62,164 nucleotides of DNA from Capsulimonadales bacterium (GTDB taxonomy: Bacteria; Armatimonadota; Armatimonadia; Armatimonadales; Armatimonadaceae): NCBI GenBank assembly GCA_033762295.1, contig JANRLW010000125.1:1-62164 (forward strand), written 5' to 3'. The notes beneath the pieces are model-generated. The model was given only the letters and a program-made list of their open reading frames with translations, did not search any database and was not told the DNA's origin. Position 1 is the stretch's first letter; each line of letters begins with the position of its first letter. The position numbers were made by a program, and so were the translations under genes. This document shows positions 1 to 62,164 of the stretch, piece by piece.

Positions 1-699
1 CTTTAGCTCCTGTTCGGGATGGTAAGGAGTAAATTCAATCCCGAATGATGCGAGCTGCTTCTGCGTAACTCCGGTCATGGGTCTGCCCTTCACCAAAGGT
101 TCGCCATTTTTATCCTTGGCATTTGTAAATGCCAAGGCACCATGGCACACACTGCCCATAATCACATCGGAGTTATAGTATGCATCGGATACTTTAGTGG
201 CAACGATTTCGGAATTCATATCGTATGCAGCACCCCATCCACCTGCAAAAAAGACGATATCGTATTCCTTGATATCGACATCAGCAATCGGGATGGAATT
301 TTTTATTTTGGCCTGGAAGGTTTCGTCCTTCTCAAACCGCCTGTCTTCCTTGGATGCTAGAAAATAGTAGAAAGACTGCGGGTCGATAGGAACTTCCCCC
401 CCTTTGATGCTGGCAACATCGACCTCCATATTCGCATCAAAGAATTCGTAGTAGGGAATCGTCATCTCGGATGCGAAGACACCCGTCAATGGTCCTGTAG
501 TTTCACCCGGCTTGTTCAACACCTTGTGACTCGTTGATACGATAAGGGCTTTCTTTCCCTTCAAATCGAATTTTTCTCCGTCGTAATCAGGATGAAAACC
601 ACGCGACTTGAGGATGTAGGGTAGTGCGACGGCGGAGACAACTACCATACCGACTACGGTGCCCAGAGCATATACCAGTTTTTTATTCAGCTTCAGCAT
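1..699 (-). CDS. DJ-1/PfpI (Hsp31-like, class I glutamine amidotransferase-like) protein with N-terminal signal/anchor; 3' end runs off the window
   Basis: Absent from the ORF track because it has no stop in the window. Manual translation from ATG 699 (RBS AAAGGTG): MLKLNKKLVYALGTVVGMVVVSAVALPYIL...ALIVSTSH...TGVFASEMTIPYY...VDVASIKGGEVPIDP...YDIVFFAGGWGAAYD...GSVCHGALAF, i.e. the DJ-1 Glu, GGxG and Cys-His motifs. Confidence 0.9.
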   Translation of the reverse strand, partial: MLKLNKKLVYALGTVVGMVVVSAVALPYILKSRGFHPDYDGEKFDLKGKKALIVSTSHKVLNKPGETTGPLTGVFASEMTIPYYEFFDANMEVDVASIKGGEVPIDPQSFYYFLASKEDRRFEKDETFQAKIKNSIPIADVDIKEYDIVFFAGGWGAAYDMNSEIVATKVSDAYYNSDVIMGSVCHGALAFTNAKDKNGEPLVKGRPMTGVTQKQLASFGIEFTPYHPEQELK

Positions 700-840
700 A
701 GTAATTTCACCTTTGCTTAAAACACCTGACCTTGATTGTCCAGGTCGCCGCCAGTTTGTCTTCGCCGGCGCTCGCAACAGGCACACACCCGTCCGCACCG
801 AACCGCTCTTCCAACCGCCCGGGAGCGGCAATGGCCTCGG

Positions 841-884
841 CAGGGGGTAATTCACAACCGTCCAGGGGGTACTTCACAACCGTC
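841..884. repeat. 22-bp tandem direct repeat x2 (CAGGGGGTAa/cTTCACAACCGTC), possible operator
   Basis: 841-862 and 863-884 are identical except for one base; intergenic, upstream of the DJ-1 gene. Confidence 0.85.
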
Positions 885-958
885 CGGCAAGGCGGTTCCG
901 AGCAACGGGCGTTTTCCGGCCCGGCCCGTGGGTATGGCCTGTGGATCCGAATGGAATA

Positions 959-1024
959 TATCAAACGTGCGGGGTGGCCTGGAAGCTCCGGTTAGGCCAA
1001 TTCCTATTCAGTTTTGGCCAGTAG
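959..1024 (-). promoter_or_regulatory. Copy 1 of a duplicated 66-bp element (putative AraC-activated promoter) overlapping the araC 3' end
   Basis: 59/66 identical to 3154-3219. The minus strand reads TGGCCAAAAC..TGGCCTAACC at 21-bp spacing, followed by an AT-rich -10-like TATATT. Confidence 0.65.
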
Positions 1025-2039
1025 CGTCCGATTCGTTTTCGGTCAGGCGAAAGGTCGAAGGTGACGTGCCGGTCCACCGTTTGAAACTCCTGGTGAAGTT
1101 CGACGGTGTGGCAAAACCCAGGTCGTGAGCGATGGTCTGAATCGGTATGGCGGGGTTCGCGAGCATGCCTCGCGCCCGTCGTTCGCGAATCTCGTTTGTC
1201 AGTTGTCGGAACGTCGTGCCCGAGTTCTCCAGGTGCCGGCGCAGACTTCGTTCGGAGTAGCCAAGAGCTGCGGCAACTTGCGAGATCGACAGGGTGAGGT
1301 TTTGCCCTTCTTGCAGGAATGCGGCGACTTTGCCTACCAGAGTTTCCTCCGCTTGCACTCCCTCTGCAACTATCTCGCAAAGCGTCAGGAGGCGGGGATG
1401 ATTGAGCGGATCTGCTCCGGGCAAAGCTCTGTTCAGCATCCCGTCCGCGAGGAATAGCCTGATCTCCGGAGCCTCGAACCGGATGGGGAATCCGATTTCC
1501 CCTTGAACTCTCGCCCAACCTTCGGGCTTGCTGATGCTCAGTTCACCACGCAACACCGGGTTGGGGGTGCGCAAGATGGACCTGCAAAGGTGATCGCATC
1601 CGACGATGGCACTGACGGATGCAAAATATGAGACGTCTCCCAGTGGGAGTTTCGGCCGCAACCGGATGGCGAATTCTCCGGGCTGAGTTGCGGCGTCCTT
1701 GTCGGGGAACGTGAACTCGATGGCCGGGAAGGCGAGGAAGAAGAAGCGGTTCAGCACTGCGAGTGCGTCCCTGAAAGTCGCGGCGTTCATTGCGGCGTAG
1801 GCCGGCAGGCCAATGAAGCTGGCTTCGAACCGCTGGGCAAGCCGGACCCCGAGGTGCGGTTCACCGGTCTGTTCGATTGCATTAAGAAAGAACTGACGAA
1901 GCGGCGGCAACTCGGTCAGGAACTTCGGATCGGAGAAAACTGCCTCCGTCAATCCCGTGTTCGCAAGCAACTTTGTGGGGTCGTGGCCTTCTTTCGAGAG
2001 CAAACGAAACACGAACCCTGGGTAAGTCATTCGCAACAT
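1008..2039 (-). CDS. AraC-family transcriptional regulator (OruR/VirS-like N-terminal ligand domain)
   Basis: C-terminal double HTH SISQVAAALGYSERSLRRHL...IAHDLGFATPSNFTRSFKRWTGTSPSTFR; N-terminal GEPHLGVRLA...GLPAYAAMNAATFRDAL. Confidence 0.95.
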   Translation of the reverse strand: MLRMTYPGFVFRLLSKEGHDPTKLLANTGLTEAVFSDPKFLTELPPLRQFFLNAIEQTGEPHLGVRLAQRFEASFIGLPAYAAMNAATFRDALAVLNRFFFLAFPAIEFTFPDKDAATQPGEFAIRLRPKLPLGDVSYFASVSAIVGCDHLCRSILRTPNPVLRGELSISKPEGWARVQGEIGFPIRFEAPEIRLFLADGMLNRALPGADPLNHPRLLTLCEIVAEGVQAEETLVGKVAAFLQEGQNLTLSISQVAAALGYSERSLRRHLENSGTTFRQLTNEIRERRARGMLANPAIPIQTIAHDLGFATPSNFTRSFKRWTGTSPSTFRLTENESDATGQN

Positions 2040-2207
2040 ACGACATCAGTCCAACGCGAATAGTATCGCAGGTTGGGTGCCCAGGCAACGTTGGACGAAA
2101 AGTTCAACGACTCCGGTTCATGTTGCTCACACAGCTTCACCCAGGGATATTGGCATGGACCATGGGCTGCTCCTCGACGATCCGACGGTCAACCAGGCGT
2201 TAGCTAA

Positions 2208-3077
2208 CTATTTAAACCGCCACGTCGCTCCGATCAGCGGTCCCGAAAGCCGCGCGTCAACTCGGGTGCCGTCCTGGCGGTAGTCCACCTTTAACTGGCG
2301 ATAGCCAAGTGAGAGGAAGAAGTCACGGCGCGCCCGGTAACTGACTGTGCCGACAATCTGGTTGGTCGCATGCGATCCGGCTCGAAAAATACCGACGTCC
2401 CCATAGAGAAGGAACGACCAGTCGTCCGAAATGTGGAAGTTGCGGCGGGTACCGATTACGATGTCCGTAAAGCGCTTTTCCCGAGAAACATCGATACCGC
2501 CTGCCTCCGCTTCCACACCAGGCTTGAGAACCCAGGACCGGAACCCTAAGAGCACGTCGACAGTCATTTTTCGGTGGGCGACGGCCTGGTATCCGGCGGC
2601 AAGGGTCAACGAGATTTGCCGCAGGCTCCCGCGCGCCTTGACGTTTGGCGGGACGACCCCTTCCTGGGACAGATCCACGAAGCTGAAGTCGCCGACGAAC
2701 ATGAGGCGACCCCTTCGAGCGGAGGCGGCCAGAAAGAAAGCGCTGTCGAGGTCTTCAAGCACGTCCGAGAACGACTCATCGAACTCGATGGTCCGCCCCC
2801 CCGCAAACGGCCGAAGAGATCCGCTGATTCCTGTGGCCCACACGTAGGGAGTAACTTCAACGACCCACTTTTTGGACAACGCACCCTGCGCGGCGTTACT
2901 GTCGTTTTCGCGTTCCTGTTGTACCTTCGGAGTATCCGGGGGGATGGGTGCCTCTTGCGCTTTGGCCGGAACGGCACTCGCGAGGCCCAAGACCATTACG
3001 GAAAGGCCTGCATGAGACGCCGCCAGGACTCGTCGGATCGGCGCTACCTGTGCGCATTGAAGATTGTTCGAGTTCAT
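2208..3077 (-). CDS. Putative outer-membrane beta-barrel protein
   Basis: Signal peptide ending AKA-QE, amphipathic beta strands (WVVEVTPYVWA, FFLSLGYRQLKVDY) and a C-terminal aromatic motif GPLIGATWRFK. Confidence 0.8.
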   Translation of the reverse strand: MNSNNLQCAQVAPIRRVLAASHAGLSVMVLGLASAVPAKAQEAPIPPDTPKVQQERENDSNAAQGALSKKWVVEVTPYVWATGISGSLRPFAGGRTIEFDESFSDVLEDLDSAFFLAASARRGRLMFVGDFSFVDLSQEGVVPPNVKARGSLRQISLTLAAGYQAVAHRKMTVDVLLGFRSWVLKPGVEAEAGGIDVSREKRFTDIVIGTRRNFHISDDWSFLLYGDVGIFRAGSHATNQIVGTVSYRARRDFFLSLGYRQLKVDYRQDGTRVDARLSGPLIGATWRFK

Positions 3078-3153
3078 AGCTTGTCACCTCACGGTCGCCG
3101 AAAGGCCGGCACGTTTGCGACCGACATCTCAGGCCGTGGATATGAATCGAGTG

Positions 3154-3219
3154 TATCAAACGTGCAGGGCAGCCTGGAAGCTCCGGTTAGGCCAATTACC
3201 ATTCAGTTTTGACCCGTAG
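3154..3219 (-). promoter_or_regulatory. Copy 2 of the duplicated 66-bp element, upstream of the beta-barrel gene
   Basis: 59/66 identical to 959-1024, same orientation, about 75 bp upstream of the ATG at 3077. Confidence 0.65.
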
Positions 3220-3377
3220 GGGGCGACTGTAGTAGCCATGCTTTTTCGGCAGGTCCATATCATCTTCGGTAAGTCGATGGCTTCGGAGAAACCGTTTTGC
3301 TTTCGTGATAATCTGCATTCTGGTTGCGGAAACATTCCTTGTTCGCCCAAAAACAACTGCCGCCGCCGATCCGCCCT

Positions 3378-5957
3378 ATGCAAAATATTACGACTTTGAT
3401 TGACTCCGGCTGGGAGTTCGCCGAACGTCTTCCCGCTCGCCGGGATTTCTTCTTTCCGCAGGGGGGCGAAAAGCTCTGGCTGCCCGCGCAGATTCCCGGT
3501 CACGTACATCTCGATTTGATGCGTAACGGCGTGATCGGCGACCCGTTCTATCGGATGCAGGAACGTGCCTGTCAATGGGTCGATGAGGCAGATTGGACCT
3601 ACCGGACCACGATCAATGTCAGCGCGGAGCGTCTTGCATCCCGTGGCGAGTACGGCAAGCATTTCCTTCATTTTCACGGTCAGGATACGATCTGCCGGGT
3701 CTTTCTCAACGGCGTCAAAGTCGGCGAAGCGGAGAACTTCTTTATCCCCCATCGTTTCGATGTGACCGACCTCCTGCGCGAGGGCGACAACGAACTGCGT
3801 GTCGAGTTCGATTCCGCGCTCCGTGTCGGTCGAGAACGTGCCGAAGCCTACCTTGGCGACGGCACGAGCGACCGGGGTTCGATGAGCTACTTCAACTTCG
3901 GCCCGCGCGCCTTCGTCCGTAAGGCCCAGTATATGTTCGGCTGGGACTGGGGAAGCGAACTGGTCTCCTGCGGCATCTGGCAGAAAGTCGAACTGATCAC
4001 CGTTCCCGTCGCCGAAATCACCGGCTGGCGGTACGAATGGGGGACGCCCGAGGGTGACATGATCCCGCTGACCGTGATCGCCGAAATTACCCGCTACGAC
4101 CCCGTTACCCCGCTCCGCCTGCGGTCCGTTTTCCAACCCGCGCTCGGGGAAACCGGAAACGAAAAAACGATCGACGTCACCCCGATCGGCACGGAAACGA
4201 TGCAAATCGTACGCCGTACGCTGGTTCTTCCCTTCGCCCGCGTGGCACGATGGTCCCTGAACTCCGAATACCGCTATCAGCCGATGGATACGCTCCGCCT
4301 TAGCGTCGAACCGGCAACGGCGGAGGCTGACCGGGGGAGTGCCGGTTCGCAGGTCAAGGCCCGGATCGCCTACCGAACGATCGAACTGATCCGGGAGCCG
4401 GATGCGGACGGAAAGGGCGAGGGATTCAAGTTTCGGGTCAACGGCGTCGATACGTTTATTAAGGGCGCGAACTGGATTCCCGATCACTCCTTCCCGGCAA
4501 TCATCACGAAAGAGCAACTTCGCGAACGAATCCAACAGGCAAAAGATGCCGGGTTCAATATGCTCCGTGTCTGGGGCGGCGGGTACTACGAAACCGAGGA
4601 CTTCTACGATCTCTGCGATGTACTCGGCATTCTCGTCTGGCAGGATTTCCCCTTCGCCTGCTCGATGTACCCGGATGATCTGCCCGAGTTCAATGAGGAA
4701 GTGCGCAAAGAGGCGATCGCCGCCGTGAAGCGGATTCGGAATCACCCCTGCCTCGCGCTCTGGTGCGGAGGGAACGAAAACCTTGAACTGGCACAGGGAC
4801 GATGGGCGGGCGCGACGCAGGCGAAAAGGTTCTATGGCGACACGACCATCCATCAGGTGCTTCCGGAGGTACTGGCCGAGCACGATCCGAACACGCCCTA
4901 CTGGCCCAACTCCCCCTACGGCGGCGAGAACTGCACCTCCGAGGACTACGGCGACAGCCACTACTGGAACGTCTGGCACTCGAAAAAGCCCGATAGCACC
5001 GGTGACTGGATTCACTATGCCGAAAGCACGACCCGGTTTTCGTCCGAGTTCGGATTCGCCGCCCCGGCGGGCATGACCGCCTGGGACTCGTGCATGGCCC
5101 CGGAAGACAAAACCGTCCGCTCCCCCGTCTCGATCTGGCACGATAAGACGCGCAAGGGGTACGAAACCTACCTCGGCTTCATCACCCGACACTACCCCGA
5201 TCCCGCGACCTTCGAGGATCTGATCTATTACGGACAGTGCAACCAGGCCGACGCCCTCAAGTTCGGCGTCGAGCACTACCGAAGGATGAAGGGACGTTGC
5301 TGGGGCACCCTCTTCTGGCAATGGAACGACTGCTGGCAGACGCATTCCTGGGCGGTGATCGACTCGCTCGGTGAACCGAAGGCGGCCTACTACGCCTGCA
5401 AACGGTTCTATGCGCCCGTGCTCGTCTCCCTTTTCCGGGAAGGCGACGCGGTTCATGCCCACCTTGTCAATGACACGCTCGACCCCGTATCCGGTACGCT
5501 GGAAGTTCGCCTGCAAACCTTCGCCGGCGAGGAGTTGGCTCGGGAACGGGCGGAGGTCACGGTCGGCGCGAACGTCGCGTCCGGCGTCCTGGCGACGATT
5601 TCCACGCCGTCGCGCACGGATGCGTTCGTCCATGCCACCCTGACCGGGAAGAACGGCGAACTCCTCGGCGAGAATTTCGGAATGCTCGGAGAACCGAAGA
5701 ACCTTTCCCTGCCCGATCCCGGCCTTCGCTGGCGTATGGCAATGCCGTCTCGGGCGCTCTGCGTCCTGTCCCTCTCCGCCGCCCGATTCGCCGGTTACGT
5801 CCATCTGCGCTTCGAGGGCTTGGAACGCCAGCCGAAACTGTCGGACAACTTCTTCCATCTCGCGCCGGGACAGGAACGAACGATCGAGATTTCGGGCGCT
5901 CCCCCCGACCTTTCGGTGGCGGAACTGTCGGCGCGCCTCCGCATTCGACATCTATAG
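3378..5957 (+). CDS. Glycoside hydrolase family 2, beta-mannosidase-like
   Basis: RKAQYMFGWDWG, FIKGANWIP, NMLRVWGGGYYE, WQDFPFAC, RNHPCLALWCGGNE, RFSSEFG, WQWNDCW. Start moved to MQNITT (3378). Confidence 0.95.
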   Translation: MQNITTLIDSGWEFAERLPARRDFFFPQGGEKLWLPAQIPGHVHLDLMRNGVIGDPFYRMQERACQWVDEADWTYRTTINVSAERLASRGEYGKHFLHFHGQDTICRVFLNGVKVGEAENFFIPHRFDVTDLLREGDNELRVEFDSALRVGRERAEAYLGDGTSDRGSMSYFNFGPRAFVRKAQYMFGWDWGSELVSCGIWQKVELITVPVAEITGWRYEWGTPEGDMIPLTVIAEITRYDPVTPLRLRSVFQPALGETGNEKTIDVTPIGTETMQIVRRTLVLPFARVARWSLNSEYRYQPMDTLRLSVEPATAEADRGSAGSQVKARIAYRTIELIREPDADGKGEGFKFRVNGVDTFIKGANWIPDHSFPAIITKEQLRERIQQAKDAGFNMLRVWGGGYYETEDFYDLCDVLGILVWQDFPFACSMYPDDLPEFNEEVRKEAIAAVKRIRNHPCLALWCGGNENLELAQGRWAGATQAKRFYGDTTIHQVLPEVLAEHDPNTPYWPNSPYGGENCTSEDYGDSHYWNVWHSKKPDSTGDWIHYAESTTRFSSEFGFAAPAGMTAWDSCMAPEDKTVRSPVSIWHDKTRKGYETYLGFITRHYPDPATFEDLIYYGQCNQADALKFGVEHYRRMKGRCWGTLFWQWNDCWQTHSWAVIDSLGEPKAAYYACKRFYAPVLVSLFREGDAVHAHLVNDTLDPVSGTLEVRLQTFAGEELARERAEVTVGANVASGVLATISTPSRTDAFVHATLTGKNGELLGENFGMLGEPKNLSLPDPGLRWRMAMPSRALCVLSLSAARFAGYVHLRFEGLERQPKLSDNFFHLAPGQERTIEISGAPPDLSVAELSARLRIRHL

Positions 5958-5963
5958 TCGGCC

Positions 5964-5992
5964 TTGCCATATATAAAAACTTTATATATAAT
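5964..5992 (+). promoter_or_regulatory. Sigma70 promoter with overlapping palindromic operator (likely PadR autoregulation)
   Basis: TTGCCA (5964-69), 17 bp, TATAAT (5987-92); perfect inverted repeat ATATATAAA-aac-TTTATATAT at 5969-5989; RBS GGAGGT before ATG 6010. Confidence 0.8.
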
Positions 5993-6009
5993 TATCGCGG
6001 AGGTATTTC

Positions 6010-6345
6010 ATGGACTTTCGCGGCGACCTGGATGCGCTGATTCTGGGCGTTCTTCAACAGGATGCTCTGCACGGATACGAAATCAGCCGTCGGATCAATC
6101 AGAGTTCGCAGGGCGATGCGATTCGGGTAAAGGAAAGCCAGCTCTACCCGGTATTGCATCGTCTGGAGGCCGAGGGGCGAATCACCGCGGACTGGATTCC
6201 GCAGGAAGGGAAACCGGCACGCAAGGTCTACCGCCTGACCGACGAAGGCAGACGCGCCCTTGCCGCCAAACAGGCGAACTGGGCAAGGTTCACCGCCTCG
6301 GTGAACGCTCTGCTTTTTCCGACCAGGGAGGTGCGAAATGGCTAA
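6010..6345 (+). CDS. PadR-family transcriptional regulator
   Basis: GDLDALILGVL..HGYEI..LYPVLHRLE..GKPARKVYRLTDEG..W. Confidence 0.95.
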   Translation: MDFRGDLDALILGVLQQDALHGYEISRRINQSSQGDAIRVKESQLYPVLHRLEAEGRITADWIPQEGKPARKVYRLTDEGRRALAAKQANWARFTASVNALLFPTREVRNG

Positions 6346-7594
6346 CGGTCTGCGTTTCCAACCGGAGGAATCGTCCTACACCCATTCCCGTCGTCCATTG
6401 GAAGTTCCGGTCTATAAAACGCCGGAGGAGTCGGTCGGTCCGATCGAGCGATACGTTCAGGAGCTGCGGCACGAAGCCCACTGCCGTCTGGATGCCGGAC
6501 GCGCCGAGGCGATCGTCGTCGAAGTCGCGGGGCACCTGAACGAAAAGGCGGATGCGCTCACCGGTGACGGAATCGCCCGGTTCCCTGCCGAAAAAGAGGC
6601 GGTTTCCGGTTTCGATAATCCGCGCGCACTGGTCCGAAAACTGGCCGATACGGCCTACGAGACGCGTCGCAGTCGGCTGGCACAATACGTGTCCTTCGTC
6701 ACGACCGCTCTCTTTATCGCCCTCTTCGTGTTCCTCAGCTGCAAGCGGGGCGTCGAGGAGGTTGGTCGGGGGGATAATCGGATCGGCTGGCTTTTCTTAC
6801 TGTCCGCCACGATCCTCGCCGTCGGTTCGTTCCTGGGATTGCGGATGCGCCGGCGTGCCTTCGGTTCCCTGGCCACGATCCTCCTGCTCGTACCCGCGGT
6901 CTACGACGGTTTCCATACGATCGCCCCGCACTGGCTGAAAGCCCCGCCGTCGCAAACGGAGATGACTCCGCGCCGGGATATTCGCGACCGTCGCCTGCTG
7001 GCCGAGAGCAGGCGCGAACTCCTGAGGGATGAAACGATGCGTCTGCGTGAGGGCATTCGTTTCTACCGGACACACCGGCCGGGAGAGATCACGCTGGCGG
7101 ACGTCCCGGCGTCGCTACGATATGAAGGGAGGGTCATCGTCCCAAACCGGGAACCGGTCAAAAACGGAAGAATCCAGGGGATCAAAATAAGCGCCTTTCG
7201 TCCGTGGGTCGATATTTCCCCTCGTCCGGGGGAGTCTTTCCATGCGCACGAGGCCCGTACAACGGACAATCTGCGACGAACGCGGATGAGAACGCTCAAC
7301 TCGTCGAATGCGGTCGAAGCGGCGCGGGTCTACTGGACCGATGGCGGTCCGGCATGGCTCCGGCTTCAGGAAAAGAGTCTGGAGCGGGAGGAGGCTCTGG
7401 TTCGATATTTCGACCGGGCTGAAGCCTACCCGCTACGCTGGAATATCGTCGCCGCTCAGAAAACGCTCACCTATCCGGGTCTGATGTTTACCGCTCTGTT
7501 CCTGCTGGCGCTTCATATCGTCCCGGCCTGGATCGGCCGTCGTGCCTTCCGCCTCTACCGTCAGTGGCTCTGGCGATTGCGGTACGCGGCATAG
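6338..7594 (+). CDS. PadR-associated membrane protein with N-terminal HAAS/permease-prefix-like domain
   Basis: IERYVQEL...IVVEVAGHLNEK...AEKEAVSGFDNPRALVRKL, followed by about 4 hydrophobic helices; overlaps the padR stop. Confidence 0.75.
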   Translation: MANGLRFQPEESSYTHSRRPLEVPVYKTPEESVGPIERYVQELRHEAHCRLDAGRAEAIVVEVAGHLNEKADALTGDGIARFPAEKEAVSGFDNPRALVRKLADTAYETRRSRLAQYVSFVTTALFIALFVFLSCKRGVEEVGRGDNRIGWLFLLSATILAVGSFLGLRMRRRAFGSLATILLLVPAVYDGFHTIAPHWLKAPPSQTEMTPRRDIRDRRLLAESRRELLRDETMRLREGIRFYRTHRPGEITLADVPASLRYEGRVIVPNREPVKNGRIQGIKISAFRPWVDISPRPGESFHAHEARTTDNLRRTRMRTLNSSNAVEAARVYWTDGGPAWLRLQEKSLEREEALVRYFDRAEAYPLRWNIVAAQKTLTYPGLMFTALFLLALHIVPAWIGRRAFRLYRQWLWRLRYAA

Positions 7595-9111
7595 ATCAGT
7601 AGCGAAATGCAGACGGCGAGAAACCAGTCGCCGAACCGTACATAGAGCGTGCGATCGTTCCGGAGCGGGAGCGTCGCCGTCTGCGTTCCGCGTTCGAGCA
7701 GCGGGATCGTGGCAAGAACACGCCCGGCGGGATCGATCAGGCGGGATTCGCCCGAGGTCGCCGCTCGGGCGACCGCCCGACCCGTCTCGGCGGCCCGCAA
7801 AGAGGCGAGGTCGGCGTGCTGCAGCGGTCCCGCCGAATTGCCGAACCAGGCATCGTTCGTGATGACCGTCAGCAGAACCGCTCCGGCCAGCGCTTCCTGC
7901 CGCGCCCGCCAGCCGAACGCGCTTTCATAGCAGATCAGGGTTCCGGCGACGACGTCGCTGTCCGGTAAGCGGAGCACGCCCGGTCGGTCCCCCGGTGTCA
8001 GGTCGTTGTTACCGGTCGGGAACTGCGCGTAGATCGGCCCCAGAACCTCCCGGAACGGAAAGAACTCCCCGAGCGGAACGATCTTGATTTTTCGAGCGGA
8101 GGCCACATAATCTCCCTGCCTGCCGACAAGCATCCCCACATTGAACCGGCGCTTTCCTTCGGTTTCCTCGGTCCCGAGCAGGATCGACGTTTGCAGCGTG
8201 GCGGCGGTCCCGGAAACGGCGGGCCAGGCGTCGGATCGGCGCAGAAGTTCATCCCAGAAGGTCGATTCGGGCATGACGACCAGATCGAGCGGCCTTCCGT
8301 TGGCGGCCACCGCTTCCCGCGCCAGTTCGAGATAGGCTTTGAGCGATTCCTCGGGATAGATGCCCCCGTACGACGCCTGAGCGACGGCGACGGTCGCAGT
8401 TCCGATCGCTCCCGGCGTGTTCGACAGCGCGACCGCGCCACCGATCGCCAGGGCGGCGGGTACGGTTCCGATGACCGGCCAGCCCCGGGCGTCCCGTTTC
8501 CCCTCCGCGATCCGCTCCCCGACCCATGCGCCCGTCAGCGCCAGAGCAAAGGAAAGCCCCCACTGTCCGGTCACCGAACAGATCGCCAGCATCGGTGTCC
8601 ACGGAACCTGCGTCGCCGCCAGCGGGAACCAGGGGAACGCGTATGCGCCCAGCGTTCGCAGCCATTCGAAGACGGTCCAGAGAGCGGCGAACAGCCACGG
8701 CGCCGCCGGACCCCGCGGGCCGGCGACGGAAAATCCCAGGGCGAAAAGGGCGAACCACAGGGCCTCGATCACCGCCACCGAGGCGTACGGCAGAACCGCC
8801 AGCGGCCACTCCGGAACGAGGTTGGTCAGCCAGTACGCCCCGACCAGATGCAGCAGAAGGCCGAAGAGATAACCCGATCCGGCGGCGGAGCGCAGACGGG
8901 GCCGGAGGTCGCCGGGAAGGTTCCGCAGAACGAGGTACAGCGGGGCGAGCGCAACCCAGGCGAGGGCGGGGCGAACGGCATCCCATAGAGGGGACGGGAA
9001 GAAACAGAGCGCGAGGAGTATGGCGGAAAGGACGACATATCCCCGGTCCGTCGGTTTCCCGTCCCGGAAAAGCCGGAGGATTTCCGGAAACGCCTTACGG
9101 GGTCCAGTCAT
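7561..9111 (-). CDS. lnt: Apolipoprotein N-acyltransferase
   Basis: N-terminal TM region (EWLRTLGAYAFPW) and nitrilase triad motifs VVMPES, KIKIVPLGE, LICYES; ITNDAWFG, RAAETGR. Confidence 0.93.
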   Translation of the reverse strand: MTGPRKAFPEILRLFRDGKPTDRGYVVLSAILLALCFFPSPLWDAVRPALAWVALAPLYLVLRNLPGDLRPRLRSAAGSGYLFGLLLHLVGAYWLTNLVPEWPLAVLPYASVAVIEALWFALFALGFSVAGPRGPAAPWLFAALWTVFEWLRTLGAYAFPWFPLAATQVPWTPMLAICSVTGQWGLSFALALTGAWVGERIAEGKRDARGWPVIGTVPAALAIGGAVALSNTPGAIGTATVAVAQASYGGIYPEESLKAYLELAREAVAANGRPLDLVVMPESTFWDELLRRSDAWPAVSGTAATLQTSILLGTEETEGKRRFNVGMLVGRQGDYVASARKIKIVPLGEFFPFREVLGPIYAQFPTGNNDLTPGDRPGVLRLPDSDVVAGTLICYESAFGWRARQEALAGAVLLTVITNDAWFGNSAGPLQHADLASLRAAETGRAVARAATSGESRLIDPAGRVLATIPLLERGTQTATLPLRNDRTLYVRFGDWFLAVCISLLIYAAYRNRQSH

Positions 9112-10162
9112 CCTCAGGGCCGATCGCCAGGCAGATATTGGCCATCAGTTCGGCGCAGTGATCGGCGTCCGTCAGCGAAATGATCTCGCAGGGGGTATGC
9201 ATGTACCGGAGCGGGATTCCGAGCAGTCCGGTGGTCATTCCGTCCCGCGAAATCTGCATGGCGTTCGCATCGGTGCCGGTGCCGCCGGGCGTCGCTTCCA
9301 GCTGGAAGGGAATCCGGGATTCCTCGGCGACCGCGATCATCCGGTCGCTCAGTTTTCGGGAGGCGTTCGCCCCGCGCAGAATGGTCGGTCCCTGCGCCAA
9401 CTTGATCTCTCCGACCTTGCGTTTGTCCATCGAGGGGAAATCCGTGGCGAAGGTGACGTCGACCGCGATTCCGATCTGTGGCGCGATACCGAACGCGCTG
9501 GTGTGCGCGCCGCGCAATCCGATCTCCTCCTGCACGGTAGCGACGGCGAAAACGGCCGCCCGGGGATTCCTCTCCTTGACCCGGCGCAGGGCTTCGGCGA
9601 CGGTCCACGCGCCCACCCGGTTGTCGATCGCCCGCGCCGTCACGCGGTCGCCCTGCAGACGGGTGAATCCGACATTATAGGTGACCGGGTCGCCGACCCG
9701 CACCCCCGCCGCGGCCACCTCGTCCTTGCCGCCGGTCGCCCCGATATCCACCCAGAGATCCTGCATCTCGACGGCTTTGCCACGCTCCTCCGAGGTCAGG
9801 AGATGGATCGGCTTTTTCCCGATCACCCCTTCGATCGGCCCGCGCGACGTGTGGATCGTCACGCGCTGCCCGACGATGACGGCGTTATCGTGGCCGCCGA
9901 TCCCCCGGAAGTAGCACATTCCTTCGTCGGAGATGTGAACGATCAGGAACCCGATCTCATCCATGTGTCCGGCAAGCATGATGCGCGGACTTCCCTTCGG
10001 GTTCACGGCGGCGATCACGTTGCCCATCGCATCGGTGGTCACGGAGTCGGCAAACGGGGTGACATACTCGCGGAAGTTCGTGGCATTCGGTTCCTCGAAT
10101 CCGGACGGGGAGGGCGTCTCCAGAAGACGCTGTAAAAAGGCCAGAGCGGCGTCGGTCATCAT
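9095..10162 (-). CDS. M42-family metallo-aminopeptidase
   Basis: PSPSGFE, AGHMDEIG, RAIDNR, VQEEIGLRGA, AVDVT, GGTGTDA, RYMHTP. Confidence 0.95.
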   Translation of the reverse strand: MMTDAALAFLQRLLETPSPSGFEEPNATNFREYVTPFADSVTTDAMGNVIAAVNPKGSPRIMLAGHMDEIGFLIVHISDEGMCYFRGIGGHDNAVIVGQRVTIHTSRGPIEGVIGKKPIHLLTSEERGKAVEMQDLWVDIGATGGKDEVAAAGVRVGDPVTYNVGFTRLQGDRVTARAIDNRVGAWTVAEALRRVKERNPRAAVFAVATVQEEIGLRGAHTSAFGIAPQIGIAVDVTFATDFPSMDKRKVGEIKLAQGPTILRGANASRKLSDRMIAVAEESRIPFQLEATPGGTGTDANAMQISRDGMTTGLLGIPLRYMHTPCEIISLTDADHCAELMANICLAIGPEDDWTP

Positions 10163-10250
10163 GTGCGGTCTGCTCCTGCGGACGATAAAGGTATGGAAAA
10201 CGACCTTTCGGAGTTCGACACAGGACGTGCGTTTTCCTGTCCGCTCTCGA

Positions 10251-10946
10251 TCAACCTCCCTCGTTTCCCGCTTTCGTTTCCCCGGTCGTGTTCGGCTTCA
10301 TCGCTTCCAGCAGATCGAGCGTCCGGTCGGCGATCAGGATACGTTCGACGTACATTCGCAGGGCCAGTGCCTGTACCGCCTCCTTGGGCGCCTTTCGGGG
10401 ATCGTTCCGATACTCCTTGGGGATCAATCGCTTGCCGCCCAGCATTTTCCCGACCTGCCGTTCGACTTCGTCCTTCTGATCGGCGGTCAGGCTCTCCTTC
10501 ACCGCCGCGAAAACGCGATTGACGGCGTCCTCGCGCACTTTGATCAGGCGGTCTTCGGCGGCGTTGAAGGTCTTCATCACCTTGTTTTCCGTCTCCGTGG
10601 AGACGGTTCCGCCCGCCAGAGCCTCCTCCCGCGCACGGCTCAGGTCGGCGGCCAGCGCCCGGAGCACTTCGTAATCGGCTTTCCGTCGGGCGGCGTTCTC
10701 GGTCGCGATCTCCTTCAGGGGAGTCTTGATCTTGCCGATCTGCTCCGACGTGAGTTTCAGAGGTGCCAACGCCTTCAGCAGGTCCAGGTCCGCGATGTCG
10801 GACAGGACTTTGGCGACATCGGCGGGCGGAGCCGGCGGCTGACCGGCGGCGGGCGCGGCAGCGGATATGAAGGAGAACGCCGGGGACAGGGTCGCAACGA
10901 CAGCAAGCACAAATCCCGAAACGGGCCGGAGGAAAAAGGCTCTCAT
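10251..10946 (-). CDS. Exported helical protein with two LTxxQ motifs (Spy/CpxP-like)
   Basis: Signal peptide, Ala/Pro linker, LKLTSEQ and SLTADQK motifs, charged helical composition. Confidence 0.6.
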   Translation of the reverse strand: MRAFFLRPVSGFVLAVVATLSPAFSFISAAAPAAGQPPAPPADVAKVLSDIADLDLLKALAPLKLTSEQIGKIKTPLKEIATENAARRKADYEVLRALAADLSRAREEALAGGTVSTETENKVMKTFNAAEDRLIKVREDAVNRVFAAVKESLTADQKDEVERQVGKMLGGKRLIPKEYRNDPRKAPKEAVQALALRMYVERILIADRTLDLLEAMKPNTTGETKAGNEGG

Positions 10947-11049
10947 CGGGTGAATATTACCGCATCAAGGGCGGCTTTGTCACCTTTGCCCCATCCGGAC
11001 CATCGCTTGCCGCCGGCATGGGAGGATGAGCGTGCGTGGCCCCGCCGTC

Positions 11050-11079
11050 TTGCGGTCGAAGGCTTGCTTTGTGTATAAT
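11050..11079 (+). promoter_or_regulatory. Putative sigma70 promoter for the lipoprotein-lptC-lptA-EI-like operon
   Basis: TTGCGG, 18 bp, TATAAT; RBS GAGGAGG precedes ATG 11159. Confidence 0.55.
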
Positions 11080-11158
11080 TGTCGCGTTTCGACGGTTCCT
11101 ACCGTCTTTTTTCCTTCCCCTGACGGAAGGGAGCGGATGCAACCGAGGAGGATATGAG

Positions 11159-11677
11159 ATGATGTTCGGCAGACAGCCACAGGGAGACGCCCCGGTTCTT
11201 TCCCCGATGGCGGCGAAATCCGCGCGCGGACTTCTGCGCGGCGTCCGGTGGCTCTTGGCCACGTTACTGGTGTTTATTCCCGTCCTGATGAGCGCCGGCT
11301 GCGGCGGGAGCAGTTCGTCCGGACCGGGTCAGCCGAGCGGCAACCAGGCAGCCCGGGTCGTCGGACGGCTCGTCGACTTCTACAGCGACAGCGCGCCGGT
11401 CGTCGGCGCGACCGTCACCCTCCAGGGCCGGTCCGTCATCACCGGAGCCGATGGGACCTTCACCCTTTCGGTCGCCGCCGGACAGGGGACGACCAACCTG
11501 ACGATCCAGCCGCCGACCTCCATCAACTTCTACGGCACGGGCGTCGTCGGCGGACAGCCGTTCGATCTTCGCAGCGAGGGAGTTTCGGTTCCCACCCTGA
11601 CCGTCGATCAGAACTACTCGGTCGGGGATATCCTGATGTACTCCGAAGCCGGCCCGCCGCCGCCGCCGCGCATCTGA
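11159..11677 (+). CDS. Lipoprotein with carboxypeptidase-regulatory-like Ig domain and C-terminal poly-Pro
   Basis: Lipobox SAGC, GGSSSSG linker, PVVGATVTL..TGADGTFTL, ends GPPPPPRI. Confidence 0.8.
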   Translation: MMFGRQPQGDAPVLSPMAAKSARGLLRGVRWLLATLLVFIPVLMSAGCGGSSSSGPGQPSGNQAARVVGRLVDFYSDSAPVVGATVTLQGRSVITGADGTFTLSVAAGQGTTNLTIQPPTSINFYGTGVVGGQPFDLRSEGVSVPTLTVDQNYSVGDILMYSEAGPPPPPRI

Positions 11678-11736
11678 CACCCCCGGGACGGAGGCTCGGG
11701 AAAGCGAATCCCCGACCCCGTCCCTCTCCTCCGCCG

Positions 11737-12357
11737 ATGCGCTGGGTCTCCGCCTTTCTCGTTCTCCTGCTGATCGCCGGAACGTACCTGGCGGTGCGGT
11801 TCGTCCGGGAATCGCCGCGCTCCCCGCTGATTACCGGCGGAGGAACCCCCGACCTGCCTCCCAATGTCCACCTCCGTCTTTCCGGACTGACCATCACCGG
11901 ACGCAAGGACGGACGACCGGCCTGGCATCTTCGAGCGGATCGCATGGACTCCACACGCGACAGCCGGGAGATCGATTTCGACGGCCATATCCGCGCGGAT
12001 TTCTCCGGGGAGGAGACGCGGCGCGCGACCGTGGAAGCGGCGTCCGCTCACTATTCCGACACGCTCAAACGGCTCGTCGCCTCCGGCGGAGTTCGCCTGC
12101 GTTTGCGCCCGACCTCCCCGCAATTTCCTGAGGAGATAAGGATCGAGACCGACTCGATCGTCTGGAATGTGGGCGACCGGAACGTTCTCTGCCCCAAACC
12201 CGTTCGAGCCTTCCAGGGGTCGCGGTTCGCCCGCGCCGACGGGTTGACGGTCGATCTCAAAACGCGCAAACTGACGCTCAGAAACTTCACGGCGTCGCTC
12301 CCCGTAAACGAAGAAGGAGTGTTGCCCAACGAACCCGTCGAAAGGATCGCGCCATGA
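11737..12357 (+). CDS. LptC-like LPS export periplasmic protein
   Basis: Single N-terminal TM (MRWVSAFLVLLLIAG), then beta-jellyroll-like GRPAWHLRADR, ASAHYSD..LVASGGV, IETDSIVWN..CPKPV. The ORF-track start at 11248 is over-extended. Confidence 0.7.
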   Translation: MRWVSAFLVLLLIAGTYLAVRFVRESPRSPLITGGGTPDLPPNVHLRLSGLTITGRKDGRPAWHLRADRMDSTRDSREIDFDGHIRADFSGEETRRATVEAASAHYSDTLKRLVASGGVRLRLRPTSPQFPEEIRIETDSIVWNVGDRNVLCPKPVRAFQGSRFARADGLTVDLKTRKLTLRNFTASLPVNEEGVLPNEPVERIAP

Positions 12358-13265
12358 GAGCCGTGAAAATCGCCCCCGCCGTCGCCCTTGCCGGTATCGC
12401 CGCGCTCTCGATTGTCGGTATCCGTCGCCTGCCCGCGCAGCCGGCGGCACGCCCGACCGCGCCGGCCCCACCGTCCGCCGCACGCCCGAAAGGACGCGTC
12501 TGGTTCGGTTTCCGACAGGGCGCACGCGAGGAGACGCCGCAGGGGGCGATCAATACCTGCCGGGGCAACGCCGTCTTTCTCTTCACCCGCAAGTCCCTTC
12601 CGCCGGATGTCAGGACGAAGGAACTGATCGACTTCGGACTCAAGGACGACGATTCCCGCCTGACGACCGACCTGGCCACCTTCAACGAGAGGACACAGAT
12701 CGCCGCCTCCCCCGGCAAACTCAAACTCGAGGATGAGTACAACACCGTCACCGGGAATACCGGAACCGCCTTCTACAAAACCAAGGAAGCGAAAATCCGG
12801 GGGGACGTCGTAATGGTCGCCCGTCCTCGGGAAGAGAACCAAAACGCCCCGTCGGACGCGTCACAGCGCCGGTTTGACTCCCCCGTGACGCTGACCTGCC
12901 AGAAAGTGGATTATAACTGGCGCACCCGGATCGCGCTGGCGTCCGAACGTCTGACGATCAAACAGAAGGATATGACCGTGACCGCCGACCGGGCCGTCTA
13001 CGATGGCCGGAAGGAGATGATCCTCCTCGAGGGAAATGTCCTGTACGTTCGGACCAACGGCGAACGCGGCAAAACGCCGAAGGCGACGATCTACTACACG
13101 AAGGGCAAGGAGCGTTTCCTGACCGAGCAGTTGAGCGGTCAGTATCCGGTGGACGAGGAGGAGATCGAACGGGAGGAGGGCGCTCCCCCAGGAAACCTTC
13201 CGCCGTCTTCGCCGCCCGCCGCCACCCCCTCGCCGGAACGCCCGGAAGGAGTCCCGCCCCGATGA
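12354..13265 (+). CDS. LptA/OstA-like periplasmic beta-jellyroll protein
   Basis: Signal peptide; repeats such as TVTGNTGTAFY..KIRGDV and TVTADRAVYDG..ILLEGNV; ATGA-coupled to the upstream gene. Confidence 0.75.
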   Translation: MRAVKIAPAVALAGIAALSIVGIRRLPAQPAARPTAPAPPSAARPKGRVWFGFRQGAREETPQGAINTCRGNAVFLFTRKSLPPDVRTKELIDFGLKDDDSRLTTDLATFNERTQIAASPGKLKLEDEYNTVTGNTGTAFYKTKEAKIRGDVVMVARPREENQNAPSDASQRRFDSPVTLTCQKVDYNWRTRIALASERLTIKQKDMTVTADRAVYDGRKEMILLEGNVLYVRTNGERGKTPKATIYYTKGKERFLTEQLSGQYPVDEEEIEREEGAPPGNLPPSSPPAATPSPERPEGVPPR

Positions 13266-14398
13266 GACCCCCGATCGTTCCCCTGCCGGAGCGACCGGGC
13301 CGTCGTCTCCATACGCCGGCGCACCTGCGCGGGCGCGGTCATGGAACACGTGGTCTGGTCGCGGTGGCGACGATTCTGGGCGAGACGGAGGGTCGGTTGA
13401 CGCTCGACCCCGATCTGCTGGCCGATGCCGCCCGCGCCGCCCGCTTCAGTGACGATTCCTGGCGGGAGGTGATCCTCGTCGCCCGGAGCGGTCCGGCCGC
13501 CCTCCTCCTCCCGATGCCCGACGGCGTCCGCCTCGTCGGCGTCGTCTCCGAGCAGGAGATACCGCCCGGTCTGACGACGCCGGTCCCGGTTGTTTCCGGC
13601 GTGACCGGCGCCCGGGAACGGATCACGGAAGGTTGCCTGGTCCTGCTGGACCCGGCGCGCGGACGGGTGCTGGTGGAACCGGAGGCACGGGAAGTGGCGG
13701 CGCTGCAGCGGCAGACCCATCGCGCCCGCTTCCGGCTGGGTGTCGAAAGCGTGATTGCCATCACTCAGGGCGGACGCGCAGTCCAGGTTCAGGCGCTCAT
13801 CCGTGACAATGCCGATATCGACGCCGCGCTACTGGCCGGAGCGGACGCACTCTTCGTCACCGCCGGCGCGGAAGCGCTCGCGGCGCTCGCCAACGAACAC
13901 GGCGGCGACCCGCTCCCCGACCTGCTCCGGCTCGCGGAACGGTTCGGCGGCGGGGCGATTACCCTTTCTCTCACCGCGGAAATGTTCGCGCCGGTCGTCC
14001 TTGCCCGGATGGCGGCCGTCTCCCTGCTCAGCATCGCCCTGCACCCGTCCGAGCTACCGCTGCCTCCGGCGGATGTTCGCTACGAACTGGAGAAGGTCGT
14101 CGAACAGGAGCGGAACGCCGATCGACCCGCCGCCCCGTTCGGTCTGGCCGCGCTCTCCCCGGACCGACACTCCCACGAGATCGACGCGTTCGATCAACTC
14201 TACTTCGGCTCGGAGATCGTCGCCGACCTGACGCCGGAGGTTCTGTTCGCGATCCCGCCGGTCTATGCTCTGTTCGACAATCCTTTCGATGATTCCCTGA
14301 CCGGGTTCGCCGAGGTCGTGGCCGCCGGGGCCGCGGGTGTCGTCGTCCCGCCGACGCGCGTGGAAGAATGCAAGGACCGTATCCGTGAAAGCGAATGA
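13262..14398 (+). CDS. Degenerate PEP-utilising enzyme (PTS Enzyme I-like mobile domain plus partial TIM barrel) lacking the phospho-His motif
   Basis: EVILVA..VGVVSE..PVVSGV..ITEGCLVLLDPARGRVLVEP and AITQGGRAVQVQALI..AALLAGADALF resemble EI, but GGxTSH and RTE are absent. Confidence 0.6.
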   Translation: MRPPIVPLPERPGRRLHTPAHLRGRGHGTRGLVAVATILGETEGRLTLDPDLLADAARAARFSDDSWREVILVARSGPAALLLPMPDGVRLVGVVSEQEIPPGLTTPVPVVSGVTGARERITEGCLVLLDPARGRVLVEPEAREVAALQRQTHRARFRLGVESVIAITQGGRAVQVQALIRDNADIDAALLAGADALFVTAGAEALAALANEHGGDPLPDLLRLAERFGGGAITLSLTAEMFAPVVLARMAAVSLLSIALHPSELPLPPADVRYELEKVVEQERNADRPAAPFGLAALSPDRHSHEIDAFDQLYFGSEIVADLTPEVLFAIPPVYALFDNPFDDSLTGFAEVVAAGAAGVVVPPTRVEECKDRIRESE

Positions 14399-14484
14399 CC
14401 GCCCGACGCCTCCTCCGAACGACGGATTTGGCCGCCCGGACTGGCATCCGCCCGCCACGGTGGTAGAGTAATATCGATAGAGAA

Positions 14485-14575
14485 AACAGAACAGGCGGTC
14501 ACGGAGGGTTCCGTGATGCAGCCGGGCCTCCGATTATGAGGCAGTGGACGCTTCCTGAAGCCCCACGGGACTGGA
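14485..14575 (+). promoter_or_regulatory. NiCo (czcD)-type metal-sensing riboswitch aptamer
   Basis: CAGAACAGGC-[P2 GUCACGGA/UCCGUGAU]-GCAGCCGG-[P3 GCCUC/GAGGC]-A-[P4 GUGG..CCAC]-GGGACUG matches my recollection of the czcD four-way-junction consensus. Extended -10 TGgTAGAGT at 14461-69; a metal exporter lies downstream. Confidence 0.85.
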
Positions 14576-14619
14576 TATCAGCCGCCATGCTGACCCGGTT
14601 CCGTGGGGCTTTCGGCTTT
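14557..14619 (+). terminator. Riboswitch expression platform (terminator-like hairpin overlapping the aptamer 3' end)
   Basis: GAAGCCCCACGGGACUGG pairs with CCGGUUCCGUGGGGCUUU, followed by a short interrupted U run; mutually exclusive with P4/P1. Confidence 0.7.
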
Positions 14620-14650
14620 ATGACGTCGGCAAAGTGAGGTAACGCGGATC

Positions 14651-16585
14651 ATGTGGAACACGCTCACCGGGGCACCCCCCCTTTCGTCGCCGATCGCATC
14701 GCCCGATGCCCGCTCCCGCATCGCCCCGCTCCGTCCGCGCGCCCTGGCTCCTGACGCCCTGGCCGCCCTGCTGGCCGGAGCCGGTCTGCTCGGGGGGTAT
14801 CTTCTCCGTCCGTTTCCGGAGTTCTCCTTTGTCGTCCATGTCCTGGCGATGGTCGCCGGAGGGTTACCGGCGATTTCGGACGCGGTCAACGCGCTTCGCC
14901 GGGGCCAGCCGGACGTCCATGTCCTGATGCTGACGGCGGCGATCGGAGCGGCGGCGATCGGGCGACCCGGCGAGGGCGCCGCGCTTCTGTTCCTGTTCGC
15001 TCTGTCCGGCGCGCTGGAAACCTATGCGATGGGCCGTACCCGGGATGCCATTCGACGGCTGGTCGGCATGCGCCCCACCCTGGCAAGGCGCGAGGACGGC
15101 GCTCCGGTTCCGGTCGAAAGCCTGGAAAAAGGTGATCTTTTCGTCGTGCATCCGGCGGAGGCGTTTCCGCTCGACGGAGTCGTCGTCGCCGGGCTTTCCT
15201 CGGTCGATCAGTCGGTCATGACCGGGGAAGCCGAACCGGTCGTTCGCGCGGTCGGCGACCGGGTCCTGAGCGGAACGCTGAACCTCGACGGAATCCTGAC
15301 GGTCCGGGCGACCGCCGTCTGCGCCGATTCCTCGCTCGAACGGGTGATTCGTCTGACGGAGCAGGCGCAGGAGGAGAAATCGCTCGCCTCCTCCGAACGT
15401 CTTGCGGACCGGGTCGGACGGTACTACGCCCCGCTGGTACTGGTCGGCGGCGTGCTGGTATTCCTTTACGAATGGGCGTTCCATCGGGCGCAGATACCGC
15501 ACGCGATCTACCTCGGCCTGACATTACTGGTCGCGGCGTCCCCCTGCGCCCTGGTACTGTCGTCACCGGCGGCGATCCTGTCCGCCCTGGCGGCGGGCGG
15601 GCGTCGCGGACTGCTCATCCGAAGCGGCTCGGTACTGGAAACGCTGGCGCGGATCGATACCGTCGCCTTCGACAAAACGGGCACGCTGACGACCGGACAA
15701 CCGAGCGTGGTGGAGATATGGGCTTCCGATGGCGATGCCGACGGTCTTCTGCAGGTCGCGGCGGCGGCCGAAGCGGCGATTCCTCACCCGCTGGCTCGCG
15801 CCCTGGTACGCGCCGCCGGGGAGAAGGGGTTCCCGTCAGCCGAAACGCCGGAGTGCCAGTCGCTTCCCGGACGTGGTGTCGTCGCTGCGGTCGATGGGCG
15901 ATCGGTTCGTGTCGGACGGCCGGAGTGGGTCTTCGGGGAGGAGATTTCGGTCGAGATCGCGCGGCGGGTGGCGAACGCCCGATCTTCCGGTCGCAGTGTC
16001 GTCGGCGTTTCCTCGGACGAAGTCCTCGGGTTGATTACCCTGGAAGACACCGTACGAACGGACGCGTCGGCGACGCTACAGCAGTTGAGCGAGGCGTACG
16101 GGGTTCGCGAACTGGTCCTGCTCACCGGCGACCATGCGGCGGCCGGGACCGCGCTGCGTCGTCGACTGCCGCTTCTTTCCGCCGTCCGTTCCGATCAGCA
16201 ACCGGAGGATAAGGCGGGATGGATTCGGGAGCGGATCGCTGCGGGCCGGACGGTCGCGATGATCGGCGACGGCGTCAACGACGCACCGGCCCTCGCCGCC
16301 GCCTCGGTCGGTATCACCCTCGGCGGCATCGGCAGCGATGTCGCTCTGGACAGCGCGGACATGGTGGTGATGGAGGATCGGCTGTCCGCCGTTCCGGAGG
16401 CCCTGCGCCTTGCCCGACGCGCCCGCCTCGTCGCTCTGCAGAATGTCACGCTGTCGCTTCTCGGTGTTTCCCTGCTCGTTCTCGCCGTTCTGATTCAAGG
16501 AGTGCCGCTGCCGCTCGCCGTTCTGTTCCACGAGGGAACGACCGTGCTGGTGGTCCTCAACGGCCTGCGTTTGCTGCGGGGATGA
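14651..16585 (+). CDS. Heavy-metal P-type ATPase, P1B-4 type (Co/Fe/Zn export)
   Basis: TGEA, SPCAL, DKTGT, HP, GDGVNDAP and HEGTT; no N-terminal CxxC metal-binding domain. Confidence 0.93.
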   Translation: MWNTLTGAPPLSSPIASPDARSRIAPLRPRALAPDALAALLAGAGLLGGYLLRPFPEFSFVVHVLAMVAGGLPAISDAVNALRRGQPDVHVLMLTAAIGAAAIGRPGEGAALLFLFALSGALETYAMGRTRDAIRRLVGMRPTLARREDGAPVPVESLEKGDLFVVHPAEAFPLDGVVVAGLSSVDQSVMTGEAEPVVRAVGDRVLSGTLNLDGILTVRATAVCADSSLERVIRLTEQAQEEKSLASSERLADRVGRYYAPLVLVGGVLVFLYEWAFHRAQIPHAIYLGLTLLVAASPCALVLSSPAAILSALAAGGRRGLLIRSGSVLETLARIDTVAFDKTGTLTTGQPSVVEIWASDGDADGLLQVAAAAEAAIPHPLARALVRAAGEKGFPSAETPECQSLPGRGVVAAVDGRSVRVGRPEWVFGEEISVEIARRVANARSSGRSVVGVSSDEVLGLITLEDTVRTDASATLQQLSEAYGVRELVLLTGDHAAAGTALRRRLPLLSAVRSDQQPEDKAGWIRERIAAGRTVAMIGDGVNDAPALAAASVGITLGGIGSDVALDSADMVVMEDRLSAVPEALRLARRARLVALQNVTLSLLGVSLLVLAVLIQGVPLPLAVLFHEGTTVLVVLNGLRLLRG

Positions 16586-16628
16586 TCGATTGCCATACCC
16601 GTGCCATTACCGATCGCGTTCCTTCCTC

Positions 16629-17219
16629 CTACGGAAGCAAGGAGGAGACCCGAACGGGAGCATCCGGCGCAGCGAGGCAGGCGATACTTTCAGTGGATGT
16701 AACGGCGACGACCGAAGTATAGACGTCGTTCTGTGGGACGCGATGCACCAGTAACTGCCGTCCGGTGATGTCGACGATCCAGTATTCGGGAATGCCCGCC
16801 ATCGCATAAAGGCGCGATTTGATCCGCCGATCCTCGGCAAGCGTCGAATCCGCAACCTCGATCACCAGACGAACGTCGGAGGCGGGCGGTGTTCCGACCG
16901 CGAGGTAATACTCCGCCGGATGGGTCAGAACCACACAGTCCGGTTCCGGTTCATTGTGTTCGTCGAGAGCGATCGGGTCTTCTTTCTGAACATAATCGAG
17001 ACCAAACACCCCGATGAGCCACCCGAGCGCACGCATCGTGACATGGACATCGGGGCGCCGTTTGCCCATCTTATGCAGTATCTCTCCTTCGATCAACTCG
17101 AACGGCCCCTCGGAAAGCAGACCGGCGTCGAACAACGCGCGCACCATGGATCGCGTCAGCTTGACTCGGGGACGTGTTGTCGTCGGCTCCGTGAACGGGG
17201 AATCGGTGACTGCGGTCAA
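16629..17219 (-). CDS. Uma2 (DUF820) family putative endonuclease
   Basis: [36 protein letters not shown]. Confidence 0.92.
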
Positions 17220-17304
17220 TGCCTTTACCTCTCCGCCTATTCTACCGCCGTCGGCCCGGAGTCGGCATGGTAGAATATCGCGAAAGGTAGTTCTTGATCT
17301 TTAT

Positions 17305-19116
<1,812 letters not shown>

Positions 19117-19193
19117 AACGGAACTCCGGGGTTCCTTTCGTTTGTTTTCCGGACGGGCGTCTCCCAGCACGCCCCATCAGAAAGGCACTCACG

Positions 19194-19778
19194 ATGCGTT
19201 CCGGATCTCGTTTCGTCAGCCGACCGTCCTGGCTTCTCCTCGGCGGTCTGATCGGTCTTGCCATCGCCACGCCGATTCTTCGGTCGGTTGCGGCGACTCC
19301 TCCGAAGGTCGGGGACACGTTGCCCGACCTGGAGTTGCCGACCGCGGACGGTTCCTCCGTGCGTCTGAGCAAGATGTCGGCCGGCGGACCGCTGGTTCTG
19401 GTCGTTTTGCGCGGATTTCCCGGTTATCAGTGTCCGCTCTGCACCGCACAGTTCGGCGATTTGCGGGGCAAGGCAAAGGAGTTCGCGGCGGCGAAGGCCA
19501 ACGTCGTCCTGATCTATCCCGGTGCGGCCTCCGGACTGAAGGACCATGCCGGGGAGTTCGTCGGCGCGTCCGCCCTGCCTTCCAATTTCCGTTTCACGAT
19601 CGATCCCGATTTCAAAGCGGTGACCCGGCTGGGGCTGCGCTGGAACGCTCCCGGCGAGACCGCCTACCCCTCGACCTTCGTACTCGACGGAAAACGGAAA
19701 GTGGTGTTTGCCAGGGTCAGCCGGTCGCATGGCGACCGCGCCTCCGCCGCCGCGATTCTCGCCGCTCTCCCCCGGTAA
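19194..19778 (+). CDS. Exported peroxiredoxin-like (AhpC/TSA) thioredoxin-fold protein
   Basis: Signal peptide, VGDTLPDLEL, RGFPGYQCPLC, PSTFVLD. Confidence 0.85.
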   Translation: MRSGSRFVSRPSWLLLGGLIGLAIATPILRSVAATPPKVGDTLPDLELPTADGSSVRLSKMSAGGPLVLVVLRGFPGYQCPLCTAQFGDLRGKAKEFAAAKANVVLIYPGAASGLKDHAGEFVGASALPSNFRFTIDPDFKAVTRLGLRWNAPGETAYPSTFVLDGKRKVVFARVSRSHGDRASAAAILAALPR

Positions 19779-19855
19779 GCCGATTTCGGCCCGGAACGTG
19801 CTTCCGAACGAATACGGCGGTATAATTTTATTAACGTCCCTTTAACGATTTTCTT

Positions 19856-22219
19856 ATGACGTCGACATCGCCGTTGCGTTTTCTCCGGACCTTTCTGACC
19901 GGAGCCTCCCTGATCGTCGCTCTGGCGGCGACGGCGGGAATGGGCTCCGGCCGGGACGTGTCGGCTGGTGAACGGGTCTACCGTCAGCAATGCGCGTCCT
20001 GCCACGGCGATCGCGGTCAGGGCGGGCCGGGGTACGCCGCTCCCCTGACCGGCACCCGCACGGTCTCGGAACTGGCGAAGTATATCGCCACGTCCATGCC
20101 GCCCGGTCCGAAGCACTGCCCGCCCGCCGAGGCCAAAAAGGTCGCCGCATTCATCCACGAACGGTTTTACTCCCCGGTAGCGCAGGAGCGTAACCGGCCG
20201 GCCACGATCGCGCTGTCCCGTCTGACCGTCAAACAGTTCCGCAACGCGGTCGCCGATCTGGTCGGCGCGTTCCATCCCGCCGTTCCGAACGACCCCCGTC
20301 GCGGACTGCGCGGCGAATACTTCCGAAACCGGGATTTTGACGTCAAGGAACGGGTTCTCGAACGGGAGGACCCGGAGGTCCGCTTCGATTTCGGCACGGA
20401 CGGACCGGTTCCCGGTCAGTTCGCTCCCCATCACTTTTCGATCGCCTGGTCCGGAAGCGTCCTCGCTCCGGATACCGGCGAGTACGAATTCATCGTTCGC
20501 AGCGAACATGCCGTGCGCCTGTATGTCAACGGGGACGCCCCCCCGCTGATCGACGCCTGGGTGAAGTCGGGCAACGACAACGAGTACCGGGGGTCGCTGT
20601 TTCTCCTGGGGGGACGCGCCTACCCGATCCGTCTGGAGTTCTCGAAATCGACGATCGGAGTGGACGATTCCGAACAGAAAAAGGGGAAACCCGCGCCGAA
20701 AGCCTCTATCTCGCTCTCCTGGAAGCGTCCCCGCCTGACCGAGGAGGTTATTCCGCAACGCTGCCTGATCCCGACGCCGAACGCGCCGACCTTTGTCGTC
20801 ACCTCCCCGTTTCCGCCCGACGACCGCAGCATGGGGTACGAACGCGGCGACTCGGTCTCCAAAGCCTGGGACGAAGCGACGACCGCCGCCGCCCTGGAAA
20901 CCGCCAACTACGTGACCGCGCGTCTGCCTGAAATCACCGGTGTCCCGCCGGACGCGCCCGATCGCCGGGCACGGCTCAAAACCTTCTGCCGGGATTTCAT
21001 GACCCGGGCGTTCCGTCGCCCCCTTTCGCCGGAGAAGGAACGCAACGTGCTCGACCGGGCGTTCACTTCCGCCGATCCCGCGATCGCCGTCAAACGCGTC
21101 GTGCTGTTTACGCTGAAGTCGCCGGGCTTTCTCTACCGGGAGATCGACGGTGCGCCGAACGATCCCTACAATATCGCCTCCCGTCTCTCGTTCGGTCTCT
21201 GGGACACGCTCCCGGACCCGGAACTGCTGCGGGCCGCCGCCGCCGGGGAACTGACCGACCGCGCCCGACTTCGTCAACAGGCCGAGCGAATGGCGGCGGA
21301 CCCGCGCGGGTGGAACAAGGTCCGGGAGTTCCTTCTTGCCTGGCTGAAGGTCGATACGGTGCCGGATATGGTCAAAAACAAATCCCTCTACCCGGACTTC
21401 GATCCCCGGGTGGCGTCCGACCTCCGCGCCTCGCTCGAACTCACTCTGGAGAACGTCGTCCGTAGCGAATCGTCCGACTACCGCGAACTGATGATGTCCC
21501 GCTCCCTTTATCTGAACGGTCGACTGGCGAAACTGTACGGCGGCGATGTCCCGGCGGATGCTCCGTTCCAAAAGGTCGAATTTCCGGCCTCGGTCCGTTC
21601 CGGCGTCCTGACTCACCCCTATCTGCTGGCGCACCTCGCCTACACCGACGCCAGTTCGCCGATCCATCGCGGCGTCCTGGTCGTTCGAAATCTGCTGGGC
21701 CGGGTGCTTCAGCCGCCGCCCGTCGCCGTCGCGCCTCTGGCCCCGTCGCTGCATCCGAACATGACCACCCGTGAGCGGGTCACACTGCAGACCCGGCCCA
21801 CCGCCTGTGTTTCCTGCCACAACCTCATCAACCCTCTGGGTTTCACGCTGGAACGGTTCGATGCGATCGGGCGGCTCCGAAAACTTGAAAACGGAAAAAC
21901 GATCGATGCCACGGGCAGTTACCAGGACCGGCAGGGCAAGAAGGTCCGCTTCGCCGATGCGTCCGATCTGGCACGCTATCTTTCCGAAAGCGAGGAGGCG
22001 AAAGGCGCGTTCGCCGAAAAAATGTTCCTGAACCTGGTGAAGCAGCCGGTCCTCGCCTACGGGCCGAACACCCTTCCCGGTCTGAAGCGCGCTTTCGGCG
22101 AAAGCCGGTATAATATTCGACGACTGACCGTGGATATCATGACGATTGCCGCCCTGCCGCCGGGCGCTCCGACCCGTTCCACGACTCCTTCTCCGACCAG
22201 GAAGGTTACCACCCGATGA
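19856..22219 (+). CDS. Cytochrome c/PA14/DUF1595-DUF1592-DUF1588 (PSD/PSCyt) domain protein
   Basis: CASCH near the N-terminus and CVSCH near the C-terminus; PA14 insert (GLRGEYF..FSIAWSG..GEYEF); [39 protein letters not shown]. Confidence 0.9.
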
Positions 22220-23535
22220 CGACCCCGAAAACCCGACGCGATTTTCTCCGAGATATCGGTGTCAGTGCCACGGCGCTGCCGTTCCTGCTGAACCTGCCCT
22301 GCTTCGCGGCTCCCGGCGCGCTTCCGCGAAAACGACGGCTCATCGTTATGTTCAGTCCGGACGGAGTCGTGCCCGGAACCTTCTGGCCCGATGAGGAAGG
22401 CACGGAGTTCACCCTGAAGGAAAGCCTGAAACCCCTGACCCCGTTCAAGGATCGGACGCTTATCCTCAGGGGCGTCAGTGACCGGGTCAAGGGCGACGGC
22501 GACAACCATATGCGCGGCATTGGCTGCCTTCTGACCGGGATCGAACTGTTCCCCGGAAACGTGCAGGGCGGTTCGGATACCCCGGCGGGTTGGGCGAGCG
22601 GTCTTTCCATCGATCAGGAGATCAAGAACTACCTGCAGAAAAACCCGAAGACGCGCACCCGGTTCGGCTCCCTGGAGTTCGGCGTCATGGTTCCCGAACA
22701 TGCCGACACCTGGACCCGGATGTCCTACGCCGGACCGAACAAACCCCTCCCTCCGATCGACGATCCCTATCAGATGTTCGGGAAACTCTACGGTCAATCG
22801 AAGGACCGGGAGATGCTGAAAAGCGTGCTCGACGACCTGCGCGAGGACCTGGCGCGCGTCCGGCGGAACGTCGGCGCGGAGGATCGGCGCATTCTGGAGG
22901 AGCATACAAGCCTCGTCCGGGAGATGGAACAGGACCTGCGCGAGGCCGGACGCACCGCCGTCGGGCATGCCGTCCCGACGCTCCCGGCGGGCATCAAACG
23001 CGATAACGACGCCATCCCGGTCATCAGCAAACTCCAGATCGACCTTCTGGTCAACAGTTTCGCCGCCGATTTCGCCCGCGTCGCCACGCTTCAATACACC
23101 AATTCGGTAGGACAGGCGCGAATGACCTGGCTGGGAATTACGGAAGGGCAGCACGACCTGTCGCATAAACCCGACAATGATGCCGACGCGCAGACGAAAC
23201 TGACGAAAATCAACGCCTGGTACTGCGAACAACTGGCCTATCTCGCCAGGCGACTTTCCGAGACGCGAGAGCCGGGCGGGACCGGCAGCCTCCTCGATAA
23301 TACACTGATCGTCTGGACCAACGAACTCGGGCAGGGCAATTCGCACACCCTGGAAAATATCCCGTTCGTTCTGGTCGGGAACGGATTGGGTTTCAAAATG
23401 GGACGTTCCCTGCGCTATGGCGGCGTCCCGCATAACCGGCTCCTGATGTCGCTCGCCCACGGGTTCGGGCATCGCGTTTCGCGCTTCGGCAATCCGAACT
23501 ACTGTGGCGACGGTCCGCTGCCGAACCTGACCTGA
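22216..23535 (+). CDS. DUF1552-family Tat-exported protein
   Basis: TRRDFLR Tat motif, [38 protein letters not shown] overlap with the upstream gene. Confidence 0.9.
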
Positions 23536-23539
23536 CAGG

Positions 23540-23565
23540 GTCGGGGGTGACTCCTCTCCCCCGAC
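23540..23565. terminator. Hairpin between convergent genes
   Basis: GTCGGGGG..CCCCCGAC inverted repeat; no U tract. Confidence 0.45.
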
Positions 23566-25773
23566 TCAGGTCGCAGCGGCCTGCGTCAGGGGGAAGCGGA
23601 TGAGGACGCGCGCGCCACCTTCCGAACGGTTCTCATAAAGCACCGTGCCGTTCAGATCGAACTCCACCAGGGAGGCGATCAGATCCAGACCGGTGTTGGC
23701 GCTGGTTTCCGGATTGAATCCGTCCGGAAAGCCGGGGCCGTCGTCGCTGATTTCGAGCGAACCATCTCCGTCCCCCACCCGAAAGGTCACCTCGACGGTC
23801 TGTCGGCCATGTTTGATCGCATTGGACGCGGCCTCATTCGTGATCAATGCCAGCGTCGTCGCCGTTCGCATCGTCAGCGGGGTGTCGTCGATCCGAAATG
23901 TCAGCCGGTGCCGTCGCGCCGTCTCCCGAAAGATCTCCAGCACCCGTTCCAGCATCCCCTGGCTGGAAATGGACTCGGTCACGACGTTGACGTCCGCCTT
24001 CCACTCCAGCGTCAGGATATCCTGCAGCACGGACAGCGTTCGGATCTGCGTCGCAAACCGCCGAAACTCCTCCGCCGAGATCCGCTCCTCGCCGTTCATC
24101 AATACCATATCGACGGTGGCCGCCAGAAGCTGTAGCTGGTTCTTGATCCGGTGGCTCGACTCAAAGATGGCCCGGTGCAGTCGGTTATTGAGCTGATGGA
24201 TCCGGGCTTCGGTCTGCTGTCGCTCCGTGATGTCGCGCAGAATCACCGTCAGCAGTTTTTGTCCGCCCGCCTCCGCCCGGGAAACGGTCGCCTCGATCGG
24301 AAACGCCTCGCCGTTCGACCGCAGCGCAGTCAGTGGCCGGAGTCCGGGGGACACGTTCCCGGAAGCGTCGCTTTCCTCGAACAGGCGAAGGACCGAGGCA
24401 TTCCCCTCCTGCGTTGCCGCTGGCAGGAAACGATCGATCGTTTGCCCGAGCACTTCGGACGCCGGACAGCCGAAGACGCGCTCGGCGGCCCGATTGAAGA
24501 CGACCAGGCGATGTTGTTCATCGAGACAGAGAATGGCATCGGTGGCGGAAGCGATGATTCCCGCCAGACGCGCCTCACTCAGGCGTAACGCCTCGCTGGC
24601 CCGGTGCCGCTCGCTGACATCCAGGGTGACCCCGCGCATACCGATCGGCTGCCCGTCCGCGTTTCGAATGACCATCGAGTGGGTCTCGACCGGAATACTC
24701 CGTCCGTCGCGGGTCACCCAGCGAAACGGATTGATATGGGTCTGCAGATGCTCCCAGGCGTACCGCGCCCGGTTCGCCGCCCCTTCCCTATCGTCGGGGT
24801 GGACGATCGAAAGCCAGAAATTCGGCGTGGACATCCATTCTTCGACGGTATATCCGAGCAGGCTCTCCACGTAATCGCTGACAAAATTGATCCGCTGGTC
24901 TGCGGCATCCGGTTCGCCCCATGCCTCCCAGACCACACCGGGGACGGTCGCGATGCGATCGTTCATCAGTCGCTGCCGGTTTTGAATCTCCGCCAGCAGG
25001 CGTCCTCGCTCCTCCTCTCGAAGCTTGCGTTCGGTGATGTTCTTGAAGAGCAGGAGGAAACGGCCGTGCGGACGCACCGGTGTCGCGAACACATCGAACC
25101 ATCGCTCCATCGGCAGGGAATGGCTTTCAAACCGAATCGTTTCCCCGCCCAGTCCGACGCGCGCATAGGTTTCGACCCAGAAACGCTCCAGGCCGGGCAC
25201 CAGTTCGAGCGCGGTCCGCCCCACGGGATTACGTAACCCCGTCATCGATTCGAACAACGGGTTGATTTCCAGAAAGCGGTAATCGACCGGATTCCCGTCG
25301 GCATCGACGATCATCTCGCACAGGCAGTACCCCTCATCGACCGCGGCGAAGAGCGTGTCGAATCGCGCTTCTCGCTCCCGCATCGCCTCCTCGGCGGCCC
25401 GTCGATCGATTCGCTCCTGTCGGTTCTCCTCGGTCAGCCGAACCCGGTCCAGCGCCATCGCTCCGAGGTTCGCGACAATCCGAAGAAAGGCGTCCCTTTC
25501 CGGGTCCGTGCGGCCCTCCGGCGGATCGGGACAGACCAGACTGCCGTAAACCCGTTCGCCGACGCGCAGCGGCAGAATCGTCCGGACGAGGGAGTCGTTT
25601 TCGTCAGCGATCCGTGTCGGCTCGGTCGGACGTCCCGCGTCGTCGGTCAGGACGACCACCGCTTCGGCAAGGTTCGCCGGCCCGACCGCGTTTCGGAGTA
25701 TTTCGACAATAGCTTCCGTCGAGGTGGCGTCGACAAGCGCTTGCGTCAGACGATGGATTTCGTTCGTGAACAT
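23566..25773 (-). CDS. Cytoplasmic multi-PAS sensor histidine kinase (HisKA_2-type)
   Basis: GAF-like N-terminus, three PAS-like segments, H-box ESSHRIKNQLQ, NEAASNAIKHG, DDGPG, TGL, GGA. An alternative start at 25818 is possible. Confidence 0.9.
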   Translation of the reverse strand: MFTNEIHRLTQALVDATSTEAIVEILRNAVGPANLAEAVVVLTDDAGRPTEPTRIADENDSLVRTILPLRVGERVYGSLVCPDPPEGRTDPERDAFLRIVANLGAMALDRVRLTEENRQERIDRRAAEEAMREREARFDTLFAAVDEGYCLCEMIVDADGNPVDYRFLEINPLFESMTGLRNPVGRTALELVPGLERFWVETYARVGLGGETIRFESHSLPMERWFDVFATPVRPHGRFLLLFKNITERKLREEERGRLLAEIQNRQRLMNDRIATVPGVVWEAWGEPDAADQRINFVSDYVESLLGYTVEEWMSTPNFWLSIVHPDDREGAANRARYAWEHLQTHINPFRWVTRDGRSIPVETHSMVIRNADGQPIGMRGVTLDVSERHRASEALRLSEARLAGIIASATDAILCLDEQHRLVVFNRAAERVFGCPASEVLGQTIDRFLPAATQEGNASVLRLFEESDASGNVSPGLRPLTALRSNGEAFPIEATVSRAEAGGQKLLTVILRDITERQQTEARIHQLNNRLHRAIFESSHRIKNQLQLLAATVDMVLMNGEERISAEEFRRFATQIRTLSVLQDILTLEWKADVNVVTESISSQGMLERVLEIFRETARRHRLTFRIDDTPLTMRTATTLALITNEAASNAIKHGRQTVEVTFRVGDGDGSLEISDDGPGFPDGFNPETSANTGLDLIASLVEFDLNGTVLYENRSEGGARVLIRFPLTQAAAT

Positions 25774-25938
25774 GAATGCTTTTCGGTATTGTATCGGGAA
25801 ACGGATCGGGCGTTCCACCGCCCGGTAGCGGTCGAGCCGACAGGGTGGATCGCCAACCCGTATGTACCGGCCATTCCGTCCGATAGGCGACGATTTCGAT
25901 CCAGGCTCGCTTCCGGGTCTTCTCCGAACCTTTCCGTG

Positions 25939-26409
25939 TTACAGGTCAACGACCACGTCCCCGTTTTCGTCGACCGAGCAGGGATAGGCGGCCACCCGGC
26001 TCTCGGCGTCATAGAGTCCCTTACCCGTCACGATATCGAACTCCCAGCCGTGCCAGGGACAGCGCAGGATGCGCCCGGTCAGGTCGGGACGAAACTCGAA
26101 CACCTCGCCGGGACGATGGGTGGCATGTACGCTTCCCTGACAGAGCGGTGCGCCCTGATGCGGGCAGACGTTCGCCAGAGCGAAGTACGTTCCTTCCAGA
26201 TTGAACACGCCGTAAGAACGTCCGGTTCCCGGATCGCTCACGATCCGTCGCTCTCCCGGCGGCAGTTCGGCGGCGGCGCAGACGATCAATCGCCCGCGCT
26301 GCCGCGCTTTGGGCGGCCTTGCCTCATCGACGATTCGAAAGGCCCGGTCGAGGGCGGTGTTCTCGGTGCCGTAACCGCCCAGTCGAATATCCTGTCCCGG
26401 CCGGTTCAT
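25939..26409 (-). CDS. Rieske [2Fe-2S] ferredoxin
   Basis: CPHQGAPL...CPWHGWEF. Confidence 0.93.
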   Translation of the reverse strand: MNRPGQDIRLGGYGTENTALDRAFRIVDEARPPKARQRGRLIVCAAAELPPGERRIVSDPGTGRSYGVFNLEGTYFALANVCPHQGAPLCQGSVHATHRPGEVFEFRPDLTGRILRCPWHGWEFDIVTGKGLYDAESRVAAYPCSVDENGDVVVDL

Positions 26410-27488
26410 ACGGTTCCTCCCGTGCGTTCCGAAAGCGGCGGCAGGCGGTACAATTCGGCCGCGTTCTCATAAAGCACGCGACGGCGAAGCGCCGCATCGG
26501 CTCCGGGGAGGACGCAGCGCGGATCATCGAAATCCCAGTGCGGAAAGTCCGAAGCGTAACAGAGCGTCTTTTCGGCACGGATCATTTCGAGCATCGGCAA
26601 CAGATGCCGGGGGTCGGTCGGTTCCTCGGTCGGCTGTGTGCTCAGGCGGACATGATCGATCAGGTATTCGGACGGAGCGCGTTTCAGCCAGGGAGTGAGG
26701 CTTCGTAACGCCTTGAAGTTTTTGTCCATGCGCCACATCGTGTGCGATAGCCAGGAGACTCCCCCCTCGACCAGAATGATCCGGAGGCCGGGAAAATGCT
26801 CGAAAACCCCTTCCGTCACCAGGCTGATCAGGTGCGCCTGAAAGGTCAGCGGAATGCCCGTATGCCATTCGAAGTAGTTGGACGGGCGACCGACCGGCGT
26901 CGAGGAGCGAAGGCATCCTTCCGAACCCGGATGGATGGCGAACGGCAAACCCAGTTCCTCACACGCCTCGTAGATCGGGAAGTAACGGCGATGGCCGTAC
27001 AGGTCGAAACTTTCGGAGCAGACCACGACCTGAACGAATTGCGTATGGGACGCCTTCGCACGGCGTATCTCCCGCGCGGCGGCGGTCGCATCGACGGTGT
27101 TGATACAGATGGAACCGAGGTAGCGCGGATCGGCGTCGAGCCACTCGGCGGCCTGCCAGTCGTTCCAGGCGCGGGCCTTGGCGGTCCCGACATCGGGGTT
27201 CGTGGTCAGGCTGGCATTGTATCCCGGCGGCTGCAGGACGCCGTAAACGATCCCGTACCGGTCGAACAGGTCGATGGCGACCTGCTTCGGATCGTCACAG
27301 GCGGCGTCACGCCGGTCGACGCCGAACGGATTACTGTATCCGTGGCCGGGCTGTCCGCCCATGCCCTGGCGCATCGCCTCCTGAAACGCCGCCGGAATAT
27401 ACGGTCCGACCGGCCGTGCGTTGGTCGAGGGATGAATATCGCAGTCGATAATCGGCACCGGCGCGGTCCCTTCGGCAGGAACGGTCAT
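26406..27488 (-). CDS. Amidohydrolase_2 family metal-dependent hydrolase/decarboxylase
   Basis: IDCDIH, AIHP, EGG, ASDFPHWD, NAAELY. Confidence 0.92.
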   Translation of the reverse strand: MTVPAEGTAPVPIIDCDIHPSTNARPVGPYIPAAFQEAMRQGMGGQPGHGYSNPFGVDRRDAACDDPKQVAIDLFDRYGIVYGVLQPPGYNASLTTNPDVGTAKARAWNDWQAAEWLDADPRYLGSICINTVDATAAAREIRRAKASHTQFVQVVVCSESFDLYGHRRYFPIYEACEELGLPFAIHPGSEGCLRSSTPVGRPSNYFEWHTGIPLTFQAHLISLVTEGVFEHFPGLRIILVEGGVSWLSHTMWRMDKNFKALRSLTPWLKRAPSEYLIDHVRLSTQPTEEPTDPRHLLPMLEMIRAEKTLCYASDFPHWDFDDPRCVLPGADAALRRRVLYENAAELYRLPPLSERTGGTV

Positions 27489-27517
27489 ACAAGCACCTCC
27501 GCATCGAGATATTGAGA

Positions 27518-28408
27518 TCAGGCCCCCGGTTCCGCCTTCGTCGCCGAACGGACAACCAGCACGGAGCAGGGCGCATGGTGCAGTACGTAATTCGAGACGC
27601 TGCCGAGAAGAATCTCCTCCCAGCCCGACCGGCCGCGCGACCCGATGACGATCAGATCGGTCCCGTCCTCACGCGCCAGTTCCGTGAGAGCCTCCCCCGC
27701 ATTCCGATTCTCCACGGTATCCGTCCGGAAGGTACAGCCGATCCCCCGGTCGCGGAGCAAGCGGATCATCTCCTCCTGCGTGGCGACGATATGAGCGCGA
27801 TCCTCCTCAACCAGTCGATCGACATCCGTCCCGGAAGCGAGCAACAGAATGCCCGCTCCCCCGGTAAAAAGCGGGTTCGGCAGGACAACGCTCACCACGC
27901 GAATATCACAGATGGCGGAGAGGGGCAGTGCGGGCAGCCAGTGCGCGGCCGCCAGAGCGTCCGGCGAACCGTCGAAGGCGAGCAGAATCCGGTCGAACGC
28001 CTCTCCGACGACCGGCGCAGCCATCAGGGTCGGGCAGGGCGCGTGCCGAACGACCCCATCGGCGACGCTTCCCGGAAACAGTCGGTGCAGGGCGGAACGG
28101 CCGCCAACCCCCACGACGACCAGATCGGAGTCGAGACGGGCCGCTTCTTGCGCGATCGCCTCGACCACCGCCGCCGTTCCGTTTTCGGCGCGCAGAATCG
28201 AACGGGTTATCTCCCCGGCGAACCCGGCAAGCGCTTCGTGCGTCGCTTCCAGCACTTCCGTGCCTTCCGTATCGTCCGGGTCGCGGTCCTCCGGACAAAC
28301 GGTCACGAGATGGAGACGGACTCGATCCGGGTGCGGCAGGTGCGTCAGAAAACGGGCCGCGCCCAGCGCACTCGATGATCCGTCGGTAGCGTACAGGATA
28401 TCGAACAT
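27518..28408 (-). CDS. Universal stress protein (tandem USP domains)
   Basis: ILYATDGS..DLVVVG..GSVADGVVRHAPCP and ILLAFDGS..DLIVIGSRG..GSVSNYVLHHAPCSVLVV. Confidence 0.95.
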   Translation of the reverse strand: MFDILYATDGSSSALGAARFLTHLPHPDRVRLHLVTVCPEDRDPDDTEGTEVLEATHEALAGFAGEITRSILRAENGTAAVVEAIAQEAARLDSDLVVVGVGGRSALHRLFPGSVADGVVRHAPCPTLMAAPVVGEAFDRILLAFDGSPDALAAAHWLPALPLSAICDIRVVSVVLPNPLFTGGAGILLLASGTDVDRLVEEDRAHIVATQEEMIRLLRDRGIGCTFRTDTVENRNAGEALTELAREDGTDLIVIGSRGRSGWEEILLGSVSNYVLHHAPCSVLVVRSATKAEPGA

Positions 28409-28461
28409 GTTACTTGCTTCGTATTATGCCGGATTTTCCGGGAAATCGCTCTTTCGGCCGC

Positions 28462-29439
28462 CTATTGCTCCAGAATGTAAGCGAACATCAGCGGCGCGAC
28501 AATCGTGGCGTCGGACTCGATAACGAATTTCGGCGTATCGATTCCCAGCTTGCCCCAGGTAATCTTCTCGTTCGGAACCGCTCCGGAGTAGGAGCCATAG
28601 CTGGTCGTGGAATCGCTGATCTGGCAGAAGTATCCCCAGACCGGCGTATCCGTCCGCTGCAGGTCCTGGTGCAACATCGGCACGACGCAGATCGGGAAAT
28701 CTCCCGCAATCCCCCCTCCGATCTGGAAGAAGCCGAGGGAATGATCGAACGCGGTTTCCATATAATAGTTCGCCAGAACCATCATATACTCGATCCCGGT
28801 TCGGACGGTGTGAACGTTTTTGACGTCGCCGGTCATGCAGTGTCCGGCGTACATATTCCCCATGGTCGAGTCCTCCCAGCCCGGCACGATGATCGGGAGG
28901 TTTTTCTCCATGGCCGCATACATCCAGGAGTCCTTGCGGTCGATCTGATAGTATTGCTCCAGCACGCCCGACCGGAGCAGGCGGTAAATGAACTCATGCG
29001 GAAAGTAGCGTTCCCCGGCCGCGTCGGCGCGGGTCCACTCGTCGACCAGGGCGCTTTCCAGCCGGCGCATCGCCTCCATCTCCGGGATGCAGGTATCGGT
29101 GACGCGGTTCATATGCCGGTCGAGCAGGGCTTTCTCGTCGGCGGGCGTCAGGTCGCGATAGTGCGGCACACGCTCATAGAAGTCGCGGGCGATCAGGTTG
29201 AAGATATCCTCCTCCAGATTCGCCCCCGTACATGAGATAATCTGCACCTTGTCCTGCCGGATCATCTCCGCCAGCGAAAGGCCCAGTTCGGCGGTGCTCA
29301 TCGCCCCGGCCAGCGTCATCATCATGTAGCCGCCGTCCGCCAGATGTTTTTTATAAGCTTCCGCCGCGTCGACCAGCGCCGCCGCGTTGAAGTGCCGGTA
29401 GTGATGCCGGATGAATTGACTGATCGGTCCCGTCGCCAT
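28462..29439 (-). CDS. Deoxyhypusine synthase-like protein
   Basis: LAGAMSTA, TGANLEED, IGGG, GSYSGA..EKITWGK, SDATIV. Confidence 0.93.
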   Translation of the reverse strand: MATGPISQFIRHHYRHFNAAALVDAAEAYKKHLADGGYMMMTLAGAMSTAELGLSLAEMIRQDKVQIISCTGANLEEDIFNLIARDFYERVPHYRDLTPADEKALLDRHMNRVTDTCIPEMEAMRRLESALVDEWTRADAAGERYFPHEFIYRLLRSGVLEQYYQIDRKDSWMYAAMEKNLPIIVPGWEDSTMGNMYAGHCMTGDVKNVHTVRTGIEYMMVLANYYMETAFDHSLGFFQIGGGIAGDFPICVVPMLHQDLQRTDTPVWGYFCQISDSTTSYGSYSGAVPNEKITWGKLGIDTPKFVIESDATIVAPLMFAYILEQ

Positions 29440-29514
29440 ATCGTCTCCCCAGGTTCGAAAAGTATCCGGCTATTGTACGGAATCCTCCTTCGGGGAGCAA
29501 CCCGAAAACCGAAC

Positions 29515-30966
29515 CTATCGCAGGGATGCCAGAACTTCGTCGAGCGGAATCAGGGCGAAACTCGACGCGTAGTCACTCATCGCATAGGGCAAAATCAACA
29601 TTCCGTTATGGACCTCGCCGCCGCAGGAGTAGACGACATTGGGGACATACCCCTCCCGCTCGTTCTCGTTCGGCGACAGAATCGGCGTTTTCGTGCGCCC
29701 CAGCACCTTCGTCGGGTCGTTTTTATCGAGCAGCGCCGCGCCGATCGCGTATTTTCGCATCGGGCCGACGCCGTGCGTCAGGAGGAGCCAGCCCTCCTCC
29801 GTCTCGATCGGCGAACCGCAGTTGCCCAGTTGTACGAACTCCCACGGAAAAGCCGGCTTGAGGAGCAGCGTCTTTGTATACCAGAAATGCAGGTGCTCCG
29901 AGAACATAATGTAGATATTCTCGCCATCCTGCCGGCTGATCATCGCATACTGACCGTTGACCTTGCGGGGAAAGAGAGCCATCCCCTTGTTCATCACTTC
30001 CGGACCGTTCAGGGTCGAAATCTCGAAGTGCAGGAAATCGGTGGTTTCCAGGATCTGCGGCAGGATCGTCTTTCCGTCATACGCCGTATAGGTGGCGTAG
30101 TAACGGACCTTGCCATTGGCTTCGACGAAGCGGACGAACCGCGCATCCTCGATCCCGTTGCTTTCCGACGGCGCATACGGGAAGATCACCCGCTCGGAAA
30201 GATCGGACTCCCGATCGTAGTAAACGGCGTAATTCGCCTGCGCCAGCGCCAGAATGTCATTCGCCGCCCGATGCGCCTCCTCGCCCCGCCCCCGGTTGAT
30301 GCGTCGCAACATCTGCACCGCCGTCCGCAGATGCTCCATGGTAAAATGCTCGTCCAGTTGCGCCAGTACACCGGCGACATAGTCCGAGTACCGCTCCATC
30401 TCCAGCAGTTTCTTCTCGAACAGCGCTTTTTCATAAGAGGCGTTCGGAACCACCTCGGGCGTGGTCACATAGGGCGAATCCTCGTCCAGCGTGAGAGAAT
30501 TATCCGCCCCCATCACCCCGCTGCGGAACGTGATCGACGACAGATGCCCCTCTCCGACCGCGCGCAGACTGATGATGAACCGCCGTGCGCCCTCCGGCAA
30601 CCCCGACTGATCCGGATGCCAGACCAGCGAAGGATTGAACAGAGCGGCCGACTCCAGCGAGTACTCCATCGAAAGGTACGCGCCAATCACCATCCGACGT
30701 AGCTCCGACAACGGCTGATCGGTCGGCACATGCTGCTTGATCTGCTCGAACCGACGGAGGAAATATGTCTTCAAACGTTCCCGATGGTACCGGGCAGCAA
30801 ACTCGGCAAGGATGACCTTTGCCTCACAGACGATCTCTTCCTCGGATAGCGACATCACGCGAGCGATGATTCGGAGGTATCGCTGCTCGACGGAGAATTG
30901 AAACGGACGAAACAGGACTCGCTTGCTGTTGGGCGCGAGAACAATTCCGGTGCGCTGAACGTTCAC
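29515..30966 (-). CDS. Glycoside hydrolase family 130 (mannoside phosphorylase/hydrolase-like) with N-terminal extension
   Basis: ALFNPS, GIEDARF, TYTAYDG, NKGMALFP, GYVPNVVYSCG; GTG start. Confidence 0.9.
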   Translation of the reverse strand: MNVQRTGIVLAPNSKRVLFRPFQFSVEQRYLRIIARVMSLSEEEIVCEAKVILAEFAARYHRERLKTYFLRRFEQIKQHVPTDQPLSELRRMVIGAYLSMEYSLESAALFNPSLVWHPDQSGLPEGARRFIISLRAVGEGHLSSITFRSGVMGADNSLTLDEDSPYVTTPEVVPNASYEKALFEKKLLEMERYSDYVAGVLAQLDEHFTMEHLRTAVQMLRRINRGRGEEAHRAANDILALAQANYAVYYDRESDLSERVIFPYAPSESNGIEDARFVRFVEANGKVRYYATYTAYDGKTILPQILETTDFLHFEISTLNGPEVMNKGMALFPRKVNGQYAMISRQDGENIYIMFSEHLHFWYTKTLLLKPAFPWEFVQLGNCGSPIETEEGWLLLTHGVGPMRKYAIGAALLDKNDPTKVLGRTKTPILSPNENEREGYVPNVVYSCGGEVHNGMLILPYAMSDYASSFALIPLDEVLASLR

Positions 30967-31158
30967 TGTTTTCCGACCTCACAACCCAGTAATTCTCTCA
31001 GGGTTCTTTCCTACACCCAACATCGGGAGAATTAGTAGAATTATTTAGAGTAATACGCGATTCCGCCGATCTTTCCTCACCAACGGTGGCCCGTCGGTTA
31101 AGACGAACGGACACTTTTTCGAGTGCCCGAATATTTTGAGGTTTCCGGGTTTTCGCGA

Positions 31159-32328
31159 TCAATTCGGCGCGGACGCTCCGGCCCGAGCGGTCGAAAACGT
31201 CCACTTCTCCTCATAGGTCCGCTCCGGCGCTCCGGCGGCGGCGATACGCACCCGGTAGGTGGCCCCCGACAGAAGGGGCTTTTCCGGAATCAGGAGCACT
31301 CCGTTCGCGGGGCAGAGCGGGTCGTTGTCCGCCGTGTTCAGGAAGAACGGAATCACCGCGCCGGTTTCGTCGGTCAGGGAGGCTTTGACGTTACGAAGTC
31401 GGTCGGCGTCAGGCCCCTGTACGAACAGGGTGATCGGGTATCCCGTCCGTTCGAGACCGGTCGCGCCGTGGGGTTTGAGCGGTTCGTTTCCCTCCTCGGC
31501 CGGGTTCCATTCGATCGGAACTTCCGTCTGGCCGTCTCGCGGGTAGACGACAACCTCGTTTTCGCCTCCCAGGGCGAACAGCAGCGTCACGATCACCTCT
31601 CCGGTCGTTTCCCGTGCGACGCCGATCCCGATTTCGGCCTTCCCCGGCAGCAAAAACGGCGCGCGGTGGTAGGGGGCATCGAACAACGCCCGCAGGATGT
31701 CGGCAGGGGAACCGACGCCCAGTCCGACCGATTCGAAGCACGGTCCCGGATATCCGAACTCGCGGATAAGCGCGGCCAGTTCCGGAGTGTGTTCCGGATG
31801 AGCGACGGAGCGGCTGGCAAGGCGGCGCGAGTAGGCGTCGGCGGCGGCGCAAAGGCGGGGATCGAGTGTCAGCGGCGGCAGTCCCGTTCGTTCCCGCAAT
31901 CGGTCGACCACGTTCATCATCGCCGTCGTCCGGGGCGGCACGGCGGGCCATCGTTCCGTCGCGCCGATTCCCACATGAAAGGACCACATTTTCACGACCT
32001 CCGCGCCGCCGTCGAAGGTCAGTTCGCAACGGACCCGGTACTCCCCTGCGGACAGCGGTCGTTCAGGGACACCCTCCGCGCAGTGTCGATCCGCCGCAAA
32101 CGATGCCGGGACCGGTTGACCGTTCAGCGTCATTCGCACTTCGCGGACCGCGTTCGAGCAGGGACCGATTCTCCAGGCCAGTCGCGGGCGGGCGAGACGT
32201 ACCGTCTCCGTCGGCGCGACCCCCAGCGTGACGACGCGGACCTGGCCTCGGGCCATGGTCCCGTGGAAAAAGGCGAGAAGAAGAAACGGCAGAAGGAGTG
32301 TGTGTCCCGATCGTGATCTCAGTCTCAT
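31159..32328 (-). CDS. Exported CAP (SCP-like) domain protein with flanking Ig-like segments
   Basis: Signal peptide; RERTGLPPL..LCAAA..DAPYHRAPFL..IGIG; C-terminal YP..VP..GYPIT..PEKPL..TYRV..WTFST. Confidence 0.8.
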   Translation of the reverse strand: MRLRSRSGHTLLLPFLLLAFFHGTMARGQVRVVTLGVAPTETVRLARPRLAWRIGPCSNAVREVRMTLNGQPVPASFAADRHCAEGVPERPLSAGEYRVRCELTFDGGAEVVKMWSFHVGIGATERWPAVPPRTTAMMNVVDRLRERTGLPPLTLDPRLCAAADAYSRRLASRSVAHPEHTPELAALIREFGYPGPCFESVGLGVGSPADILRALFDAPYHRAPFLLPGKAEIGIGVARETTGEVIVTLLFALGGENEVVVYPRDGQTEVPIEWNPAEEGNEPLKPHGATGLERTGYPITLFVQGPDADRLRNVKASLTDETGAVIPFFLNTADNDPLCPANGVLLIPEKPLLSGATYRVRIAAAGAPERTYEEKWTFSTARAGASAPN

Positions 32329-32480
32329 GTTTTGTTCCGACCGGTGGTTTATTCCATGTCACCGGCGGAATCGTGAGATGATCCGTTCTGCGTTCCCGGC
32401 AAATCTGCCGCACGGTACCGGGCGATTTCCCTCGCTCCGGTCGTCTGCGGCAGTCTCGCCTGTTCGGTCGATTCGGGCGG

Positions 32481-33917
32481 TCAGGCGATGATCGCCCGGA
32501 TCGGTTCCACCGGGACCACCCCGACGAGTTTCTGGTTCAGCCCGTTATAGAAGTAGGAAAGCCGGTTCGGGTCCATGCCGAGCTGATGCAGAACCGTCGC
32601 ATGGAGGTTCCGCACATGGAAGCGATCCTTCGCCGCCTCCATGCCGAGTTCGTCGGTTTCCCCCGCGCTGACCCCGCCCTTGATACCGCCGCCCGCCATC
32701 CACATGGTGAATCCGTAGGCGTTATGGTCCCGTCCGTCGCCGGTGCCGTGTGAGGTGCGTCCGAACTCCCCGCCCCAGACGACCAGCGTCGAATCGAGCA
32801 TCCCCCGCTGTTTCAGGTCTTTCAGAAGGCCGGCGATCGGCTTATCGGTGCGTCCGGCGTTCCGGTTGTGGTTGGCGACGATCCCGCCGTGCGCATCCCA
32901 GAAGTGGAGGAAGTTGGTATTGCCGCCGCCCGCATACAACTGGATAAATCGGACCCCGCGTTCGGCGAGACGGCGGGCCAGCAGGCAGCGATAGCCGAAA
33001 TCCCGCGTCTCCTCCCGGTCCAGGCCGTACAGGGTCCGAATATGGTCCGGCTCTTTTGAGATATCGGTCGCTTCGGGCGCGTGCGCCTGCATTCGGAACG
33101 CGAGTTCGTAACTGGCGATGCGGGCGGACAGAGCCGGGTTTTCCGTATGCTCGCGGCGATGGGCCTCGTTCAGGCGGCCCAGGGAATCCAGCATCTCCCG
33201 CTGCATCTCCCGCGAGAGACCTTCCGGCCGCGCCAGGTCGGAGATCGGATCGCCCGCCGAACGCAGCACGGTTCCCTGGTATTCGGCGGGCATATACCCG
33301 GACGACCAGTTCTTCGCGCCGGAGATCGGGCCGCCGGTCGTGTCGGCGATCACCACATACCCCGGCAGGTCCTGGTTCATCGTGCCCAGTCCGTAGGTCA
33401 CCCAGGACCCCAGACTGGGACTGCCGCTCAATATCTTTCCGGTGTTCATCTGCAGCATGGCCGAGCCGTGGACCGGCGCATCCGAATACAGGGAGTGGAG
33501 GAAGGCGATATCATCGACGCACTCGCCGACGTTCGGATAGAGGTCCGAGACGTACTTGCCGCACTTTCCGTAGGGTTTGAACTTCCACCGGGGTTCCATC
33601 AGTTTGAGCGGTCGGGGCTGGTTCCCTTCGCGAAAACTGCGGACGGTGACCGTCTGCCCGTCGCGCCCGACCAGGTTCGGCTTGTAGTCGAACGTATCGA
33701 GCTGACTGGGGCCACCGTACATGAACAGGAAGATGACAGTTTTGGCTTTCGCCGGGAAGTGGGGCGTTTTGGGCGACAGGGCGTTCGGCGGGGCGGCCTG
33801 CGCCGCTTCTGCGAAGAACCCGTCCGCCGAGAGCATCCCGGCCAGGGCAAGGCCGGCAAACCCGCCGCCGGCCTCCCAGAGAAATTCACGCCTCGATTTT
33901 CGACAGAGTCCGTTCAT
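32481..33917 (-). CDS. DUF1501-family (sulfatase-like fold) Tat protein
   Basis: SRREFL, FMYGGPSQLDTFDYKP, PSLGSWVTYGLG, YELAFRMQ, LARRLAERGVRF, WGGEFGRT, GRDH. Confidence 0.93.
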   Translation of the reverse strand: MNGLCRKSRREFLWEAGGGFAGLALAGMLSADGFFAEAAQAAPPNALSPKTPHFPAKAKTVIFLFMYGGPSQLDTFDYKPNLVGRDGQTVTVRSFREGNQPRPLKLMEPRWKFKPYGKCGKYVSDLYPNVGECVDDIAFLHSLYSDAPVHGSAMLQMNTGKILSGSPSLGSWVTYGLGTMNQDLPGYVVIADTTGGPISGAKNWSSGYMPAEYQGTVLRSAGDPISDLARPEGLSREMQREMLDSLGRLNEAHRREHTENPALSARIASYELAFRMQAHAPEATDISKEPDHIRTLYGLDREETRDFGYRCLLARRLAERGVRFIQLYAGGGNTNFLHFWDAHGGIVANHNRNAGRTDKPIAGLLKDLKQRGMLDSTLVVWGGEFGRTSHGTGDGRDHNAYGFTMWMAGGGIKGGVSAGETDELGMEAAKDRFHVRNLHATVLHQLGMDPNRLSYFYNGLNQKLVGVVPVEPIRAIIA

Positions 33918-33945
33918 TCGTTCCCTTCCCGCGTTCCCTTCCCGA

Positions 33946-36810
33946 TCAATCGACATAGAAAAACTCGTTCAGATTCAGCGCCGTCAGGGCCAGGTAGTGA
34001 CGCGCCCGCTCCTCGTTCGCTCCGCGCCGCTTCAGCCGTTCCATCAGGGCGACGCTCTCGGCGATCTGCGCTCCGGTCGGCGGACGCTGCAACACCAGAG
34101 AAAGGAGCCGTCGCGCGAACGCCGTGCCTTCCGTCCCCGCCTCTTTCGCCACCCGTCCGGCCAGAACCGCCGCCTGCCGGTGGGTCAGGTCGCCGTTCAT
34201 CATCGCCAGAGCCTGCGTCGGCTGCACCGAGGCAAACCGGAACGGGCTCGTTCGGTCGGTCTCGGGCAGGTCGAACGAGGCCAGCAACGGATAGATCAGC
34301 GACCGCTTGACATGAATATAGATGCTGCGCCGGTTCCGATCCTCCGGTGTCATCCGGTCGGTGTGCCATCCCGCGCCGGGAATCGACTGTCCGGCCAGGA
34401 TGTCCTTCGGGATCTCCGGGTAGACGGACGGACCGTACAGGATCGGGTTCAGGTTCCCGGCGACGGCGAGCAGGCTGTCGCGAATCTCCTCGGCGGTCAG
34501 GCGGCGCGGCTCAAACCGGCCGAACAGATCGTTCTCCGGATCGCGTGCCCGTGCGACGGTCGTTCCGCGCGCGGACTGCCGGTAGGTGTTCGAGTTCAGG
34601 ATCAGGCGGTGCATCGCCTTGATGCTCCAGCCCTGCCGGATAAACTCGGCGGCGAGCCAGTCGAGCAGTTCGGGATGGGTCGGCGGCGCGCCCTGCAGTC
34701 CGAAATCGTTCGGGGTCCGTACGATCCCGCGACCGAAATGGTGCTGCCACAGCCGATTGACAAACACACGCGCCGTCAGCGGGTTATCGGGAGACGCCAG
34801 CCAGTGGGCGAGAGCCGTTCGTCGTCCGGCGGACTTTGCCCCGGACGGCGGTGCCACCGTCGCCGTCCCGCCGCCGATACAGACCGGGAACCCCGGTTCG
34901 ACCTTCGCCCGGGGCGCGGTCGGGTCGCCCCGCTCCAGCACGAACGTCTCCGGCGCGGTCGGTCCCGACTCGGTCACGACCAGCACCCGGTCGGGCGCGG
35001 CGTCCTGCTTCGCCAGTTCGTCCCGCTCCTTGATGAGTTCCGCGTAGCGCTTCGCCTTCTCCGCTCCGAGAAGCAGGGGAATCTCGGCGCTTTCGATCGC
35101 CGGCAGGCTCGCCGGGGCGACGCTCTCCGGCGCGGAAAGCGACCGCCGCGCGAAGCCGGGACCGCTCCAGGCCAGACTGATGCCGGCCGGGCCAACCGCC
35201 TGCTGGTATTCCAGCCGGAAGGACACCCGTCCCGCCGCCAGTCGGACCTCCGCTTTCCGTTCGGTATCCGGCCCGGAGGGAGCGGTCGTTTCCAGGGTCT
35301 TTTGTCCGTTGATTCGCAGTCGGGAACCGTCATCGGTATCGAGATGGAACGTATACTCGCCGTCACGCGGAATATTCAGCGTTCCCTCGAACACGAAGCC
35401 GTAGTTCTCCTCGCGCTTTCGCGGACGCAGGTCGAGGAAGCCGGGGTTCAGCGTTCCGGTCGCCGTCGGTTTCAGCGCGTCGAAATCCGGGATTCCCGGC
35501 CAGGTCCCTTCGTAGTAACGATAGACGACGTCGGTCAGGTCGTCCGCCCGCATCGCGCGCGCCCGTTCCAGGCGGTGCGCGGTCGTTATCTCCCGGAGCA
35601 GGCGTTCGTTCTCCGCCCGCTTCGCCGCCAGGGCGGCGGCCCGCGCTTCGTACTCCTTTTTACGCGCCTCGGTGGCGAAATAGACGGCTTCATCGGTCGG
35701 TCCGCCGTTGCGGAAACGGTTGACGTTTCGAAAGAACGAGACGAACCGATAGTAGTCCTGCTGTGAGATCGGATCGAGTTTATGATCGTGGCAGCGGGCG
35801 CAATCCAGGGTCAGACCGAGAAAGGTCTGTCCCGTCGTCGTGACCAGATCGTCCAGGTCATCGAACTCCGCCTGTTTGACGTCCGCCGGTTCGTCGTCCC
35901 AGATGCCGAGACGGTAATATCCCGTGGCGACCAGAGCCGCCTCGTTTCCGCCGGGAAGCTCGTCGCCGGCGATCTGCTCGCGGATGAACCGGTCAAACGG
36001 CAGGTCCTCATTGAACGATCGAATGACATAGTCCCGGTACTTGTAGGCGTGGGGTTTGGGATTATCCCGTTCGTAGGAGTTGGTTTCCGCATAGCGTACG
36101 AGATCGAGCCAGTGCCGCGCCCACTTCTCCCCGTAATGCGGCGACGCCAGCAGTCGGTCCACCAATCGGGCGTAGGCATCGGGAGCGGGATCGGCTACGA
36201 AGGCCGCGACCTCCTCCGGCGTCGGAGGCAATCCGGTCAGGTCGTAGGAAAGTCGTCGGATCAGTTCCGGGCGGGACGCGTTCGGCGACAGGGTCATCCC
36301 CTTCGCTTCCAGTCGTCGGAGCACGAAGGCGTCGATCGGATTTCGGACGGAGGTTTTCGCGCGCACCGGCGGGACGGACGGACGACGTAACGGCTGAAAC
36401 ACCCGGTGCTGCCTGCCCTTTTCCGCCAGGGTTTCGACCGGGATCGTCTTTCCGGCCGGCCACTTCGCCCCGGTTCGTACCCAGTGTGCCAGCGTCGCGA
36501 TTTTATCCGCCGGAAGCGCGCCGCCCGGGGGCATCCGGGTCTTGCCGCCCTCGCCTCGAACGCGTCGCAGCATCTCCTCCGCCTGCGCGATCGTAACCGG
36601 AGCGTCCAGTCGCAGTCCGCCCTGCGGGTGTTCCTTGCCGTGACAACTGACGCAGGAAGACAGGAGCAGCGGGCGCACCTTCGTTTCGAAAAGGGCGTTC
36701 TCCCGACCGGACGATACCGGAGGAGCGGCCGGGGTCCGCCCCGCCGCCATCAGAGCCAGCAGGATCGCCGCTCCCGCCGCCGTTGCGTTCGCCACCCGGT
36801 ACCACCGCAT
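33946..36810 (-). CDS. PSCyt1/DUF1549/DUF1553 (PSD1) cytochrome-c protein with PA14 insert
   Basis: CVSCH, CARCHDHK, NPIDAFV, LTGLPP, SPHYGEKWARHWLD, ARVFVNRLWQHHFGRG, HPELLDWLA; PA14 (YGFVFEG..YTFHLDTDDGSRL). Start MRWYRV at 36810. Confidence 0.92.
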   Translation of the reverse strand: MRWYRVANATAAGAAILLALMAAGRTPAAPPVSSGRENALFETKVRPLLLSSCVSCHGKEHPQGGLRLDAPVTIAQAEEMLRRVRGEGGKTRMPPGGALPADKIATLAHWVRTGAKWPAGKTIPVETLAEKGRQHRVFQPLRRPSVPPVRAKTSVRNPIDAFVLRRLEAKGMTLSPNASRPELIRRLSYDLTGLPPTPEEVAAFVADPAPDAYARLVDRLLASPHYGEKWARHWLDLVRYAETNSYERDNPKPHAYKYRDYVIRSFNEDLPFDRFIREQIAGDELPGGNEAALVATGYYRLGIWDDEPADVKQAEFDDLDDLVTTTGQTFLGLTLDCARCHDHKLDPISQQDYYRFVSFFRNVNRFRNGGPTDEAVYFATEARKKEYEARAAALAAKRAENERLLREITTAHRLERARAMRADDLTDVVYRYYEGTWPGIPDFDALKPTATGTLNPGFLDLRPRKREENYGFVFEGTLNIPRDGEYTFHLDTDDGSRLRINGQKTLETTAPSGPDTERKAEVRLAAGRVSFRLEYQQAVGPAGISLAWSGPGFARRSLSAPESVAPASLPAIESAEIPLLLGAEKAKRYAELIKERDELAKQDAAPDRVLVVTESGPTAPETFVLERGDPTAPRAKVEPGFPVCIGGGTATVAPPSGAKSAGRRTALAHWLASPDNPLTARVFVNRLWQHHFGRGIVRTPNDFGLQGAPPTHPELLDWLAAEFIRQGWSIKAMHRLILNSNTYRQSARGTTVARARDPENDLFGRFEPRRLTAEEIRDSLLAVAGNLNPILYGPSVYPEIPKDILAGQSIPGAGWHTDRMTPEDRNRRSIYIHVKRSLIYPLLASFDLPETDRTSPFRFASVQPTQALAMMNGDLTHRQAAVLAGRVAKEAGTEGTAFARRLLSLVLQRPPTGAQIAESVALMERLKRRGANEERARHYLALTALNLNEFFYVD

Positions 36811-36966
36811 CTCGGTTCCGTCTCCCTCGCCCCGATGCGTCGTCACCCCGCCGAGGTTCATCATTATACCCCGCGAACGCGACTCCTTGCCAAGTTCGCA
36901 GCGACCGTCGCTCCGACGCGGGTATAATCGGAACGGCACCCTTGCTTTGCGAAAGGCCCGATTCCG

Positions 36967-38337
36967 ATGTCCCCGAACCCCGATGCCACCGCTCCGAACG
37001 CCGACGATGCGCCGTCCGCCCCCCGCTACCCCGGCCCGATCTCCGCCTCGATGCTGGAGGAACTGGGACGGTACGTGATCGCGACCCCCTACCCGTTCGT
37101 CGTCGATCTGGAACGGTCCGAGGGGATGTATCTGGCAACGGTCGACGGGCAGCGGCTGTTCGACTGGGCCGGATATTTCGGCTCGAAACTGATCGGGCAT
37201 AACCATCCCCGGTTATACGAACCGGAGTATGTCCGACGGCTGATTCGAGCCGCCAACAACAAGACCGCCAACCCGGACTTTCTGACGGCGGAATGCCTGG
37301 AGTACTACCGCCTGCTCTACCGCCTGTCTCCCGAATCGATGCGCAACCCGAGGCTGGAGGTCTATGCGGTCAACAGCGGCGCGGAAGCGGTCGAAAACAT
37401 GCTCAAGTATCTGGTCGCCCGCTTCAACGCCAAGCGACGTAGCGCCGGAAAGCCGATCACCGGACGCCGCTTCCTCTATTTCGACCAGGCGTTCCACGGG
37501 CGAACGGTGTTCGCCCTTCAGGTCACGCAAACGCTCGATCCGGTGGCGACCAAGGATTTCCATGGCCTGTCGAGCGTCGGCAATATCAAGGTGCCGTTCC
37601 CGGCCGTCAATACGTCGGAACCGGCGGCCGTCACCGGGGCGCGTACCGACGATGCCCTGCGGATGGTCGAACTGGCTCTCGAACAGATGGCGGACGATAT
37701 CGTCGGCATCATCGTCGAGCCGATCCAGGGCGCGGGTGGTCAGCGCGTCGCCGAACCGCGCTTTTTCCGTCGCCTTTCCGAACTGGCGCACCTTCACGAC
37801 GTCTATCTCGCCTTCGACGAGGTGCAGACGTCGCTCGGCCCGACCGGGAAACTGTTCGCGATCGACCATTTCGACCTTCCCTACCCGCCGATGGCGGTTG
37901 CGGTCGGCAAGAAGTACGGCACCGGCGCGGTCTATATGTACGAACCGCTCTACGATGTCGGGGTGCTCGACTCGACCTGGGGCGGAACCCTGGCCGATAT
38001 GGTGCGGGTCGTCCAGGAGGTGAAGATCGTCGAGGAGGAGGGGTTGATCGAACGCGCCGGAATCCATGGCGAGCGATTGGCCGAAGGCTTACGCACGCTC
38101 GCCGCTCGCCCGGGGTCGCCGATCCGCAACGTTCGCGGCATGGGTCTGTACCAGGGGTTTTCCCTCGACACGCCGGCGGACAAGGCCCGACTGATCGAGA
38201 TCGCGCGCGAGGAGTTCGATCTGCTCCTGCTTGGCGCGGGCGCCAATTCGATCCGAACGCGCCCCAGCCTGTCGGTGACGGCCGAGGAGATCGACCTCTT
38301 TCTGGAACTGCTGGATCGGGCCGTAAGCCGGCTTTGA
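36967..38337 (+). CDS. Class III PLP aminotransferase (L-lysine 6-transaminase-like)
   Basis: GHNHP, SGAEAVEN, FHGRT, EPIQGAGG, FDEVQT, VGKK, STWGG, VRGMG. Confidence 0.88.
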   Translation: MSPNPDATAPNADDAPSAPRYPGPISASMLEELGRYVIATPYPFVVDLERSEGMYLATVDGQRLFDWAGYFGSKLIGHNHPRLYEPEYVRRLIRAANNKTANPDFLTAECLEYYRLLYRLSPESMRNPRLEVYAVNSGAEAVENMLKYLVARFNAKRRSAGKPITGRRFLYFDQAFHGRTVFALQVTQTLDPVATKDFHGLSSVGNIKVPFPAVNTSEPAAVTGARTDDALRMVELALEQMADDIVGIIVEPIQGAGGQRVAEPRFFRRLSELAHLHDVYLAFDEVQTSLGPTGKLFAIDHFDLPYPPMAVAVGKKYGTGAVYMYEPLYDVGVLDSTWGGTLADMVRVVQEVKIVEEEGLIERAGIHGERLAEGLRTLAARPGSPIRNVRGMGLYQGFSLDTPADKARLIEIAREEFDLLLLGAGANSIRTRPSLSVTAEEIDLFLELLDRAVSRL

Positions 38338-38482
38338 ATCGCTTCCGTTTTGCCCGCCGTTTTGCCCGCCGTTTCCGCAACGGAGGCAAAAATGGTGAAG
38401 CCGCACTCCTTCGTCGCAGTCATACGGATGGGAATGGGCCATAATGAAGGCATTGTTCCGTCCTCCCGGGAGAAGTACGACT

Positions 38483-41400
38483 ATGCGTTTTCCTCGTCGC
38501 GCCCGTTGCGCGCCGACGTTCCGAATTCTGTTCGCGCTGTGGACCGCACTCGTGGTCGCCGCCTCCGTTCCGGCGCATGCCCAGCGATCTCCGTATTTCA
38601 ATATCATCAATGAGCGGTTCGCCACCGTTTCGAACGGGCCGCAGAATACCCTGATCGTCGATGTTCCCGACAATGCCGACCCGGACCAGATCCGGCAGGC
38701 GACGCTCCGTCGGGCGCGCGGCGTCCTGACGGCACAGGCACGTACCCTCGCCCCGCAACTGACGGCCATGGAGCGGGCGGGCCTGATACGACCGGGCGCG
38801 GTCTTCCCGGTCGGGCAGATCGTCACGCTCCGGCAGAACGGTCGTCCGGTGACGCCCACACGCAAACCGGGCCGCGCCGTTCCCGGCGATGGGACGCTGA
38901 CCTTTCGCTACACCGGCTTTAACGAAACCGACCGGGAACTGCTCACCGGGTTCATCGCCCTCGCCCTGCCCCGTATCGAAGCGATCTACGGTAAACCGGC
39001 CGTGTCCGGAGAGGTTGAGATCGTAAACGCCGGGAACCTGATCAATACCACGATTCCCGAGACCCGCCGTTTCGCCTATGGCATCTACAACCCGTCGACG
39101 AACCAGATCTTTCTGCCGCTGTTCGTCGACCCGCGCGGATCGCTCCAGGCGTTGCTCCTGAACCTCGTTTTCGCCTTCCACGGACCGGCGGTCCTGCAGT
39201 ACGACGCCTGGGAACAGGGCATGGCGCGCGCGGTCGCCGCTCTGGTTTTGCGCAATCCGGAGTTCAACACCAACTACGGTATGGATGACCCGTCGGCCAA
39301 CTCGCTCTATTCGCTGATGCGGTTTTACGATCTCCTGAACCAGCCGCCTCTCGGGAACAACACCTTCTTCCCGCCATCACAGACCAATATTCCGATCGAC
39401 GGTCAGATCACCGTCGCCAAGATGCTCTGGGCGCGTATCGGTATGAGCGGCGCGGCCTGGCTGAAGGTCTTTATCGAGAATCCCAGTTTCTTTCGCGACT
39501 TCAACGCCGCCTACTACGCCCAGGTCACTCCGGGCGCACAGCCGAGCCTTGCCGGGAATGTTCCCGCCCTGAAGCAGATCGCGGCGTCGCTCCTGCCCAA
39601 CGGGGTGGAAGGCATCCCGTTCAACGACTGGTACGCGCGGCAGTACGTTCTCGATACGAGCGTCTCGCCCGGCGTGAAACTCTATGCCTTCGTCATTCCG
39701 GCCGGGTTCGACGAGAACCAGCGACAGCAGCACTCCGTCACTCTCGTGTACTATCGAACCGAGCGGACCGGCGACGAAAACGTGCTGGCCGGACGCGCCT
39801 ACGGTCTGTATACCGACGCCTCCAACAAGACGGTTTCGTTCGGTGCGGCGTCCGAACAGGCACCGATCACCGAGGGGGAAGGCGGTCTGACCGTCGTCAC
39901 CACCAACACGCAGGGCAGCGACGCCCAGCGGTTGACGATGGATTTCACGGTCGGCGACGCGGTCGCCCGCACCTATCTGCCGGTCGGGTTCAACGGGGAC
40001 GTTCAGGGCGTTCTTCTCGCGCCGAACGGGGCAACGAAAGTTTCCGTGCGCCAGGATTCCGAACTCGGCGTCCCGGTCCGCGAAAGGAACGACCAGACGG
40101 TCGAGGGCGCGGCGTTCGGCGTTCCCCTCGGCGTCACGCCCGGCGACCTCGGACGGCTGACCTTCTCGGTCACCGACGGCACCAACACGCGAACCTGGAA
40201 GGTCAACGTCGCCGGTGACGCCTACTACGCCATCCTCCGGGACGGCAGCACGGGAGGCGGCGTGATTACCGTCGCGAAAACCTTCCCATCGCACCCGGTC
40301 GCCTATCTCGTCTCGTTCCCCGTTCAGCCGCTCAGCACGAATATCGCCGAGGCGCTGTCACTCCCCGGAACCGATTTCCTGCTGTCCGCCTGGAATCCGC
40401 TCCAGGCGAGCTATGAAACGTTCCAGCCGGATACCCCGTCGGTCGCCCCGATTCGCACCGGGCGCGGTTACTGGCTCAAAGTCAGCCCGCAGGACGGCGC
40501 GGCCGAGCGTACCGTGACGGTCACCGGAACGCCGCCGCCGTCCGACACCGACCTGGCGGTACCGTGCAGCTTCGGCTGGAACCTGATCGGTTCGCCCTTT
40601 TCCACCACGATCGATGTCACCACCGTCCAGGTGAAATACCTGCAGAACGACCCGATTTCCTGGGAGCAAGCCGTCGAACAGAATCTGGTCGCCGCCTTGC
40701 CGTTCACCCTCAACCGGCAGAACGGGCAGTATGGAACGGTCAACGCCTTTGTCGGGGGCGAATGGCAGGGCTACTGGCTCCGTGTTCTCGTCCCGTCGGG
40801 CATCACGCTGATCCTGCCGGGACCGAACGCGCCCACACGCGCCGCCCGGTCGCGGGCGGCGGTCCCGTACCGCTCCGCCCGGCCCGACTGGCAGATACGT
40901 ATCTCGGCGCGCGCCGATCTGAACGGCCGCACGAGTGTCGGGGAAGCGTATCTCGGAGCGGCGCCGGGAGCGTCCCGGGCGTTCGACAACCGCTTCGACC
41001 GCGAGGAACCGCCCGCCATCGTTCCGCAGGTCGGGATTTCCTTCGTCAACCGGGAGTTCAAGGCGGCCGGCGGACGGTTCGTCCGTGACTTCCGTGGCAC
41101 CGAGGAGGCGACGACCGCGACCTGGGATGTCCAGGTCGTCTCTCCGGCGGACGGTCCGGTGACCCTGACCTGGGACGGATGGAACGGGGGAGCCCGACGG
41201 CGGCAACTGACGCTGATCGATACCACAACCGGCGAGCGCATCGGACTGCGTTCCCGCTCCGGCTTCACGTTCCCCGCGAAAGCGGGCGTCACCCGGTCAT
41301 TCCAAATCGTCGCCGAACGCGGGGAATCGCTGCCGCTCCAAATTCTGAACGTCATGACCCTTCCCAGCCGGGCGACCGGCGGGGGAATCAGCCTTTCCTA

Positions 41401-41635
41401 TACTCTGAGCCGTGCGGCGGACGTTCGCGCCGAACTCACGACCATCAGCGGCAAGGTCATGGCCCGACAGAGCCTCGGACGGGCCGCGGCCGGGGGCGCT
41501 CAGAGATTCGTTCTGAACGCACGCTCCCAGAACGGGGCGTCCCTTCCGCCGGGTCCCTACCTGCTTTCCCTGACCGCCCGGGACGAGAACGGCAATCAGG
41601 CGCAGTCTCGCCGTGTCGTGACACTCCTTCAGTAA
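38483..41635 (+). CDS. Large exported protein: degenerate gluzincin-like domain, beta-rich domains and FlgD-Ig-like C-terminus
   Basis: Signal peptide ending AHA-Q; LPRIEAIYGKP..LLLNLVFAFHG..AWEQGMA; GRGYWL, GWNLIGSPF; C-terminal ISLSYTL..GKVM..SLPPGPYLLSLTA. Confidence 0.75.
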   Translation: MRFPRRARCAPTFRILFALWTALVVAASVPAHAQRSPYFNIINERFATVSNGPQNTLIVDVPDNADPDQIRQATLRRARGVLTAQARTLAPQLTAMERAGLIRPGAVFPVGQIVTLRQNGRPVTPTRKPGRAVPGDGTLTFRYTGFNETDRELLTGFIALALPRIEAIYGKPAVSGEVEIVNAGNLINTTIPETRRFAYGIYNPSTNQIFLPLFVDPRGSLQALLLNLVFAFHGPAVLQYDAWEQGMARAVAALVLRNPEFNTNYGMDDPSANSLYSLMRFYDLLNQPPLGNNTFFPPSQTNIPIDGQITVAKMLWARIGMSGAAWLKVFIENPSFFRDFNAAYYAQVTPGAQPSLAGNVPALKQIAASLLPNGVEGIPFNDWYARQYVLDTSVSPGVKLYAFVIPAGFDENQRQQHSVTLVYYRTERTGDENVLAGRAYGLYTDASNKTVSFGAASEQAPITEGEGGLTVVTTNTQGSDAQRLTMDFTVGDAVARTYLPVGFNGDVQGVLLAPNGATKVSVRQDSELGVPVRERNDQTVEGAAFGVPLGVTPGDLGRLTFSVTDGTNTRTWKVNVAGDAYYAILRDGSTGGGVITVAKTFPSHPVAYLVSFPVQPLSTNIAEALSLPGTDFLLSAWNPLQASYETFQPDTPSVAPIRTGRGYWLKVSPQDGAAERTVTVTGTPPPSDTDLAVPCSFGWNLIGSPFSTTIDVTTVQVKYLQNDPISWEQAVEQNLVAALPFTLNRQNGQYGTVNAFVGGEWQGYWLRVLVPSGITLILPGPNAPTRAARSRAAVPYRSARPDWQIRISARADLNGRTSVGEAYLGAAPGASRAFDNRFDREEPPAIVPQVGISFVNREFKAAGGRFVRDFRGTEEATTATWDVQVVSPADGPVTLTWDGWNGGARRRQLTLIDTTTGERIGLRSRSGFTFPAKAGVTRSFQIVAERGESLPLQILNVMTLPSRATGGGISLSYTLSRAADVRAELTTISGKVMARQSLGRAAAGGAQRFVLNARSQNGASLPPGPYLLSLTARDENGNQAQSRRVVTLLQ

Positions 41636-41649
41636 CCGATCAGTAACCG

Positions 41650-42585
41650 ATGATCAATCTACGAATAAACGAAAATATGCAAAGATGGAACTTCCGGGCA
41701 GGCATCCTGCCCTTTCTCCTTCCGGTGTTGTGCGCCGGACTGGCCCTTCTTCCCACCGGCTGCGGCGGTGGAGGGGGCGGGGGCGGCAGTCAGGGTAACA
41801 CCGTTCGCGGCATCGTGCGCGACTCGCTGCAAAGCGATGCGGAGGTCCAGGATGCGACCGTTACCATCGGGGGCGTTTCCACCCGGACCAGGACGGTGGA
41901 TAACGCCAACGCGCAGAACCCGGTCGGCAGTTTCGAACTGCGCAACGTTCCGGTCGGGACGAGCACGGCGACGATCGCTCTGCCCGGCGGGGGAGGAAAT
42001 CAGACCTTCGCCTTCCAGCCGGCGGTGACCGCCGGAACCAACCCGAATCTGGAGTTCATTGTCAACATCGGGCAGATCAGCGGACGGGTGGTTCGAGCCA
42101 ACGGTCAACCGGCCGCGAACGCGTTCGTTACCGTTTCCGCGACGGCGGAGACGTTCCAGACCAACGCCGACGGCACCTTCCTGGCGACCCTGGTACCGAA
42201 AGGCAATACGGAAATCTTCGCCGTGGAGGGAACATCGTCGCACCGCAGAACCGTCGCCGTCGAATACGGCAATACGGCCATCGGCGACGTTACTCTGGCG
42301 GATGATCCCAACCCGAACCCGCCGGGTCATCCCTATACTCTGTTCGGTCAGGTAACCGTCACCGACGTCGGCACTCCGGCAGGAACAATCGTACTGCTGT
42401 TCCGCAACGGGGTCCAGGTGGAATCGACCTTCACCGACAGCAGCGGTCTGTACTACTTCTATGTGCCGGTCGGATCGTATACGATACAGGCGGTACGTAA
42501 CGGCTTTCAGACGACCACCGCCGGTCCGGTAACCCTGTCCGACGCCAGCCAGGGACTGCGCACCGACCTGACCATGGTTCCCTGA
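41650..42585 (+). CDS. Lipoprotein with three carboxypeptidase-regulatory-like Ig domains
   Basis: Lipobox PTGC followed by poly-Gly; repeats G.V.D..A.V....T..DG.F/Y..VP.G. Start may be 41677. Confidence 0.85.
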   Translation: MINLRINENMQRWNFRAGILPFLLPVLCAGLALLPTGCGGGGGGGGSQGNTVRGIVRDSLQSDAEVQDATVTIGGVSTRTRTVDNANAQNPVGSFELRNVPVGTSTATIALPGGGGNQTFAFQPAVTAGTNPNLEFIVNIGQISGRVVRANGQPAANAFVTVSATAETFQTNADGTFLATLVPKGNTEIFAVEGTSSHRRTVAVEYGNTAIGDVTLADDPNPNPPGHPYTLFGQVTVTDVGTPAGTIVLLFRNGVQVESTFTDSSGLYYFYVPVGSYTIQAVRNGFQTTTAGPVTLSDASQGLRTDLTMVP

Positions 42586-42607
42586 GTCGTCTCCGGTTCG
42601 ACGAAAG

Positions 42608-42647
42608 GACGTAAAGGGCGTTTCTTATTTGAAACGCTCTTTACGTC
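42608..42647. terminator. Bidirectional hairpin between convergent genes
   Basis: GACGTAAAGGGCGTTTC-ttattt-GAAACGCTCTTTACGTC, 17-bp stem with one G-U pair. Confidence 0.75.
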
Positions 42648-42844
42648 GGTCGGCTCTCCGTCGGATCGAGAGAAACAATCTTGAACATGCGGGTCCCGCA
42701 GGTGATGCAGGTACCGGAGAAGGCGCGTTTGCCGTTCCTCATCCGCGTTTCCGTCGCCCCATCCATCGTCTTTCGCATTCGGCATCGGAAGCAGTAGGCT
42801 TCGATCTCTTCGTTTTTCGCCCCGGTCGGGGTCATGTCACCCAT
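42641..42844 (-). CDS. Small Zn-ribbon protein (DUF5679-like)
   Basis: AYCFRCR..M......MRNGK.A..G.CITCGTRMFKI; RBS AGGAG before ATG 42844. Confidence 0.85.
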   Translation of the reverse strand: MGDMTPTGAKNEEIEAYCFRCRMRKTMDGATETRMRNGKRAFSGTCITCGTRMFKIVSLDPTESRPT

Positions 42845-42897
42845 GTTCTCCTGAGTTCGTCGGCGAACGGACAAACTCCTGCGGCCTGGCCCGGAAT

Positions 42898-43731
42898 TTA
42901 CCGGCCAGTCGGTCCGATGGGAATCGCCCCCTCGGTGCCCAGCCGTTTGCGGACAACGTCGGCGATCAGGTTCCGGTCGCGGATATGAAGGATGACGATC
43001 ACGATCTCGGCGAACGCCTTATGGTGCTTTATCAGGCCCGCCACCATGACTTCCGCCGTCTCCTCCAAAGTCAGGCCCCGCAGCACGGCCACCGGAAGCA
43101 CCAGGGATTCCGCGCCCCGTTTTCCGGCCGCCGCCGCCGCCGCTTCCACCCCGCGTCGAAGGACATCCGGACGGACGGGACGCAGGTTGTCGGCGACGGC
43201 GACGTGGAAGATGCGTTCGACCGCCGTTTTCCCGCCCGACGTTTCGACGACCTTCCCTTCGGGCACCGGTCCCAGTTTTTTCAGTTCGCCCGACAACGCC
43301 CCACCCGTCACCATGCCGAAGGAGGCGGCGATCCCGTCGGCCATGCGCAGGCTGGTATCGGTCGGCAGGATCAGCGCATGGGCGTCCGGCACTCGCTGGG
43401 CGGGCGCGACCCGAACGATCACCTTCGTATCGCCCAGAGTATAAAACGCCACGTCCTCGGTCAACTGGCTCCGGTAGGCAAGATAGACGCAGAAACCCGC
43501 GCAGAGCAGCATGGCGGTCGGGTTGAGCAGGAACAGGGGAAGCGCCAGTCCGGCCCGGTAGTACGGATACCAGTAGTAGGCGGTCGCACCGACGGCAAGA
43601 AGACCGACGACGATGCCGACCCAGAGGACGTTCCGATCCTGAATCCGTCCCTGCCGGACGAGCGCCCCGTAGACGCCGAACAGAGCGAGGATAAACAGAA
43701 CCGTCGGTAACTGCTGCGAGATGGATGGCAT
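42898..43731 (-). CDS. Membrane-anchored macro domain protein (3 TM plus divergent macro domain)
   Basis: Three hydrophobic helices, then DAHALILPTD..LRMADGIAASF..GPVPEGKVVETSGGK..IFHVA..SLVLP. Confidence 0.8.
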   Translation of the reverse strand: MPSISQQLPTVLFILALFGVYGALVRQGRIQDRNVLWVGIVVGLLAVGATAYYWYPYYRAGLALPLFLLNPTAMLLCAGFCVYLAYRSQLTEDVAFYTLGDTKVIVRVAPAQRVPDAHALILPTDTSLRMADGIAASFGMVTGGALSGELKKLGPVPEGKVVETSGGKTAVERIFHVAVADNLRPVRPDVLRRGVEAAAAAAGKRGAESLVLPVAVLRGLTLEETAEVMVAGLIKHHKAFAEIVIVILHIRDRNLIADVVRKRLGTEGAIPIGPTGR

Positions 43732-43785
43732 ACCGGAATTATATCAGGGTGGACCATCGCGCCGGCGAGGGCGGCGCTCCGTCCG

Positions 43786-43962
43786 TCAGCGACCTTCCAG
43801 CAGTTGTTTGGTAATGGTAAAAGCGTCGGGGCGATCTTCGGAGAAGAGCCATTCGACCTGGAGACGAAAACCGGGAACGACCGTCATTTCGAGCGGCCCC
43901 GACGTCAGAAACGCCTCATCGTAATCGCTCTCGTTCTTTCGTAATTGTCTGCATTGTAGCAT
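43786..43962 (-). pseudogene. C-terminal fragment of a Uma2-family gene
   Basis: Manual translation of a 58-aa frame: ..DYDEAFLTSGPLEMTVVPGFRLQVEWLFSEDRPD..LLEGR*. This is a Uma2-type tail without the PD..E..K core. Confidence 0.6.
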
Positions 43963-43970
43963 CGGCGAAC

Positions 43971-44006
43971 GAAAACGGCGGCTTTTCTTCTTGGGATAAG
44001 CCGCCG
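43971..44006 (-). terminator. Intrinsic terminator after the DUF1501 gene
   Basis: CGGCGGCTT..AAGCCGCCG stem followed by TTTT on the minus strand. Confidence 0.6.
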
Positions 44007-44029
44007 GGCATTGCGAAGGCGCGACCGTT

Positions 44030-45535
44030 TCAGGCGATCAGGTCGGTGATGACGCGGGCCGGTTCGACACCGGTCAGTTTCTGATCCAGTCCCTGGTACT
44101 TGAACGTAAACCGCTCGTGATCGATGCCGAGAAGACGAATAATCGTCGCGTGGAAGTCATGGATATGCACGGGATCGCGAACGATGTTGTAAGAGAAGTC
44201 ATCGGTCTCCCCGTAAACGGTGCCCGGCTTCGAACCACCGCCCGCCATCCACATCGTGTAACAGCGCGGGTGGTGGTCACGCCCGTAGTTCTCCTTCGTC
44301 AGGCCGCCCTGCGAATAGATCGTCCGGCCGAACTCCCCGCCCCAGATGACAAGCGTTTCGTCCAGCATTCCCCGCTGTTTCAGGTCCTGAATCAACCCGT
44401 AGCAGGCCTGATCGATGTCCTTACACTGCATCGGGAGACGACCTGCGACGTTGGAATGCGTATCCCAGTTGTTCAGGTAGACCTGCACGAACCGGACGCC
44501 GCGCTCCACCATGCGCCGTGCCATCAGGGCGGTGTAGGCGAACGTTCCCGGCTTGCGCGCCTCCTCGCCGTAGAGCTTGAACGTGCTTTCCGGTTCGTTC
44601 TTGATCGCGGTCAGTTCCGGGACGCTCGACTGCATCCGGAAGGCGAGTTCGTACTGCTGAATCCGGGTATGCGTCTCGTCGTCGCCGACCTTCCGATAGT
44701 TGAGTTCGTTGAGCGCACGCAGACCGTCGAGCATCTTCCGGCGCACCCGGTCGGTCACGCCCGGCGGGTTGTTGATATAGAGAATCGGGTCCCCGGTGGA
44801 ACGGAACGAAACGCCCGCGTGTTCGCCGGGTAGATAGCCGCTCGACCAGAGCCGGGCGGAGATCGCCTGCACCTGCTCGGTATTGGACGGCGTCGCCACG
44901 AGCACGACGAACGTCGGCAGGTTCCGATTGAGCGAACCCAGCCCGTAGGAGACCCACGCGCCGATACAGGGACGCCCGGTCACCTGATTTCCGGTCTGCA
45001 TATAGGTGATGGCCGGCTCGTGATTGATGGCCTCGGTATGCATCGACCGGATGAAGCACATGTCATCGACCATGCTCGCCGTATGCGGCAGGAGTTCCGA
45101 CACCCACATCCCCGACTTGCCGTACTGCTTGAACGAATAGCGGGACGGGGCGATCGGGAAGCGGGCCTGACCCGAGGTCATGGTGGTCAAACGCTGACCG
45201 TTGCGCACCGATTCCGGCAGGTCCTTGTCGTAGTACTCCTGCATCTTCGGCTTGTAGTCGTAGAGGTCCATCTGCGGCGGACCGCCGACCATATGCAGAT
45301 AGATAATATGCTTCGCTTTCACCGGCAGAGAAGGTCGGATGGCCGCACCGATCGGTTTTTCCTGTTTACCCGGTCCGGGGGGCGCGGCGAACGCCTCCTC
45401 GCCGAGCAAACCGAGCGCGGCGAGTCCCAGCGCGTTCGCGCCTCGTCCGAAGAACTGTCGCCGGGTCTCCATCCGCACCCACTCCTCAAACAGGGGGTGG
45501 ATATTCTCTTTTTCGCGTTCGGTACGGTCGCTCAT
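44030..45535 (-). CDS. DUF1501-family Tat protein
   Basis: TRRQFF, HMVGGPPQMDLYDYKP, GAWVSYGLG, YELAFRMQ, WDTH, WGGEFGRT, GRDHH. Confidence 0.93.
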   Translation of the reverse strand: MSDRTEREKENIHPLFEEWVRMETRRQFFGRGANALGLAALGLLGEEAFAAPPGPGKQEKPIGAAIRPSLPVKAKHIIYLHMVGGPPQMDLYDYKPKMQEYYDKDLPESVRNGQRLTTMTSGQARFPIAPSRYSFKQYGKSGMWVSELLPHTASMVDDMCFIRSMHTEAINHEPAITYMQTGNQVTGRPCIGAWVSYGLGSLNRNLPTFVVLVATPSNTEQVQAISARLWSSGYLPGEHAGVSFRSTGDPILYINNPPGVTDRVRRKMLDGLRALNELNYRKVGDDETHTRIQQYELAFRMQSSVPELTAIKNEPESTFKLYGEEARKPGTFAYTALMARRMVERGVRFVQVYLNNWDTHSNVAGRLPMQCKDIDQACYGLIQDLKQRGMLDETLVIWGGEFGRTIYSQGGLTKENYGRDHHPRCYTMWMAGGGSKPGTVYGETDDFSYNIVRDPVHIHDFHATIIRLLGIDHERFTFKYQGLDQKLTGVEPARVITDLIA

Positions 45536-48500
45536 TTGTTCAGCACCTCATCCAGATTCATCAACTGGTTGACGATCATCGTCCAGGCGGCCAGCTGCGT
45601 CTTCGGCAGGATCGGCAGCGGTTCGGACTCGCCGAACCGGATCAAGCGGTTCGCTTCCTCCGGTTTCAGGCGATAGTACGCTTCGAGGTCGGCCAGGCTC
45701 TTCAGCACCACCGTTTTCTCCTCGGGCAGGAGCGGTCGGGCCATCAGGCGACGGGCGACGAAATCGGCGCGTTCGGCATCGGTATCCCCGCCATCCAGGA
45801 AGACCGCGCGTTCGGCCAGACGTCTCGCCGCCTCGACGAACTGGACGTCGTTCATGGTGACGAGCGCCTGCAGCGGCGTGTTGGTCCGCTCCCTTCGCAT
45901 CGTGCAGACCTCGCGGGACGGCGCGTTAAAAATCTCCATCGAGGCGGGCGGCGCGGATCGCTTCCAGAAGGTGTACATACTGCGCCGATACAGCTTCTCG
46001 CCGGTATCCTGCTTGTAGTCGCGGGTATCGCTTCCCGGCATGGCGACCGCCTCCCAGACACCGGGCGGTTGATACGGGCGCACGCTCGGGCCGCCCAGTT
46101 TCGGCACCAGCAGTCCGCTGGCCGCCAGGGCATAGTCCCGGATCATCTCGGCGTCCATTCGGAAACGCGGGCCGCGCGACAGGAGCCGGTTCGCCGGGTC
46201 CTTCAGCCGCTTCACCGGAGTCGTGACCGTCGCCTGACGATAGGTCGCGCTCGTCACCAGCATTTTGAAGAACCGCTTGGTGTCCCACTTGATCGCACGA
46301 TACTCCAGCGCCAGCCAGTCCAGCAGTTCGGGATGCGACGGCAGTTCGCCCATGATCCCGAAATCGCCCGAGGACCGGACCAATCCCGTCCCGAAAACCT
46401 CCTGCCAGTACCGGTTCACGGTGACGCGGGCGGTCAGCGGATGTTCGGGCAACAGCAACCATCGGGCGAACCCGAGGCGGTTGCGCGGGAGATCGGCGGG
46501 CATCGGGGGCAGGGCGGTCGGGGTTTCGGGCTTTACCTGCTCACGCCGTTTGTCATACTCGCCCCGGTACAGCACATAGGCTACCGGCGGTTCTTTCCGT
46601 TCGACGGCGATATGCGCGATCGTTCCCCGTTTCTCGATCCGGGTCTTTTCCTCTTCCAGCCGGTTCAGGTTTGCCGTGAGGGCCGGGTACTCAGGGTCGG
46701 CATTGCTCAGATAGTAGGTGAACAGATCGGCTTGCTCCGCCTCGGTCAGCGGCGTTCCCTCCCTGGCGCGGGCGAGAAGCGCGGCCGTTTTCGCGACCGG
46801 CGTCCCGCGCGTCAGGCGTCCGACCTCCTCCGGGGTGAGGACCCGTCGAAAGAGCCGAACATCCTGGATGCCGGTTCCCTCGACGGCGGCGGACGTGTTG
46901 CGCTGCCCGATCGCCAGGGGTACGGTCGATTTCGTCGTGCCTTTCAGGGTGTCGGACTGCGGATCGGTCGGCTTTTCCACGCCATCGACGTAGAAGCGGA
47001 TCGACTCCTTCTTCTTCCCCCCATCGTAGGTCATGACGACGTGCTGCCACTTGCCGGGTGTCAGAGCCTCGCGGGTGACGACCTTCAGAGCATCGTCGGG
47101 CCATTTATGGATCAGGTGCGAACCCACCCGGTTACCTTCGATCCACAGGTCCCATCCCCGGAAATCCCGGCTTTCGTCCATCCGTGCCAGAATCGCCCCA
47201 CTGCCGCCGTTCGGAGCCAGCTTCACCCAGACGGCGCAGGAAAACGGTTCCCCGGCATCGCGATCGCCGAGGTCAGGAAACTTCAGCTCGGACCCCGGCT
47301 TCTTTTGGAAGGCTTTCGCGGAGACGATGCCCTCGGTCCAGTCCGGATCAGCGGACGCTTTCGCGGTCACGGGCGAGGCTTCCGCGGTTCCGGACACCTG
47401 AGATCCCTTGCCCTCCTCCAGCGGCAGATAGACCGTCATTCCGTCGGTCGGCAGCGAAACGGCGAGGGAGAGGCTGTCCGCTCCCCGTTTCCAGGCTTCG
47501 AAGACGGGAGCGGCGGCGGTCTTGCGTTCGTCCCGCTTCGCTCGCGCCGCCTCGATCTCGGCCGGAAGCGCGGCATACCGGGGTCGGTCCTGCTCGGTCG
47601 GAACGGGAATGATCGGCGGGGTGTCCTTCACATTGCCGTCCATCGCTCTTTGCGTCGTATTGTTAAAGAACGCCGCCAGCGAGTAAAACTCCTTTTGCGA
47701 GAGCGGATCGAACTTGTGGTCGTGGCAGACGGCGCATCCGGCGGTCGTTCCCATCCAGACCTGGGAAGCGGTCTCGGTACGATCCCGGTTATAGAGAACC
47801 AGATACTCCTCGTCGATCGCGCCTCCCTCGCTGGTGGTGATATTGCACCGGGTAAATCCGGTCGCGACCAGCTGATTCAGCGTCGGTTTGGGAAGAAGGT
47901 CACCCGCCAGTTGTTCGATCGTGAACCGGTCGAACGGCAGGTTCCGGTTGAAGGCATCGATCACCCAGTCCCGGTAGGCCCAGATCTCTCGAAAGTTGTC
48001 GATATGGATGCCGTGGGTGTCGCCGTAGCGGGCGGCGTCGAGCCAGAACCGTCCGCGATGCTCTCCCCAGTGAGGATTCGCCAGGAGTTTATCGACGTAC
48101 TTTTCGTAATAGTTCGGTGAGGTATCGGCGACGAACCGTTCGACCTCGACGGGGTCGGGCGGCAGACCGATCAGGTCCAGGCTCAGACGCCGGGCCAGCG
48201 TCCGTCGGTCCGCCTCCGGGGCGGGTGTCAAGCCGGCGGCTTCCAGTCGGGCGAGGACGAACCGGTCGATGGAGTTGCGGACCCACCGGGTGTTTTTCAC
48301 GACCGGAAGCGCAGGGCGTTTCGGCGGAATATAAGACCAGTGCTTCTCGTATTCGGCTCCCTGATCGATCCAGAGGAGCAGTGTCTTCTTCTGCTCGGGG
48401 GTCAGCGCCTTATGCCCGGAGACCGGCGGCATCCGGAGCGGATCGTTCTCGGGCTTCAGGATACGCCGGACCATTTCGCTCCGCAGGACGTCGCCCGGAA

Positions 48501-48804
48501 CGATGGCCGCGCGCCCGTCATGGTCCGCAACGGCGTCAGCGAACCGATCGAGCCGCAGATTAGCCTTTCGCGCCGCCGAGTCCGGCCCGTGGCAGGGAAA
48601 GCAGTTCTCCGCGAGGATCGGACGAATATCCTGATTGTAACGCAGTTTCCGCACGGCGGGCTTTCCGGCGGGCGTCCGTCCCTGCCAGGGAGCGGCCTGC
48701 GACACCATGGCCAGAACCAGAATCGGCAACGCTCCCGCCACCCATCGTCGGATCGTTTCCGGCCCCCGCCCGATCCCGTTTTTCTTCATCGTCGAATCTT
48801 TCAC
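45532..48804 (-). CDS. PSCyt1/DUF1549/DUF1553 cytochrome-c protein with LamG (ConA-like) insert
   Basis: CFPCHGPD, CAVCHDHK, WLDAARYGD, HPELLDWLA, NTPLQAL; LamG (FSCAVWVK..WQHVVMTYDG..FYVDG..IQDVRLFRRVLT). Confidence 0.93.
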   Translation of the reverse strand: MKDSTMKKNGIGRGPETIRRWVAGALPILVLAMVSQAAPWQGRTPAGKPAVRKLRYNQDIRPILAENCFPCHGPDSAARKANLRLDRFADAVADHDGRAAIVPGDVLRSEMVRRILKPENDPLRMPPVSGHKALTPEQKKTLLLWIDQGAEYEKHWSYIPPKRPALPVVKNTRWVRNSIDRFVLARLEAAGLTPAPEADRRTLARRLSLDLIGLPPDPVEVERFVADTSPNYYEKYVDKLLANPHWGEHRGRFWLDAARYGDTHGIHIDNFREIWAYRDWVIDAFNRNLPFDRFTIEQLAGDLLPKPTLNQLVATGFTRCNITTSEGGAIDEEYLVLYNRDRTETASQVWMGTTAGCAVCHDHKFDPLSQKEFYSLAAFFNNTTQRAMDGNVKDTPPIIPVPTEQDRPRYAALPAEIEAARAKRDERKTAAAPVFEAWKRGADSLSLAVSLPTDGMTVYLPLEEGKGSQVSGTAEASPVTAKASADPDWTEGIVSAKAFQKKPGSELKFPDLGDRDAGEPFSCAVWVKLAPNGGSGAILARMDESRDFRGWDLWIEGNRVGSHLIHKWPDDALKVVTREALTPGKWQHVVMTYDGGKKKESIRFYVDGVEKPTDPQSDTLKGTTKSTVPLAIGQRNTSAAVEGTGIQDVRLFRRVLTPEEVGRLTRGTPVAKTAALLARAREGTPLTEAEQADLFTYYLSNADPEYPALTANLNRLEEEKTRIEKRGTIAHIAVERKEPPVAYVLYRGEYDKRREQVKPETPTALPPMPADLPRNRLGFARWLLLPEHPLTARVTVNRYWQEVFGTGLVRSSGDFGIMGELPSHPELLDWLALEYRAIKWDTKRFFKMLVTSATYRQATVTTPVKRLKDPANRLLSRGPRFRMDAEMIRDYALAASGLLVPKLGGPSVRPYQPPGVWEAVAMPGSDTRDYKQDTGEKLYRRSMYTFWKRSAPPASMEIFNAPSREVCTMRRERTNTPLQALVTMNDVQFVEAARRLAERAVFLDGGDTDAERADFVARRLMARPLLPEEKTVVLKSLADLEAYYRLKPEEANRLIRFGESEPLPILPKTQLAAWTMIVNQLMNLDEVLNK

Positions 48805-48918
48805 CCCGTTCGCTGGCGATACTATCCTGCTATTGTTCGTTTACGACGGAAAGTTGTCCTTCCGCTAACGCACAGGTATTTTAGCCCACTTACCGACCTT
48901 CGTACAGGGAAAAGAACG

Positions 48919-48962
48919 AAAAAAACGAACGACGCGAAGGCGGATCGCCTTCGCGTCGTTCG
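48919..48962 (-). terminator. Intrinsic terminator of the prepilin-type gene
   Basis: Perfect 16-bp stem CGAACGACGCGAAGGC/GCCTTCGCGTCGTTCG followed by T7 on the minus strand. Confidence 0.9.
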
Positions 48963-48989
48963 GATCGTGAATCGTCGAGAAAAAGACGA

Positions 48990-49799
48990 TCAGTTCGCCG
49001 GGAGGAGGCCCGCGCAGGTGGCTTCGTCCAGCAGTTTTCCGGCGCTGCCGGCATAGTAGAACTCGCCCCACATAAAGTTCGCCGGGTCAACCGTCTGCTC
49101 CAGCTTGTGGTACTTGGCATGACCGTCGCAGAAGATGAAGTTGGACCCCTGGTTGTGGCGGTAGAAGGCGACGCGCGCCAGTTTGTAGTTGCTGTCGCTG
49201 GCGGTCGGCTGCTTGTTGATCGCGCCCTTGACGCCGTTGGCGGTCGCGCGGCAGTAGTCGCTGTTGACCGGCGTATCCGGAACGAAGCCGGAGGTGCCCG
49301 CGTAGGACTTCAGAACCTTCGTGCCGATCTTGTACTGCTTTTCGGCCAGGATGATGACGTTGGCCGGGGTGCCGATCGCGGCAATGCTCACCTGCCCGCC
49401 GTCATGCGCCGGCATGACCGCATAGTTCGGGATGTAGCTCAGGGCGGGAACCGACAGGTCGGGGTAGCCGGAGCTGGTCGCCACCGGGGTCGGATTGGGG
49501 TCGGACGGGCAGACGAACATCGCTTCGTTCTTGACGTACGGCTGAACGTAGTAAGCCCACTGTACGCGGCGGCCGGCGGTCGGGCCGCTCAGTTCGTAAT
49601 AGTAGCCTTTCGGATAGGTCTCGTCGTAATCCTGAACGTACATCATGACGGAGAGGCCCATCTCCTTGGAGTGGGAGAGGCACATCGTCTGGCGAGCCTT
49701 TTCGCGCGCCTGGGCAAAAACCGGGAAAAGAATCGCAGCCAGAATGGCAATGATAGCGATAACAACGAGCAATTCGATCAGCGTAAAGGCTTTTCGCAT
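48990..49799 (-). CDS. Prepilin-type N-terminal cleavage/methylation protein, DUF1559 with H-X9-DG motif
   Basis: [63 protein letters not shown]. Confidence 0.95.
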
Positions 49800-50067
49800 G
49801 GTCTTTCCTTCCTGTCGCACCCACACTTGCGGTCGGGGCGGTCGGGGCTTCACGACATCTCAGGCTTTGAGATGCCGAAACTATTATAACGCCTAAACTA
49901 TTCGGTATATGTTAAGGAAAGATTAAAAATTGCCGGCTCCGAAACTCCGTTCCCCTCCTTCTTTTTTCGGTTTTTCGGGAACCCGAACGGTCGGTCGGAA
50001 ACCTTTATAGTTATAAGGTAATCGGGGTGTTGCCTGCCGTTTCCGGCAGGCGGAAAGCGAGAAACGA

Positions 50068-50514
50068 ATGCAACGAAAAATCCGGGGAGCGGTCTTCGGG
50101 GGACTCGTCGTCCTGCTGGCAACGGCCTTTGCGATTCCGCTGTCGGCGCAGCCCGGCTTCGCTCAGCGACAGGCGGTAGCCGCGCCGCGCAGTACGGTCC
50201 GGGTGGTCCGCGTCCGTCTGGTTCCGATCCGTCTGGCCAGCGGAGATCGCCGACAGATGGTTCTGATCGACTGGAAAAACAACGGAAAACGCCCGGTCAG
50301 CCGGGTCAACGTCAATATTCTGCCCTACGGAACCTCGCGCACGCCGCTGAAGAGCATGGTCTTCGATTACACCATCTTTTCGTCCGGAGTGGCGAACGCC
50401 GTCCGTCCCGGACGAATCTACCGGGAGACCCGGAGCAACGGGTTTCTGCTGTCGCCGGTGTTCGGACGCGCCCGGCGTGTCGAAGTCCGTGTCGTCGGCG
50501 TCAAGACCCTCTGA
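50068..50514 (+). CDS. Exported basic hypothetical protein (possible Ig-like fold)
   Basis: Signal peptide, beta-strand pattern (VLIDWKNNGKRPV), Arg-rich; fills the gap between flanking genes. Confidence 0.7.
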   Translation: MQRKIRGAVFGGLVVLLATAFAIPLSAQPGFAQRQAVAAPRSTVRVVRVRLVPIRLASGDRRQMVLIDWKNNGKRPVSRVNVNILPYGTSRTPLKSMVFDYTIFSSGVANAVRPGRIYRETRSNGFLLSPVFGRARRVEVRVVGVKTL

Positions 50515-50531
50515 GACCGGACTCTCCGAGA

Positions 50532-51596
50532 TCAGAAGCGGTATTCGTCGACGTTGTCCTTTCGGAAAACGAGCGGCGGACCGGCGATGACGACGCCGTT
50601 CTTTCCGAAGGCGCGTTCGCCACGCTTCCCCGCCTGGAATTTGACGCCCTCCTCCGCCTTCAGTTCGCCTTTGGCCAGCCCGACCGCCGCATAGGCCGCA
50701 ATATAGCCCATGTCGGGCGGGCTCCAGAGCGCGACCGCCGGAACGATACCGTCCTTCAAGTAGCGGCGCATGGTGTTCGGCGTGCCCAGACCGGTGACGA
50801 CCACCCGGTCGGCGACCTTGCGCGACTCGACCACCTTCGCGGCCGCCGCGACCCCGACCGAGGTCGGAGCCAGGATACCCCGCAGGTCCGGGTGCTTCGT
50901 CAGCAAACCTTCCGCCTCGGTGACGCTCTTCTGATCCCGGTCATCGCCGTAGACGACGCCCACCAGGGTCATTTTCGCGTACTTCGGGTCCTTCAACGCC
51001 TCCTTCATTCCCGCGATCCAGTGGTTTTGATTCGGCGCGTCGGTGGTTGCGGAAAGAATGGCGAACTTGCCGGAGTAGTTCATCAGCGAACCGATCAGTT
51101 CGATCTGGTTCGCTCCGAGCGTATCGAAATCGGTCGGCAGGATCGCCCCGTCGCGATGGGACTCGTTCTTCTCGAAATCCGCATCGACGGCGAGCACCTT
51201 GACACCCTTCGCCCGGGCGTCGTCCAGCACCGAGTTCAGGGCGTCGGGGCTGTTCGGCGTGATACAGAGGACATTCGCCCCGCGCTGAATCTCATCCTTA
51301 ATAAAGGAGATCTGCCCGGTCGGATCGGGTTGCGCGGGCGCGGTCGTGCTGAACTCGATCGGCAGTTCTCGGGCCGCCTCCTCAAATCCGGACACGACTC
51401 CGTCGAAGTACGGATTTCCGGTGTTCTTCGGAATATACACGACCCGGATCTTTTTCCCGGCTTCCGTCGCCACCGGGGACGCTCCCGCCGACGGGACGCT
51501 CGCCCCCGGCGTCGACGTCGGTTCGTCCGGTTTACATCCGGCCAGCAGGGTCGAGATGGTCCCGACCATCAGAAAAAAGGATCGCCGATCCAACAT
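50532..51596 (-). CDS. rhaS: Rhamnose ABC transporter substrate-binding lipoprotein
   Basis: Lipobox LAGC; IPKNTGNPYF, AILSATTDAPNQN.WI, VYGDD, TGLGTP. Start MLDRRS at 51596. The symbol follows transporter nomenclature, not the E. coli regulator. Confidence 0.88.
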   Translation of the reverse strand: MLDRRSFFLMVGTISTLLAGCKPDEPTSTPGASVPSAGASPVATEAGKKIRVVYIPKNTGNPYFDGVVSGFEEAARELPIEFSTTAPAQPDPTGQISFIKDEIQRGANVLCITPNSPDALNSVLDDARAKGVKVLAVDADFEKNESHRDGAILPTDFDTLGANQIELIGSLMNYSGKFAILSATTDAPNQNHWIAGMKEALKDPKYAKMTLVGVVYGDDRDQKSVTEAEGLLTKHPDLRGILAPTSVGVAAAAKVVESRKVADRVVVTGLGTPNTMRRYLKDGIVPAVALWSPPDMGYIAAYAAVGLAKGELKAEEGVKFQAGKRGERAFGKNGVVIAGPPLVFRKDNVDEYRF

Positions 51597-51625
51597 ACCG
51601 TTGTCCTCCTCGAAGGGGTGACCGC

Positions 51626-52582
51626 CTATCGTCCCCGCTCCGTCACTTTCGCCAGAAAAATCGCCAGCAACAGCAGAAAACCGATGGCGGTCACCTGGAT
51701 TTCCGCCTTCACCCCGGCGACGCCCATGCCCGTCTGCACGATGGCGATCAGCAGGAACGCGGCGATCGAGCCGTAGATCGTCCCGCGTCCTCCGAAGATG
51801 CTCGTTCCGCCCAGAACCACCGCCGTGATGACATCGAGTTCCCAGCCACGCGCATGGTCGTACCGGGCCACCCCGAGACGGGACAGCAACAGCAGCGAGC
51901 AAAGGCCGGCCATCGCGCCGGACAGTACGAAGAGCCGGATCATGGTTCGCGCCACCGGGACGCCGGAATACCGGGCCGCCTCCGGATTCACCCCGATAAC
52001 GGTAACATACCGTCCGAACACGGTCCGGTGCAACAGCAGGTAGGCGGCGACGGTCGCGACGATCAGCAACAGCAGGGGAGCGTGCAGATAGGACTTCGGC
52101 AGCGTGACGCGCTCGATCCCGACCATCTCCGGAGGCATCATCACCGACCGATCGCCGAGGAGAATCTGGGCGATTCCTCGAAACAGCGCCATCGTCGCCA
52201 GCGTCACGACCAGCGACGGAAGCCCCCGCCGCGCGACCAGATAGCCGTTTACGCTTCCGAGCAGCCCGCCGAAGATCGGCCCGAACGGCAGCAGGACCGT
52301 CATGGGAACGCCGAACCGGACGTGGAGCGTGGCGAGCAGCGCGCCGACCAGGGCGAGGATCGAAGTCACCGACAGGTCGATCTGCCCGGCCAGAATGACC
52401 AGCGTCATGGTCAGGGTCAGAAGGCCGGTCTCCATATGGAGCGTCGAACGGTCGAACAGGTAGGCGGCATCCCAGAAACGGGGTTCGCGCCACCCGCTCA
52501 ACAGCAGCGCGACCGCCAGCAGACCGGTGACGGTAAGTTCGGGCAGATAACGGGCCGACGCCCGCCGCCATCTCTCCCCCAT
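51626..52582 (-). CDS. Sugar (rhamnose) ABC transporter permease
   Basis: GQIDLSV, VTLATMALFRG, FGRY...G.NPEAARYSG, ELDVITAVVLGG.SIFGG.G. Confidence 0.93.
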   Translation of the reverse strand: MGERWRRASARYLPELTVTGLLAVALLLSGWREPRFWDAAYLFDRSTLHMETGLLTLTMTLVILAGQIDLSVTSILALVGALLATLHVRFGVPMTVLLPFGPIFGGLLGSVNGYLVARRGLPSLVVTLATMALFRGIAQILLGDRSVMMPPEMVGIERVTLPKSYLHAPLLLLIVATVAAYLLLHRTVFGRYVTVIGVNPEAARYSGVPVARTMIRLFVLSGAMAGLCSLLLLSRLGVARYDHARGWELDVITAVVLGGTSIFGGRGTIYGSIAAFLLIAIVQTGMGVAGVKAEIQVTAIGFLLLLAIFLAKVTERGR

Positions 52583-52585
52583 TAT

Positions 52586-53560
52586 TTATCCCCTCTCCTC
52601 CCTTTCCAGCCGACGACGCATGGCATCGTCCGCCAGGAGTGCGGCAAGGAGGACCGCGCCATAGACGGCCGACTGCCAGGTTTCGGCGATGTTCAGGACC
52701 GCCAGAGCGACGCTGATCGTTCCGAGCAACAGCGAGCCGAGCAGAACGCCCGCGACCGTCCCCGAACCGCCGAAGATGCTGACGCCCCCGATCACGGTGG
52801 CGGAGATAACGAGCAGCTCGAACCCGTTGCCGATGCTCGCCGGGTTGACCGTTCCGAAACGTGATGCGTAGAGCAGGCCGGCCAGTCCCGATCCCACCCC
52901 GCTGAAGACATAGGCGAGGAAGACCCGCGGTCGAACGGCAACGCCCCGATCCGCCGCTCCGTCCGGGTCTCCGCCGATCGCATACCAGTCCCGACCGGTC
53001 CGGCTGTCGGTCAGAAACCGTTGCATCGCGACCGCCGCCAGCAGGGCGATCCAGACGACGTAAGGGACGATATCCGCCCCGAACGGCCCGTCCGAGGACC
53101 ACCCGGCCAGGGCGCGTGGTAACTGATAGTCATCGACCTGCTTTCCCCCGCTGACCAGAAACGTCGCCCCCCGATAGATCCCGAGAGTGGCCAGCGTGGC
53201 GACGATCGGCGGGATACCGACCCCGGCAACCAGCCCGCCGTTGATCGCCCCGAGACCGCCGCCCGCCGCCATCGCGAACAGGGCGGCGACCGGAACCGGT
53301 ATCTCCGGGTGGTCGCGCAGCAGCATCGCCGTCATCATTCCCGACAATCCGAGCATCGACCCGACCGAAACATCGATCCCACGGGTCAGAATCACGGTCA
53401 TCTCTCCCAGGGCGACGATCACCAGGAGCGGCAGCCAGAGCAGGATGCTCCGCAGGTTTTCCGGGGAGAGAAAGCGCGGTTGTGCGATACTGACCGCGAC
53501 CACCAGCAGGAGAAGGATACCGGCAAGCGGCGTCTCCCGTCGCCATCGAAATCCGTTCAT
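52586..53560 (-). CDS. Sugar (rhamnose) ABC transporter permease
   Basis: GIDVSVG, ATLATLGIYRG, GRDWYAIGG, FELLVISATVIGGVSIFGGSG. Confidence 0.93.
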   Translation of the reverse strand: MNGFRWRRETPLAGILLLLVVAVSIAQPRFLSPENLRSILLWLPLLVIVALGEMTVILTRGIDVSVGSMLGLSGMMTAMLLRDHPEIPVPVAALFAMAAGGGLGAINGGLVAGVGIPPIVATLATLGIYRGATFLVSGGKQVDDYQLPRALAGWSSDGPFGADIVPYVVWIALLAAVAMQRFLTDSRTGRDWYAIGGDPDGAADRGVAVRPRVFLAYVFSGVGSGLAGLLYASRFGTVNPASIGNGFELLVISATVIGGVSIFGGSGTVAGVLLGSLLLGTISVALAVLNIAETWQSAVYGAVLLAALLADDAMRRRLEREERG

Positions 53561-55071
53561 CGGACCGTCGCCTCCGTCGTCACTCCCGCTGCGGCGATCA
53601 CGGCTTCCGGGGTCGCCTCCCCGGCGGCAAACTCCCGCACCAGTCGGCCCGCGCGCAGGACCAGCACCCGGTCACTGAGCGCCAGCACCTCGGGCAGGTC
53701 GGAGGAGATCAGCAGGGTCGCCACCCCCTGATCGGCGAGTTCGGCGATCCACCGATGCACTTCCGTCTTGGCATTCACATCGATCCCGCGGGTCGGTTCG
53801 TCCAGCAGCAGGATACGCGGACCGGTCTCCAGCCATTTGGCAAGAACGATCTTCTGCTGGTTGCCCCCGGACAGTTGCCGAAGCGGCTGTTCGATCTCAC
53901 GGCAGCGCACTCCCAGCCGCCGTACCCACTCCGTCGTTCGCGACCGGGCGTCGTCCTCGCGCAGCCACCCGCGCCCGGAGAGCCTCGGCAGAGACGAGAG
54001 GGTCACGTTTTCCCGGAGCGACAGCGGCAGAAACGCGCCCTGTCGCTGGCGGTCCTCCGGGACAAGGGCCATGCCGTGCCGCATCGCATCCTCCGGCGAA
54101 CGGATCTCCACCGGTCGACCGTCGATCCGCACCTCGCCCGACGTCGGGCGGGACAGTCCGAACAGGGCGCAGGCGATCTCGGTTCGCCCGGCCCCGACCA
54201 GTCCCGCCAGTCCGACGATCTCCCCTTTGCGGATCGAGAACGAGATATCACGGAATCGGGGCGGTTGCGACCACCCCACGACCTCAAGGATGGGCGGGCC
54301 GTCGGCGACCTTTTTCCGCGTCACGGCTTCCCCCATCGCGCGCCCGACCATCAGGCGCAACAGTTCGTCCGGCGTCGTTTCGCGGACCCGTCGTTCGCCG
54401 ACGATCCGTCCGTCGCGCAGCACGGTCGCCCGGTCGCACAGGTCGAAAATCTCCTCCATCCGATGCCCGATGAAGACGAGCGCCTTGCCCTCGGAGCGCA
54501 GGCGGCGCAGAATCTCCCCGAGCCGCCCGACCTCACCGGGGGTCAGGGAGGCGGTCGTTTCATCCAGCAGAAGGATACGGGCATCGAGCGATAACGCGCC
54601 GGCCAGTTCGAGCATCTGCCGATCCGCGACCGAAAGGCCGCGGGCCGGGCGTCGCGGATCGATCTCGACACCGAGGGTACGCAGGAGTTCCTCCGCTCGC
54701 CCGTACAGCGTTTTCCAGTCCACCCGTCCGCCGCGCATCGGCAGACGTCCGACGAAGATATTCTCGGCGGCGGACAGGTCGGGAAACGTTCGTGGCTCCT
54801 GCGGAATCAGCCCGATTCCGAGCGAGGCGGCCTCGCGCGGGTTACGGATCGTCACCGGACGGCCATCCCGTTCGATCCGTCCGGCGGTCGGTCGATGGAT
54901 GCCGCCGATCAGTTTGGCCAGGGTCGACTTTCCCGCGCCGTTCTCGCCCAGGAAGGCATGGATCTCCCCCGCCCGCAGTTCGACGTCGGCATTCTCCAGC
55001 ACGGTGACGCTTCCGAACGCTTTGGACAGGCCGATCGTCCGCAGGAGGACCGAGCCGTCCGGTTTGCTCAT
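53557..55071 (-). CDS. Sugar ABC transporter ATP-binding protein (tandem domains)
   Basis: GENGAGKST, LLDE, GLVGAGRTE, PEDR, LSGGNQQK, DEPTRGID. Start MSKPDG at 55071. Confidence 0.95.
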   Translation of the reverse strand: MSKPDGSVLLRTIGLSKAFGSVTVLENADVELRAGEIHAFLGENGAGKSTLAKLIGGIHRPTAGRIERDGRPVTIRNPREAASLGIGLIPQEPRTFPDLSAAENIFVGRLPMRGGRVDWKTLYGRAEELLRTLGVEIDPRRPARGLSVADRQMLELAGALSLDARILLLDETTASLTPGEVGRLGEILRRLRSEGKALVFIGHRMEEIFDLCDRATVLRDGRIVGERRVRETTPDELLRLMVGRAMGEAVTRKKVADGPPILEVVGWSQPPRFRDISFSIRKGEIVGLAGLVGAGRTEIACALFGLSRPTSGEVRIDGRPVEIRSPEDAMRHGMALVPEDRQRQGAFLPLSLRENVTLSSLPRLSGRGWLREDDARSRTTEWVRRLGVRCREIEQPLRQLSGGNQQKIVLAKWLETGPRILLLDEPTRGIDVNAKTEVHRWIAELADQGVATLLISSDLPEVLALSDRVLVLRAGRLVREFAAGEATPEAVIAAAGVTTEATVR

Positions 55072-58000
55072 TCCGGTCGCTCCGACACGAACCGGTACCG
55101 CCCGGACTCCAGTTCGACGGTGACCGTATCGTCGCCGACACGGACCGTCCGTATCCCGTCGGCCTCCGTCAGCGGTCGTCCGCTCTCGGTGACGCGCATC
55201 GCTTCCCGGGTCGCTCCTTTTGCGGGCAGGATCACGGTCGCGGTCACATTGGCGGGAACGGACACCTCGACCGTCAACCGGCCATCGTTGTGCCGGGTCC
55301 AGGCGCAGCCGATCGGTCCGCGCAGCGATTGATAGACGCAGTTCACCCGTTTTGGTCCATGCACGGTTCGCGGTCGGACGACCACCCGATTCCAGCCCGG
55401 CCCATCGGTGTCGATCCCGGCGAGGTCCGTATAGATCCATTCGCCGACGCACCCGAGCCAGTAATGATTGAACGAGTTCATTCCGGGGTCCTGGAACCCT
55501 TTTCCGGGGAGCCAGCCGTCCCATCGTTCCCACATCGTCGTCGCGCCGAGTTTGACCTGATAGAGCCAGGACGGGTAGGTTTCGGTCAGCAGGAGCGAGT
55601 TGGCGAGGTCCGCGCGACCGCCTCGCGCCAGAGCCTGGAGCAGTACCGGCGTCCCGATGAACCCGGTGGCGAGATGGTTGCCCCGTTGCGCGATCAGGCG
55701 AACGAGTCGTTCGACGGCGGCGGGCCGCAGTTTCTCCGGCAACAGATCCCAGGAGAGCGCCAGCGCATAGAACGTCTGGCTCTCTTTCCCGGCATCGGAG
55801 ACCTTTCCCTCCGCGTCGACGAACCGTTCCCGGAACGCCTGACGCACCTTCTCGGCGACGGCGCGGTACCGCAGGGCGTCCGCCTGCTCCTCGATCGCCT
55901 CCGCCATGACCGCCATCAGGGTCGCGCAACGATAGTAGTAGGCGGTTCCGTGGATGGCGGACTGCTGCGGTCCGTCGAGCAACAGCCAGTCGCCGTAGGC
56001 GCCCGCCGAGCGGATGCCGTCGGGTGCCACTTTCGCCAGGTGGTCCATGAAACGGTTCAGGCTCGCCCAGTGGTCGCGGATCGCCTGCGTGTCGCCGTAC
56101 ATCTCGTACAGGCGATAGGTGACGATGACCCCGGCATCCTCCCAGGCCGCATTCCCGCCGCTCAGGATGCTCGGGGCGACATCCGGATACCCGCCGTCCG
56201 GTAGTTGACCGTCCGTCACGTCGAAGAGCCACTTGGCGAAGAACGGCGCGGCGAACCGGTGCAGCATCGCCGTCTTGGAGAAAACCTGGGCGTCGCCGGT
56301 CCAGCCCGCGCGTTCGTCCCGCTGCGGACAGTCGGTGGGAACATCCAGGGCGTTGCCACGAAAGCCCCAGTCGATGTTTTTGACCAGGCGGTTGAGCAGC
56401 GGATTATCGCTGTCGAAGGTCAGTGTCGGGGCGATATCCGAGTGAACGACCTTCGCGGCGACGGCGTCCGGCGCGGGCGGGGTATCGAGTCCGGTGACTT
56501 CGACATACCGGAATCCATGGAACGTGAACATCGGCTCCAGGGTTTGCGGTCCGCCCTTCAGGACGAAGGTATCGGTCGCCTTCGCCGACCGCAGGTTGGT
56601 GACATAGAGGGTGCCGTCCGGATTGAGGAACTCCGCGTGGCGCAGGGTCACCGTCCGACCGGACGGCCCGTCGACGGTCAGCCGGACCCATCCGACCAGA
56701 TTCTGACCGAGGTCGTAGACATGGACGCCCGGTTTCGGTTCGGTCCGGGTGCGCGCTCGCAACGTTTCGGTGACCCGCATCGGCTCGTTGATCTGCGGTT
56801 CGACCGCCAACGCCGGATCGGGCTGAACGACCGCCGGCTTCCAACCGGTATCGTCGAAGGCGGCGGTATCCCATCCAGGTATTTCGTTCCGGGTATCGAT
56901 CGCGCAGCCCATCAGCAGGTCGGCGGTCCGGACCGGGCCGGTCCCGGCCTTCCAGAACCGATCGGTCGTCACCACTCGACGGCTGCCGTCCACATACTCG
57001 ATCATCAGGCGGACCCGGAGTTTCGGTTCGCCGCCGTACCAGTGATGAACGCCCGTAAAGGCCAGGTAGCTGGCATACCATCCGTCCCCCAGGATCGCGC
57101 CCAGGGCGTTCGGTCCGGGTTTCAACTGCCGGGTCACGTCGTACGTCCGATAGCGAACACGTTTCCGGAAGTCGGTCCATCCGGGGGCCAGGACATCGTC
57201 GCCGACCTTCCGGCCGTTCAGGGACAGTTCCATCGCGCCCAGAGCGGTCGCGTGCAGAAGGGCGCGCCGGACCGGACGTTCGACGTTGAACGCGCGTCGG
57301 AAGTAGGGCACGGTCCGATCCCAGTTTCGCAGGGCGCGGGCCTGTCCCCAGGGAGCGATACCGTAGGGTCCGATCACCCGGACCGGTTCCCACGGACCGT
57401 CGCGGTTCGTCGCGCTTTCCCAGGTCGCGTCGGTCAGGACGACGCGTTCCCCGGCCTGCGATCGCACGACCAGACGGGCGATCACGCCCGCCGGCCCTGT
57501 CGCGCCGTTCTGCGCCTCGATCAGGATCGTGTTCGTCCCGGCGCGGAGGTCGCGGCGCACATCGATCGCCTGAAACGTCTGCCAGGAGGTTCCGCTGTGC
57601 GGGGTTCCGTTATTGAGGGTAACCGTGTAGCGGTCGTCGGCAGTGACGGCCAGGGTGGCTTCGTGGAGGGCGGCGTCGGCGGGAAACGGGAAGGTCGCGC
57701 GGAAGAAGCGGGTCCCGCCCGGCGGGTTCTCGCCGTCGGCGCGATGCCAGACCCAGTTCGCCCCCTCCGGAGTCGGCGGGGCGGCGACTTCCCGTTCGGC
57801 GGTCGGCTTGCTGATCCAGGCGGCGTTCCAGTCCTCGTTCCGGCGCAGTCCGGTCGTCCAGGTGGCGACCGGACTCCAGGCGGACTCGCGCCCCCGCTCG
57901 TCCCAGACCCGCACCTTCCAGAAGACGGGCTGTTCCGCCGCCCGTTTCGGTCCGCCGTACCGGACATGCAACGTCTCGGAGGAGGCGACCTTCCCGCTGT

Positions 58001-58256
58001 CCCAGAGGTTTCCGACGCCCCGGTTCAGCAGTTCGGGGGCGGATGCCGCCAGGATTCGGTAGGCGGTCTGCTTTCTTCCGCGTCCGTCGCCGGAAACCCG
58101 CCAGAAAAGGCGCGGATGTTCCGTTTCGACATGGAGCGGCGCGGTCTTGTACTCGCAGCGGAGATCCTCCACGGTCAACCCGGCGTACGCCGGGGACGAA
58201 GCGAAGAGCGATACGGTCAGGAGGGAGAGGAGCGAAAGCGTTCGAGATCGGTTCAC
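55068..58256 (-). CDS. Alpha-L-rhamnosidase, glycoside hydrolase family 78
   Basis: LRCEY..P, LWDSGKV, PGWTDF, DLGQN, FTFHGFRY, PTDCPQRDER.GWTGD, GATTMWERW, MNSFNHY. Probable GTG start with signal peptide at 58256. Confidence 0.95.
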   Translation of the reverse strand: MNRSRTLSLLSLLTVSLFASSPAYAGLTVEDLRCEYKTAPLHVETEHPRLFWRVSGDGRGRKQTAYRILAASAPELLNRGVGNLWDSGKVASSETLHVRYGGPKRAAEQPVFWKVRVWDERGRESAWSPVATWTTGLRRNEDWNAAWISKPTAEREVAAPPTPEGANWVWHRADGENPPGGTRFFRATFPFPADAALHEATLAVTADDRYTVTLNNGTPHSGTSWQTFQAIDVRRDLRAGTNTILIEAQNGATGPAGVIARLVVRSQAGERVVLTDATWESATNRDGPWEPVRVIGPYGIAPWGQARALRNWDRTVPYFRRAFNVERPVRRALLHATALGAMELSLNGRKVGDDVLAPGWTDFRKRVRYRTYDVTRQLKPGPNALGAILGDGWYASYLAFTGVHHWYGGEPKLRVRLMIEYVDGSRRVVTTDRFWKAGTGPVRTADLLMGCAIDTRNEIPGWDTAAFDDTGWKPAVVQPDPALAVEPQINEPMRVTETLRARTRTEPKPGVHVYDLGQNLVGWVRLTVDGPSGRTVTLRHAEFLNPDGTLYVTNLRSAKATDTFVLKGGPQTLEPMFTFHGFRYVEVTGLDTPPAPDAVAAKVVHSDIAPTLTFDSDNPLLNRLVKNIDWGFRGNALDVPTDCPQRDERAGWTGDAQVFSKTAMLHRFAAPFFAKWLFDVTDGQLPDGGYPDVAPSILSGGNAAWEDAGVIVTYRLYEMYGDTQAIRDHWASLNRFMDHLAKVAPDGIRSAGAYGDWLLLDGPQQSAIHGTAYYYRCATLMAVMAEAIEEQADALRYRAVAEKVRQAFRERFVDAEGKVSDAGKESQTFYALALSWDLLPEKLRPAAVERLVRLIAQRGNHLATGFIGTPVLLQALARGGRADLANSLLLTETYPSWLYQVKLGATTMWERWDGWLPGKGFQDPGMNSFNHYWLGCVGEWIYTDLAGIDTDGPGWNRVVVRPRTVHGPKRVNCVYQSLRGPIGCAWTRHNDGRLTVEVSVPANVTATVILPAKGATREAMRVTESGRPLTEADGIRTVRVGDDTVTVELESGRYRFVSERPE

Positions 58257-58622
58257 CCCACGGATTTCGCCGGGTTCCCGGGGAAATCCTCCGGAAAGAG
58301 AAAGCAAAAACAAACAAAACAAAGGAAACGTAACCGCAACGACCGGGGAACCTTTCGGAGGCGGATATCGGGATCGTTACTGGCAGGTTTACTTGTTTTC
58401 TACCGAAAAATTGCCGGTAATGTCCGCTAAATAGCGGCATTTTCTGGCATATAGACAAATATTAGTGTAGTATTCTCATGCACTCCTGCCTTCATCCGAC
58501 ATTTTATTCCTCCGTGTTCCGTTGGCGGACTTTCGAGGGGGCGGGAAAGATGCGTTTCGTCGTGCATCCGTTCTACCAATGGAAAGGCAGGATCGGAGAC
58601 ACACCGGTCCGGGTAACGACTG

Positions 58623-60080
58623 ATGTCCCTAGATGCATTTACGAAACCTCCGGAGCGTTCCCGGTTCTCCGGGCGATCGCTGCTTTGGATCGCGTTGATC
58701 GTTCTCTGGGCGCTTTATGGCGTCGCCACTCTGCGGATGCATTTTCGTCCGTCCTTGCTTGCGTTTCCGCTCGCGATCATCGCCCTCCTGGTCGGCCGTT
58801 TCCATGCGAAGCGGCAGGGGCCGCCGTCGTATCCGGCCTGGTTCGTCGGGTTCGGCCTGCTGGCGGCGATTCCGGTAGGTTTGCTACTGACGCTGTCGAT
58901 CCGAATGGATTACATTCTGGATTACGAAGTCTTCCTGCAACTGGCAAAGAGCATTTATACGACCGGGAAGTATGAGGACTGGTACGGGACGGTGGCCTGG
59001 CGTCCGCCCGGTACGGCGCTCTGCTACGGCCTGCCGATGCGGCTCGGGTTGTCTCCGCAGCTGTCGGTCTGGCTGGTCAACTCCCTTCTCTTCGTCGCGG
59101 TTTTCGGATTTATCCGGGCGTGTCATCGGGTCTTTCCGGTGCGAAGTCACCTGTTCGGGATCGTTCCCGGCGCGCTGGTCCTCTGTCTGGCGACGCTTCC
59201 CTTCCTTCTGCTGCCGATCTCGCATCTGCCGTCGATCGCGACCATGATCGGCGTGCTCTGGCTGATTCCGACCTCGGCGGAGCTGCTGCGCCGGACCCCG
59301 CCGGTCCGATGGCTGGCGGCGGGCATCCTGATCGGACTCAGCACCCTGTTCCGCGCCAACCTGATCCTGCAATTTCCGGTGATCTGTGTCGCCCTGCTGA
59401 CCGCTCTGGGACCCCGTCCGTCGCTCGCCGTCGGTCGTCGGTTTCTGCTGGCAGCGGTCGCCTGTCTGGCGGGCGTCCTGCTGGCGATCATTCCCTGGTC
59501 GATCCGGAACTACCGTGTGCTGGGCCGCCCGGTCCTGATCTCCACGAACGGTGGCATGGTCTTCTATTCGGCCAACTGGCCCGCCCGCCCGTCCGAGCAG
59601 GGGATGTACCATGAGGAACTGCATAAGGAGATCGTCGCCGAGGTGCCGGACGAAGTGGACCGGGACAGGGTGGCCTGGCGCAAGGGCCTGGAAGCGATCC
59701 GCGCCCGTCCGATGGCTTTCGTGACGTCCTATCTCTACCGTATCCCGCGTCTTCTGGGCGACCCGCTGTTCCCCGTCAAGTACATCGGCTACCATGGCGA
59801 GGGTCCGTCCTACCTGTTGTCCGGTCTGAAACTGGCGGAACGAGCGGTCCTGATCGGGTTCTGGTGTCTGTGGCTGCAGATTCTGGTGTCGGCCGGCGCG
59901 ATCCGGGCGCGAGTACTGGACCCGGAGACGATTCCGTGGCCGCAGGTATCGCTGTTGCTGGTGGTATCGGTCTCTTCGATCTTCGAATGCTCACCGACCT
60001 ACCAGTTATCGTTCCTGCCCTTCGTTCTGGCGACGTGGCTAGGATCGCCCACCGGTTCCGCAAAAAACCGCGAACCCTGA
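58623..60080 (+). CDS. GT-C (ArnT/PMT-like) polytopic membrane glycosyltransferase
   Basis: Many TM helices; DYEVF..LAKSI..G, WRPPG, LFRAN, PWSIRNY..STNGG. Confidence 0.75.
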   Translation: MSLDAFTKPPERSRFSGRSLLWIALIVLWALYGVATLRMHFRPSLLAFPLAIIALLVGRFHAKRQGPPSYPAWFVGFGLLAAIPVGLLLTLSIRMDYILDYEVFLQLAKSIYTTGKYEDWYGTVAWRPPGTALCYGLPMRLGLSPQLSVWLVNSLLFVAVFGFIRACHRVFPVRSHLFGIVPGALVLCLATLPFLLLPISHLPSIATMIGVLWLIPTSAELLRRTPPVRWLAAGILIGLSTLFRANLILQFPVICVALLTALGPRPSLAVGRRFLLAAVACLAGVLLAIIPWSIRNYRVLGRPVLISTNGGMVFYSANWPARPSEQGMYHEELHKEIVAEVPDEVDRDRVAWRKGLEAIRARPMAFVTSYLYRIPRLLGDPLFPVKYIGYHGEGPSYLLSGLKLAERAVLIGFWCLWLQILVSAGAIRARVLDPETIPWPQVSLLLVVSVSSIFECSPTYQLSFLPFVLATWLGSPTGSAKNREP

Positions 60081-60144
60081 GCGTGAAAACTTCGTCCTGT
60101 TCTCAATCCGTCCATGACCGGGACTGATAAAAGCACACATACCC

Positions 60145-60175
60145 AACGCCTCCGAACTTCGGGGGCGTTTTTTTT
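60145..60175 (+). terminator. Intrinsic terminator 1
   Basis: AACGCCTCCGAAcTTCGGGGGCG followed by T8. Confidence 0.85.
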
Positions 60176-60228
60176 CGCCTGCGGCTTGATTTCACGATTT
60201 TTTAATGTTCGCCGGCTATACTTTCGGC

Positions 60229-60295
60229 GTGTGATCTCCTTTTCTCTCCACTCACTGTGGTAAGCCTCCGGGTACGTGCCGGGGGCTTTTCTTTT
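60229..60295 (+). ncRNA. Candidate ~65-nt sRNA with CU-rich (anti-SD-like) segment and own terminator
   Basis: TATACT at 60217-22 just after terminator 1, then GAUCUCCUUUUCUCUCC, then a second terminator; no ORF between the two terminators. Confidence 0.45.
60262..60295 (+). terminator. Intrinsic terminator 2
   Basis: AAGCCTCCGG-gtacgtg-CCGGGGGCTT followed by TTCTTTT. Confidence 0.8.
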
Positions 60296-60383
60296 GGTCG
60301 GGTTGTCCACTTTCCGGCCCGTTTTCGAAAATGGTATCCTTAGCGGTCAGACATACGGATCGTCCGCTCAAAGGAGAAAAACC

Positions 60384-60956
60384 ATGTTCCCTCGCTCCGT
60401 CCTTCGCTCTCCCTGCCCTTCCTGTCCGCTCACGCCGATTCAGCGTACGCTTTTGCAGACCGCCATCGACCTGGGCACCCTGGCGACCGAAACGCTCGCG
60501 CGTCACCTGCACCGGTCGCCGCATACGATCCGGACCGATTTCAAAAGAATCGCCCGGCGCTTGAACACCACCGGTCGGGAGGAGGCGATCTTTCGCGGGC
60601 TGCGCGAACGGTGGCTTGAGCCGACGTTTCTGACCGGTCGGGAGCGCGAGCGACGTTCGGTCTCGAATATTGCCCTAAATGTGGGGCATAACGACCGGTC
60701 GGTTAGTCGCCATAATCGGAATATGCGTAGAGAGGATCAAGAGGATTTCGTCGACCTGGTAGCCCAGGCGGTGATCGACCGGATCGAGGAACGCGACCGG
60801 ATCGAAGGACTCGTCAACCTGGTAGTGGCTCGTGTGTTCGAGATGCAGCGACAGGCAAGCGCGATGCAAAACGACGGCGGGTCACCCGATGTACCGGCGG
60901 CGGTAGCCGCCCCCGATTCCGAAAGGGAGGAAGTTCAAAATGTCTCAGAAAAATGA
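60384..60956 (+). CDS. Stand-alone LuxR/GerE-type HTH protein; the frame stays open into the downstream small gene
   Basis: RBS AAAGGAG; CPLTPIQRTLLQ..LARHLHRSPHTIRTDFKRIARRLNTTGREEAIFRGLRERWL; no receiver or ligand domain; no stop before 60956. Confidence 0.75.
   Translation: MFPRSVLRSPCPSCPLTPIQRTLLQTAIDLGTLATETLARHLHRSPHTIRTDFKRIARRLNTTGREEAIFRGLRERWLEPTFLTGRERERRSVSNIALNVGHNDRSVSRHNRNMRREDQEDFVDLVAQAVIDRIEERDRIEGLVNLVVARVFEMQRQASAMQNDGGSPDVPAAVAAPDSEREEVQNVSEK
60671..60716 (+). promoter_or_regulatory. Internal promoter: palindromic box plus -10 for a leaderless transcript
   Basis: TGCCCTA-aatg-TGGGGCA (60671-88) centred about 43 bp upstream of ATG 60723; CATAAT at 60711-16, 6 nt before the ATG; no SD. 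Confidence 0.55.
60723..60956 (+). CDS. Small two-helix hypothetical protein (probably separately initiated)
   Basis: MRREDQEDFVDLVAQAVIDRIEERDRIEGLVNLVVARVFEMQRQ: two similar amphipathic helices plus an acidic tail. Confidence 0.6.
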   Translation: MRREDQEDFVDLVAQAVIDRIEERDRIEGLVNLVVARVFEMQRQASAMQNDGGSPDVPAAVAAPDSEREEVQNVSEK

Positions 60957-61557
60957 ACCGGAAACCGCTCCGGACGCGATGGAACCTGTGGCGGATGTTC
61001 TCGGCGAAACCGGGAGGGCGGAGGCCCGCGCCCGTTTCGAGGCGGAGCGTCTGAGTCGTCGTCAGGCGTTGCGCAAGTTCGGCTTCGGCGCGGGGATGGC
61101 CGCCCTGATGGCCCTGTCCGCCGACGACCTGGCCCGCCTGGCCGCCGCCCGACTCGAACGGGTCGCCCGGGACAACCAAACCGCCCGCCAGATCGCCGAG
61201 GAATTCAAAAACGCCGGGATCGCACAGGCCGCGATGTCACCGTGCGCGGGGTGCGAGGATTGTCCACCTTATCCGAAGGCATTTAGCTGTACGCCGTGTT
61301 CGAAGCGTTGCGATAAGAATGGCAATACCCAGTATCTCGTCCTAGCCTTCGATTGCGCTCGCTTCCAAAATTGGGAAGTTGCCGTGGACTGTTGCGAGCA
61401 ACAGAAAGCTTATTGTGTGGCGAATTGCGATGCGAAATGCGGAACGCCGAAACCCAACGATCCCAAGGATCCGGTACTGACCTGTCGGGAAAAGTGCAAA
61501 GGAGAACATTGCACCCCACGTTATTTGGCCTGCAAACAGAAGATCACATCCAATTAA
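60940..61557 (+). CDS. Tat-like precursor with a 16-Cys C-terminal domain
   Basis: RBS GGGAGG; SRRQALRK plus a hydrophobic stretch (aa 39-60); AQA site at aa 95-97; then 108 aa containing 16 Cys. Confidence 0.8.
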   Translation: MSQKNEPETAPDAMEPVADVLGETGRAEARARFEAERLSRRQALRKFGFGAGMAALMALSADDLARLAAARLERVARDNQTARQIAEEFKNAGIAQAAMSPCAGCEDCPPYPKAFSCTPCSKRCDKNGNTQYLVLAFDCARFQNWEVAVDCCEQQKAYCVANCDAKCGTPKPNDPKDPVLTCREKCKGEHCTPRYLACKQKITSN

Positions 61558-61591
61558 ACGTCGTAGACATTCCCTTGACGGAGAGAACTCA

Positions 61592-62089
61592 ATGAAAAAA
61601 GCAATCGTGGTTATCGCAACCTTCGCTCTGATGAGTGCCGGTTGCGTCCAAACGGCCTCCTCGCCGACCGCTACAACAGCGACGGCAGCGGCGGACCGAA
61701 GCCTTCAAATTAAGTCGTTCGGGGCGTCCCTCATCAACAGCATAACCGAAGAAGACAAGAAGGCGTACCTCAACTCCTACGAGTATAAAGCTATGATGAA
61801 CGGGGGGGGGCAAGGAGTTGATAAGGCGCTGCCGGCATACCGACGGGCTAGCGCGGCCCGCCATGAGGGGCGGTTTGCCGACGCCCTGAAGGAATACGAG
61901 TACATTGGCAAGGTGTCCCCTGCCGAAAAGTACGACGCGAAATTGATGCAGGCATGGATCCTCACGAGGATGCAACGACGCCAGGAAGCGATCACACTGT
62001 TGACCGAGATCGCCCAATCGTCCAGTTACCTCGCTTCCGCCGCCAAAGTCAGACTGGCAAGGTTGAAGAGCGGTAAAGAGTTTTTCTGA
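61592..62089 (+). CDS. Lipoprotein with TPR-like helical C-terminus
   Basis: MKKAIVVIATFALMSAG-C lipobox, Thr/Ala linker, A..EGRFADALKEY and AWILTRMQRRQEAITLLTEI helices. Confidence 0.8.
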   Translation: MKKAIVVIATFALMSAGCVQTASSPTATTATAAADRSLQIKSFGASLINSITEEDKKAYLNSYEYKAMMNGGGQGVDKALPAYRRASAARHEGRFADALKEYEYIGKVSPAEKYDAKLMQAWILTRMQRRQEAITLLTEIAQSSSYLASAAKVRLARLKSGKEFF

Positions 62090-62164
62090 GTCCGGTCGCG
62101 GGGTCCGATCAGGTCACCAAATGGTTACAAATGGTTCGGGGGATGCGGAGCTTGATGAGCCCCC

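Follow-up and report, generated by a model that had tools for sequence, protein, structure and literature searches.

In ranthipeptide/SCIFF RiPPs (PapA-PapB and QhpC-QhpD; NF047865, TIGR03974, TIGR03906) the ribosomally made precursor pairs a conserved leader with a variable core that is rich in Cys, and NHLP/Nif11 RiPP precursors carry an unusually long conserved leader in front of many unrelated cores, with several paralogues per genome. Polymorphic toxin and bacteriocin loci, and conotoxins, join a conserved N-terminal targeting part to a diverse C-terminal part. Amongst Tat substrates, TorA, NapA and DmsA each have a dedicated escort that binds the signal peptide (TorD, NapD and DmsD), and the MauA/MauD system combines a long twin-arginine-type leader, a small disulfide-rich mature protein and a gene for a CxxC thioredoxin-fold protein in the same cluster. 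The locus that we describe here can be set against each of these. It lies at the end of a 62,164-nucleotide stretch of DNA from a Capsulimonadales bacterium (the ‘window’), where three open frames (called, with their starts, by our own six-frame scripts) follow one another on the same strand:

60145..60169, + strand: terminator-like hairpin, 11 bp stem and T run, closing the upstream membrane-protein gene
60262..60288, + strand: second terminator-like hairpin, 95 nt 5' of ORF1
60384..60956, + strand: ORF1, 190 aa in one frame (HTH, non-conserved linker, HEL); SD-like AAAGGAG before the ATG
60423..60620, + strand: predicted LuxR/GerE-type (sigma-70 region-4-like) HTH domain, ORF1 aa 14-79, from a sub-threshold GerE match and homology
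60723..60956, + strand: HEL, small helical protein, 77 aa from MRREDQ; core EDFVDLVAQAVIDRIEERDRIEGLVNLVVARV and acidic variable tail, no signal peptide
60940..61557, + strand: PRE, precursor gene, 205 aa; SD-like GGGAGG upstream
61054..61077, + strand: twin-arginine motif SRRQALRK, aa 39-46, from family invariance of RR
61078..61119, + strand: h-region, mildly hydrophobic and Gly/Ala-rich, aa 47-60, from family Kyte-Doolittle values and AF2
61120..61230, + strand: conserved pro-helix, aa 61-97, ending AQA (aa 95-97), no Cys, from AF2 and the family alignment
61231..61554, + strand: hypervariable Cys-rich tail, aa 98-205, an orphan sequence
61592..62089, + strand: lipoprotein, 165 aa; predicted signal sequence, lipobox-like SAGC ending at Cys18, linker and a domain of about three TPR-like repeats
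61817-62071, + strand: TPR-like helical domain, lipoprotein aa 76-160, from AF2

A preliminary description of this DNA had counted four co-oriented and tightly packed units. The orientation and packing hold, with the stop of ORF1 overlapping the start of PRE by 17 nt and a gap of 34 nt between PRE and the lipoprotein gene, but the number is three: the HTH and the MRREDQ helical protein, listed there as separate genes, are read as a single frame of 190 aa (60384-60956) that no stop interrupts. SD-like sequences stand upstream of 60384, 60940 and 61592, whereas the internal ATG at 60723 has none upstream, and the HTH is not ‘solo’, as had been proposed, but in frame with HEL. The hairpin at 60145..60169 is the predicted 5' limit of the transcription unit, and no Rfam family was found at E<=0.1 across 59500-62164. 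At the other end the contig stops at 62164, 75 nt past the lipoprotein gene, which places any downstream part of the cassette beyond view; the last 300 nt of the window match only themselves among the contigs of this genome, and a TRX-like gene opens contig C94, with no sequence overlap joining C94 to the window end. Judging from the related loci described below, the window genes are only a fragment of the cassette. Of the three window proteins, none scores above the threshold of a curated family. Literature listings and the openings of abstracts yielded no description of the leader family, of HEL or of the cassette, which is, as far as those sources go, an undescribed one of the Armatimonadota.

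PRE belongs to an unannotated family, represented by 249 clusters at E<=1e-3 in a search of 1.84 billion representatives, with matches that span mostly query aa ~25-125. The leader reported beforehand, acidic at its N-terminus and with SRRQALRK beginning at aa 39 and AQA at aa 95-97 of a 205-aa frame, is found exactly so, and across the family's hundreds of members it is of near-crystalline regularity. R40 and R41 are invariant in 62/62 aligned sequences; RR is present in 150/150 representatives, with Ser or Thr before it in 141 of 148 and RRxAL in 137 of 148. In 136/137 members the AxA that closes the leader (AFA in 57, ALA in 22, AMA in 15, with similar endings in others) stands exactly 57 residues past RR, and 133/137 leaders are free of Cys. 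With 249 relatives, the feature is far beyond chance.

With its invariant RR the motif agrees, at the level of the motif only, with the Tat consensus [ST]-R-R-x-F-L-K. The Tat-signal models Pfam TAT_signal and TIGR01409 found no match in the window PRE, nor any at E<=10 in 62 members, these models being short and low-scoring and the HMMER filters discarding weak matches. The genome itself (G000) encodes TatC (195 bits) and three TatA/B proteins. The h-region is only mildly hydrophobic (family median Kyte-Doolittle 15-mer 1.67), as suits a Tat signal, and is followed by DD, and the conserved AxA lies ~35 residues past it; signal peptidase I normally does not cut so far beyond an h-region. The AF2 model of PRE (pLDDT 65.8, pTM 0.30) has a confident helix at 23-58, which includes the h-region, and a second at 61-91, with mean pLDDT of 88, 90 and 87 in the three 10-residue blocks of 61-90. 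Against 48,161 chains (VIA-align) its best Z was 5.7, all matches being generic helical hairpins and hence uninformative.

The tail behaves quite differently from the leader. In the window it holds all 16 Cys of PRE, in three CxxC, four CxxxC and one CC, with a single His and no CxxCH, just as the preliminary description had counted; its only match, in a search of 5.8 billion proteins and among 132 family tails, is itself. GC3 falls from 0.77 in the leader to 0.55 in the tail, of which AF2 models aa 98-136 poorly and places helices at 145-167, 178-188 and 194-204. Both the spacing and the number of Cys differ between members, yet amongst 137 family tails the count is even and non-zero (2-20) in 125, odd in 7 and nil in 5. 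A Pfam scan of 62 members at E<=10 found no family in more than three of them (best E 0.0066), and no toxin-like or other domain in the tails. The prediction made from the window, that a conserved leader would be found with diverse Cys-rich tails, is thus borne out in the PRE family, and in the same scan no full-length known Fe-S or metal-binding family emerged. Diverged tails have a dN/dS of 0.18 with dS saturated and so give no sign of recent positive selection, an idea that we dropped.

A conserved leader with a variable core is a feature that PRE shares with RiPP precursors, and the long PRE leader, carrying many unrelated tails in paralogous precursors (up to 5 copies per genome), recalls NHLP/Nif11; unlike those leaders, to which it is dissimilar in sequence, it ends in AxA rather than GG and holds a putative export signal. 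Relative to ranthipeptide/SCIFF precursors, it is set apart by a leader of ~97 aa with a twin-arginine export motif and by a core as large as a mini-protein, at 60-110 aa. PRE also resembles MauA in its long twin-arginine-type leader and predicted disulfide-rich tail, with a CxxC thioredoxin-fold gene in the cluster of its relatives, but there is no PF02975 match in PRE, dehydrogenase large-subunit and MauG genes are absent, and PRE tails are hypervariable. In the Protein Atlas, PRE matched only unnamed clusters and, by its features, the methylamine dehydrogenase light chain, a lead with a score of 0.91 and 130 shared features that falls within the Atlas's stated chance range.

HEL is the most faithful partner of PRE, in keeping with the role of partner given to the small helical protein beforehand. 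Across 29 related loci of this clade (from related genomes, so that these and the following counts are non-independent) it lies directly 5' of PRE in 27. Of 24 scorable pairs, 13 have a HEL stop that overlaps the PRE start; in the other 11 the stop comes first, with a gap of 4-49 nt, and no pair is more than 60 nt apart. HEL HMM matches adjoin PRE throughout our sample of the phylum. This arrangement indicates that HEL is translationally coupled to PRE, and that the two form the invariant core of the cassette. HEL has a conserved helical core of ~40-45 residues with 8 invariant columns (alignment A3, 25 sequences), and no match in Pfam, NCBIfam, the PDB or the Protein Atlas, the best PDB profile hit being an unrelated protein at E 0.38. 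Like TorD, NapD and DmsD it is small, cytoplasmic and encoded beside a twin-arginine precursor, and in one locus (L088) a HEL-like gene overlaps tatA; unlike them, it is without sequence or profile similarity to TorD/DmsD or NapD (Pfam, NCBIfam), its putative cargo would be a tiny Cys-rich domain rather than a cofactor enzyme, and its binding to the leader is putative.

The HTH is a far less constant feature. Its assignment as LuxR-type rests on a sub-threshold GerE match (PF00196; 17.9 bits where 23.5 are required) and on homology to HTH genes at the equivalent position. Over 66 aa it is 42% identical (E 5e-17) to its counterpart 5' of HEL2 in sister-clade locus L085, and it is 33% identical to that of the second cassette copy in this genome (G000:C35), which itself scores 17.1 bits with GerE. 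At C35 the HTH and HEL are separate genes, and in the remaining related loci HEL is a small ORF of its own; in the representative P0099, HTH, HEL and leader all share one frame. An HTH is present in only 2/29 loci of this clade, in P0099 and in some sister-clade loci, and so, contrary to the preliminary description, is not a constant member. We take it to be an optional LuxR-type regulator that in the window is fused in frame to HEL.

Beyond the contig end, relatives supply what the window may be missing. Amongst the 29 loci the neighbours are TRX-like genes (24), DUF1559 pilins (17), peroxiredoxins (PRX, 13), HprK-like (8) and NTP_transf_5 (5). The TRX-like proteins, all outside the window, are of thioredoxin fold with a CxxC, as in TlpA/ResA-like thiol-disulfide oxidoreductases (AhpC-TSA at 43.6 bits and Redoxin at 38.5 bits each exceed the threshold; best NCBIfam match ResA, sub-threshold), and all 25 ORFs carry W[AS]xSCPxC ~38 aa from the start with no hydrophobic N-terminus or signal peptide. 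The complete genome G312 has exactly as many TRX homologues as PRE genes, four of each, and every homologue has a PRE within 1.5 kb; three genomes from that genus that lack PRE have no TRX homologue. The window's own genome has TRX-like homologues on other contigs; HprK-like, NTP_transf_5 and PapB-like genes were not found in it (94% complete).

A sister clade has the order HTH, HEL, precursor, pilin and PapB-like radical SAM/SPASM enzyme, with precursors that bear SRREFLK (canonical) and SRRQFI. The enzyme follows PRE2 and the pilin in 5/7 loci, and its best matches are the thioether-forming maturases of ranthipeptide/SCIFF systems, albeit at 225-262 bits against the PapB cut-off of 340 and with rSAM_nif11 as second-best match. 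The observation made beforehand that no RiPP-modifying enzyme is visible stands for the window, but a like leader is paired with just such an enzyme in the sister clade. In this clade, 29 loci and the window's genome gave no PapB-like enzyme bar one weak, fragmentary match in L060. The cassette's partners also depart from those of ranthipeptide/SCIFF systems, being HEL, a pilin and a thioredoxin-fold protein rather than an RRE, a protease and an ABC exporter.

The downstream gene had been called a TPR lipoprotein. Its SAGC (aa 15-18), which comes after a hydrophobic 15-mer (Kyte-Doolittle 2.41), is lipobox-like by regular expression only. All ten Pfam TPR matches are sub-threshold (TPR_2 best, 21.1 against 27), but AF2 gives a helical domain at aa 76-160 with pLDDT >90, preceded by a linker of low confidence, and the top Foldseek matches are all TPR proteins (1na3, SycD, PcrH, IpgC, YbgF), with weak E values of 0.04-0.2 and none at 0.001. 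That a variable lipoprotein would follow PRE elsewhere had been anticipated, and an ORF with a hydrophobic N-terminus is next after 23/32 PRE genes, 13 of these with a lipobox-like Cys and all diverse in sequence, leaving 9/32 with no anchored protein downstream. L017 carries cassettes in tandem that are 100% identical over the 5' ~290 nt of PRE and the 5' 240 nt of the lipoprotein gene, whilst their PRE tails (pS 0.69) and lipoprotein C-termini (pS 0.74) have diverged together and represent old alleles; the cassettes are mosaic. General co-variation of tail and downstream protein was also considered and dropped: over 276 locus pairs the two similarities show no correlation (Spearman -0.03), and only in the three closest pairs are both similar, which may reflect common descent. 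The cassette resembles polymorphic toxin and bacteriocin loci in its conserved N-part, diverse C-part and diverse small partner gene downstream, in its several copies per genome, and in its mosaic make-up, where old alleles sit behind 5' parts that are identical; it differs in that no known toxin or immunity domain was found, in having no dedicated T5, T6 or T7 context, and in tail-partner co-variation seen at most amongst close kin.

Synthesising these findings, we tentatively favour a model, possible rather than probable, in which the product of the cassette is a polymorphic mini-protein, guided by its leader, cross-linked through Cys and secreted by way of Tat, and the lipoprotein is its cognate partner. 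HEL and PRE would be synthesised side by side in the cytoplasm, and HEL would hold the leader. The tail would then be cross-linked, in this clade by disulfides through the signal-less CxxC thioredoxin-fold protein, often with a 2-Cys peroxiredoxin as well, and in the sister clade by thioethers through the PapB-like enzyme. The precursor may next be exported by the Tat pathway and its leader cut off at AxA, after which the mini-protein would meet the variable lipoprotein (in the window that with three TPR-like repeats) as its cognate binder; we suggest that the latter would serve for self-protection or as a receptor, the product being akin to a bacteriocin or a signal. The dedicated DUF1559 pseudopilin may pass the mini-protein outward. 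As with TorD-type systems, PRE would on this proposal have to mature before export. Against the model, the genome also has VKOR and DsbA-like genes, so that disulfide formation might simply follow export. The interpretation offered in the preliminary description is in part sustained by these results, namely in its leader/tail pattern and in the small helical protein and the variable lipoprotein as neighbours of PRE, and in part not, namely in the constancy of the HTH and the number of genes.

We also speculate, with considerably more doubt, that the leader doubles as maturation handle and Tat signal, with the tail folded and cross-linked in the cytoplasm prior to Tat export and HEL as escort until cross-linking is complete, the cross-links being thioethers in the one clade (PapB-like enzyme) and, here, disulfides from a relay of peroxiredoxin to signal-less thioredoxin-fold protein with peroxide as the oxidant. 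Should the more specific proposal be true, nature would offer a parallel to the engineered systems that form disulfides in the cytoplasm and couple this to Tat export and, with the leader as Tat signal, a RiPP-like class would for the first time have an export signal for its leader. The broader model, if it holds, would describe a new bacterial way to make and export stable, cross-linked and diversifiable mini-proteins, in which RiPP-style leader logic is joined to the Tat pathway; it would provide a natural library of Cys-rich domain scaffolds, each with its own partner protein, and a first functional context for one DUF1559 pseudopilin subfamily. The Armatimonadota are little studied, but some Capsulimonadaceae are in culture, and the predictions are therefore directly testable.

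Of the alternatives, a membrane-tethered sensor fares best, although we consider it improbable. Here the h-region would be an uncleaved anchor, with the Cys-rich domain kept at the membrane's outer face and sensing redox state or a ligand; HEL, being small, would restrain the HTH as an anti-activator or in the manner of an anti-sigma factor, whilst the genes for thioredoxin and peroxiredoxin would tune the thiols of the sensor. An HTH directly 5' of HEL in both clades (LuxR-type in the window, G000:C35, L085 and P0099; Sigma70_r4, above cut-off, in L086, L090 and L091) speaks for such a role, as do the in-frame fusion of HTH to HEL in the window, redox enzymes as the commonest neighbours and the lack of a signal-peptidase site straight after the h-region; an N-in single-span layout, which PRE shares, is typical of anti-sigma factors. 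However, the HTH is absent from 27/29 loci of this clade whilst HEL is kept in 27, and the conserved job of HEL is therefore independent of the HTH. Hypervariable orphan domains in up to 5 copies per genome would be unusual for sensors, the invariant RR and the AxA at fixed distance from it are left unexplained, and a radical SAM enzyme of peptide-maturase type in the sister clade suggests a product rather than a sensor.

That product might instead be RiPP-like with a decisive modification other than a disulfide, the HprK-like or NTP_transf_5 protein, or an enzyme encoded beyond the contig, acting under guidance of the leader whilst the thioredoxin-fold protein keeps the Cys reduced. We regard this as quite unlikely. 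HprK-like and NTP_transf_5 genes do occur beside PRE, in 8/29 and 5/29 loci, with HprK_rel_A/B and ScmC as best NCBIfam matches, families defined by peptide-modification cassettes; lasso-peptide kinases of the HPr-kinase family phosphorylate their precursors in a leader-dependent manner, and the sister clade applies a radical SAM maturase to a like leader. These matches reach just 22-30 bits against a cut-off of 200, though, both genes are lacking from most loci and were not found in the 94%-complete genome, and the strong bias to even numbers of Cys suits Cys-Cys pairing better.

Least of all do we expect a periplasmic metal- or cofactor-binding protein, metallothionein- or copper-storage-like and loaded in the cytoplasm (hence Tat, which commonly carries metal- or cofactor-loaded proteins): the tail's wealth of Cys in CxxC, CxxxC and CC, marginal Fer4 matches (E 0.04-0.07, in 1/62 members each) and the Atlas lead to a Cys-rich Tat-type methylamine dehydrogenase light chain are set against unconserved Cys spacing and number, even non-zero Cys counts in 125/137 tails, one His and no CxxCH in the window tail, no family membership in 62/62 members, and a diversity of paralogues and orphan tails that ill suits a housekeeping role, which makes this reading very improbable.

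Returning to the cassette of our favoured, secreted mini-protein model, all examples so far come from Armatimonadota, chiefly from the order to which the Capsulimonadaceae belong, and the window's genome holds two copies, that of the window and the paralogous one at G000:C35. A narrower alignment (A2), used as query for related loci, returned one genome locus and two metagenome loci. Separately, we observed that the DUF1559 pseudopilins number 142 paralogues in this genome.

The cassette at the end of the window is made up of three co-oriented open reading frames, and lies downstream of a membrane-protein gene and a pair of terminator-like hairpins:

58623-60080, gene for a 485-aa polytopic membrane protein, upstream of the hairpins and the cassette
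60145-60169, terminator-like hairpin 1, 3' of the membrane-protein gene
60262-60288, terminator-like hairpin 2, in tandem with hairpin 1 and 95 nt before ORF1
60384-60956, ORF1, 190 aa, a helix-turn-helix (HTH) and a small helical protein (HEL) in one frame, co-oriented with the two genes that follow
60940-61557, PRE, 205 aa, the twin-arginine-leader precursor with a Cys-rich tail, co-oriented
61592-62089, lipoprotein, 165 aa, co-oriented

An SD-like sequence precedes each of the three ORF starts; the stop of ORF1 overlaps the start of PRE by 17 nt, and PRE and the lipoprotein gene are spaced by 34 nt. A preliminary description had counted the HTH and the 'MRREDQ' protein as separate units, which does not hold here, as the two occupy a single stop-free frame whose internal ATG (60723) has no SD-like sequence. 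Its details of the precursor were exact: SRRQALRK begins at aa 39, AQA occupies aa 95-97, and all 16 Cys fall within aa 98-205, with three CxxC, four CxxxC and one CC pattern, and no CxxCH. The contig (C125 of the window's own genome, G000; a 5.16-Mb assembly of 132 contigs, GC 0.623) ends at 62164, just 75 nt past the lipoprotein gene, such that the window shows nothing further downstream. Neither Pfam nor NCBIfam matches the upstream membrane protein at E<=1, and no Rfam family matches either hairpin; hairpin 2, given its proximity to ORF1, might serve as an attenuator instead of a terminator.

When 1.84 billion representatives were scanned in full with HMMER, 249 relatives of PRE came up at E<=1e-3, 118 of them also at E<=1e-10, with the window PRE standing alone below E 1e-30 and most matches spanning query aa ~25-125. 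All of the best 150 representatives carry RR, preceded by Ser or Thr in 141 of 148 and extended to RRxAL in 137 of 148. For the 137 representatives among these 150 that fit the motif pattern, the conserved leader region stops exactly 57 residues past RR in 136, almost always in A-x-A (AFA 57, ALA 22, AMA 15, and others), and the leader is Cys-free in 133. The tails of this same set range from 3 to 291 aa (median 81), and they have Cys counts that are overwhelmingly even (6 Cys in 8 tails, 8 in 22, 10 in 31, 12 in 32, 14 in 14, 16 in 10 and 18 in 4); just seven tails have an odd count and five have no Cys. Across an alignment of 62 members R40, R41, G48, A86 and G93 are invariant, at a mean column identity of just 18%.

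Searched against Pfam at E<=10, these 62 members match no family in more than three cases (best E 0.0066), with no Tat-signal model among the matches; NCBIfam has no model for the PRE family, there is no curated model for either PRE or HEL, and the sole name given to PRE in any source is 'hypothetical protein'. In the AF2 model of PRE (pLDDT 65.8, pTM 0.30) the leader forms two confident helices, 23-58 and 61-91, and the tail is poor. The window tail (aa 98-205) matches only itself among 5.8 billion proteins and, besides one 10-bit match, only itself among 132 family tails. The tail of its paralogue in the same genome (G000:C35:580-1185, minus strand) shares the terminal motif AVV.AC...C..IFGSGI with the representatives P0032, P0039 and P0118, and this motif recurs on differing leaders; some tail classes are therefore reused across lineages, with the window tail as an orphan.

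In an even sample of 401 Armatimonadota genomes, the PRE profile matches 25 (seven of the 23 sampled from the window's own family, 11 of the 29 from its sister family, six elsewhere, and the window's own genome), at one to five copies per genome. The HEL profile matches 37 of the 401, and all strong matches adjoin a PRE. Many PRE copies sit at contig ends, which fits repeated, hard-to-assemble cassettes. PRE and HEL genes each number exactly two in G000; at its second locus (C35:580-1865, minus strand) the HTH (84 aa), HEL (81 aa), PRE (201 aa) and lipoprotein each have a gene of their own, and this contig likewise ends, within the lipoprotein gene.

Gene neighbourhoods were compiled from the flanks of 29 related loci with 32 PRE genes, using ORFs in six frames and seed searches; ORFs and their starts derive from our own scripts, and several loci are cut by contig ends.

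Neighbours within 6 kb of PRE, in all loci and in those with at least 3 kb on both sides; the loci are drawn from related genomes, so the counts are not independent
HEL: 27/29; 19/21
TRX-like (CxxC thioredoxin-fold protein): 24/29; 19/21
DUF1559 prepilin-type protein: 17/29; 14/21
PRX (2-Cys peroxiredoxin): 13/29; 12/21
HprK-like: 8/29; 7/21
NTP_transf_5: 5/29; 4/21

Where present, HEL always stands directly 5' of PRE. Of 24 scorable pairs, 13 have the HEL stop overlapping the nearest PRE ATG and the other 11 have it 4-49 nt before that ATG, with no gap above 60 nt. HEL might be read as the partner of a regulator, given that it is fused in frame to the HTH in the window and that P0099, a 336-aa predicted protein, runs through a LuxR-like HTH, HEL and the PRE leader in one frame (after the window, a second example in which no stops separate these genes). 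That reading is weakened by the fact that 27 of 29 loci retain HEL and just two have the HTH, and we keep it as a possible second role for HEL.

Pfam was used on one locus (L056, from the complete genome G312) to name these neighbours. The TRX-like protein is above cut-off in AhpC-TSA and Redoxin, and its best NCBIfam match is ResA. W[AS]xSCPxC lies ~38 residues from the start in 25/25 TRX-like ORFs, none of which has a hydrophobic N-terminus and hence a signal peptide. The association with PRE is specific: G312 has four PRE and exactly four TRX homologues, each less than 1.5 kb from a PRE, a second genome (G027) has one of each, adjoining, and no TRX homologue occurs in three genomes of the same genus that have no PRE. 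In the window's own family, two genomes without PRE have one TRX homologue each. In G000 the TRX-like homologues lie on contigs other than the window (at the start of C94, and on C70 and C2), and no HprK-like, NTP_transf_5 or PapB-like gene was found; the accessory genes are therefore a property of the family, and putative for this copy. The same genome has two precursor-less accessory modules, one combining the best-matching DUF1559 pilin with a lipoprotein and a TRX-like gene (C2:35570-37634) and one of PRX and TRX-like genes (C70:53843-54947). Genome-wide, 142 ORFs show a relationship to the DUF1559 prepilin-type protein (E<=1e-5). In G312 an insertion element (HTH_23 protein and DDE_3 transposase; L056:12615-13615) separates the HprK-like and NTP_transf_5 genes of the cassette.

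Weak HEL-profile matches lead to a divergent sister clade with the order HTH, HEL2, PRE2, DUF1559 pilin and radical SAM/SPASM. The HTH is above cut-off as Sigma70_r4 in three loci (L086, L090 and L091) and LuxR-like in another (L085), with 42% identity to the window HTH. PRE2 has the helix layout of PRE, tails with repeated xxFxC, and canonical motifs (SRREFLK, SRRQFI or SRRRFIRK); their canonical form strengthens the twin-arginine reading. The radical SAM/SPASM enzyme has the PapB ranthipeptide maturase as its best NCBIfam match (225-262 bits, cut-off 340), followed by nif11-type, SCIFF and QhpD thioether maturases, and these loci contain no TRX, PRX, HprK or NTP_transf_5 gene. The conserved logic looks like HEL and a leader-bearing Cys-rich precursor, together with a pilin and a cytoplasmic Cys-acting enzyme. 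An ORF 5' of the sigma-like HTH in L086 (4421-4795, minus strand; no Pfam match) resembles, by eye, the C-terminal Cys-rich end of a second radical SAM/SPASM protein.

Within 400 nt 3' of 23 of the 32 PRE genes lies an ORF that is at least 70 aa long and has a hydrophobic N-terminus, and 13 of these 23 have a lipobox-like small residue and Cys. The proteins include TPR-like, HEAT-like and 'KRR...SPY' kinds, among others, which are unrelated to each other; the window lipoprotein is of the TPR-like kind (alignment A4). AF2 models its aa 76-160 with confidence, and its top Foldseek matches, all TPR proteins at weak E-values, include peptide-binding class II secretion chaperones.

The cassettes are also mosaic. 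One genome, G017, has three in tandem, the first two of which share 100% identical DNA over the PRE 5' ~290 nt and the lipoprotein 5' 240 nt, while the PRE tail and the lipoprotein C-terminus differ at pS 0.69 and 0.74 and pN 0.27 and 0.28, respectively. This divergence is ancient and, set beside identical 5' parts, argues that the variable parts are old alleles carried on homogenised or exchanged conserved parts. The leader/tail border of this mosaic is mirrored in the window by a sharp break in GC3, which is 0.77 for the leader and 0.55 for the tail (61231-61557). Recent positive selection as the source of the variable parts was rejected, with a tail dN/dS of ~0.18. Similarity between tails does not correlate with similarity between partners across 276 locus pairs (Spearman -0.03), with both shared by the three closest pairs only. 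A 60-aa TRX-like remnant after the second tandem cassette (L017:9505-9687, in G017:C18) looks like the scar of a duplication.

Building on the observed architecture, conservation, HEL-PRE coupling, gene neighbourhoods and mosaicism, we favour the following model for how the cassette might work. HEL would act as an escort of the leader, and PRE would be exported in a Tat-dependent manner (TatC and TatA/B genes are present in G000), perhaps with the DUF1559 pilin helping its outward passage. The leader would then be removed at AxA, whose distance from the h-region is odd; the conserved GDN could sit in a helix-turn-helix that returns AxA to the membrane, although the AF2 model of the leader has one long helix there. 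The downstream lipoprotein would serve as the cognate binder. We also infer disulfides in the tail, because of the parity of its Cys counts. G000 has VKOR and DsbA-like genes and no DsbB, so oxidation after export is possible, and for this reason we keep a cytoplasmic disulfide relay only as a bolder idea. Within the text reached by a full-text literature search, neither the cassette nor HEL nor the leader family is described. The mechanism classes that would be involved are known individually (Tat export, Cys cross-linking under leader guidance, and variable proteins that are secreted and have a partner); their combination is not.

More distant HEL-like genes stand before other exported proteins. 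In L088 (G298:C257; 5233-5840, minus strand) the stop of one such gene overlaps the start of tatA (PF02416, TatA/B/E, 60 bits), the sole direct gene-level link between HEL and Tat that we observed. In two further loci (L099:73-2450 and L100:4389-6805) the genes for 666-684-aa signal-bearing proteins with C-terminal TPR repeats are directly preceded by distant HEL-like genes, here with a basic tail in place of an acidic one, an arrangement suggesting that the HEL module may serve other exported proteins too.
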